Below, in pieces: positions 1 through 26,854 of a DNA stretch of 26,854 bases (positions within the stretch are counted from its first letter, which is position 1; each line of letters opens with the position of its first letter). The notes beneath the pieces are model-generated. The model worked only from the letters and a program-made list of their open reading frames with translations. It made no database searches and was not told the DNA's origin. Source of the DNA: Candidatus Omnitrophota bacterium (lineage in GTDB: Bacteria > Omnitrophota > Gorgyraeia > Gygaellales > Profunditerraquicolaceae). The position numbers and the translations under genes are program-made. The stretch lies in contig JAMWCL010000017.1 of NCBI GenBank assembly GCA_023819035.1, positions 1 through 26,854 of the forward strand, in the 5' to 3' direction.

Positions 1-854
1 TCTCAAATCAAACTGCACTTGCCATTGAGAACTGTCAGTTCTACTCCTTAGAGAGACAACGCCAGCATTTAAGGCGTATTGCCTCATTAGACCGGCAGAT
101 TGACTGTATGGCCCATGAGATGGACAACCCCATCCATGTCACCTTAACCACCTTAGGAAGCATTGACCTTGCCCTGGATGAGCTAAAAGAAATTATACCT
201 TCTGATAAGATGGATTATCTTAAAAATAAACTCTTGCGGGTTGAATTCAATCTTAAGCGCGTTTCAAAGATGATCTCCGCAGTTAAGGAATTCACCAAGC
301 CTACTACAGGAGAACTTTTACCGGTAACCTTACAGAGCATCATCTCATCCTTTGAAGCAATCTTCAGTCCGCAGATCCATTACTATGGGATTGATTTTTT
401 TATCCAGATTCCCAAAGAGCCCATCTGGCTAAGGGCAAATAAGGTAGAGCTTGAGCAGGTCTTGGTTAACTTAGGCACAAATGCGGTGCAGGCGATAAGA
501 GAGGTGCCCAAGGAGAACAAAAAGGAGATAACTTTAAAAGCCTACAAAAAGGATGCTGATACCCTCAGGATAGATTTTACTGACACAGGTTGTGGTATAG
601 AAGAGAGGCTTTTGGAGGATATCTTTCTGGATTTTGTAACTACTAAGGCCTCTTCAGAAGGAACCGGTTTAGGTTTAGCCATATCAAGGAAGATTATTCA
701 AAGGCATAAAGGAAGGATATGGGCGGAGTCAGAGGGAGTCGGAAAAGGAGCAATCTTCCACATTGAGCTACCGATTGCTAATGATGTGACTGAAGAGGAA
801 GAAAGAAGGTTTACCGATAAGCAAACTGAGGATAAGAGAAGTGAATTAATTTAA
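1..854 (+). CDS. sensor histidine kinase, C-terminal portion (gene starts upstream of window)
   Basis: Frame 3 is open from nt 3 with no stop before the ATG at 108, so the gene continues 5' of the window. H-box 'MAHEMDNPIHV'; N-box 'NLGTNAVQA'; G-boxes 'DTGCGI' and 'GTGLGLAISRKII' (HATPase_c). Confidence 0.85.
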   Translation, partial: SNQTALAIENCQFYSLERQRQHLRRIASLDRQIDCMAHEMDNPIHVTLTTLGSIDLALDELKEIIPSDKMDYLKNKLLRVEFNLKRVSKMISAVKEFTKPTTGELLPVTLQSIISSFEAIFSPQIHYYGIDFFIQIPKEPIWLRANKVELEQVLVNLGTNAVQAIREVPKENKKEITLKAYKKDADTLRIDFTDTGCGIEERLLEDIFLDFVTTKASSEGTGLGLAISRKIIQRHKGRIWAESEGVGKGAIFHIELPIANDVTEEEERRFTDKQTEDKRSELI

Positions 855-871
855 AGAAAGGGAGGGGATTT

Positions 872-1255
872 ATGCTTAAGCCAATAAAGATCTTGGTAAT
901 TGATGATGAGGAGGATATCTTAATTGAGACCAAGGAGATATTAGAAAAAAAAGGTTTCTGTGCCTATACTGCCTTGGATTCAGATAAGGCGTTAGAGTTA
1001 TTCCAAAAAGAAAGACCGCAGATTTGTCTTATCGATATTCACATGCCCCGCTCAAGATTAGATGGGATAAGAGTGCTGGAGGAGCTTCGCAAGCTCGATA
1101 AAACCAATTATTGCATTATGGTTACCAGGGTTGATGAACAAGATAAGATAGAGGCAGCTAAGAGATTCCAAGCTAACCGTTATGTTTTAAAGCCATTTAA
1201 TTATCATGAATTATTAGAATTAGTAGAGGAGGCAGTAAAAGCCCTGCAAAGATAA
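872..1255 (+). CDS. single-domain response regulator (CheY-like receiver)
   Basis: Strong SD 'AAAGGGAGGGG' 6-8 nt upstream. 'ILVIDDEEDI' acidic pocket, 'CLIDIHMP' phospho-acceptor Asp, conserved Lys in 'VLKPF'. 127 aa with no output domain. Follows the kinase by 17 nt. Confidence 0.85.
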   Translation: MLKPIKILVIDDEEDILIETKEILEKKGFCAYTALDSDKALELFQKERPQICLIDIHMPRSRLDGIRVLEELRKLDKTNYCIMVTRVDEQDKIEAAKRFQANRYVLKPFNYHELLELVEEAVKALQR

Positions 1256-1268
1256 GGAGACATAAAAG

Positions 1269-1634
1269 ATGGATGAGTCTACAAAAAAACAAGATATACC
1301 ACAACCAAAACCAGATCCTTACATCGAGGAACTCTTTCAAAGAATAAAAGAACAGAATATCACTATCGACCCTACTGTCTGGTCTTTGCTTACCCATGTT
1401 TTAGGAAATAGAACATATGCCATAATCCTTGCCTTAGGTGATTTCCTCTCAACCCCTCAATGGATACTTAATCTTGGCTCTTATCTTATGATATTCTTAT
1501 ACAAAATCTCTGGCGGTAGAGGTAAGATGTATACTATCCAAGAGTCTTTACAAAGAGCTTTAAATAATGCTTATATTATAAAAGATTTCTTAAAGCATTT
1601 AAGAGAGATAGCGGAGAAAAAGCCGGGATTTTAA
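1269..1634 (+). CDS. hypothetical protein (possibly membrane-associated; hydrophobic stretch 'YAIILALGDFLSTPQWILNLGSYLMIFLY')
   Basis: 121-aa ORF 13 nt after the response-regulator stop, co-directional. No recognisable motif. Confidence 0.45.
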   Translation: MDESTKKQDIPQPKPDPYIEELFQRIKEQNITIDPTVWSLLTHVLGNRTYAIILALGDFLSTPQWILNLGSYLMIFLYKISGGRGKMYTIQESLQRALNNAYIIKDFLKHLREIAEKKPGF

Positions 1635-1740
1635 TATTACAGATCACCGAGATTTTCTCAATTACGATTAAGAGAAAAAATGTTTGCGTAATTATTAGAC
1701 CATGGCCAGCCTCCATAGTTTCTTTCCATAAATTAAACTC

Positions 1741-1802
1741 TTGAGAAATTTATCTTTAACAAATATAATAATATATACACTATAAAAAATTTTTGGTATA
1801 AT
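1741..1802 (+). promoter_or_regulatory. sigma70-like promoter elements upstream of tRNA-Pro: TTGAGA-N17-TATAAT (1741-1769) and extended -10 TGGTATAAT (1794-1802)
   Basis: Hexamers read directly from the sequence. The second -10 lies about 28 nt before the tRNA 5' end, in a very AT-rich 200-nt non-coding gap. Confidence 0.35.
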
Positions 1803-1829
1803 ATCTTTTGTTTTTAATTGGGATAGAAT

Positions 1830-1905
1830 CGGGGGATGGCGCAGTTTGGTTTAGCGCGCTTGAATGGGGTTCAAGAGGTCGAGAGTTCAAATCTCTCTCC
1901 CCCGA
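1830..1905 (+). tRNA. tRNA-Pro (anticodon GGG)
   Basis: Hand-folded cloverleaf. Acceptor CGGGGGA/TCCCCCG with C1-G72 and A73 (typical bacterial tRNA-Pro). D-stem GCGC/GCGC. Anticodon stem CTTGA/TCAAG with loop ATGGGGT (U33, G34G35G36, G37). T-arm GAGAG-TTCAAAT-CTCTC. CCA not encoded. Confidence 0.9.
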
Positions 1906-1925
1906 TTTTAAAAAGGGTTTTTAAG

Positions 1926-2285
1926 ATGGGATATGAAGGAATAGAAAGGAGAAGATACCCCAGAATTAGTAATGCTCGCTTTATGGTATCGTATCGTATT
2001 CTAAAAGAAGAGGATAATGTAGATATTACCCAGAGCAAGAATATAAGTTTGGGAGGAATGCTTTTGACCACTAATAGGGAATTCAGTTCTGATACTTATC
2101 TTGTTTTGGAGATCAGATTGCCTTTTGATCCGGAGCCAATCAAGATTGTAGGCAGGGTAGTAAATTCAAAGAAGATAGTAAAAGATCTAATCTATGAGAC
2201 GCGCATCGAGTTTATATCTATAGACGAGAAACATAGAAATATACTTAGCCAGACAGTTAATTTTTACTCTAAAAAGAAAGGATAA
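1926..2285 (+). CDS. PilZ-domain protein (c-di-GMP receptor family), stand-alone
   Basis: 'ERRRYPRI' (RxxxR) and 'NISLGGML' (D/NxSxxG) PilZ motifs. The annotated start is the internal ATG at 1926. The longer ORF from 1836 overlaps the tRNA and is rejected. Confidence 0.7.
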   Translation: MGYEGIERRRYPRISNARFMVSYRILKEEDNVDITQSKNISLGGMLLTTNREFSSDTYLVLEIRLPFDPEPIKIVGRVVNSKKIVKDLIYETRIEFISIDEKHRNILSQTVNFYSKKKG

Positions 2286-2289
2286 ACGA

Positions 2290-3585
2290 ATGAAAAGTAT
2301 AAATGTAGGATTGATTGGTTTGGGAAATGTAGGTTCCGGGGTCTTTAAGATCCTTGAAGATAAAAAAGGTCTATTAAGTAAGAAGATCGGTCTTAAGATA
2401 AATGTTAAGAAGATCTGCGATAAGGATATTGTTTCCAAAAGGAATGTTTCTGTAAATAAGGGGCTTTTGACTAAGGATGTTAAAGAGATTCTTAATGACC
2501 CTCAGATAGATATTGTGATAGAGTTAATTGGAGGAATCCATCCTGCTAAGGAATATATAATGGAGGCATTAAAGAATGGTAAACATGTAGTTACCGCAAA
2601 CAAAGCGCTTCTTGCCCAGGAAGGAAAAGAGATATTTGCCTATGCTTCAGAGCGGGCAAAAAACATCTACTTTGAGGCCTCCGTAGGTGCAGGTATCCCG
2701 ATCATAAAATCTTTACGCGAAGGTTTGGTGGCGAATAGATTTTATAGTATATTTGGTATTGTAAACGGCACTACCAATTATATACTCTCGGAGATGTCTT
2801 ATAATAATCTTACCTTTAACGAAGCCTTATCCCAGGCAATCAAAAAAGGATTCGCAGAAAAGGATCCCAGCTTAGATATCATGGGAATCGATTCTGCACA
2901 TAAATTGATACTTTTAGTTTATCTTTGTTTTGGAAGATTAGTAAGTCTTGATGAGGTATTTATTGAGGGTATATCAGAAATCTCATTATTAGATGTAAGT
3001 TATGCCAAGGAATTGGGGTTTGAGATAAAATTATTAGCCACCGCTAAGAAACAAAGGGATGAGTTAGAGTTACGGGTTCAGCCCACCCTTATACCTAAAC
3101 GACATCTTTTATCCTCGGTCGGGGGAGTGTGCAATGCAATATTTGTCTCTTCGGATTTAGCAGGTGATCTTTTATTCTACGGACCTGGAGCGGGACGGAT
3201 GTCCGCTGCTTCCGCGGTAGTTGCGGATCTAGTAGACTTAACCCAGGATATAAAAGCAGGTCTTTTTAAACCTATCTTAAATATCTTATCTGATACCTCT
3301 ATAAAAAGACTGCGGAAGATAGAGGATTCAATAAGTAGATACTATATTCGCTTTATGGCAAAGGATCAACCCGGTGTGTTGGCAAGGATCTCCGGGATAT
3401 TGGCTAAGAATAACATTAGTATTGCCTCAGTTACCCAAAAGGAAAGAAAGAAGGCCTCGGTTGTACCTATTGTAATGGTTATTCATGAGGCAAAGGAAAG
3501 AAGTTTACGTTTAGCCTTGGAGGCAATCGACCGTTTGGAGGTCATAAAACAAAAATCAATAGCCATAAGAATAGAAGAGCTATGA
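2290..3585 (+). CDS. hom: homoserine dehydrogenase
   Basis: N-terminal NAD(P) fold 'VGLIGLGNVGSGV', catalytic core, C-terminal ACT domain ('YYIRFMAKDQPGVLARISGILA'). 431 aa. Confidence 0.9.
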   Translation: MKSINVGLIGLGNVGSGVFKILEDKKGLLSKKIGLKINVKKICDKDIVSKRNVSVNKGLLTKDVKEILNDPQIDIVIELIGGIHPAKEYIMEALKNGKHVVTANKALLAQEGKEIFAYASERAKNIYFEASVGAGIPIIKSLREGLVANRFYSIFGIVNGTTNYILSEMSYNNLTFNEALSQAIKKGFAEKDPSLDIMGIDSAHKLILLVYLCFGRLVSLDEVFIEGISEISLLDVSYAKELGFEIKLLATAKKQRDELELRVQPTLIPKRHLLSSVGGVCNAIFVSSDLAGDLLFYGPGAGRMSAASAVVADLVDLTQDIKAGLFKPILNILSDTSIKRLRKIEDSISRYYIRFMAKDQPGVLARISGILAKNNISIASVTQKERKKASVVPIVMVIHEAKERSLRLALEAIDRLEVIKQKSIAIRIEEL

Positions 3586-4670
3586 TTAATCCTTATAATT
3601 ACTGGGGTGTAATTGCCCGCTATAAAAAGTACCTACCTATAACCAATAGAACTCCCATTATAACCTTAAATGAAGGCAATACACCTTTACTTTATTCCGA
3701 ATATCTCAGCAATTTATTAGGGAAGGGTTTTAGGGTCTATTTAAAATACGAAGGGCTTAATCCCACGGGTTCCTTTAAAGATCGGGGTATGACTGTAGCA
3801 ATCTCTAAGGCTTTGGAGGAAAAAGCAAAGGCGGTAATCTGCGCCTCTACCGGAAATACCTCAGCTTCCGCAAGTGCCTATTCTGCTAAAGCAGGGATTA
3901 AATGCGTGGTATTAATTCCAGAAGGAGCAATTGCTTTAGGAAAATTAAGTCAGGCCCTTATCCACGGAGCAATCGTCTTAGCAGTCAGAGGCAATTTTGA
4001 TATTGCTTTAAATTTAGTAAGAGAGATTAGCGCTAAGTTTCCGATAACCCTGGTAAATTCCTTAAATCCCTATCGTATAGAAGGACAGAAAACTGCCAGC
4101 TTCGAGATCTGTGATGCCTTAGGCGATGCTCCGGATTTTCAGATTATGCCGGTAGGAAATGCAGGTAATATCACTGCTTACTGGAAGGGTTATAAGGAAT
4201 ATAAAGCCTTTGGTAAGATAAAAAAACTTCCTCGGATGTTAGGATTTCAAGCAGAAGGCGCAGCGCCGATTGTTAAAGGTCATATTATAAGAAATCCCCA
4301 GACCATTGCTACTGCCATTCGCATCGGTAATCCGGCTAGCTGGAAGCAAGCCGAGCTGGCGCGCGATGAATCGGGTGGACTTATTGATACGGTTTCGGAT
4401 AAGCAGATTCTTGATGCTTACCGATTATTAGCAGTAAAAGAAGGGCTTTTTGTAGAACCTGCCTCAGCAGCTTCCGTAGCAGGTTTGATAAAATTAAAAA
4501 AAATTGGTTATTTTGGAGGCAAAGTTCAAGGATTAAAAGGTATAACTACCATTGTTTGTATCTTAACCGGACACGGCCTAAAAGACCCCGATCGAACAAT
4601 TAAAACAGTTAAGCCACCGAAGATAGTACAGGCGGATTTAAAGGCAATATTAAAAGAAATAAATCTATAA
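3582..4670 (+). CDS. thrC: threonine synthase
   Basis: PLP-lysine motif 'PTGSFKDRGM'. 362 aa short-type ThrC. ATGA overlap with the hom stop. Confidence 0.9.
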   Translation: MINPYNYWGVIARYKKYLPITNRTPIITLNEGNTPLLYSEYLSNLLGKGFRVYLKYEGLNPTGSFKDRGMTVAISKALEEKAKAVICASTGNTSASASAYSAKAGIKCVVLIPEGAIALGKLSQALIHGAIVLAVRGNFDIALNLVREISAKFPITLVNSLNPYRIEGQKTASFEICDALGDAPDFQIMPVGNAGNITAYWKGYKEYKAFGKIKKLPRMLGFQAEGAAPIVKGHIIRNPQTIATAIRIGNPASWKQAELARDESGGLIDTVSDKQILDAYRLLAVKEGLFVEPASAASVAGLIKLKKIGYFGGKVQGLKGITTIVCILTGHGLKDPDRTIKTVKPPKIVQADLKAILKEINL

Positions 4671-4680
4671 AATATTAAGG

Positions 4681-4977
4681 ATGATGCAAGAGCGCAGAGC
4701 ATATTGGCGAGTTAATATCCAGGATAAGATCAGTTGTCAGATTATCGATGAACCCGATAGGCAATACCCGGTGACCGATATAAGCCCAGCAGGTATCTCG
4801 TTTAGTGCTGATCGTGAGTTTCCTATAGCCATGCTTTTACAGCTGAGGATAATCCTGAAGACATCTTCCTTTGTAGAAAAAAATGAGGTTACCGCAAAGG
4901 TTAACAATTGCCGAAGGCTTCAGGATAAATTCATAATCGGTTGTTCTTATGTAAGAAGAAATGAGCCTAAAGCATAA
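4681..4977 (+). CDS. PilZ-domain protein (second paralogue)
   Basis: 'ERRAYWRV' (RxxxR) and 'DISPAGISF' (DxSxxG). 98 aa. Its 3' end overlaps the coaB start by 17 nt. Confidence 0.65.
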   Translation: MMQERRAYWRVNIQDKISCQIIDEPDRQYPVTDISPAGISFSADREFPIAMLLQLRIILKTSSFVEKNEVTAKVNNCRRLQDKFIIGCSYVRRNEPKA

Positions 4978-5614
4978 ACGCATCCTCATTACTGCTGGGC
5001 CAACCTGGGTACCTGTGGATACAGTAAGGATAATCTCAAATATTGCTACTGGCCAGACAGGAATCTTGCTTGCGAAAAGGCTGCATCGTTTAGGGGCAAA
5101 GGTAAGTTTAATTTTAGGTCCGGTAGAGACTGCTAATTTAGGTAAGAAGATAAAGGTAATACGCTTTAAGTTCTTTAATGAGTTAAAAAAGATACTTTTT
5201 GATGAATTAAAAAATAAGGATTATGATATCCTGATACATTCGGCGGCGGTTTCTGACTATCGGCCAAAAATAAAATATCTAAGTAAAATAGAATCTGGTT
5301 TAAAAAGTTTAAATTTAAGATTAATGCCTACAGAAAAAATTATCGATAAAATAAAAAAAATTAAACCTTCTTTGTATCTGGTAGGTTTTAAGTTTGAACC
5401 CCAAAAAAATACCTCCTTTCTTTTAAAAAGGGCAGTTGAATTATTAAAAAGAGCAAAAGCAGATTTAGTAGTGGCAAATACCTTAGATAAAAATGGTGAT
5501 TATCGAGCATATGTTATCAATCAAGATAGGGTTTATGGTCCGATATCGGGGAAGTTAAATCTGGTAGAAAGATTGATAAAGATTATTCGAAATGTGCCTA
5601 TAAATAAAAGATGA
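4961..5614 (+). CDS. coaB: phosphopantothenate--cysteine ligase (stand-alone CoaB domain)
   Basis: 'ILITAGPTWVPVDTVRIISNIATGQTGILLA' matches the CoaB nucleotide-binding signature. No CoaC flavoprotein domain. 217 aa. Confidence 0.75.
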   Translation: MSLKHKRILITAGPTWVPVDTVRIISNIATGQTGILLAKRLHRLGAKVSLILGPVETANLGKKIKVIRFKFFNELKKILFDELKNKDYDILIHSAAVSDYRPKIKYLSKIESGLKSLNLRLMPTEKIIDKIKKIKPSLYLVGFKFEPQKNTSFLLKRAVELLKRAKADLVVANTLDKNGDYRAYVINQDRVYGPISGKLNLVERLIKIIRNVPINKR

Positions 5615-6813
5615 AGTATATTGTTTTAGTCGGGGATGGGATGGCAGATTATCCCATCGAGGAATTGGGTAACCGAACGCCCTTAGAGGCAGCCCGTATC
5701 CCTAATATGGATTTTCTTGCTAAGTATGGTTCATTAGGTAGGGTAAAGACTATACCCGAAGGTATGTCCGCTGGTTCAGATGTTGCTAATATATCTATTT
5801 TAGGTTATAATCCTAAGCAGTTTTATACAGGAAGAGGTCCTTTAGAGGCAGCTAATTTAGGTATAGAGATGGAGGGGGATGATGTGGCTTTTCGTTGTAA
5901 TCTTGTTACTGTTGCTGAGGATAAGCTGATAGATTATAGCTCAGGTCATATCAGTTCAAAAGAGGCTAGTTTGCTTATAAAATTTATTGATGAAAAATTA
6001 GGTACTCAGCGGATTAGGTTTTATCCCGGGGTAAGTTATCGCCATATTATGCTAGTTAAAAGAGGAGTAGAGGAGCATCTTGAGGATTTAGAATGTAAGC
6101 CACCCCATGATATCATGGGTCAATCTATCTCTAAAAATCTACCTAAGGGACAGAATGCAGAGATAATTATAAAATTGATGCGCGATTCTTTTAAGCTTTT
6201 AGAGAACCATGAGATAAATCTGGTAAGGGTTGATCTGGGTGAGAATCCGGCAAATATGCTTTGGTTATGGGGACAGGGTAAGAAACCAAATATACCAAGA
6301 TTTTCTGATAAGTATCAGCTTTCTGGAAGTATTATCTCGGCAGTAGATTTAATTAAAGGCTTAGGAAAGATATTAGGCTTAGAGGTAATTAATGTTCCTG
6401 GAGCTACTGGATATTATGATACAGATTATAAAGGTAAAGCCAAGGCAGCGATAAGGGTATTGGAGGATAAGGATTTTGTCTTCTTGCATGTGGAGGCACC
6501 CGATGAAGCAGGACATAACGGAGATCTGAGGGAAAAGATTACTGCGATTGAGAGGTTTGACCATCTTGTGGTAGGTACAATTCTGGATGCCTTCAAGCGA
6601 AAAAGAAATTTTCGGATATTGCTTCTACCTGATCACGCCACCCCACTTTCTTTAAGGACACATACTAAGGATATTGTTCCTTTTGTTATTTTTGGCAAGG
6701 AGATTATAGGAAGGGGATTCTTAAATTATAGTGAAAAGGAAGCAGAAAAATCTGACCTTTATTTTGAAAATGGTTATGAATTAATGGATTATTTTATAAA
6801 GGGTCAAAGATGA
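5611..6813 (+). CDS. ApgM-type cofactor-independent phosphoglycerate-mutase-like protein (alkaline-phosphatase superfamily, COG3635-like); candidate functional analogue of homoserine kinase
   Basis: N-terminus 'MKYIVLVGDGMADYPIEELGNRTPLEAARIPNMDFLAKYG...PEGMSAGSDVANISILGYNP' is typical of this family. It is embedded in the hom-thrC...lysC operon and overlaps both neighbours. Confidence 0.8.
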   Translation: MKYIVLVGDGMADYPIEELGNRTPLEAARIPNMDFLAKYGSLGRVKTIPEGMSAGSDVANISILGYNPKQFYTGRGPLEAANLGIEMEGDDVAFRCNLVTVAEDKLIDYSSGHISSKEASLLIKFIDEKLGTQRIRFYPGVSYRHIMLVKRGVEEHLEDLECKPPHDIMGQSISKNLPKGQNAEIIIKLMRDSFKLLENHEINLVRVDLGENPANMLWLWGQGKKPNIPRFSDKYQLSGSIISAVDLIKGLGKILGLEVINVPGATGYYDTDYKGKAKAAIRVLEDKDFVFLHVEAPDEAGHNGDLREKITAIERFDHLVVGTILDAFKRKRNFRILLLPDHATPLSLRTHTKDIVPFVIFGKEIIGRGFLNYSEKEAEKSDLYFENGYELMDYFIKGQR

Positions 6814-8402
6814 ATTCCTTAATTGTTGTTTTTATTTCTGGTTTACTGCTTTTCTGGGGATACAGATTTTATGCAAAAAAACTAGAGCCCCTCTGGTCAA
6901 TTGACCCAAAACGACCAACGCCTGCTTATTCTAAATATGATAGTATAGATTATATCCCCGCAAGAAACTGGTTGGTTCTTTTTGGTCATCATTTTGCTTC
7001 TATTGCAGGCGCGGGTCCAATTGTTGGCCCGGTGATTGCGGTGATGCTTTGGGGTTGGTTACCTGCCCTTATCTGGATAATTCTGGGAACAATCTTTATC
7101 GGAGGCGTCCACGATTTCGGTTCTTTAGTCACCTCCTTAAGAGAAAACGGTTCCTCGGTGGCTGATATTGCGTCAAAAGCAATCTCTAAAAAAGCCAAGA
7201 TAATCTTTTCTTTATTTGTATGGCTGGCTTTGATTTTGGTGATTGCGGTCTTCGCTTATCTATGTGCGGATATCTTTGTTAAGGAACCCAAGATTGTCTT
7301 GCCTTCTTTGGGTTTGATCCCGGTAGCGATGGTTGTGGGGTATCTAATGTATCGCTTTAAGGTAAATTCTTTATTCTCTACTATCCTGGGTCTAGTCCTT
7401 ATGGTGGGATTGTTATACGGGGCTAAGACCTTGACTATAAATATGGATTTAAAGTTCTGGTTTATTATTTTATTTATTTACGCTTACATTGCCTCGGTAT
7501 TACCTGTAAATATCTTACTTCAACCTCGCGATTATTTATCCAGTTTTTTATTATTCTTTGGTTTAGCAGTAGGTTATATAGGTCTATTTTTAAGACATCC
7601 TTGCATAACTCTACCCGCTTGTCATAGCTGGGAATCTTCGGAAGGGGCTCTATGGCCACTTCTTTTTGTTACAATTGCTTGTGGTGCAATTTCTGGATTC
7701 CATTCTTTAATCGCCAGTGGCACAACCTCAAAACAACTTCCTAACGAGCGTTACGCAAAAAGAATTGGTTACGGAGCAATGGTAACCGAGGCGCTTATGG
7801 CGGTATTGTCCATTATGATTGTGATTACCCTTTTTAGGCCAGAAGATAATCTTAAAACAATTTTAAAAGAGTTAGGACCGATGAAGATATATGGTAAAGG
7901 ATATGCTTTAATTACTGATAAATTATTAGGCAATCAAGGGGCGTTCTTAGGAATGATGATTCTTAATGCCTTTATTCTTACCACCTTAGATACCGCAACT
8001 CGGATTGCCCGTTATTTAACTGAGGAACTTTTTAGGATTAAAAATCATTATCTTTCCACCCTTATAATTGTCGGGTTAAGCGCAGGTTTAGCCATGAGTG
8101 GAAAATGGAATAGGCTCTGGCCGGTATTCGGTACAGCAAACCAATTGGTGGCAGCCCTGGTTTTATTTGTTTTAACCTGCTGGCTTTTATCTAAAGGTAA
8201 ACCCATAAGATTTACCATCTGGCCAGCGGTTTTTATGTTGGTTATCACTGTATCCTCATTGATTTTAGGTGCGATTAAGTATTTTTCTAATGAAAATAAA
8301 GAAATCCTGCTTTTTATTATCTCGGTTATCTTGGTAATCTTAGCATGTTTTATGTTCTGGGAGGTAATGCTTGTATTTAGGAGAATAAAAAGAAATGTCT
8401 AG
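6810..8402 (+). CDS. cstA: carbon starvation protein A family transporter (CstA-like)
   Basis: '[22 protein letters not shown]...GGVHDF' matches the conserved CstA N-terminal signature. Multi-pass membrane protein, 530 aa. Confidence 0.8.
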
Positions 8403-9621
8403 GAGATTGATTGTGCAAAAATTTGGCGGTTCTTCGCTAGCAAATGTTAAGCGCATTCAAAGTGTGGCTAAAAGGATAGTAAGTTATAAAAAACAAGGCT
8501 GTGATCTAGTAGTGGTGGTCTCTGCATTGGGTGATACTACCGATGAATTAGTGGAGTTGGCACATAAGATTAATCCCGAACCATCAGAGCGAGAGATGGA
8601 TATGCTTTTATCTACCGGGGAGCAGATTTCGGTTGCCCTTTTAGCTATGGCGATCCATAAATTAGGTTATGAGGCGATCTCTTTTACCGGAGCACAGGTT
8701 GGAATTATTACTGATGCCAGTCACACCCGCGCGCGGATTATAAGAATAAATACTGATAAGATAAAAGAGGAGTTAAGAAAGGGAAGAATTGTAATTGTGG
8801 CGGGATTTCAAGGGGTAACCTTAAATCAGGATATCACTACTTTAGGTAGGGGAGGCTCGGATTTAACCGCTGTAGCTTTGGCCAAGGAGCTTAAGGTAGA
8901 TGAATGCCAAATCTACACCGATGTAGAAGGGGTCTATACTGCTGACCCGCGGATAGTTCCTCAGGCAAGGAAACTTAAATATATTACCTTTGATGAGATG
9001 TTAGAGATGGCATCTTTAGGAGCACAGGTTATGCAGGCAAGATCCATTGAGGTGGCAAAGAAATTTAATGTGACCATCCATGTAAGGTCTTCCTTTAATA
9101 ATAAACTAGGCACAATGATAGTTAAGGAGGTAAAAAAGATGGAGGAGGTAGTGGTAAGCGCGGTTACTCTAAATAAGAATGAAGCCAAGATTACTATCTG
9201 CGATGTTCCTGATCGGCCCGGTATAGCAGCTAAGCTTTTTAAGGAATTATCTTCTGCAGGAATAAATGTAGATATGATTGTACAGAATGTAAGTCATATT
9301 CGCAAAACTGATATCTCTTTTACCGTAAATAAACAAGATCTTTTAAAGACAGTAAAGGTGACTAAGAAAGTAGCAAAGGAAATCCGGGCGGGCGATGTAA
9401 TTCAGGATGAAGATATTGCGCGGGTTTCTATAGTGGGGGTAGGAATGAAGTCGCATCCAGGCGTGGCTGCGAATATGTTCGATACATTAGCGAAAAATAA
9501 AATAAATATTGAGATGATCTCTACCTCGGATATAAGTATATCCTGTATTATAAAGAAAAAATTCGCGGAGATAGCGGTTAGGGCTTTGCATGATAAATTT
9601 GGATTAAGTAAAAAAGGATGA
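8395..9621 (+). CDS. lysC: aspartate kinase
   Basis: '[15 protein letters not shown]', '[15 protein letters not shown]', and two C-terminal ACT domains. 408 aa. Confidence 0.9.
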
Positions 9622-11195
9622 GGAAGATGAAGATAGAATTATACGATACCACTTTAAGGGATGGCGCCCAGACCGAAGGGATTTCTTATTCGGTAAATGA
9701 TAAGATTAGAATAGCCAAAGCCTTGGATGACTTAGGAATAAATTATATCGAAGGTGGATGGCCGGGTGCAAATCCAAAGGATTCAGAATTCTTTAAAAAG
9801 ATGAAGAGGATTAAATTAAAGAATTCAGAACTCTGTGCTTTTGGAGCAACTAGACATCCAAAAAAGAAAGTATATTTAGATCCAAACATTAGAGGAATCT
9901 TAGATTCAGGTACAAAGATTGTAACGATCTTTGGAAAATCCTGGGACCTACATGTAAGAGAAGTATTGAAGGTATCTTTAGAGGAGAATCTAAAATTAAT
10001 TTCTGAAAGTATCTCATATTTGAGATCTAAAGGAAGAGATGTGATCTTTGATGCAGAGCATTTCTTTGATGGCTATAAAGAAAATCCTAATTATGCATTG
10101 AAGACACTATTAGTTGCACAAGATTCTGGTGCAAAGACAATTGTTCTCTGTGATACAAATGGAGGGACATTGACAAAAGATATTTCAAAGATAATCTTTG
10201 AGATTAAACCAAAGATAGAAGTTCAGTTAGGAATCCACACACATAACGATTTAGATTTAGCAGTTGCAAATACATTAGCGGCTGTTGGAGCAGGATGCAC
10301 CCATATTCAGGGAACATTCAATGGTTATGGTGAGAGGTGTGGGAATGCAGATTTATGTACATTAACTGGGATATTAAAATTGAAAATGGGAATCGACTGT
10401 ATATCTATGGATAAATTAAAAAAGTTGACCGAGATCTCTTACCTTATATCTGAGATTTCAAATATGAAGCATTCTGATAATCAGCCATTTGTGGGTAGAT
10501 CTGCTTTTGCCCATAAAGGTGGAGTCCATATCGATGCAATGATTAAAAACCCTAAGACCTATGAGCATATCGAACCCCAGTTAGTGGGAAACCAGAGAAG
10601 ATTCTTAATCTCTGAGCTTGCAGGTAGAAGCCCAATTGTAATTACTGCTAAGGAATTAAAATTAGAGATTGATAAGAAATCTAAAAAGGCAAAAAAAATC
10701 TTTAAGCTTTTGCAAGACTTAGAACATCAGGGCTATTCTTTTGAGGTAGCGGATGCCTCTTTTAAATTAATCTTACAGAAAGAATTAAAAAAATTTAAGA
10801 AATTCTTTGAATTAGAGGGATTTCGGGTAATTGTGGAGAAAAGAAAAGATGAGCGTGTCTTTGCTGAAGCAACCATAAGGCTTAAAGTAAAAGGGAAAGA
10901 ACAATATACCGCTGCGGAAGGAGCCGGTCCGGTAAATGCCCTGGATAATGCCCTCAGAAAGGCATTGATTCAATTCTACCCTCAATTGACAAAAATGCAT
11001 CTATCTGACTTTAAAGTCCGCGTATTAGATGAAAAAGCAGGGACTGCAGCTAAAGTAAGAGTCCTGATTCAATCCCAGGATGAAAAAGAATCCTGGGGAA
11101 CAGTAGGTGTTTCAGAAAATATCATTGAGGCCTCCTGGCAGGCATTGATTGATAGTATTGAATATAAGTTATTAAAAGACAAAATAAATGCTTGA
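9618..11195 (+). CDS. cimA: (R)-citramalate synthase / 2-isopropylmalate synthase family (CimA-like, with LeuA-dimer regulatory domain)
   Basis: '[18 protein letters not shown]' HMGL-like TIM barrel with 'HTHND', plus a C-terminal LeuA allosteric domain. 525 aa. The alternative start at 9627 (MKIELYD) has the better SD (GAGGAAG). Confidence 0.8.
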
Positions 11196-11688
11196 TTATC
11201 TGGGAATTTTTAAGGAGTTTAATACAAAGAAAATAAAATATATTGTTGTGGGCGGTTTAGCAGTGAATTTTCACGGAATTCCACGCGCAACTTATGATAT
11301 AGATTTGTTAGTTTATCTGGAAGACAGAAACTTAGCCAAGCTTTTGAGATTAATGAAAGATTGGGGCTTTAAACCAAAGGTTCCTGTAGATATTATGGAC
11401 TTTGCTGATAGAAATAAAAGAGAAGATTGGATTAAGAATAAAAATATGAAAGCATTTACTCTTATTAATCCAGAATGGGCAATAAAAGAGATTGATATTA
11501 TAATCAATTCTCCTGTGGATTATAAAAAAGCTCTAAAGAATGCTAAAATTTTTAAAATATATAATGTGCCCATTCCTACTATATCAATAAATGACCTTAT
11601 TCTAATGAAGGAAAAAACTGGTAGAAGACAAGATGAGGCAGATATTAGGTACCTTAAAAAATTATTAAAAAATGAGAAGAGCAATTAA
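11188..11688 (+). CDS. minimal nucleotidyltransferase-fold protein (Pol-beta superfamily, DUF2204-like)
   Basis: 'IVVGGLAVNFHGIPRATYDIDLLV' gives the hG[GS]...DxD nucleotidyltransferase signature. C-terminal 'LILMKEKTGRRQDEADIRYL'. 166 aa. Confidence 0.5.
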   Translation: MLDYLGIFKEFNTKKIKYIVVGGLAVNFHGIPRATYDIDLLVYLEDRNLAKLLRLMKDWGFKPKVPVDIMDFADRNKREDWIKNKNMKAFTLINPEWAIKEIDIIINSPVDYKKALKNAKIFKIYNVPIPTISINDLILMKEKTGRRQDEADIRYLKKLLKNEKSN

Positions 11689-11863
11689 AGGTTTTGATTA
11701 TTATCTGGATTCTAAAATCATCCGTGAATATCAAAAAATTCCTATAGAAAAAAGGCTTATTTGGTTATACCAGTTAAATCTTTTAAGAAAAGGATATCCC
11801 AAAAGGATAATTGAACTTCAGGATAAGTTTCGGGAAGGAAAGATTCAACAAAAAGGTGGCTGA
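11672..11863 (+). CDS. small hypothetical protein (63 aa), possible partner of the nucleotidyltransferase
   Basis: ORF overlapping the upstream gene end by 17 nt. No motif. Basic. Confidence 0.3.
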   Translation: MRRAIKGFDYYLDSKIIREYQKIPIEKRLIWLYQLNLLRKGYPKRIIELQDKFREGKIQQKGG

Positions 11864-11866
11864 GAA

Positions 11867-12421
11867 ATGGTAATTAGATTAATTGATTTAGAAGATGGTA
11901 GAGTAATTAGTAATATTAATTTCGAAGATTTAAAAGTTTTAAAGGGATGTTTAGAAGAGGAGGGTCCAGATGATGTAGACTATTACATTGAAATGGAGAC
12001 TTTATCTCTTTTAAAAAATAAAGGACTAAATTTAGAGGTTTTTAGAGTATTGGAGGAAATTTTAAAAACAAGATCATCGATAAATATCGGTTGGGAACAG
12101 ATAAAAGAAGATGCTGAATATCATTTAAAAGGAAAACTTATCTGGGCATCAAATAGCTATCCAGCTACGGGATTAAAAATTGAAGCTTATGATAGGGATG
12201 TTATTTCAGATGATTTTTTAGGATGGAGTTTTTCTCATTCGAATGGTGAATTTGAAATATTTTTTAGCGAAAAAGATTTTAAAGATATTAGGGTAATCGA
12301 TATTGAGGGACCTCCTGAGATAATTTTAAAGATCTCAGATAAAGATAAAAAGGTTCTTTTAAAAACTCCTATAAGAGTTATGGCAGAAAAAACTTTAGAC
12401 TTTGGAGTTATTTTAGTTTAA
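11867..12421 (+). CDS. hypothetical protein with transthyretin-/carboxypeptidase-regulatory-like beta-sandwich C-terminal half
   Basis: 'GKLIWASNSYPATGLKIEAYDRDVISDDFLGWSFSHSNGEFEIFF' resembles the D-x-D...DD-LG...G-F pattern of TTR-like domains. 184 aa. Starts 4 nt after the previous stop. Confidence 0.45.
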   Translation: MVIRLIDLEDGRVISNINFEDLKVLKGCLEEEGPDDVDYYIEMETLSLLKNKGLNLEVFRVLEEILKTRSSINIGWEQIKEDAEYHLKGKLIWASNSYPATGLKIEAYDRDVISDDFLGWSFSHSNGEFEIFFSEKDFKDIRVIDIEGPPEIILKISDKDKKVLLKTPIRVMAEKTLDFGVILV

Positions 12422-12450
12422 TTTCGAATATAGAAGGAGAAAAAGAAAAA

Positions 12451-14520
12451 ATGGAGCGTATCTTAGATATGCAATGCCCAAATTGTAGAGATAAAGATCT
12501 ATATCGTGTTTTAACAAGACAAGGCGTAGAGGTAGATTACTGTAAAGAATGTGGAGGCATCTGGTTAGATAAGGGTGAAATTTATTATTTTACCAAGACT
12601 CCTGCCTATCTCAAACATAATATCGAAGAAGCTTTAAAGAATCAAAGAATTTCAGAAAAAATTTCACCCAAAACAAAACAACCTTTGGTAAGTATAACTC
12701 TATTTGATACACTTATAGTTGAATTTTGCCCAAAGACAGGTGGTATCTGGCTTGATAAAGGAGAATTAGAAAAATTACCTAGCATTGAAAAGAAGTCTTT
12801 AGATATAACTTTGGATAAAAAAATTGAAATTGAGGAAAGAGTTGAGATAGATATTGAGGAAGAAAGAAAAAGAAAGGAGAGAATTTCTGCGATTGAAGCA
12901 AGGATCAGTCCTTTACCAAATTTGATTGTTGCCTCAACTGTAACTTTAGCTGGACTTTATGCCCTTTTAACACTTATCCTCATCTTATGTGTTCAGTTTT
13001 TAGGACTTTCACCATTTTTTGCTTTAATTATTGGAATCTTGGTTGTTCTTTTTCATTTCCTTTTTGGTCCTTTTCTATTGGATTTATCTTTAAGTTTGTT
13101 CTTCAAATTATCTTGGATTAGATCTGAACAATTACCTTTACACTTGAAGAATTTTATCGAACGTATCTGCAAAGAAAAAAATATGCGTTTTCCGCGTATG
13201 GGTTTAATTCGTGATGGTTCTCCTCAAGCTTTTACCTATGGTCATCATCCTAATAATGCTAGAGTCGTAATCTCTCAAGGTTTAATTAACCTTTTAGATG
13301 AAAGGGAAGCCGAAGCAGTAGTTGCTCACGAGCTTGGTCATGCTAAACATTGGGATATGTTAATAATGACTTTAGCTCAACTTGTTCCTCTGGTCTCATA
13401 CTATATCTATCGAACATTGATAAGGGTTAGAACGAGAGAAAGAGATAGAGGAGCAGGTGCTCGTTATTTAATTGCTATTGGCTCATACATTCTTTATATC
13501 ATCTCTGAATATTTGGTTCTTTGGTTTTCCCGTATTAGAGAGTATTTTGCTGATAGATTTTCTGGTGAAGTTACCCAAGATCCCAATGTTTTGGCTTCTG
13601 CTTTGGTTAAGATTGGCTATGGTTTAGCCGGACAGAAATTAAAGGTAGAAAAAGAAGAACGCAGGCCTCAATTAGAGGTTAGGTATTTTTGATCGAAAGA
13701 CTGCTCTTAATTTAGTGATTTCAGGCTTCTCACCCCAAACAATGGGAGGTGAGATAAACAAAGATTTATTAAAAGAAGCAATGAAATGGGATTTATGGAA
13801 TCCCTGGGCAATTTATTATGAATTACATTCTACACATCCTTTGATTGCTAAAAGGTTAAATAGGTTGAGTGAGCAATCTGTATTTTTAGGAAAAGAACCC
13901 TATATTATCTTTGACCGCAGAAGACCTGAATCCTATTGGGATGAATTTTTTATAGATTTACTTATTAAATTTTTACCTTTAATTGCTCTCGTTGGGGGAA
14001 TATTTCTATTCTCACCAATCATTAAAATCAGTTCCTTAAGATTCTTAGGAGCCTTAGGAATTTCTTTTGGCTTTGGTTATTTAATTAACATTTTATTTTC
14101 CTATAAGAAGGTGAACCGTTTCCTGAATTCAGTATCTCAGGTCTCTTAAAAAAGGTAAAAGTCTCTTCAGTTAGACCTGTTCCTTGCACTTTAAGAGGTA
14201 GAATCATTGGTCGAGGGATTCCCGGTTTAATCTGGTCAGAAGATTTTGTTCTAAAAGATGATACAGGAATAATCTTTTTAGATTATCGCCAACCCTTAGG
14301 GATCTGGGAGTTCTTCTTCGGACTTTTGCGGGCAAAAGAATTTATTAACGAAGATGTAATTATAACTGGCTGGTATCGTAGATCACCAGTCCCTTATATT
14401 GAACTTAAAACCTTAAGAGATTCTCAGGGAAGATTAATGAGCTGTTATGTTTATTTGGTAAAATTAACTGTAGCAATCGGCTTGATTATTTTAGGAGTAG
14501 CCTTTGTTTTGTTATCGTAA
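12451..14520 (+). pseudogene. M48-family (HtpX-like) membrane zinc metalloprotease with N-terminal tandem zinc-ribbon (zf-TFIIB-like 'CGGIWLDKGE') domains; split into three frames by two frameshifts
   Basis: Segment 1 (12451-13692): 'CPNCRD...CKECGGIWLDKGE' twice, TM helices, 'HELGHAKHWD' HExxH, 'REYFADRF' third ligand. Segment 2 (frame 2, open from 13676; 13715-14149): 'ELHSTHPLIAKRLNRL' M48 C-terminal motif plus TM helices. Segment 3 (frame 1, open from 14107 to 14520). The frames overlap only over 13676-13689 (T5 run at 13686-13690) and 14107-14146. Confidence 0.6.
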
Positions 14521-14584
14521 TTTTAGTGAGTAAAAAATTTCTGATTAAGACTAAGATTATATTAAAGGACAATAAAATCTTGTT

Positions 14585-15063
14585 ATGCTTGTTTTTCTTT
14601 GGTTTATTACTGGATTTCTGATATATTTTTTTATCTTTAAATTAAATTTTTTTGAGGCAGTTAAGGCGAGTTTCTTTTTCAAAAGAATAGTCATTTAGGC
14701 CAACGCTTAATAAAATATTTTAAAGAAAGAGGAATTTCTTACTGTTTAATAGAAAAAGATAAAGGGAAGATAGATGAGCTATTATGTGAAGGTGAGCCAA
14801 TCGTTGTTGATGATGCTAAGGAACTAGATGCCTTAAAAGATGCAAATGTTAGTAATGCAAAGATAGTTATTATCGCCTCTAATAATTTAGAGACTGCTTT
14901 GATTGCAACTAAAAGAACGCGGGATCTCAACAAAAATTGTCAGATCATAACAAGATGTTTTCAGGATGAATTTGCTGAGATTGTTGAATCCTTAGGAGCA
15001 AATGAAGTGATTTCAAGTTCCAAGAATGCTTTTGAAGATATAGTTGGGAAATTTAAATTATGA
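14585..15063 (+). pseudogene. degenerate TM-helix + RCK_N (TrkA-N) domain gene, frameshifted with degraded Gly-rich motif
   Basis: A 37-codon ORF 'MLVFLWFITGFLIYFFIFKLNFFEAVKASFFFKRIVI*' ends at 14698. In another frame (open from 14665): 'LGQRLIKYFKERGISYCLIEKD...GEPIVVDDAKELDALKDANVSNAKIVIIASNNLETALIATKRTRDLNKNCQIITR...' matches TrkA_N after the GxGxxG loop. The junction sits at the T3 run 14693-14695. Confidence 0.5.
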
Positions 15064-15078
15064 AAAAGGAGGTGGAAG

Positions 15079-15977
15079 ATGTATATGGGGTTTATCTTTG
15101 GATTTCTTTTGGTTATTTCAGGTTTGGCCTTTATTCTCACAAAGATGCGTCATCCGGACTACAATAAGACAACCAATCTTATTGGGTTGATCCTTATAAT
15201 AATTGCAATTCCAATAATAGTTTTTAGTTTTATCAGGATAGTACCTGCAGGAACTGTAGGGGTAGTTGACCTCTTTGGTAGGGTATCTGATATTGAAAGA
15301 CATCAGGACTAAATTTAGTAAATCCTTTTGCCAGATTAATTATTATGAATATTAAAACCGAAGAGATAAAGGAGACGATGGTTGTGCCTTCAAAAGAAGG
15401 CTTATCAGTAAGTTTGGATGTCTCAATATTGTATAGACTTGCACCTGAATTGGCAAGTGATATTTATAAAAGAGTTGGGGAAGGATATCGAGAGATTGCT
15501 ATCGTTCCCCAATTTCGCTCTGTATGTAGAGGTGTAACAGTCAATTATGAGGCAAAGGCTTTGTATACTTCTAGTCGTGAAGAGATTGCTTTAAAGATCT
15601 TTACTGATTTAGAAGCGATGCTTAAAGAGCGGGGTATTATTTTGGAAAGGGTGCTTTTAAGAGCGATCACTTTGCCTCCCACTGTATCGCAAGCAATTGA
15701 ACAGAAATTGAAGGCAGAGCAAGAGGCTGAACAGATGAAGTTTATTTTGGAAAAAGAGAAGAAAGAGGCGGAAAGAAAGATAATTGAGGCAGAAGGTATT
15801 GCTAAGGCACAGGAGATAATTGCTCAGAGGTTAACTGACAGGTATTTGACTTGGCGTTTTATGGAAAAGATTGAAGCCTTTGGGAAAGGTCAAAATAATT
15901 CGATTATATTATTACCTTATGACCAAAAGATACTTCCCTTAATTCAAGTTCCCGGTGAAAGAGAAGAAAAGAAATAA
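15079..15977 (+). pseudogene. SPFH/band-7 (prohibitin/HflC/QmcA-like) membrane protein, interrupted by a single frameshift
   Basis: 15079-15312 encodes a TM helix plus 'IVPAGTVGVVDLFGRVSD'. A frame open from 15297 encodes 'SGLNLVNPFARLIIMNIKTEEIKETMVVPSKEGLSVSLDVSILYRL...' (SPFH core) and a coiled-coil tail. One extra A in the run at 15296-15298 would fuse them into a protein of about 290 aa. Confidence 0.7.
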
Positions 15978-16118
15978 GAGATATGAATATTATGATATAA
16001 TAATTACCAAAGAAGGAGATATTCTCATACAACCTTATGGCAAGCTTCTAAATTCTCTGATTAAGAGGTTTGGACTTTCTGAAATAAATCTCAAGATAAG
16101 TAGATTCTGTGGATAAAT

Positions 16119-17687
16119 ATGGGAAATTTTAAATCTCAATGCGAGAAAGAGATTGACCTCTTAATTCGGGCAAGATACCCTTTGCTCTATATAGTTAGCT
16201 ATGAGGAAGAGAGGGTTTCAAACCTCTTATCTAAATTGGCGAATGAGAGGAATAAACAATTCTTTATTTGGACTACTACTTGTGGAATACATAAATTCGA
16301 GGAATTAAGTAGACCTGAGCAGCCTTTAAAAGTAGATGAGCAGACAAGAGATCCTCTAAATATCTTAAATCATATTGAGAGGCAACCCTATCCCGCCATA
16401 TTTTTATTAAAAGACTTTCATCCCTTTTTATCCGACCATACTGTCGTAAGAAAACTGCGTGATTTAGTTGAGAATCTAAAGCAGACCTATGAGACGATTG
16501 TAATCTTGTCTCCAATTTTAAATGTTCCGGTTGAATTGGAGAAAGACATAGTAGTAGTTGACTTTGAATTACCAAATAAAGAAGATTTAAATCAACTTTT
16601 AAATGAAATCATTGAAGTAGTAAGTAAATCTGGAGAGGTCAAGATTAATCTTGATTCAGAAACAAGAGAAAAACTGATCTCTGCTGCTTTAGGTCTTACT
16701 TTAACTGAAGCAGAGAATGCTTTTGCTCGGAGTATCGTTGTAGATAAATCCTTGGGTCCTGAAGATGTTGAGAAGATTTTAGCGGAAAAAGAGCAGGTAA
16801 TTAGAAAATCTGGAATCTTAGAGTATTATCATCCAGCTGAAAAATTGGAAGATATTGGAGGTCTAAATTCTCTTAAAGACTGGCTCATTAAGCGTTCAGT
16901 TGGTTTTACTGAAAAGGCAAAGGAATTTGGTCTTCCTGAGCCAAAGGGAATATTATTGATTGGGGTTCAGGGTTGTGGAAAGAGTTTAACTGCAAAAGCA
17001 ATCTCTTCATTCTGGAAATTGCCTTTATTAAGATTTGATGTAGGAAGGGTTTTCTCTGGAATTGTTGGTTCATCAGAAGAGAATATGCGCAAAGCAATAA
17101 GGATTGCTGAATCCGTAGCACCTGTAATCTTATGGATCGATGAGATAGAAAAGTCTTTATCTGGAGTTCAGAGTTCAGGTTTCTCCGATGCGGGAACTTC
17201 TGCCAGAGTATTCTCTACATTTTTAACCTGGCTTCAGGAGAAGAAGAAACCTGTATTTGTGGTCTCTACAGCAAATAATATCTCGCTTTTGCCTCCTGAA
17301 CTCTTGAGAAAGGGAAGATTTGATGAGATATTCTTTGTGGACTTACCGAATTTTGAAGAGAGAAAAGAGATCTTCTCTATCCATCTTAAAAAGAGAAAAA
17401 GAGACCCTAAAAATTATGATTTAGAAATTTTGGCAAGAGAATCTGAGGGCTATTCAGGTGCAGAGATTGAACAGGCAGTAATCTCTGCTCTATTTGATGC
17501 CTTTGTGGAGAAAAGAGATATTAATACTGAAGATATATTAAGAAATCTCAAAAGCAGTATTCCTCTCTCTCAGACAATGAGAGAAGATATCCAAGCTTTA
17601 AGAGATTGGGCAAGGACACGTGCAAGACCAGCAAGCCTCCCAGAAAAAGAAGTCTTGAGAACTAAAGAGAGAAAGATAGAATTGTAA
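16119..17687 (+). CDS. AAA+ ATPase, Ycf46-like (N-terminal domain + AAA module with unusual P-loop 'GVQGCGKS')
   Basis: Walker A 'GILLIGVQGCGKSLTAKA', Walker B 'VILWIDEIEK', arginine finger region 'GRFDEIFFVDLP'. The 'LPLLRFDVGRVFSGIVGSSEENMR' block is remembered as characteristic of Ycf46-family ATPases. 522 aa. Confidence 0.8.
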   Translation: MGNFKSQCEKEIDLLIRARYPLLYIVSYEEERVSNLLSKLANERNKQFFIWTTTCGIHKFEELSRPEQPLKVDEQTRDPLNILNHIERQPYPAIFLLKDFHPFLSDHTVVRKLRDLVENLKQTYETIVILSPILNVPVELEKDIVVVDFELPNKEDLNQLLNEIIEVVSKSGEVKINLDSETREKLISAALGLTLTEAENAFARSIVVDKSLGPEDVEKILAEKEQVIRKSGILEYYHPAEKLEDIGGLNSLKDWLIKRSVGFTEKAKEFGLPEPKGILLIGVQGCGKSLTAKAISSFWKLPLLRFDVGRVFSGIVGSSEENMRKAIRIAESVAPVILWIDEIEKSLSGVQSSGFSDAGTSARVFSTFLTWLQEKKKPVFVVSTANNISLLPPELLRKGRFDEIFFVDLPNFEERKEIFSIHLKKRKRDPKNYDLEILARESEGYSGAEIEQAVISALFDAFVEKRDINTEDILRNLKSSIPLSQTMREDIQALRDWARTRARPASLPEKEVLRTKERKIEL

Positions 17688-18388
17688 TGAAGAAAAGACG
17701 ATTCCAGAGATTAGAACTTTCTTCTTTACTCAGTGTATTTAAAAGACCAAAGATAGAATTGAAGCGATTTGAAAAGTTAGAGGTTGATGGCCATAAGATT
17801 GAGATAAAGATAACTGAAGAGAAAAGAAAATATAAAGCATGTCCAAAATGTCAGAGGAATAATCCAAAAGATAGTTTATACTGTCTATATTGCAATTATA
17901 TATTTGAGGATATTGCTGAGGAAGTCAAAGGAGTAGAGTTAGAACCTTGGCAGATAAAATGTCCTGGTTGCGGAAAAATTAGACCTCGGACAGAAAAATA
18001 TTGTCTTTACTGTGGCTGGAGGATTTCTCCTTTAAGTGAGGAGGAAACAAAAATCTCTCCTGAGTTTTTAAGAGAGAAGACTGGACAGAGATTATTAAGT
18101 CAAGGTGAGGTGATTAATTTAACCATTGATGGAAAGACTTATCGTTCAACAGATAAGAATATCCCTCCAGATATAAAAGAACTGATGCTAAAGATAAAAG
18201 AAGAAGGTTATTCAAAAGAGATGATTGATGAATGGGTAAAGAAAAAGAATATTGAGAAAGAATTAAAAAGAAGAGATTTAGAAGAGAGGATATATGAATT
18301 GAGATGGCAGGTCTTCTGGAGAGCATTAGGATTTATTGGTTTAATTTTGTTTTTGATATTTTATATTTGGTTGAGGGTAAGATTTTAG
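17687..18388 (+). CDS. double zinc-ribbon protein with C-terminal transmembrane anchor
   Basis: 'CPKCQRNNPKDSLYCLYCNY' and 'CPGCGKIRPRTEKYCLYCGW' (two CxxC-x11-CxxC ribbons). C-terminal 'ALGFIGLILFLIFYIWL' helix. Start overlaps the ATPase stop (TAATGA). 233 aa. Confidence 0.65.
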   Translation: MKKRRFQRLELSSLLSVFKRPKIELKRFEKLEVDGHKIEIKITEEKRKYKACPKCQRNNPKDSLYCLYCNYIFEDIAEEVKGVELEPWQIKCPGCGKIRPRTEKYCLYCGWRISPLSEEETKISPEFLREKTGQRLLSQGEVINLTIDGKTYRSTDKNIPPDIKELMLKIKEEGYSKEMIDEWVKKKNIEKELKRRDLEERIYELRWQVFWRALGFIGLILFLIFYIWLRVRF

Positions 18389-18400
18389 CCGGAGGAGGTT

Positions 18401-18790
18401 ATGTCTTCAACTGGAGGCATTGAATTGATTATCAGGAGTTTAGCTTCTTTACTCCAAGCAATTGGTGATTTAAGATTAGCTTGTGAAGAGAAGAAAGAGA
18501 TGCAGACTACAGATGGAAAGATTTATAATGTAGATGTGGTAGTTAAAGATGAGAATAATCGTTCAATTGGTTTTCAGAAGCAGAAGGATGGGAGTTATAG
18601 GATTATTGCTGATTCTTATGGACTTAATTCTGCACAACTAAAGAAACAGCAGGAATTTATCAACAAAATAAAAAGACGCTATGCTTATAATATGGTGATT
18701 GACCAATTAAAGAAACAGGGATATCAGATTTCTGAAGAGAAAATAGAGAAAGATACCATAAAATTAATTGGCCGCAGATGGGTTGCCTAA
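18401..18790 (+). CDS. DUF1257-like small protein
   Basis: 'MSSTGGIELIIRSLASLLQAIGDLRLACEE...' resembles the MS-x5-I-x3-L-x2-L-x2-AL-x-DL N-terminus recalled for DUF1257. SD GGAGGAGG. 129 aa. Confidence 0.55.
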   Translation: MSSTGGIELIIRSLASLLQAIGDLRLACEEKKEMQTTDGKIYNVDVVVKDENNRSIGFQKQKDGSYRIIADSYGLNSAQLKKQQEFINKIKRRYAYNMVIDQLKKQGYQISEEKIEKDTIKLIGRRWVA

Positions 18791-18834
18791 TCTTTGGAGC
18801 TGAGACCTCCGAATATATTGTAAAGTAAGGAGTT

Positions 18835-19038
18835 ATGGCAAGAAAAGAAGAGATTGAGATCTTAATCTCTGAAGATGGTTTTATAAAATTTCATATTAAA
18901 GGAATAAAGGGTCCAAAGTGCTTGGATTTGGCTAAAGTAGTAGGAAAGCCTTTAGGAGAGTTAAAAGATGTTAATTTAACTTCAGAATATTATGAAAAAG
19001 AAATAATAAAAGAGAAAGCTAAACAAAAAATTAAATAA
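18835..19038 (+). CDS. DUF2997-like small protein
   Basis: 'ISEDGFIKFHIKGIKGPKCLDLAKVVGKPLGELKDVNLTSEYY' matches the G-x-x-C...LG...T-x-EYY pattern recalled for DUF2997. SD AAGGAG. 67 aa. Confidence 0.55.
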   Translation: MARKEEIEILISEDGFIKFHIKGIKGPKCLDLAKVVGKPLGELKDVNLTSEYYEKEIIKEKAKQKIK

Positions 19039-19065
19039 AAAGGAAAGCCCAAAATCTCTTTAATT

Positions 19066-19105
19066 GCACAAAATAAGCATTGCTTAAAATGTGCAGATGG
19101 TTTTT
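19066..19105 (+). terminator. candidate intrinsic terminator after the AAA/DUF operon
   Basis: Nested inverted repeat GCACA(19066-19070)...AAGCA-T-TGCTT(19075-19085)...TGTGC(19090-19094), followed by a T5 run (19101-19105). Imperfect stem. Confidence 0.3.
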
Positions 19106-19232
19106 AAAATTTTCTCCGGTAGAAAAATTGAGAATAGCAAAGAGAGCAGAAAAATTTCTAAAAGTACTACAAAATGCAAAATAAACCCATTTTAGAAAAA
19201 GAGTTCCTCTTCTTTAAATTAATGCATAAGAA

Positions 19233-19295
19233 ATGAGTAATTTTAAATCTCAATGTGAATTTGAATATGAACATAAAAAAGAAATCTTTATTTAG
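19233..19295 (+). repeat. duplicated 5' fragment of the AAA ATPase gene (remnant ORF MSNFKSQCEFEYEHKKEIFI*)
   Basis: 'ATGAGTAATTTTAAATCTCAATGTGAA' versus the gene start at 16119 'ATGGGAAATTTTAAATCTCAATGCGAG'. An identical 17-mer AATTTTAAATCTCAATG. The peptide MSNFKSQCE matches MGNFKSQCE. Confidence 0.5.
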
Positions 19296-19467
19296 AAAAA
19301 TTAAAGAATTTAGTATTAAGTCTATTAAAAGATGAGCCACTTAAGGTCTTTTTCTTTGGTTCTCGAGCAAGGAAAGACTGCATATTCAATCTGATGTGGA
19401 TATAGGATTATTCCCTATGGAAAGATTAGATTTAAGATTTAAAGACTTTGGAAGAGATATTAAATAA
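19277..19467 (+). pseudogene. MNT-type nucleotidyltransferase (HEPN/MNT toxin-antitoxin family) remnant, start lost and frameshifted
   Basis: Frame a gives '...LKDEPLKVFFFGSRARKDCIFN' (stop at 19403). The next frame gives 'SDVDIGLFPMERLDLRFKDFGRDIK*' (stop 19465-19467). Together they form the LFGSxARG...SDxDIxx signature, but there is no start codon. Confidence 0.5.
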
Positions 19468-19590
19468 ACCATTTAGGCGGAATGAGACTTTGTATACGTA
19501 TCGGGAAGAAGTCGCACAAAAAATCTATGATGCTATTAAAAATTATTACTCTTTGATGGAGAGAATCCTCAATAAATTTAAAGATAAGTT

Positions 19591-22284
19591 ATGAACGAAA
19601 TTCCAACTCAATACAATCCAAAAGAGGTAGAAGATAAGTGGTATAAGTTTTGGGAAGAGAATGATTTATTTTTTGCCAAATCAAATTCTATAAAAAAACC
19701 TTTCTCTATCGTTATACCTCCACCAAATATTACTGGTATTTTACATATGGGTCATGCCCTGAATAATACTATTCAGGATATTTTAATCAGATATTATAGA
19801 ATGAAGGGATATGAGGCTCTCTGGTTGCCGGGAACTGACCATGCAGGAATTGCCACTCAAAATGTAGTAGAAAAACAGATTGCTAAAGAGGGTCTAAGAA
19901 GGCAGGATTTAGGAAGAGAGAAATTTTTAGAGAGGGTCTGGGAATGGAAAGAAAAATACGGCTCAAACATTATTAAACAACTTAAAAGATTAGGTGCTTC
20001 TTGCGATTGGAGAAGGGAACGCTTTACCATGGATCAGGCCTATTCTGAAGCCGTAAATGAGGTATTTGTTCGCCTTTATGAGAAAGGCCTGATTTACCAG
20101 GGAAGCTATATAATAAATTGGTGCCCGCGATGTCAAACCGCTTTATCTGATGAAGAAGCGCCTCATAAAGAGATAGAAGGAAGTTTATATTATATAAGAT
20201 ATCCTTTTAAAGAACACCCGGATAGTTTTATAGTAGTAGCTACTACACGGCCTGAGACAATGTTAGGCGATACTGCGGTAGCTGTGCATCCTTATGATCA
20301 CCGTTATAAGAAATTCATAGGAAAGACATTGATTCTACCTTTAATTAACCGAGAGATAAAAATTATTGCTGATTCTGTTGTAGATAGAAAATTCGGTACC
20401 GGTGCGGTAAAGGTTACCCCTGCCCATGACCCTGTAGATTACCAGTTAGGTAAGAAGCATAACCTTGAATTCATCAATATAATGGATGTGTCAGCAATTC
20501 TTAATGAAAATGCAGGTAAATATAAAGGCTTAGATAGATTTCAAGCACGAAAATTAATCACTGAGGATTTAAAGACGGAAAATCTTTTAGAAAAAATTGA
20601 GTCTTATAAGATCTCGGTAGGGCACTGTTATCGTTGTAATACTATTATTGAGCCATACCTGTCAACTCAGTGGTTTGTAAAGATGAAGCCTCTGGCAGAG
20701 CCAGCGATTAAGGTAGTAAAGGAAGGAAGGATTAGATTTCATCCTAAACGTTGGACGAAGGTATACCTTAACTGGATGGAGAATATTAAGGATTGGTGTA
20801 TCTCTCGCCAGATCTGGTGGGGGCATCGCCTCCCCGTATATTATTGTAGAGATTGTCAACAGAGAGATAAATCCCAAACCCCAGATTCTAACTCCCAAAT
20901 AAATCTCAAAGAAGAACCCGGACTCATTGTTTCAAAAGAAAAACCAGAAAAGTGTCCTTTCTGTGGCTCAACGGATATCTATCAGGATGAGGATGTATTG
21001 GATACATGGTTTTCCAGTTGGCTTTGGCCATTTGCAACATTTTATTGGCCAAAGGAGACCGAAGAGCTTAAATATTTTTATCCTACCTCAGTGCTGGTTA
21101 CTGCCCCAGAGATTATCTTTTTTTGGGTTGCCCGCATGATTATGGCGGGTTTAGAGTTTATGGGTGAGATTCCCTTTTCTGATGTTTATATCCATGGCAC
21201 TGTAAGGGATATCGAAGGAAGAAAGATGTCAAAATCACTTGGTAATATAATTGACCCTTTAGAGATAATCGAACATGTGGGTGCGGATGCTTTAAGGTTT
21301 AGTCTTATGTTAATTACCGCTTGCGGTCAGGATATCTTTTTATCTGAGGAGAAATTTAAAACAGGAAGGAATTTTGCCAATAAAATCTGGAATGCCTCAA
21401 GGTTTGTCTTAATGAATCTTAATCCTGAAGAGGTGAGGGTGGATCTTTGCGTCTTTTTTAAGAAAGAAGACTTAAGTTTAATTAATCGCTGGATTTTAAG
21501 TAGATTTTATTCAATATTAAAAAAGATAACCAAAGCCTTAGATAATTATCGCTTTAATGAGGCAGCAAATCTTCTTTATAGTTTTTTCTGGCATGAATTC
21601 TGTGATTGGTATTTAGAGATTACAAAAGCAGATATTAAAGACAAACATAATCAAGTAGTAATGTATAAGATCTTAGAAAAGTTCCTTAGGATACTGCATC
21701 CTTTTATGCCGTTTATTACCGAAGAGATCTGGCAGAGGTTACCCTCTCCGGATCAGTCGATTATGCTTCAGCCCTGGCCCCATGTTCAGGAAGAGATGAT
21801 CGATAAAAAATTGGAAGAGGATGTAAGGTTTTTATTTTCCGTGATTACCCAGATAAGAAATTTCCGGAGTTTAATTGAGATTAAACCTGAACAAAAGGTA
21901 GATATTTCCGTATATCCTCATACAAAGAAAAGATTGGATTTAATTCAACAGCATTCTTTAATGATTAAAAATTTAGCCAAGGTTAACCAGTTACAGATAC
22001 TTAGGGTAGATAAGCCACCCCGTCCCAGCTTAAGTGCGATTGTGGAGGATATAGATATATACTTACATTTTACAAGGCTTATTGATATTAAGAAGGAACA
22101 GTTAAGGATAAAAGAGATGATTTCAGAGCTATCAGCGATTTGCAAAAAGAAAGAACAGAACATAAAGAATAAAGAATTTATCCATAAAGCACCCAAAGAG
22201 ATAGTTACAAAAGAACGTAATGAGATAAAAAGATTAAAAGGAGAGATAATCCGCTTAGAAAAAATTTATAACGAGCTATGTTAA
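19591..22284 (+). CDS. valS: valine--tRNA ligase
   Basis: 'PPPNITGILHMGHALN' HIGH motif, 'KMSKSLGN' KMSKS motif, CP1 editing region, C-terminal coiled coil. 897 aa. Confidence 0.92.
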   Translation: MNEIPTQYNPKEVEDKWYKFWEENDLFFAKSNSIKKPFSIVIPPPNITGILHMGHALNNTIQDILIRYYRMKGYEALWLPGTDHAGIATQNVVEKQIAKEGLRRQDLGREKFLERVWEWKEKYGSNIIKQLKRLGASCDWRRERFTMDQAYSEAVNEVFVRLYEKGLIYQGSYIINWCPRCQTALSDEEAPHKEIEGSLYYIRYPFKEHPDSFIVVATTRPETMLGDTAVAVHPYDHRYKKFIGKTLILPLINREIKIIADSVVDRKFGTGAVKVTPAHDPVDYQLGKKHNLEFINIMDVSAILNENAGKYKGLDRFQARKLITEDLKTENLLEKIESYKISVGHCYRCNTIIEPYLSTQWFVKMKPLAEPAIKVVKEGRIRFHPKRWTKVYLNWMENIKDWCISRQIWWGHRLPVYYCRDCQQRDKSQTPDSNSQINLKEEPGLIVSKEKPEKCPFCGSTDIYQDEDVLDTWFSSWLWPFATFYWPKETEELKYFYPTSVLVTAPEIIFFWVARMIMAGLEFMGEIPFSDVYIHGTVRDIEGRKMSKSLGNIIDPLEIIEHVGADALRFSLMLITACGQDIFLSEEKFKTGRNFANKIWNASRFVLMNLNPEEVRVDLCVFFKKEDLSLINRWILSRFYSILKKITKALDNYRFNEAANLLYSFFWHEFCDWYLEITKADIKDKHNQVVMYKILEKFLRILHPFMPFITEEIWQRLPSPDQSIMLQPWPHVQEEMIDKKLEEDVRFLFSVITQIRNFRSLIEIKPEQKVDISVYPHTKKRLDLIQQHSLMIKNLAKVNQLQILRVDKPPRPSLSAIVEDIDIYLHFTRLIDIKKEQLRIKEMISELSAICKKKEQNIKNKEFIHKAPKEIVTKERNEIKRLKGEIIRLEKIYNELC

Positions 22285-23153
22285 ATGATTCTAACTTAAA
22301 AAAGATTATAAAAAATGCCTTAAAAGAAGATATTGGGAAGAAGGATATTACTACCGAATTGATTATCCCTAAGGATAAGATAATTAAAGCAGTTTTATTA
22401 GCTAAGCAAGATCTTGTAGTCTGCGGTTTAAAGGTAGCTGGTTTAACTTTTAAAATTCTGGACAGAAATATTAAATTTAAACCACTTGTTTCTGATGGTA
22501 ATTGGATTAAAAAAGGAAAGGTGCTGGCTAAGATTAAAGGAAAGGCAGTTTCTATTTTAACCGCCGAAAGAACAGCTTTAAATTTTCTCACCCATCTTTC
22601 AGGAATTGCAACGCTTACGCGAAGGTTTGTAGAAGCCGCAAGACCTTATAAAGTAAAGATTATGGATACCCGGAAAACCCTGCCCGGCTTAAGGGCTTTA
22701 GAAAAATATGCGGTAAGGATAGGAGGAGGGTTTAATCATCGTTTTAGCTTAGACCAGATGATTTTAATTAAGGATAATCATTTAGCAAGCTTAGATAAGT
22801 ATCCCTCTTTGCAGAAGATCCAGGATGCCCTGAAGCTTGCTAGGGCAAGGAAACCCAAAAAGATTAAATTGGAGATTGAGGTAAAGAACCTAAGACAATT
22901 TAACCTTGCCCTTAAGGAGAAACCTGATATTATCATGTTAGATAACATAGGTATAAAGAAGATAAAGCAGGCAGTAGCAATAAGAAACCGGATTCAGCGC
23001 TGTCTTTACAGTTTAAAGCCAAAATTAGAGGCATCTGGCAAGATTAATCTTAAGAATATTAAAAAGATTGCTTCCACCGGTGTAGATATGATTTCTATCG
23101 GTGCCTTAACCCATTCTGCTCCCTCTGTAGATATAAGCCTGGAAGTCCTTTAG
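22278..23153 (+). CDS. nadC: nicotinate-nucleotide pyrophosphorylase (carboxylating) / quinolinate phosphoribosyltransferase
   Basis: '[41 protein letters not shown]' gives the QPRTase signature. 291 aa. Overlaps the valS stop. Confidence 0.88.
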
Positions 23154-23164
23154 GTTATTTCCTT

Positions 23165-25177
23165 ATGGAAAGATTTAAGTTAGTTTCAGATTATAAGCCC
23201 GCCGGTGACCAGCCAAAGGCAATTAAGCAGTTAACTGAGGCGCTTTTATCCGGAGAAAGATATCTGACCCTTTTGGGGGTCACCGGTTCAGGGAAAACCT
23301 TTACCTTAGCCAATGTAATTGCCAATGTGAATCTTCCTACCCTGGTAATTTCCCATAATAAAACCTTAGCCGCTCAGTTATATTCGGAATTCAGAGAATT
23401 TTTTCCTTACAATGCAGTGGAATATTTTGTAAGTTACTATGATTATTATCAGCCTGAAGCTTACATTCCTTCCACTGATACCTATATAGAAAAGGATGCT
23501 TCTATCAATGAACGTTTAGATCGCTTAAGACTCTCTGCCACCTCAAGCCTTATGGCACGTAAGGATGTAATTATTGTTGCTTCGGTTTCTTGTATCTATA
23601 ACCTGGGGTCTCCTGAGGAATACCGGGGTTTACTGGTGTTTGTAGAAAATGATCAGATTATCTTAAGGGATGAGCTGATTGCAAGATTTATTCAGATTCA
23701 ATATGAAAGAAACGACTATGAGTTTATCCGAGGAAGGCTTCGTGTAAGGGGGGATGTTGTGGAGATATTCCCCTCTTATCAACAGAAAGCATTACGGATT
23801 GAATTTTTTGGGGATAGAATTAAAAAGATCTCTGAATTCGATCCGGTTTCAGGTAAGATTCTAAATGTCTTAGATAAGGTAGCCATCTATCCTGCTAAAC
23901 ACTTTATTGTTTCTGCAGATAGAATTGAATCAGCACTTAAATCCATTGAATGGGAGCTTATAGACAGGGTCAATTTTTTAAAAAAGAATAATAAATTATT
24001 AGAGGCCCAGCGCTTAGAAACGCGTACCCGCTACGATATGGAGATGCTTAAAGAAATAGGATATTGTCATGGGATTGAAAATTATTCCCGTCACCTCTCG
24101 GGCAGACCTCCCGGCTCAAGGCCATATTGCCTCATTAATTATTTTTCTGAAGATTTTCTCATTATAATTGATGAATCACATGTAACGCTTCCCCAATTAA
24201 GGGGTATGTATGAGAGCGACCGTTCGCGCAAAGAGGTTTTGGTAGAGTATGGATTCAGGCTTCCCTCCTGTTTAGATAACCGTCCTTTAAAATTTGAGGA
24301 GTTTGAGGAATTAGCCAAAAGGGTAATCTTTGTCTCCGCTACTCCTGATGAATATGAGATTAACAAAAGTAAAGGCAGGCTCATCGAACAGATTATTCGC
24401 CCAACAGGTTTGGTTGACCCGGAAATCATCGTGAAACCCACAGAAAATCAGGTTGAGGATTTAATTAAAGAAATAAAAAAGAGGCAAAAGAAAAATGAAA
24501 GGGTGTTGGTTACCACATTAACTAAAAGGATGGCTGAAGATCTGACTAATTATTTGCAAGAAAAAGGGCTTAAGGTAAGGTATCTGCATTCAGAGATTGA
24601 GACGATTCATCGGGCAAAGATCTTAAGGGATTTAAGAAAAAAAGAATTTGATTGCCTGATAGGAATAAATCTTTTAAGAGAAGGTTTGGATTTGCCTGAG
24701 GTATCTTTAGTGGCAATCCTGGATGCGGACAAGGAAGGCTTCTTACGTTCAGCAACCTCCTTAATTCAAGTCGCAGGAAGGGCAGCACGAAACATCAATG
24801 GTACAGTGATTATGTATGCCGATAATCTTACCTCCTCTATAAAAAAAGCTATTAAGGAAAGTAACCGTAGAAGAGATATTCAACTTGAGCATAATCGGAA
24901 ATATAAAATCAGTCCCAAGACAATCCAGAAAGCAATTCGCGAAGGAATTGAAGATCTGTATGAAGCAGAAAGATTTGTTCAGGAGCTTACCGGTCAGGAT
25001 AAGGATACTTATGACTTGAAAACTTATATTTCTGAGTTAGAATATGAGATGGAACTTGCTGCTCGGAATTTACAATTTGAGAAAGCAGCTATGCTTAGGG
25101 ATAAAATAAAACAGTTAAGCTTAGCCTTGGATTCTAAAGGGATAAATAAAGATGTTGTTAGCAGTAGATATCGGTAA
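23165..25177 (+). CDS. uvrB: excinuclease ABC subunit B
   Basis: Walker A '[10 protein letters not shown]', helicase motifs ('VIIDESHVT', 'QVAGRAARN'), and a C-terminal UvrB-UvrC interaction coiled coil '[19 protein letters not shown]'. 670 aa. Confidence 0.92.
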
Positions 25178-25892
25178 TACTAATATCAGCTTTGGGATTT
25201 TTAAGGCCAATAGAATAATTAAGCGTTTTGATATTTGTGGAAGGAACTATGAGAGAAGGATATTAAAGAAAAAAATAGCTAAATTTAAATTAGATGGCGC
25301 AGTAATCTGTAGCGTGGTTCCTTATCTTACTGCTGTTATTAAGAAAGATATAAAAAGATTATTAGGGATTAACCCTTTCATTCTCGGTAAAGATATCCGG
25401 GTGCCAATAAAGAATCTTTACCGCAATCCAAGAGGATTGGGTCAGGACCGTCTGGTGAATGCTTATGCAGGAATAAACCTTCATCGAGCCCCTTTGATTA
25501 TTATAGATTTGGGAACCGCAATTACCTTTGATATCATCTCAAAGGATAAGACCTATTTAGGAGGATTGATCTTGCCTGGTTTAAGGCTTTCTATAGAAGC
25601 GCTCTCAGAGAAGACAGCTTTATTACCCAAGATAAGATTAGAAAGACCTAAGGAATTTATTGGCGGTGATACCAAAAGCTGTATCCTAAGCGGAGTACTC
25701 TATGGTTATGCCACAATGATTGAGGGATTATCTAAGAAGATAAAGGAAAGGCTGGGAGGAAGTTCTCTCATTATTGGTACAGGTGGTGATATCAGGCTTT
25801 TAAGAAGATACTGCAGGATTTTTGATAAAATAGATAAGGATCTGACCCTTAAAGGATTAAATCTAATTTATCATCATCTATGTCAGAGATAG
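25152..25892 (+). CDS. coaX: type III pantothenate kinase
   Basis: '[15 protein letters not shown]' ASKHA phosphate-1 motif and '[11 protein letters not shown]'. 246 aa. Overlaps the uvrB end. Confidence 0.85.
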
Positions 25893-26248
25893 AAAAAAGG
25901 AGATTTCGCCGTTTAACTACATCTATTAAGATAGAATATAAATTATTTGATGATAAAACCGCTCCTTTTTTGGTGACCAGCACCAAGGATATAAGTGGAG
26001 GGGGGCTTTGTCTAAGGGTTTTTGACCAGTTTGAGGCCGGTAGTATTCTTCTGTTTAAGTTTATCTTACCCGGACTACCCAGATTTATCTTCACCAAAGG
26101 CAGGATCGTCTGGATAAAGGAGCTTAGCAGATTGGGCAAAGGTAAGGTTTTTGAATTAGGGGTAGAATTTATTGAGATTAAAGAAGAAGATAAAAAACGG
26201 ATTGAGGAGTACGTGCGGTTAAATAAAAATAATACAAAAAAGACTTGA
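25880..26248 (+). CDS. PilZ-domain protein (third paralogue)
   Basis: 'EKRRFRRL' (RxxxR) and 'KDISGGGLCL' (DxSxGG). 122 aa. Overlaps the coaX end by 13 nt. Confidence 0.7.
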   Translation: MSEIEKRRFRRLTTSIKIEYKLFDDKTAPFLVTSTKDISGGGLCLRVFDQFEAGSILLFKFILPGLPRFIFTKGRIVWIKELSRLGKGKVFELGVEFIEIKEEDKKRIEEYVRLNKNNTKKT

Positions 26249-26272
26249 CAAAAAATTTTTTTGTTTTATAAT
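26245..26272 (+). promoter_or_regulatory. sigma70-type promoter for groES-groEL: TTGACA (26245-26250) - N16 - TATAAT (26267-26272)
   Basis: Consensus -35 and -10 hexamers with 16-nt spacing, read directly. Sits immediately upstream of the CIRCE element. Confidence 0.6.
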
Positions 26273-26298
26273 TAGCAGTCTAGAATTTAGACTGCTAA
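26272..26298 (+). promoter_or_regulatory. CIRCE operator (HrcA binding site): TTAGCAGTC-N9-GACTGCTAA
   Basis: Perfect 9-bp inverted repeat with a 9-nt spacer. It is one base per arm off the consensus TTAGCACTC-N9-GAGTGCTAA. Lies between the promoter and the groES SD (GGAGGTG). Confidence 0.75.
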
Positions 26299-26324
26299 TT
26301 AAGCTTTAAAAATGGAGGTGGATA

Positions 26325-26615
26325 ATGAAGATTCAACCTTTGGCTGACCGGGTAGTAATTAAACCCTTAGAAGCAGAGGCAAAAACCAAAGGAGGAATAC
26401 TTTTGCCGGATACTGCTAAGGAGAAACCGCAAGAAGGAGAGGTTATCGCAGTAGGTAAGGGCAAGGTTTTAGATGATGGAAGGGTTTGCGCTTTGGAGGT
26501 TAAGGTAGGAGATAGGGTATTGTATAGTAAATACGCGGGCAATGAGATTACTACTAAGGACGGCGAGGAATTATTGATTGTTCGGGAAGAGGATATCCTG
26601 GCGATTATAAAATAA
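26325..26615 (+). CDS. groES: co-chaperonin GroES
   Basis: '[14 protein letters not shown]...[22 protein letters not shown]' is canonical. 96 aa. Confidence 0.92.
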
Positions 26616-26622
26616 AATTTAA

Positions 26623-26854
<232 letters not shown>

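Follow-up and report, generated by a model that had tools for sequence, protein, structure and literature searches.

Bacterial pseudogenes reportedly arise by frameshift and deletion under a deletional bias, and this bias is said to be established for bacteria. Genes are also said to be split by indel errors in metagenome or long-read assemblies, for which length-ratio tests of the 'ideel' type are reportedly used. Here we describe a locus at which three consecutive genes, encoding an M48 protease, an RCK protein and an SPFH protein, are each split between + strand reading frames in the deposited sequence, and compare it with both kinds of disruption. The window analyzed is the whole of an NCBI contig of 26,854 nt from a Candidatus Omnitrophota MAG (locus tag NC912).

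Results

Pfam searches identified the products as members of Peptidase_M48, TrkA_N and Band_7, as the original prediction had it (M48 protease, RCK_N and SPFH), with every domain model cut at a junction. Its claim that each gene can be read through only by a change of frame on the + strand was likewise borne out. Only 5 and 15 nt lie between neighboring genes, and the annotated features of the window are as follows.

12451..14520, + strand: disrupted M48 membrane protease gene, about 690 aa, read in frames 1/2/1
14526..15063, + strand: RCK remnant of the 2-TM + TrkA_N family, GTG start, read in frames 0/2/1, matching positions 8-115 of 116 of the TrkA_N model
15079..15977, + strand: disrupted SPFH/prohibitin-family gene, about 299 aa, read in frames 1/0, matching positions 23-175 of 176 of the Band_7 model
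1829-1906: tRNA-Pro, the only match of the Rfam and tRNA scans

Each of the three is a member of a large, well-conserved Omnitrophota/Desulfobacterota family whose homologues are all single ORFs (>1,300 for M48, >100 for RCK and >2,600 for SPFH). The M48 homologues in relatives are 660-715 aa long, the RCK family members in relatives are intact at about 234 aa and the SPFH homologues measure about 295-300 aa. The M48, SPFH and RCK proteins score under the NCBIfam HtpX, HflK and TrkA cut-offs and are uncharacterized subfamilies. In the M48 protein a pair of TFIIB-type zinc ribbons is followed by TM helices, by an HtpX-like M48 domain in which HELGH is present and by further TM helices, and an OB fold with a TM anchor forms the C terminus. 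An NfeD-like link between the M48 and SPFH proteins was rejected, the C-terminal domain of the former being an OB fold that is not NfeD-like, and the NfeD-SPFH (STOPP-stomatin) operon pair, in which an NfeD-type OB protease stands beside SPFH in conserved adjacency, was not found here. In the PGAP annotation, fragments of the three genes were called as five separate 'proteins' (MCM8801175-79). Of these five, all of which are fragments, one of 413 aa is labeled 'M48 metalloprotease', one of 210 aa 'prohibitin family protein' and the remaining three 'hypothetical proteins'. The RCK remnant was apparently skipped, since the locus tags on either side of it, 04090 and 04095, follow one another directly.

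Alignment with intact relatives revealed a total of five frame-changing lesions, every one a deletion.

13677..13678, + strand: junction of an 11-nt deletion in M48, from DNA alignments with relatives L011, L012 and L039 and a protein alignment with 24 homologues
14105..14112 (about 14108-10), + strand: zone of a 1-nt deletion in M48, TATAAGA-AGGTGAA, frame 2 to frame 1
14592..14596, + strand: 1-nt deletion in a T5 run in RCK, alignment gap at 14593/94, frame 0 to frame 2
14682..14690 (about 14684-90), + strand: junction of a 163-nt deletion in RCK, seen as a gap of this length in alignment with L012 and L039, frame 2 to frame 1
15297..15305, + strand: 1-nt deletion in SPFH, best fitted by codon CAA becoming CA at 15301-03

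The M48 gene is read in frame 1 from 12451 to 13689, in frame 2 from 13676 to 14146 and again in frame 1 from 14107 to 14517. At the first junction the relatives have GAAG[CAATTGGAGCC]TTAGG and the window has GAGG joined directly to TTAGG; with the deletion the conserved A-[IV]-G-A ahead of LGIFD is lost, and reading passes from frame 1 into frame 2. The T5 run at 13686-90, originally taken as the site of this lesion, is present and in frame in the intact relatives. A further junction predicted somewhere within 14107-14146 was recovered by alignment as the second M48 deletion. As the gene stands, the truncation falls past the catalytic domain, and a 413-aa protease fragment could still be produced, containing both zinc ribbons, the HExxH motif and the EYFAD glutamate. 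When the second deletion zone is compared with the shorter loop of L039 and L044, a +2 nt reading is equally good. A terminator-like hairpin at 13664-13680 overlaps the 11-nt junction, and a scan for promoters and terminators gave counts no higher than the shuffle level. A mosaic or recombinant source of the out-of-frame M48 segment was rejected, as the relatives ranked in the same order in all three segments.

The RCK gene passes from frame 0 (GTG14526-14618) through frame 2 (14576-14695) to frame 1 (14665-15060). The first of these changes, at T5 14592-96, is the sole lesion in a homopolymer of at least 5 nt and had been overlooked in the original prediction. The second is the 163-nt deletion, at which there is possible AATA/GAATA microhomology of at most 4-5 nt; it takes out RCK family positions 57-110 (54 codons), comprising TM2, the linker and Rossmann beta-strand 1 (IVIVGY), with the frame-2 segment stopping at position 56 and the frame-1 segment starting at position 111. 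In its deposited form the RCK gene is dead, having lost a transmembrane helix together with strand one of the nucleotide-binding fold. The T3 tract previously proposed as a lesion site, which really lies at 14694-96, is conserved in intact relatives and the lesion is the 163-nt deletion instead.

The SPFH gene is read in frame 1 from 15079 to 15309 and in frame 0 from 15297 to 15974, and once repaired its product aligns gap-free to the homologues. The ancestral reading at 15301-03 is SDIERQSGLN, and in DNA alignment with L038 the window reads AGAC-ATCAGGA against CGTCAAGCAGGA. The A3 run at 15296-98, which had been put forward as the lesion site, appears less likely, the alignment being better fitted by the CAA codon. 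As the gene stands, the membrane anchor is parted from the SPFH domain. The Logan contig L038, which carries a split SPFH gene (84% identical), was considered as corroboration and rejected, its shifts lying at other positions. In L038 the SPFH and cimA frames are shifted by +1 events in T6 and A6 runs, at positions of their own; the shifts are hence independent and uninformative, and look like independent errors or mutations.

The five lesions span 1,624 nt (13678-15302) of the contig (P about 6e-5 under uniform placement). The localized clustering first noticed is therefore upheld, with a count of five rather than four, the extra lesion being the RCK T5 deletion. All five are absent from all relatives compared, and a stop in the old frame comes 4-13 codons past each of them. 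The description of the cluster as homopolymer-associated did not survive, since one of the five lesions lies inside a run of at least 5 nt, four lie outside such runs and two are deletions of 11 and 163 nt. No tract at any lesion is larger than T5, and 16 further runs of at least 5 nt within the tract (two T7, two A6, one T6 and 11 more) are untouched, as are 191 such runs outside the three genes. The lesions therefore show neither the location in runs (T5 14592-96 excepted) nor the contig-wide scatter of homopolymer-driven consensus error. It had also been proposed that one junction needs a base removed and others need one added; the removal case exists and corresponds to the 11-nt deletion, all five lesions being deletions. 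The flanks (about 23 kb) are intact as originally stated, with full-length domain coverage and orthologue-like gene lengths.

Selective constraint in the three genes was then compared with that in their families. In the alignment of 24 homologues, 127 of 128 M48 invariant residues are kept, the lone exception being common to the sister, and a relative-rate test gave 49 versus 48, that is, no acceleration. Deviation rates of the RCK and SPFH proteins are family-typical. No nonsense codons were found in the original frames of the three genes and no rate acceleration was detected past the first lesion. The relaxed constraint of pseudogenes was thus not seen in M48, RCK or SPFH, and the suggestion of 'ongoing' decay does not hold, there being no such signal beside the deletions. 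The ratio of indels to substitutions in mutation-accumulation and pseudogene studies is typically about 0.1-0.2, so that 25-50 substitutions would be expected, several of them at conserved sites or making stops.

The three genes lie between cimA and valS, in an interval whose gene content varies from one relative to another. This variability agrees with the accessory region that was one of the alternatives originally offered, and indicates that the three genes are dispensable in some lineages. M48-RCK adjacency is found again in relatives. The further proposal that a 'whole functional block' is affected is contradicted by the varying neighbors of RCK and by the location of SPFH elsewhere in other Omnitrophota, where it follows ftsH-folP-dacA-pdxJ-acpS. 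Exact look-ups of the window AAA and prohibitin proteins, made in search of a same-species genome, matched no contig on record, and the searched collections contained no genome at least 90% identical, each of the eight window proteins tested being alone in its cluster at 90% identity; protein identity to the best relatives is 73-84%. The 550 nt of non-coding DNA ahead of valS contained no relic genes, and a search for flanking repeats indicative of misassembly or a mobile element gave only short chance-level matches. A defence-island reading was rejected, PADLOC having given only weak IetA-like matches for the AAA ATPase. A literature search on Omnitrophota pseudogenes returned nothing relevant.

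Through the MCM87-88 accessions and the locus-tag prefixes NC912 (window), NC918 and NC925 the MAG is tied to BioProject PRJNA807920, for which sequencing was by Illumina HiSeq 4000 (2x150) and assembly by metaSPAdes with k 33-111 (PMC10066038). Judging from these locus-tag and accession neighbors, it is likely that the MAG was made in this way. With this provenance homopolymer miscalls are unlikely, and multi-nucleotide deletions and 1-nt deletions outside homopolymers are unlikely as read errors. Moreover, since a de Bruijn contig is built of k-mers found in reads, the deletion junctions were probably read. The window contains no N; in sister MAGs from the same project, N runs mark scaffold gaps.

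Discussion

Both alternatives of the original prediction, real decay and a local assembly problem in an accessory region, still stand, and the sequencing provenance tilts the balance toward real deletions. The most satisfactory account of these data, and one that we regard as probable, is a genuine and very recent pseudogenization of the M48, RCK and SPFH genes. The host population would belong to the Omnitrophota (order Gygaellales-like) of hot-spring sediment, and three neighboring, probably co-transcribed genes would each have been struck by spontaneous deletions, of 11, 1, 1, 163 and 1 nt. We infer that the deletions exist in cells, that selection was recently lost and that deletion-biased mutation then acted. 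The lesion spectrum matches spontaneous bacterial deletions and not base-calling error, and confinement of the lesions to three consecutive genes is the pattern expected of neutral events kept only in DNA no longer under selection. Intact full-length homologues in relatives, lesions that block a full-length product and the loss of indispensable elements (RCK positions 57-110 and the M48 A-[IV]-G-A) are all as seen in pseudogenes. The unrelaxed constraint indicates that the lesions are either very young or artefactual, and the pseudogene reading is compatible with it only if inactivation was very recent. In addition, M48, RCK and SPFH are not a conserved functional unit, and one must further assume that all three were lost at almost the same time. 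Gene loss by deletion is in itself an ordinary kind of feature.

A local assembly artefact, in which a poorly covered or strain-variable 1.6-kb tract gave a consensus with missing bases while the genes are really intact, is unlikely but carries appreciable weight. Such damage might come about, for example, by gap closing of graph tips via short spurious overlaps or by a path through rare erroneous k-mers. Damaged assemblies of intact genes would leave the coding sequence fully constrained but for the deletions, as here, and the single sign of all lesions is expected for collapsed joins; however, no junction has the overlap of at least 10 nt needed for a spurious tip join, the maximum being the 4-5 nt at the 163-nt junction. 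Low-coverage breaks do happen in these assemblies, to judge by the scaffold gaps of the sister MAGs, but the window itself is free of N. Variability of the interval among relatives favors uneven coverage, yet the rest of it (11.2-13.6 kb and 15.4-19.6 kb) is clean, with five lesions in 1.6 of 8.4 kb (P about 0.006). The tract also begins and ends within genes, ignoring gene and operon borders. Against this stand its intact long homopolymers and the likely use of Illumina reads with metaSPAdes, indel error in the former being very low and contigs of the latter consisting of read k-mers.

If the lesions are real, they may have been produced at once in a single localized mutational shower, that is, one error-prone break-repair episode combining polymerase IV-type -1 frameshifts with microhomology-mediated end joining or slippage (for the 11- and 163-nt deletions). 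We consider this improbable. It would, if true, explain the joint death of three unrelated neighbors without substitution-level decay, and it fits a tract that disregards gene borders and in which -1 events outside long runs are mixed with larger deletions, that of 163 nt with possible AATA microhomology. The five deletions in 1.6 kb are accompanied by no detectable substitutions, but roughly >14 substitutions are needed for detection and, with DNA identity to the nearest relatives at only about 75%, there is little power to exclude about 10-15 neutral ones. Stepwise neutral deletions under an indel-rich spectrum would look identical. In experiments, mutational bursts close to induced breaks are reported mainly as substitutions or lone -1 events.

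Functional recoding or switching by programmed frameshifting, transcriptional slippage or phase variation can practically be dismissed: one lesion does lie in a T5 run and the L038 shifts fall in T6 and A6 runs, but the latter are at other positions, and every homologue is a single unbroken ORF, no shift site being conserved among them. A slippery heptamer accompanied by a conserved stimulator is absent, as is any tract of at least 8 nt (phase-variable loci typically carry tracts of at least 7-8 nt or several repeat units). Two of the 'shifts', being deletions of conserved residues or of 54 codons, effectively refute this reading.

With fragment entries in databases, comparative or metabolic analyses of the MAG would miscount the three genes. 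If the pseudogenization is real, a hot-spring Omnitrophota lineage would be shedding a membrane protease, an RCK protein and an SPFH scaffold between cimA and valS, which would add a little to the record of genome streamlining in ultra-small bacteria; for studies of mutation spectra, a spectrum made up of indels alone would be of mild interest.

The three proteins differ from their better-known counterparts. Compared with HtpX/M48 proteases, the M48 protein adds a pair of zinc ribbons at the N terminus and an OB fold at the C terminus; the RCK family protein, compared with RCK/TrkA_N proteins, is short, with two TM helices and no recognizable channel pore; and the SPFH protein, unlike HflK/C, QmcA and prohibitin, carries a clade-specific C-terminal tail. 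With programmed frameshifting (prfB, dnaX and the IS3-family) and contingency loci the genes share the need for a frame change and one short T-run site, but they have no conserved shift, signals or long repeat, and conserved sequence is physically absent. As with assembly indel errors, adjacent fragments are annotated as separate CDSs, bases are missing rather than added and the fragments otherwise look perfectly conserved; unlike such errors, which lie in long homopolymers and scatter contig-wide, four of the five lesions fall outside runs of at least 5 nt with 23 kb clean, two are of 11 and 163 nt, and the project is an Illumina one assembled with metaSPAdes. Unlike bacterial pseudogenes, the genes show no relaxed constraint, nonsense codons or acceleration, and are three not obviously interdependent neighbors hit within 1.6 kb. 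Like them, they have intact homologues in relatives, carry small or medium deletions only, have lost an essential structural element (in RCK) and occupy, as a few adjacent genes to which the lesions are limited, an interval of variable gene content.

Frame disruption in three adjacent genes

Three-frame translation confirmed the localised disruption of reading frame that the original prediction had placed in three adjacent genes of the window, and identified the following segments.

12451-14520 (+), M48 protease gene (two Zn_ribbon_TFIIB domains and Peptidase_M48): frame 1 at 12451-13689, frame 2 at 13676-14146, frame 1 at 14107-14517
14526-15063 (+), RCK gene (TrkA_N): frame 0 from GTG at 14526-14618, frame 2 at 14576-14695, frame 1 at 14665-15060
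15079-15977 (+), SPFH gene (Band_7): frame 1 at 15079-15309, frame 0 at 15297-15974

Every Pfam model in these genes was cut exactly at a junction. The remainder of the window was clean, as also predicted, with domains covered at full length (hom, thrC, coaB, apgM, cstA, lysC, cimA, AAA ATPase, valS, nadC, uvrB, coaX and PilZ genes) and gene lengths matching orthologues in related contigs. At the 5' end, tRNA-Pro(GGG) (1829-1906, +) overlaps a mechanically listed 149-aa PilZ ORF (1836-2285); translation must in fact start 3' of the tRNA, since the PilZ domain begins at residue 37.

The window spans a whole contig from an NCBI metagenome-assembled genome (MAG) that is labelled Candidatus Omnitrophica/Omnitrophota bacterium (locus-tag prefix NC912), with an N count of 0. 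The frame breaks belong to the deposited record, since fragments of the disrupted genes exist there as separate PGAP proteins.

PGAP proteins representing fragments
MCM8801175, 413 aa, M48 family metalloprotease
MCM8801176, 144 aa, hypothetical
MCM8801177, 64 aa, hypothetical
MCM8801178, 77 aa, hypothetical
MCM8801179, 210 aa, prohibitin family protein

The RCK remnant seems to lack any annotation, as the locus tags on either side of it are consecutive. The main present importance of the locus is as an annotation problem, with public databases now listing five "proteins" that are fragments and leaving one remnant unannotated.

Five deletions relative to intact relatives

Intact M48 relatives from genomes were at most 55% identical, those on two JGI metagenome contigs (L011 and L012) were 73% identical, and the protein collection supplied P0248 (contig L044) and P0249 (contig L045) at 77-78%, together with contig L039 (UBA2593, GCA_002340085.1). 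DNA and protein alignments with relatives revealed five lesions, all of them deletions in the window.

13677/78 (+), M48: 11 nt, GAAG[CAATTGGAGCC]TTAGG in relatives becoming GAGG|TTAGG, with loss of an A-[IV]-G-A motif kept in 23/23 aligned homologues
~14108-10 (+), M48: 1 nt (AAGA-AGG), or alternatively +2 nt relative to L039 and L044, whose loop is one codon shorter
14592-96 (+), RCK: 1 nt within a T5 run, shifting frame 0 to frame 2
~14684-90 (+), RCK: 163 nt, removing the second TM helix, the linker and Rossmann fold strand beta-1 (IVIVGY)
15301-03 (+), SPFH: 1 nt, codon CAA to CA

Across the 163-nt junction the family alignment jumps from position 56, the last of the frame-2 segment, to position 111, the first of the frame-1 segment. 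The apparent "RIVI" and "NSHLG" readings use some bases in common, and this overlap suggests that the junction has microhomology of 4-5 nt (AATA/GAATA). The SPFH gap was located by alignment to the closest DNA, contig L038; repair of CAA restores SDIERQSGLN, a motif frequent in the family, and yields a protein gap-free against 10 homologues.

The anatomy originally proposed for the lesions, four frameshifts associated with homopolymers, did not hold. The T5 lesion at 14592-96 had been overlooked, and it is the only one of the five inside a run of 5 nt or more. The T5 run at 13686-90, previously taken as an M48 lesion site, is present and in frame in intact genes, and the SPFH gap is best placed outside the A3 run to which it had been assigned. 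Sixteen other runs of at least 5 nt in the lesion tract are intact, including two T7, two A6 and one T6, as are 191/191 such runs outside the three genes. The five events lie within 1,624 nt (P ~6e-5 on the contig) and are clustered even inside the 8.4-kb variable cimA-valS interval (P ~0.006).

The M48 11-nt deletion creates, exactly at its junction, a terminator-like hairpin (13664-13690, +; GGCCTC-AATTA-GAGGTT then AGGTATTTTT) absent from intact relatives. It may be coincidental, or may be relevant to the origin of the deletion or to premature transcription termination.

Substitution-level decay

No nonsense codons were found in the original frames of the three genes. The repaired M48 protein retains 127 of 128 columns invariant in 21 outgroup sequences, the one exception being common to an intact sister, and deviates at 8 columns that are at least 90% conserved (L011, 15; L012, 17). 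A Tajima-type relative-rate test, with P0248 as closest intact relative and P0250 as outgroup, gave 49 window-specific versus 48 sister-specific changes, and the segments 3' of the first lesion showed no excess either (20 versus 21). A mosaic M48 gene was ruled out by equal identity to relatives, ranked alike, across in-frame and out-of-frame segments. For RCK, one of 47 highly conserved columns deviates, which is the family median, and for SPFH none does in the first 248 residues. Stops, conserved columns and relative rate thus gave no evidence of decay besides the deletions.

Indel-to-substitution ratios of 0.1-0.2 are commonly reported, and five deletions would therefore be accompanied by 25-50 substitutions; the analysis was estimated to notice roughly 14 or more neutral ones. 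The absence of such decay implies that the lesions are very recent in a lineage whose mutation spectrum is rich in indels, or were made together, or are not real.

Gene order in the cimA-valS interval

Gene orders in related contigs were as follows.

L044 and L039 (ancestral order): thrC-coaB-apgM-cstA-lysC-cimA-(two Zn-ribbon genes)-M48-(MNT-HEPN pair)-RCK-TolB-like ... valS-nadC
L012: M48-RCK-TolB-like-valS
L011: AAA-DZR-DUF1257-M48-valS
L038: cimA-SPFH-valS

These orders indicate that M48 and RCK have been inherited vertically, as neighbours, within the clade, and that the interval as a whole is variable in content. Further features of the window interval are listed below.

11188-11863 (+), DUF6036/AbiEii-like nucleotidyltransferase (166 aa) overlapping a 63-aa ORF by 17 nt in a toxin-antitoxin-like layout
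15955-16116 (+), 53-aa ORF (VKEKKRNKRYEYYDIIITKEGDILIQ...) overlapping the SPFH stop by 23 nt
16119-19038 (+), conserved four-gene module of a 522-aa AAA ATPase, a double-zinc-ribbon protein with a C-terminal TM helix, DUF1257 and DUF2997
19039-19590, AT-rich non-coding stretch (~550 nt) upstream of valS

Another NTase-HEPN pair lies between M48 and RCK in L039, L044 and L045, and small toxin-antitoxin-like modules seem to come and go within the interval. The 53-aa ORF had no Pfam or NCBIfam match. By tblastx it is conserved (~51-53%) in L011 (6912-7019), directly before the AAA ATPase, and in L012 (273-383), directly before M48; it may represent a small gene missed by annotation or a leader peptide. 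The AAA ATPase gave weak IetA/IteA-like matches (PADLOC, NCBIfam); its module, presumably resembling a Ycf46/Ycf35-type gene association, also lies upstream of M48 in L011, and in contig L004 the AAA gene follows M48. No trace of M48, of TolB-like or of other genes that relatives have at this position was detected in the non-coding stretch, which also had no Rfam match.

The SPFH copy occupies a non-canonical locus, in this interval rather than after ftsH-folP-dacA-pdxJ-acpS-nnrD. Its last ~50 residues (LTDRYLTWRFMEKIEAFGKGQNNSIILLPYDQKILPLIQ; 15820-15974) differ from 114 homologues at 14 otherwise highly conserved positions; this is a clade trait, marking a clade-specific replaced C-terminal tail, since all 14 are shared with L038 (1790-1932). 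L038 (Logan SRR7799234), the closest relative contig, has two frameshifts of its own (735-793 and 1236-1246), each a +1 change within a homopolymer (A6 in cimA, A5 in the window; T6 in SPFH) and at positions different from the window lesions. These two L038 frameshifts probably reflect errors of sequencing or assembly in SRR7799234.

Discussion

Genuine, very recent pseudogenisation by deletion is the best explanation for the three neighbouring genes, and we consider it probable; M48, RCK and SPFH would have been free of selection and disrupted very recently. The main rival, a local assembly artefact in the 1.6-kb tract, is distinctly less likely; the strongest point in its favour is that substitution-level decay is completely absent. 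Two "Candidatus Omnitrophica bacterium" MAGs, GCA_023819445.1 and GCA_023819285.1, carry locus tags NC918 and NC925 and proteins MCM8830664 and MCM8819202, neighbouring NC912 and MCM88011xx of the window. Both are geothermal-spring MAGs of BioProject PRJNA807920, in which Illumina HiSeq 4000 2x150 reads were assembled by metaSPAdes (k 33-111) before binning by MetaBAT2 (Seymour et al. 2023, Supplementary Table 1 and Methods; PMC10066038). From tags and accessions we strongly infer that the MAG containing the window comes from the same batch. With such a pipeline, 11-nt, 163-nt and non-homopolymer 1-nt deletions are implausible as read errors. The sequence of metaSPAdes contigs, moreover, consists of k-mers seen in reads. 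The artefact routes left are spurious gap closure or a rare-variant path in a low-coverage, strain-variable stretch. Coverage breaks do occur in the project, since sister MAGs contain N-filled scaffold gaps. In contig L049 of GCA_023819285.1, pdxJ is interrupted by a 10-N gap (3323-3332) and annotated as two CDSs of 162 and 74 aa, while it is intact in L048, from a near-identical MAG; low-coverage breaks in the assemblies of this project thus do give rise to split-gene annotations. However, the overlap of at least 10 nt needed for a spurious join is absent at all five window junctions.

A single localised mutational burst, by which the five deletions would have been made together without accompanying decay, appears improbable. 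For practical purposes, programmed frameshifting and phase variation can be dismissed, because the reading frame of homologues is unbroken and the window physically lacks conserved sequence. Whether pseudogenes or artefact, the phenomenon is of a well-known kind.

Follow-up and report, generated by a model that had tools for sequence, protein, structure and literature searches.

A conserved five-gene operon around a Ycf46-family AAA+ ATPase in Omnitrophota and a candidate terminal peptide linking the ATPase to its neighbors

Introduction

The closest described counterpart of the locus analyzed here is the Ycf46 ATPase of cyanobacteria and plastids (slr0374, Synpcc7942_0417), which is encoded in a three-gene stress operon. 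To our knowledge, Ycf46 and Ycf35 (DUF1257) are both conserved "hypothetical chloroplast ORFs" to which no molecular function is attached. ATPases of the Ycf46 type are spread across many bacterial phyla and phages. Cyanobacteria also carry a DUF2997-ycf35(DUF1257)-fed7 cluster, in which the two small families lie side by side with a ferredoxin (PMC4284462).

Here, we analyze a 26,854-nucleotide stretch of contig JAMWCL010000017.1 from a Candidatus Omnitrophota bacterium (hereafter the window). It contains a real and conserved five-gene operon around a Ycf46-type ATPase, whose co-directional plus-strand genes encode, in order, a 53-aa protein, the ATPase, a zinc-ribbon protein, a DUF1257 protein and a DUF2997 protein. 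The membrane anchor encoded in the operon, together with a terminal peptide shared among neighbors of the ATPase, makes an "unknown AAA+" open to direct test, by asking what binds the peptide and what becomes of the proteins that carry it.

The window cassette and the cyanobacterial ycf46 loci have much in common: the ATPases are orthologs with the same dead-plus-active AAA layout and the same P-loop, G-V-x-G-C-G-K-S, and in both cases a DUF1257 gene follows the ATPase gene and a small gene precedes it. Unlike the window, however, cyanobacterial ycf46 loci have neither a zinc-ribbon/TM gene, nor a neighbor tagged with the peptide RFxxLE, nor an adjacent DUF2997 gene. Their upstream gene, which encodes an RHH-like protein ending in ..GELVPC, has no detectable kinship to the Omnitrophota 53-aa ORF, and none to DUF2997 was found either. 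The DUF2997-ycf35-fed7 cluster differs from the window in containing a ferredoxin gene rather than an ATPase gene and in its opposite gene order; no ferredoxin gene is present in the window.

Results

An original prediction, made by reading the window alone, had described a four-gene operon. All four genes were recovered on the plus strand where it had placed them (Table 1), with products of 522 aa (ATPase), 233 aa (zinc-ribbon protein), 129 aa (DUF1257) and 67 aa (DUF2997), but four does not hold as a total, since a fifth conserved ORF of 53 aa precedes the ATPase gene. The junctions, read directly from the sequence, are as described: a 1-nt TAATG overlap followed by gaps of 12 and 44 nt. A Shine-Dalgarno sequence had been proposed for every gene; those of the DUF1257 gene (GGAGGAGG) and the DUF2997 gene (AAGGAG) are strong, whereas those of the ATPase and zinc-ribbon genes are weak, and the starts of these latter two genes appear instead to be coupled to the stop codon that comes before them. 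The proposed terminator does consist of a hairpin followed by a U-run, but it is weak and A/U-rich and was missed by a consensus scan. Between positions 14000 and 19700, we found no Rfam family, no tRNA and no convincing promoter or terminator. No gene for a protease or other effector is present within the window cassette.

Table 1. Positions of the cassette genes and of their sequence features in the window.
Feature	Position	Strand	Remarks
Small conserved ORF, 53 aa	15955..16116	+	GTG start; ends 2 nt before ATPase start
Ycf46-family AAA+ ATPase, 522 aa	16119..17687	+	49% identity to named Ycf46; Pfam AAA and AAA_lid_3
Degenerate N-terminal AAA+ domain, residues 1-233	16119..16817	+	No Walker A or B
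Walker A GVQGCGKS, residues 282-289	16962..16985	+	Invariant in family alignment
Walker B ILWIDE, residues 337-342	17127..17144	+	Sole Walker B
Conserved ATPase C-terminal tail R-K-I-E-L-COOH	17670..17684	+	
Predicted tail-anchored protein with two candidate tags and two zinc ribbons, 233 aa	17687..18388	+	Pfam DZR; alignments
Candidate tag copy 1, RFQRLE, residues 5-10	17699..17716	+	
Candidate tag copy 2, RFEKLE, residues 27-32	17765..17782	+	
Candidate tag peptides of the zinc-ribbon protein, MKKRRFQRLELSS and IELKRFEKLEVDG			
Zinc ribbon 1, CPKC...CLYC, residues 52-70	17840..17896	+	Four Cys invariant
Zinc ribbon 2, CPGCG...CLYCG, residues 92-110	17960..18016	+	Cys invariant
Central domain IDGKxYxSxDxxxPPDI...GYSKE...W, residues ~143-185	18113..18241	+	Conserved
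Predicted C-terminal transmembrane helix, residues 213-231 of 233	18323..18379	+	Kyte-Doolittle 19-residue maximum 2.31
DUF1257 protein, 129 aa, Ycf35-related	18401..18790	+	
Stem-loop in DUF1257-DUF2997 spacer	18793..18813	+	
DUF2997 protein, 67 aa	18835..19038	+	Pfam 7.7e-11
Possible terminator, weak hairpin plus U-run	19066..19105	+	MFE z = -1.6

The assignment of the ATPase to the Ycf46 family proved correct. Its residues 9-506 align to residues 2-491 of a Leptolyngbya protein (P0139) named "stress-responsive protein Ycf46" or "AAA domain-containing protein ycf46" in NCBI/UniRef, with 49% identity over 500 residues, N-domain included, and this full-length alignment shows it, at the level of sequence, to be a Ycf46 ortholog. 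The ATPase has more than 8000 relatives and is highly conserved throughout whole phyla. Pfam AAA (1.6e-28) covers residues 278-408 and AAA_lid_3 (3.1e-7) residues 433-471. A closer kinship with FtsH or CDC48 was not supported: the CDC48, PAN and FtsH models match the AAA core alone and score far under their cut-offs, and p97 in the PDB matches residues 240-457 only. The unusual P-loop to which the original prediction had drawn attention is the sole Walker A motif of the protein, and the LPLLRFDVGRVFSGIVGSSEENMR block that it quoted lies in the ATPase and is largely invariant across the family.

The active domain belongs to the classical clade of AAA+ domains, has an invariant Phe in its pore loop and finds its nearest sequence match in p97 D2 (1e-55). 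Since the N-terminal half is itself a degenerate AAA+ domain, the ATPase combines two AAA domains in tandem, the first dead and the second active. Two AAA folds per chain, one of them with Walker motifs, are likewise found in NSF, Pex1/Pex6, FtsHi and p97 relatives, from which the window ATPase differs in its inactive-then-active order, its size of ~520 aa, its cofactors and its lack of a separate N-terminal substrate-binding domain. By structure, the N-domain best matches Vps4, which, like CdvC, is of the classical clade; in place of an MIT domain, however, the window ATPase has the degenerate AAA fold. No ESCRT-III/PspA Pfam match was found among the neighbors. The conserved C-terminal tail of the ATPase (h-[DE]-h-COOH) co-occurs with an adjacent DUF1257 gene in cellular loci (28/4/4/25, Fisher 4e-9), whereas the association is reversed in viral contigs (7/14/25/15). 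Because of this reversal, the idea that the tail is a docking site for DUF1257/DUF2997 was considered and dropped.

The zinc-ribbon protein matches Pfam DZR (PF12773) over residues 52-110 (5.5e-8, 33.3 bits, cut-off 27.3), and alignments identify eight invariant Cys across its two ribbons. Its central domain matches no Pfam family and is present in one or two copies in the wider family of related proteins, which extends beyond ~30 full-length cluster representatives. The position of the C-terminal transmembrane helix is kept in the alignment, and Kyte-Doolittle analysis detected no other hydrophobic segment; the protein is predicted to be a tail-anchored membrane protein with its N-terminal bulk in the cytosol. 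It evolves faster than the ATPase (40-65% versus 57-80% identity). Outside the ribbon or tag, it is not homologous to the zinc-ribbon/TM protein of PVC loci or to a TPR protein.

For the two downstream genes, assignment to DUF1257 and DUF2997 was borne out by significant Pfam matches. The first product matches PF06868 at 1.7e-21 (76.8 bits, cut-off 22.2) over profile positions 1-99 of 103, and the second matches PF11211 over positions 1-47 of 47 (42.1 bits, cut-off 24.1) with the conserved pattern I..G...G.KG..C....G...TSEYYE. The structure model of the DUF1257 protein has a KA1/AMPK-alpha-CTD-like alpha+beta scaffold fold, a fold that binds partner strands. Essentially all Ycf35 proteins are reported to carry an N-terminal "MSH" motif (PMC13060386), which is absent from the window protein, starting MSSTGG. 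DUF1257 proteins of cyanobacteria and Myxococcota retain MSHF, and those of Omnitrophota and PVC have MS followed by a hydrophobic stretch. The window protein belongs to DUF1257 without being a canonical Ycf35.

The 53-aa ORF lies directly 5' of the ATPase gene in all Omnitrophota loci, its residues having diverged to 34-42% identity around the motif Y-x-x-I-x-I-x-x-x-G-x-I-x-h-x-P and a C-terminal [FY]CG-stop. It carries no annotation in the public record and matched nothing in Pfam or PHROG. Profile comparison with hhalign gave 80-89% probability against DUF2997, for a hairpin-like region of only 14 columns, and only 28% between the small ORFs of Omnitrophota and Verrucomicrobiota.

Loci were compared through their stop-to-stop ORFs, which were searched with HMMs and clustered. 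The cassette genes are adjacent in every related Omnitrophota locus examined, in strict order and with tight translational coupling, although the flanking genes vary. In Omnitrophota, the cassette is vertically inherited within housekeeping synteny (leuA ... valS-nadC-uvrB, or dnaX-recR). That DUF1257 and DUF2997 travel with Ycf46-like ATPases, as had been proposed, is also apparent more widely: among 80 loci anchored on the ATPase and drawn from many phyla, ~40% have them adjacent, and in a DUF1257-anchored, hence seed-biased, sample the ATPase is present in 36 of the 37 well-flanked loci. Within 6 kb of the ATPase, about half of its loci lack both a tag and DUF genes. The original prediction had set the zinc-ribbon insertion apart from cyanobacterial loci. 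It is indeed absent from these but is common elsewhere, with genes for the AAA protein, the zinc-ribbon membrane protein, DUF1257 and DUF2997 following one another in this order across Omnitrophota and in two or more further lineages (loci L254 and L253, and L024 from Anaeromyxobacter, carry the insertion). In Anaeromyxobacter, the zinc-ribbon/TM protein is likewise tagged, and Planctopirus and Gimesia have a tagged TPR protein. Phages and viral contigs encode full-length ATPase homologs, often with DUF1257 and DUF2997. The neighbors of gp97 in Mycobacterium phage Catdawg are all hypothetical proteins.

The peptide RFxxLE is present in two N-terminal copies in the window zinc-ribbon protein. 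It recurs at the extreme N or C terminus of unrelated Ycf46-adjacent proteins, among them TPR, SNF2, SbcC-like and beta-propeller proteins, spanning at least seven unrelated architectures and at least six phyla. We observed 46 occurrences where 5.8 were expected, an approximately eight-fold enrichment; some of the proteins counted are homologs of one another, so that the occurrences lack phylogenetic independence. DUF1257 is also encoded in 20 of the 28 tagged loci; in eight tagged loci, several of them with 4-6 kb of flank, neither DUF1257 nor DUF2997 is nearby. RFxxLE is not universal to the family, since neither cyanobacterial-type loci nor viral contigs have an adjacent tagged gene, and in neither group is the tag enriched.

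Discussion

The translationally coupled five-gene cassette may encode a remodelling machine of the Ycf46 family in which RFxxLE links the ATPase to a partner encoded by the adjacent gene, an interpretation that we consider evenly balanced. RFxxLE would serve as a handle at the protein terminus by which the hexameric ATPase recognizes and engages the protein encoded beside its gene, most likely by way of the conserved N-domain, with its nucleotide-free pocket (E29/E30/R32/D99/H101/R111/R114). Because the Omnitrophota partner is membrane-anchored, the ATPase would act on the cytoplasmic side of the membrane. As for the zinc-ribbon protein, it could be an anchor or adaptor for the ATPase, or else a client that is unfolded or extracted; DUF1257 and DUF2997 would serve as paired small cofactors without enzymatic activity, and the 53-aa protein might regulate the machine or be an additional subunit. 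The analogy to the ycf46 operon of cyanobacteria makes it probable that the module responds to stress. Among the roles suggested at the outset, our results favor a membrane-tethered remodelling module over a stress or defense function.

A broader proposal, which we put forward tentatively and with some doubt, is that RFxxLE could be a portable and hitherto unnoticed terminal tag defining the clientele of the Ycf46 family in bacteria at large, read by the degenerate N-domain with DUF1257 and DUF2997 as accessory adaptors. Recognition of a tag by the window ATPase, which we infer, would resemble the recruitment of Vps4/CdvC by short terminal peptides (MIT-MIM, ESCRT-III tails). It would also recall ssrA-ClpX and Pup-Mpa, in which short terminal peptides on diverse proteins are paired with an AAA+ motor bearing an aromatic pore loop; however, the cassette encodes no partner protease, and the tag, at one terminus or the other, is part of the neighboring genes themselves rather than added post-translationally. 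If a tag-and-motor reading is true, it would offer a first mechanistic handle on the long-orphan ycf46 and ycf35 genes, with a logic comparable to MIM/Vps4 or degron/Clp, as well as a new code by which AAA+ machines recognize substrates or adaptors, and a pointer to where Ycf46 clients lie in cyanobacteria and plastids.

Candidate receptors of RFxxLE are the ATPase, the DUF proteins and the very proteins that carry it. We consider it unlikely that the peptide instead docks onto, or beta-strand-augments, DUF1257/DUF2997 or the 53-aa ORF product, or makes its carriers self-associate, so that adjacency to the ATPase would reflect no more than a shared pathway. The tag followed by G/D does resemble the first strand in both DUF2997 and the 53-aa protein (h-E-h-x-x-[DG]-G), and both the partner-strand binding known for the fold of DUF1257 and the frequency of DUF1257 in tagged loci are in line with such docking. 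Yet the eight tagged loci with neither DUF gene nearby argue against it, as do the DUF genes that occur without a tag in cyanobacterial and many viral loci.

Quite unlikely, in our assessment, is an anti-phage or conflict system in which the AAA+ protein is a sensor or activator and its variable tagged neighbors (SNF2 helicase, SbcCD-like nuclease/ATPase, membrane zinc-ribbon protein) are effectors, as in other ATPase-plus-effector systems. Neighbors of the SNF2 and SbcC/SbcD type in other phyla, the homologs in phages and viral contigs, the methyltransferase and Mrr-like gene adjoining L254, and the rapid evolution of the variable slot filled by the zinc-ribbon protein all fit this reading. 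So does the resemblance of the AAA core to IetA of Ietas (IetA-IetS; PADLOC 2.3e-27), but this similarity is limited to ATPase residues ~264-500, an IetS protease is missing, and the score of 78 for the NCBIfam IteA model (5.9e-22) falls far short of its cut-off of 510. Searches of PADLOC and NCBIfam returned no system-level match to a catalogued anti-phage system, only AAA-core similarity; PADLOC has no model for the zinc-ribbon or DUF2997 protein, and its match to DUF1257 is marginal and unrelated (RT_UG5-nitrilase, E 0.0011). The Omnitrophota cassette, moreover, sits in vertically inherited housekeeping synteny rather than a defense island, the ATPase is conserved over whole phyla, and the cyanobacterial operon forms a core stress regulon.

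In a further reading, the module would act as a general stress chaperone or disaggregase that lacks dedicated partners; the zinc-ribbon protein would be a DnaJ-like zinc-finger co-chaperone or just a membrane protein encoded nearby, and the motif a lineage-specific feature without a part in recognition. This reading would agree with the annotation of Ycf46 as stress-responsive, its induction by multiple stresses and the absence of conserved neighbors at about half of the ATPase loci, but is very unlikely given the strict, coupled gene order in Omnitrophota and the terminal enrichment of RFxxLE in unrelated proteins across phyla.

Operon layout and translation signals

The window spans a whole contig (26,854 bp) from a Candidatus Omnitrophica/Omnitrophota MAG. 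NCBI records under that name contain proteins 100% identical to its ATPase, zinc-ribbon, DUF1257 and DUF2997 products. The original prediction had placed these four ORFs exactly where we find them, and the sequence itself shows the junctions that it described: a 1-nt overlap, here TAATG, followed by spacers of 12 and 44 nt. Its domain assignments were borne out by Pfam, for which AAA and AAA_lid_3, DZR (double zinc ribbon), DUF1257 and DUF2997 all exceed gathering scores. A Shine-Dalgarno sequence had been claimed for every gene; strong ones precede DUF1257 and DUF2997 only, and for the ATPase and zinc-ribbon genes initiation appears to be coupled to the stop codons just before them. The proposed terminator exists as an A/U-rich hairpin, but it is weak (z = -1.6) and was not called by a consensus scan. 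No Rfam families or tRNAs were found in the cassette region. A stem-loop right behind the DUF1257 stop, in the DUF1257-DUF2997 spacer, may be a processing or attenuation element.

Features of the cassette and its surroundings in the window
Feature	Position	Strand	Remarks
Three genes 5' of the cassette	11188-14149		DUF6036/AbiEii-like nucleotidyltransferase; 184-aa unknown protein; M48 peptidase with two TFIIB-type zinc ribbons
SPFH/Band-7, first piece	15079-15312		77-aa TM piece
SPFH/Band-7, second piece	15345-15977		210-aa piece; matches Band_7 profile positions 44-175 only
Small ORF	15955-16116	+	GTG start; 53 aa; stop 2 nt ahead of ATPase ATG
ATPase	16119-17687	+	Ycf46 family
Zinc-ribbon protein	17687-18388	+	DZR
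DUF1257	18401-18790	+
DUF2997	18835-19038	+
Stem-loop	18793-18813		7-bp stem (TTTGGAGCTGAGACCTCCGAA)
MNT-type pseudogene	19262-19590		Decayed minimal nucleotidyltransferase

The ATPase and its conserved upstream gene

The ATPase is a Ycf46 ortholog with one dead and one live AAA domain. As predicted, it belongs to the Ycf46 family, sharing 49% identity with the Leptolyngbya ortholog over 500 residues including the N-terminal region, whereas the similarity of CDC48, PAN and FtsH models and of p97 structures is confined to the AAA core. NCBI and UniRef name the Leptolyngbya protein 'stress-responsive protein Ycf46' and 'AAA domain-containing protein ycf46', and the literature treats Ycf46 as an uncharacterised stress-responsive ATPase. 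Scanning the ATPase alignment against one genome per species yielded 80 loci that align along nearly the whole protein at 48-64% identity; they belong to Omnitrophota, Armatimonadota, Verrucomicrobiota, Planctomycetota, Chloroflexota, Myxococcota, Cyanobacteria, Sumerlaeota, KSB1, Nitrospinota and others.

In all related loci a gene of 54-67 aa is called directly 5' of the ATPase; L011, one of the loci compared (L-numbers denote loci from other genomes, metagenomes or viral contigs), also has it despite lacking a gene call. The window counterpart, whose start overlaps the 3' end of the SPFH/Band-7 gene, is unannotated in the public record and matched no family in Pfam or PHROG. Identity among these proteins falls to 34-42%, with Y-x-x-I-x-I-x-x-x-G-x-I-x-h-x-P and a terminal [FY]CG kept. 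The first hairpin of the window protein resembles the DUF2997 start (hhalign 80-89%, over only 14 profile columns), and in Verrucomicrobiota and L010 positional analogues with the related motif LLxLPDGxIL...LNPxD precede the ATPase. The cyanobacterial gene 5' of ycf46 is RHH-like, with a CxxC and an invariant C-terminal GEL[VI]xC-stop (L075, L080, L082, L086, L087, L089, L090); a C-terminal Cys is kept in both upstream mini-proteins, that of Omnitrophota ending in [FY]CG-stop. As far as we could find, this fifth gene, the pseudo-AAA N-domain of the ATPase and the terminal RFxxLE motif described below have not been described before.

A known neighbourhood with an inserted zinc-ribbon gene

Using neighbour HMMs seeded from Omnitrophota and iterated on all six-frame ORFs of the loci, we found that some 40% of the 80 loci have DUF1257 adjoining the ATPase, with DUF2997 nearly always next, in agreement with the expectation that both travel with Ycf46-like ATPases. 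They lie mostly downstream of the ATPase and sometimes upstream (L036, L050, L083), and both are missing beside the ATPase in Armatimonadota and in many Chloroflexota loci. Conversely, 36 of 37 well-flanked, DUF1257-anchored metagenome loci contain the ATPase, in a sample biased to operon-type seeds. Cyanobacterial loci run from the small upstream gene through Ycf46 to DUF1257, without DUF2997, which fits the stress-induced ycf46 operon of three genes in the literature; cyanobacteria also have a separate DUF2997-ycf35-fed7 cluster (PMC4284462). We found little literature on either DUF and no functional study. Every DUF1257 protein starts with MS, extended to MSHF, as described for Ycf35 (PMC13060386), in cyanobacterial and Myxococcota members, to MSS plus an amphipathic stretch in Omnitrophota, and to a hydrophobic N-terminus of ~30 residues in PVC members. 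DUF2997 keeps the pattern I..G...G.KG..C....G...TSEYYE.

A word-indexed search with the zinc-ribbon protein returned only 18 relatives (40-65% identity), and every one examined lies between ATPase and DUF1257, although the flanks vary (leuA...valS-nadC-uvrB in one set, dnaX-recR in another). Near the N-terminus, the family alignment has two RFxRLE motifs; then come two ribbons, with eight invariant Cys in all, the conserved domain (IDGKxYxSxDxxxPPDI...GYSKE...W) and, at the C-terminus, a TM helix. L009 has a homolog even though no DZR domain is detected there. An exhaustive profile search gave about 30 full-length cluster representatives and a wider group of the same design, with a pair of N-terminal tags, a single ribbon, the central domain once or twice and, often, a TM helix. 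The insertion is absent from cyanobacterial loci, as suspected, and recurs in several other lineages: L254 carries ATPase, paralog, a member of the wider group, DUF1257 and DUF2997 in order, L253 another such member followed by DUF1257, and Anaeromyxobacter L024 the ATPase, a protein with tag, ribbon and TM helix, then DUF1257 and DUF2997. The operon is a new variant of a gene neighbourhood already known but uncharacterised. The distant L254 tag/zinc-ribbon locus (1-1888) adjoins an N6/N4 DNA methyltransferase and an Mrr-like gene, a restriction-modification-like context in contrast to that of the window.

PVC loci (L025-L066, Planctomycetota/Verrucomicrobiota, and L010) have a radical-SAM enzyme, small ORF, ATPase, DUF1257 and DUF2997, followed by a zinc-ribbon multi-TM protein (~339 aa), an RFxxLEF-TPR protein and a PilT/T2SSE-like ATPase. 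This extended conserved neighbourhood suggests a larger membrane-associated system in that group.

A terminal RFxxLE tag on unrelated neighbours

Unexpectedly, the DZR HMM matched N-termini of Chloroflexota SNF2 helicases encoded directly after the ATPase ('ERFEWLEI' plus ribbon). Across roughly 85 ATPase loci, RFxxLE occurs 46 times on the ATPase strand against 5.8 expected from composition (shuffles: mean 4.7, maximum 12), and 6 times against 7.1 on the opposite strand. On the ATPase strand, 25 copies lie within 10 residues after Met and five within 3 residues of a stop, compared with two at such positions on the opposite strand. All six Arg and all six Leu codons occur at the motif positions, so the constraint acts on the protein. 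Orthologs are among the copies counted, which are not independent in phylogenetic terms; the stronger argument is the spread over architectures and phyla. The carriers are mutually unrelated: TPR proteins of Planctomycetota and Verrucomicrobiota ('MSRFGNLEF'), SNF2 helicases, an SbcC-like ATPase tagged C-terminally and preceded by an SbcD-like phosphoesterase, an Armatimonadota beta-propeller/TPR protein tagged C-terminally, Myxococcota proteins ending in 'RFSLLEFD', and zinc-ribbon/TM proteins. Within the window the zinc-ribbon protein is the only carrier. SbcD-like (Metallophos) and SbcC-like genes follow the ATPase in several lineages (L036, L050, L054, L055, L084), the L036 SbcC-like protein ending in ERFEKLEI-stop. 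Viral and cyanobacterial-type loci showed no RFxxLE enrichment.

Possible function

The sequences show the protein identities and domain architecture, a conserved gene order with coupling, and a tag that is enriched and sits at protein termini. Beyond this, we propose that the tag would act as a handle joining neighbouring proteins to the ATPase. It may instead dock onto DUF1257/DUF2997; eight tagged loci, however, lack DUF1257 nearby, and because the tag tracks the ATPase even without the DUF genes, the most economical reader would be the conserved, nucleotide-free N-domain. In Omnitrophota, the zinc-ribbon protein, with its two tags and tail anchor, would either bring the motor to the membrane or itself be the client, and DUF1257 and DUF2997 would serve together as small cofactors. 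The ATPase C-terminus is kept as R-[KR]-[LI]-E-[LF]-COOH; in the window protein it reads RKIEL, similar to the second half of the tag (RFx[RK]LE[FL]), which hints at competition or autoinhibition. This tail is associated with DUF1257 in cellular loci (28/4/4/25, p = 4e-9), an association reversed in viral contigs (7/14/25/15), where many ATPases end in R-x-L-D-[LIF].

Alternatively, the ATPase may act as a general chaperone under stress. SNF2 and SbcCD-like neighbours, a core similar to that of IetA and family members in phages suggest a role in defence, but vertical inheritance inside housekeeping synteny and partners without defence-model matches argue against it. Among cultured phages, 57 encode a full-length Ycf46-like ATPase (Mycobacterium Corndogvirus, Pseudomonas, Rhizobium and Rhodobacter phages; e.g. 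KF017002.1, Catdawg gp97), as do many large viral contigs (IMG/VR L172-L251); of 80 viral loci, 35 have DUF1257 and/or DUF2997 as well, and the phage occurrence extends to PHROG families of unknown function.

Surroundings of the cassette

A leuA-like gene lies directly 5' of the cassette in L001, L009 and L011 and about 4.7 kb away in the window (~11.2-15.95 kb). The intervening SPFH/Band-7 gene is seemingly split, which could reflect a frameshift, a pseudogene or an assembly error. Downstream, the 550-nt gap before valS holds the MNT-type pseudogene (frame 1 '...LKVFFFGSRARKD', a frameshift, then 'SDVDIGLFPMERLDL...' with stops), an insertion remnant given that valS follows DUF2997 by ~10-25 nt in related loci.
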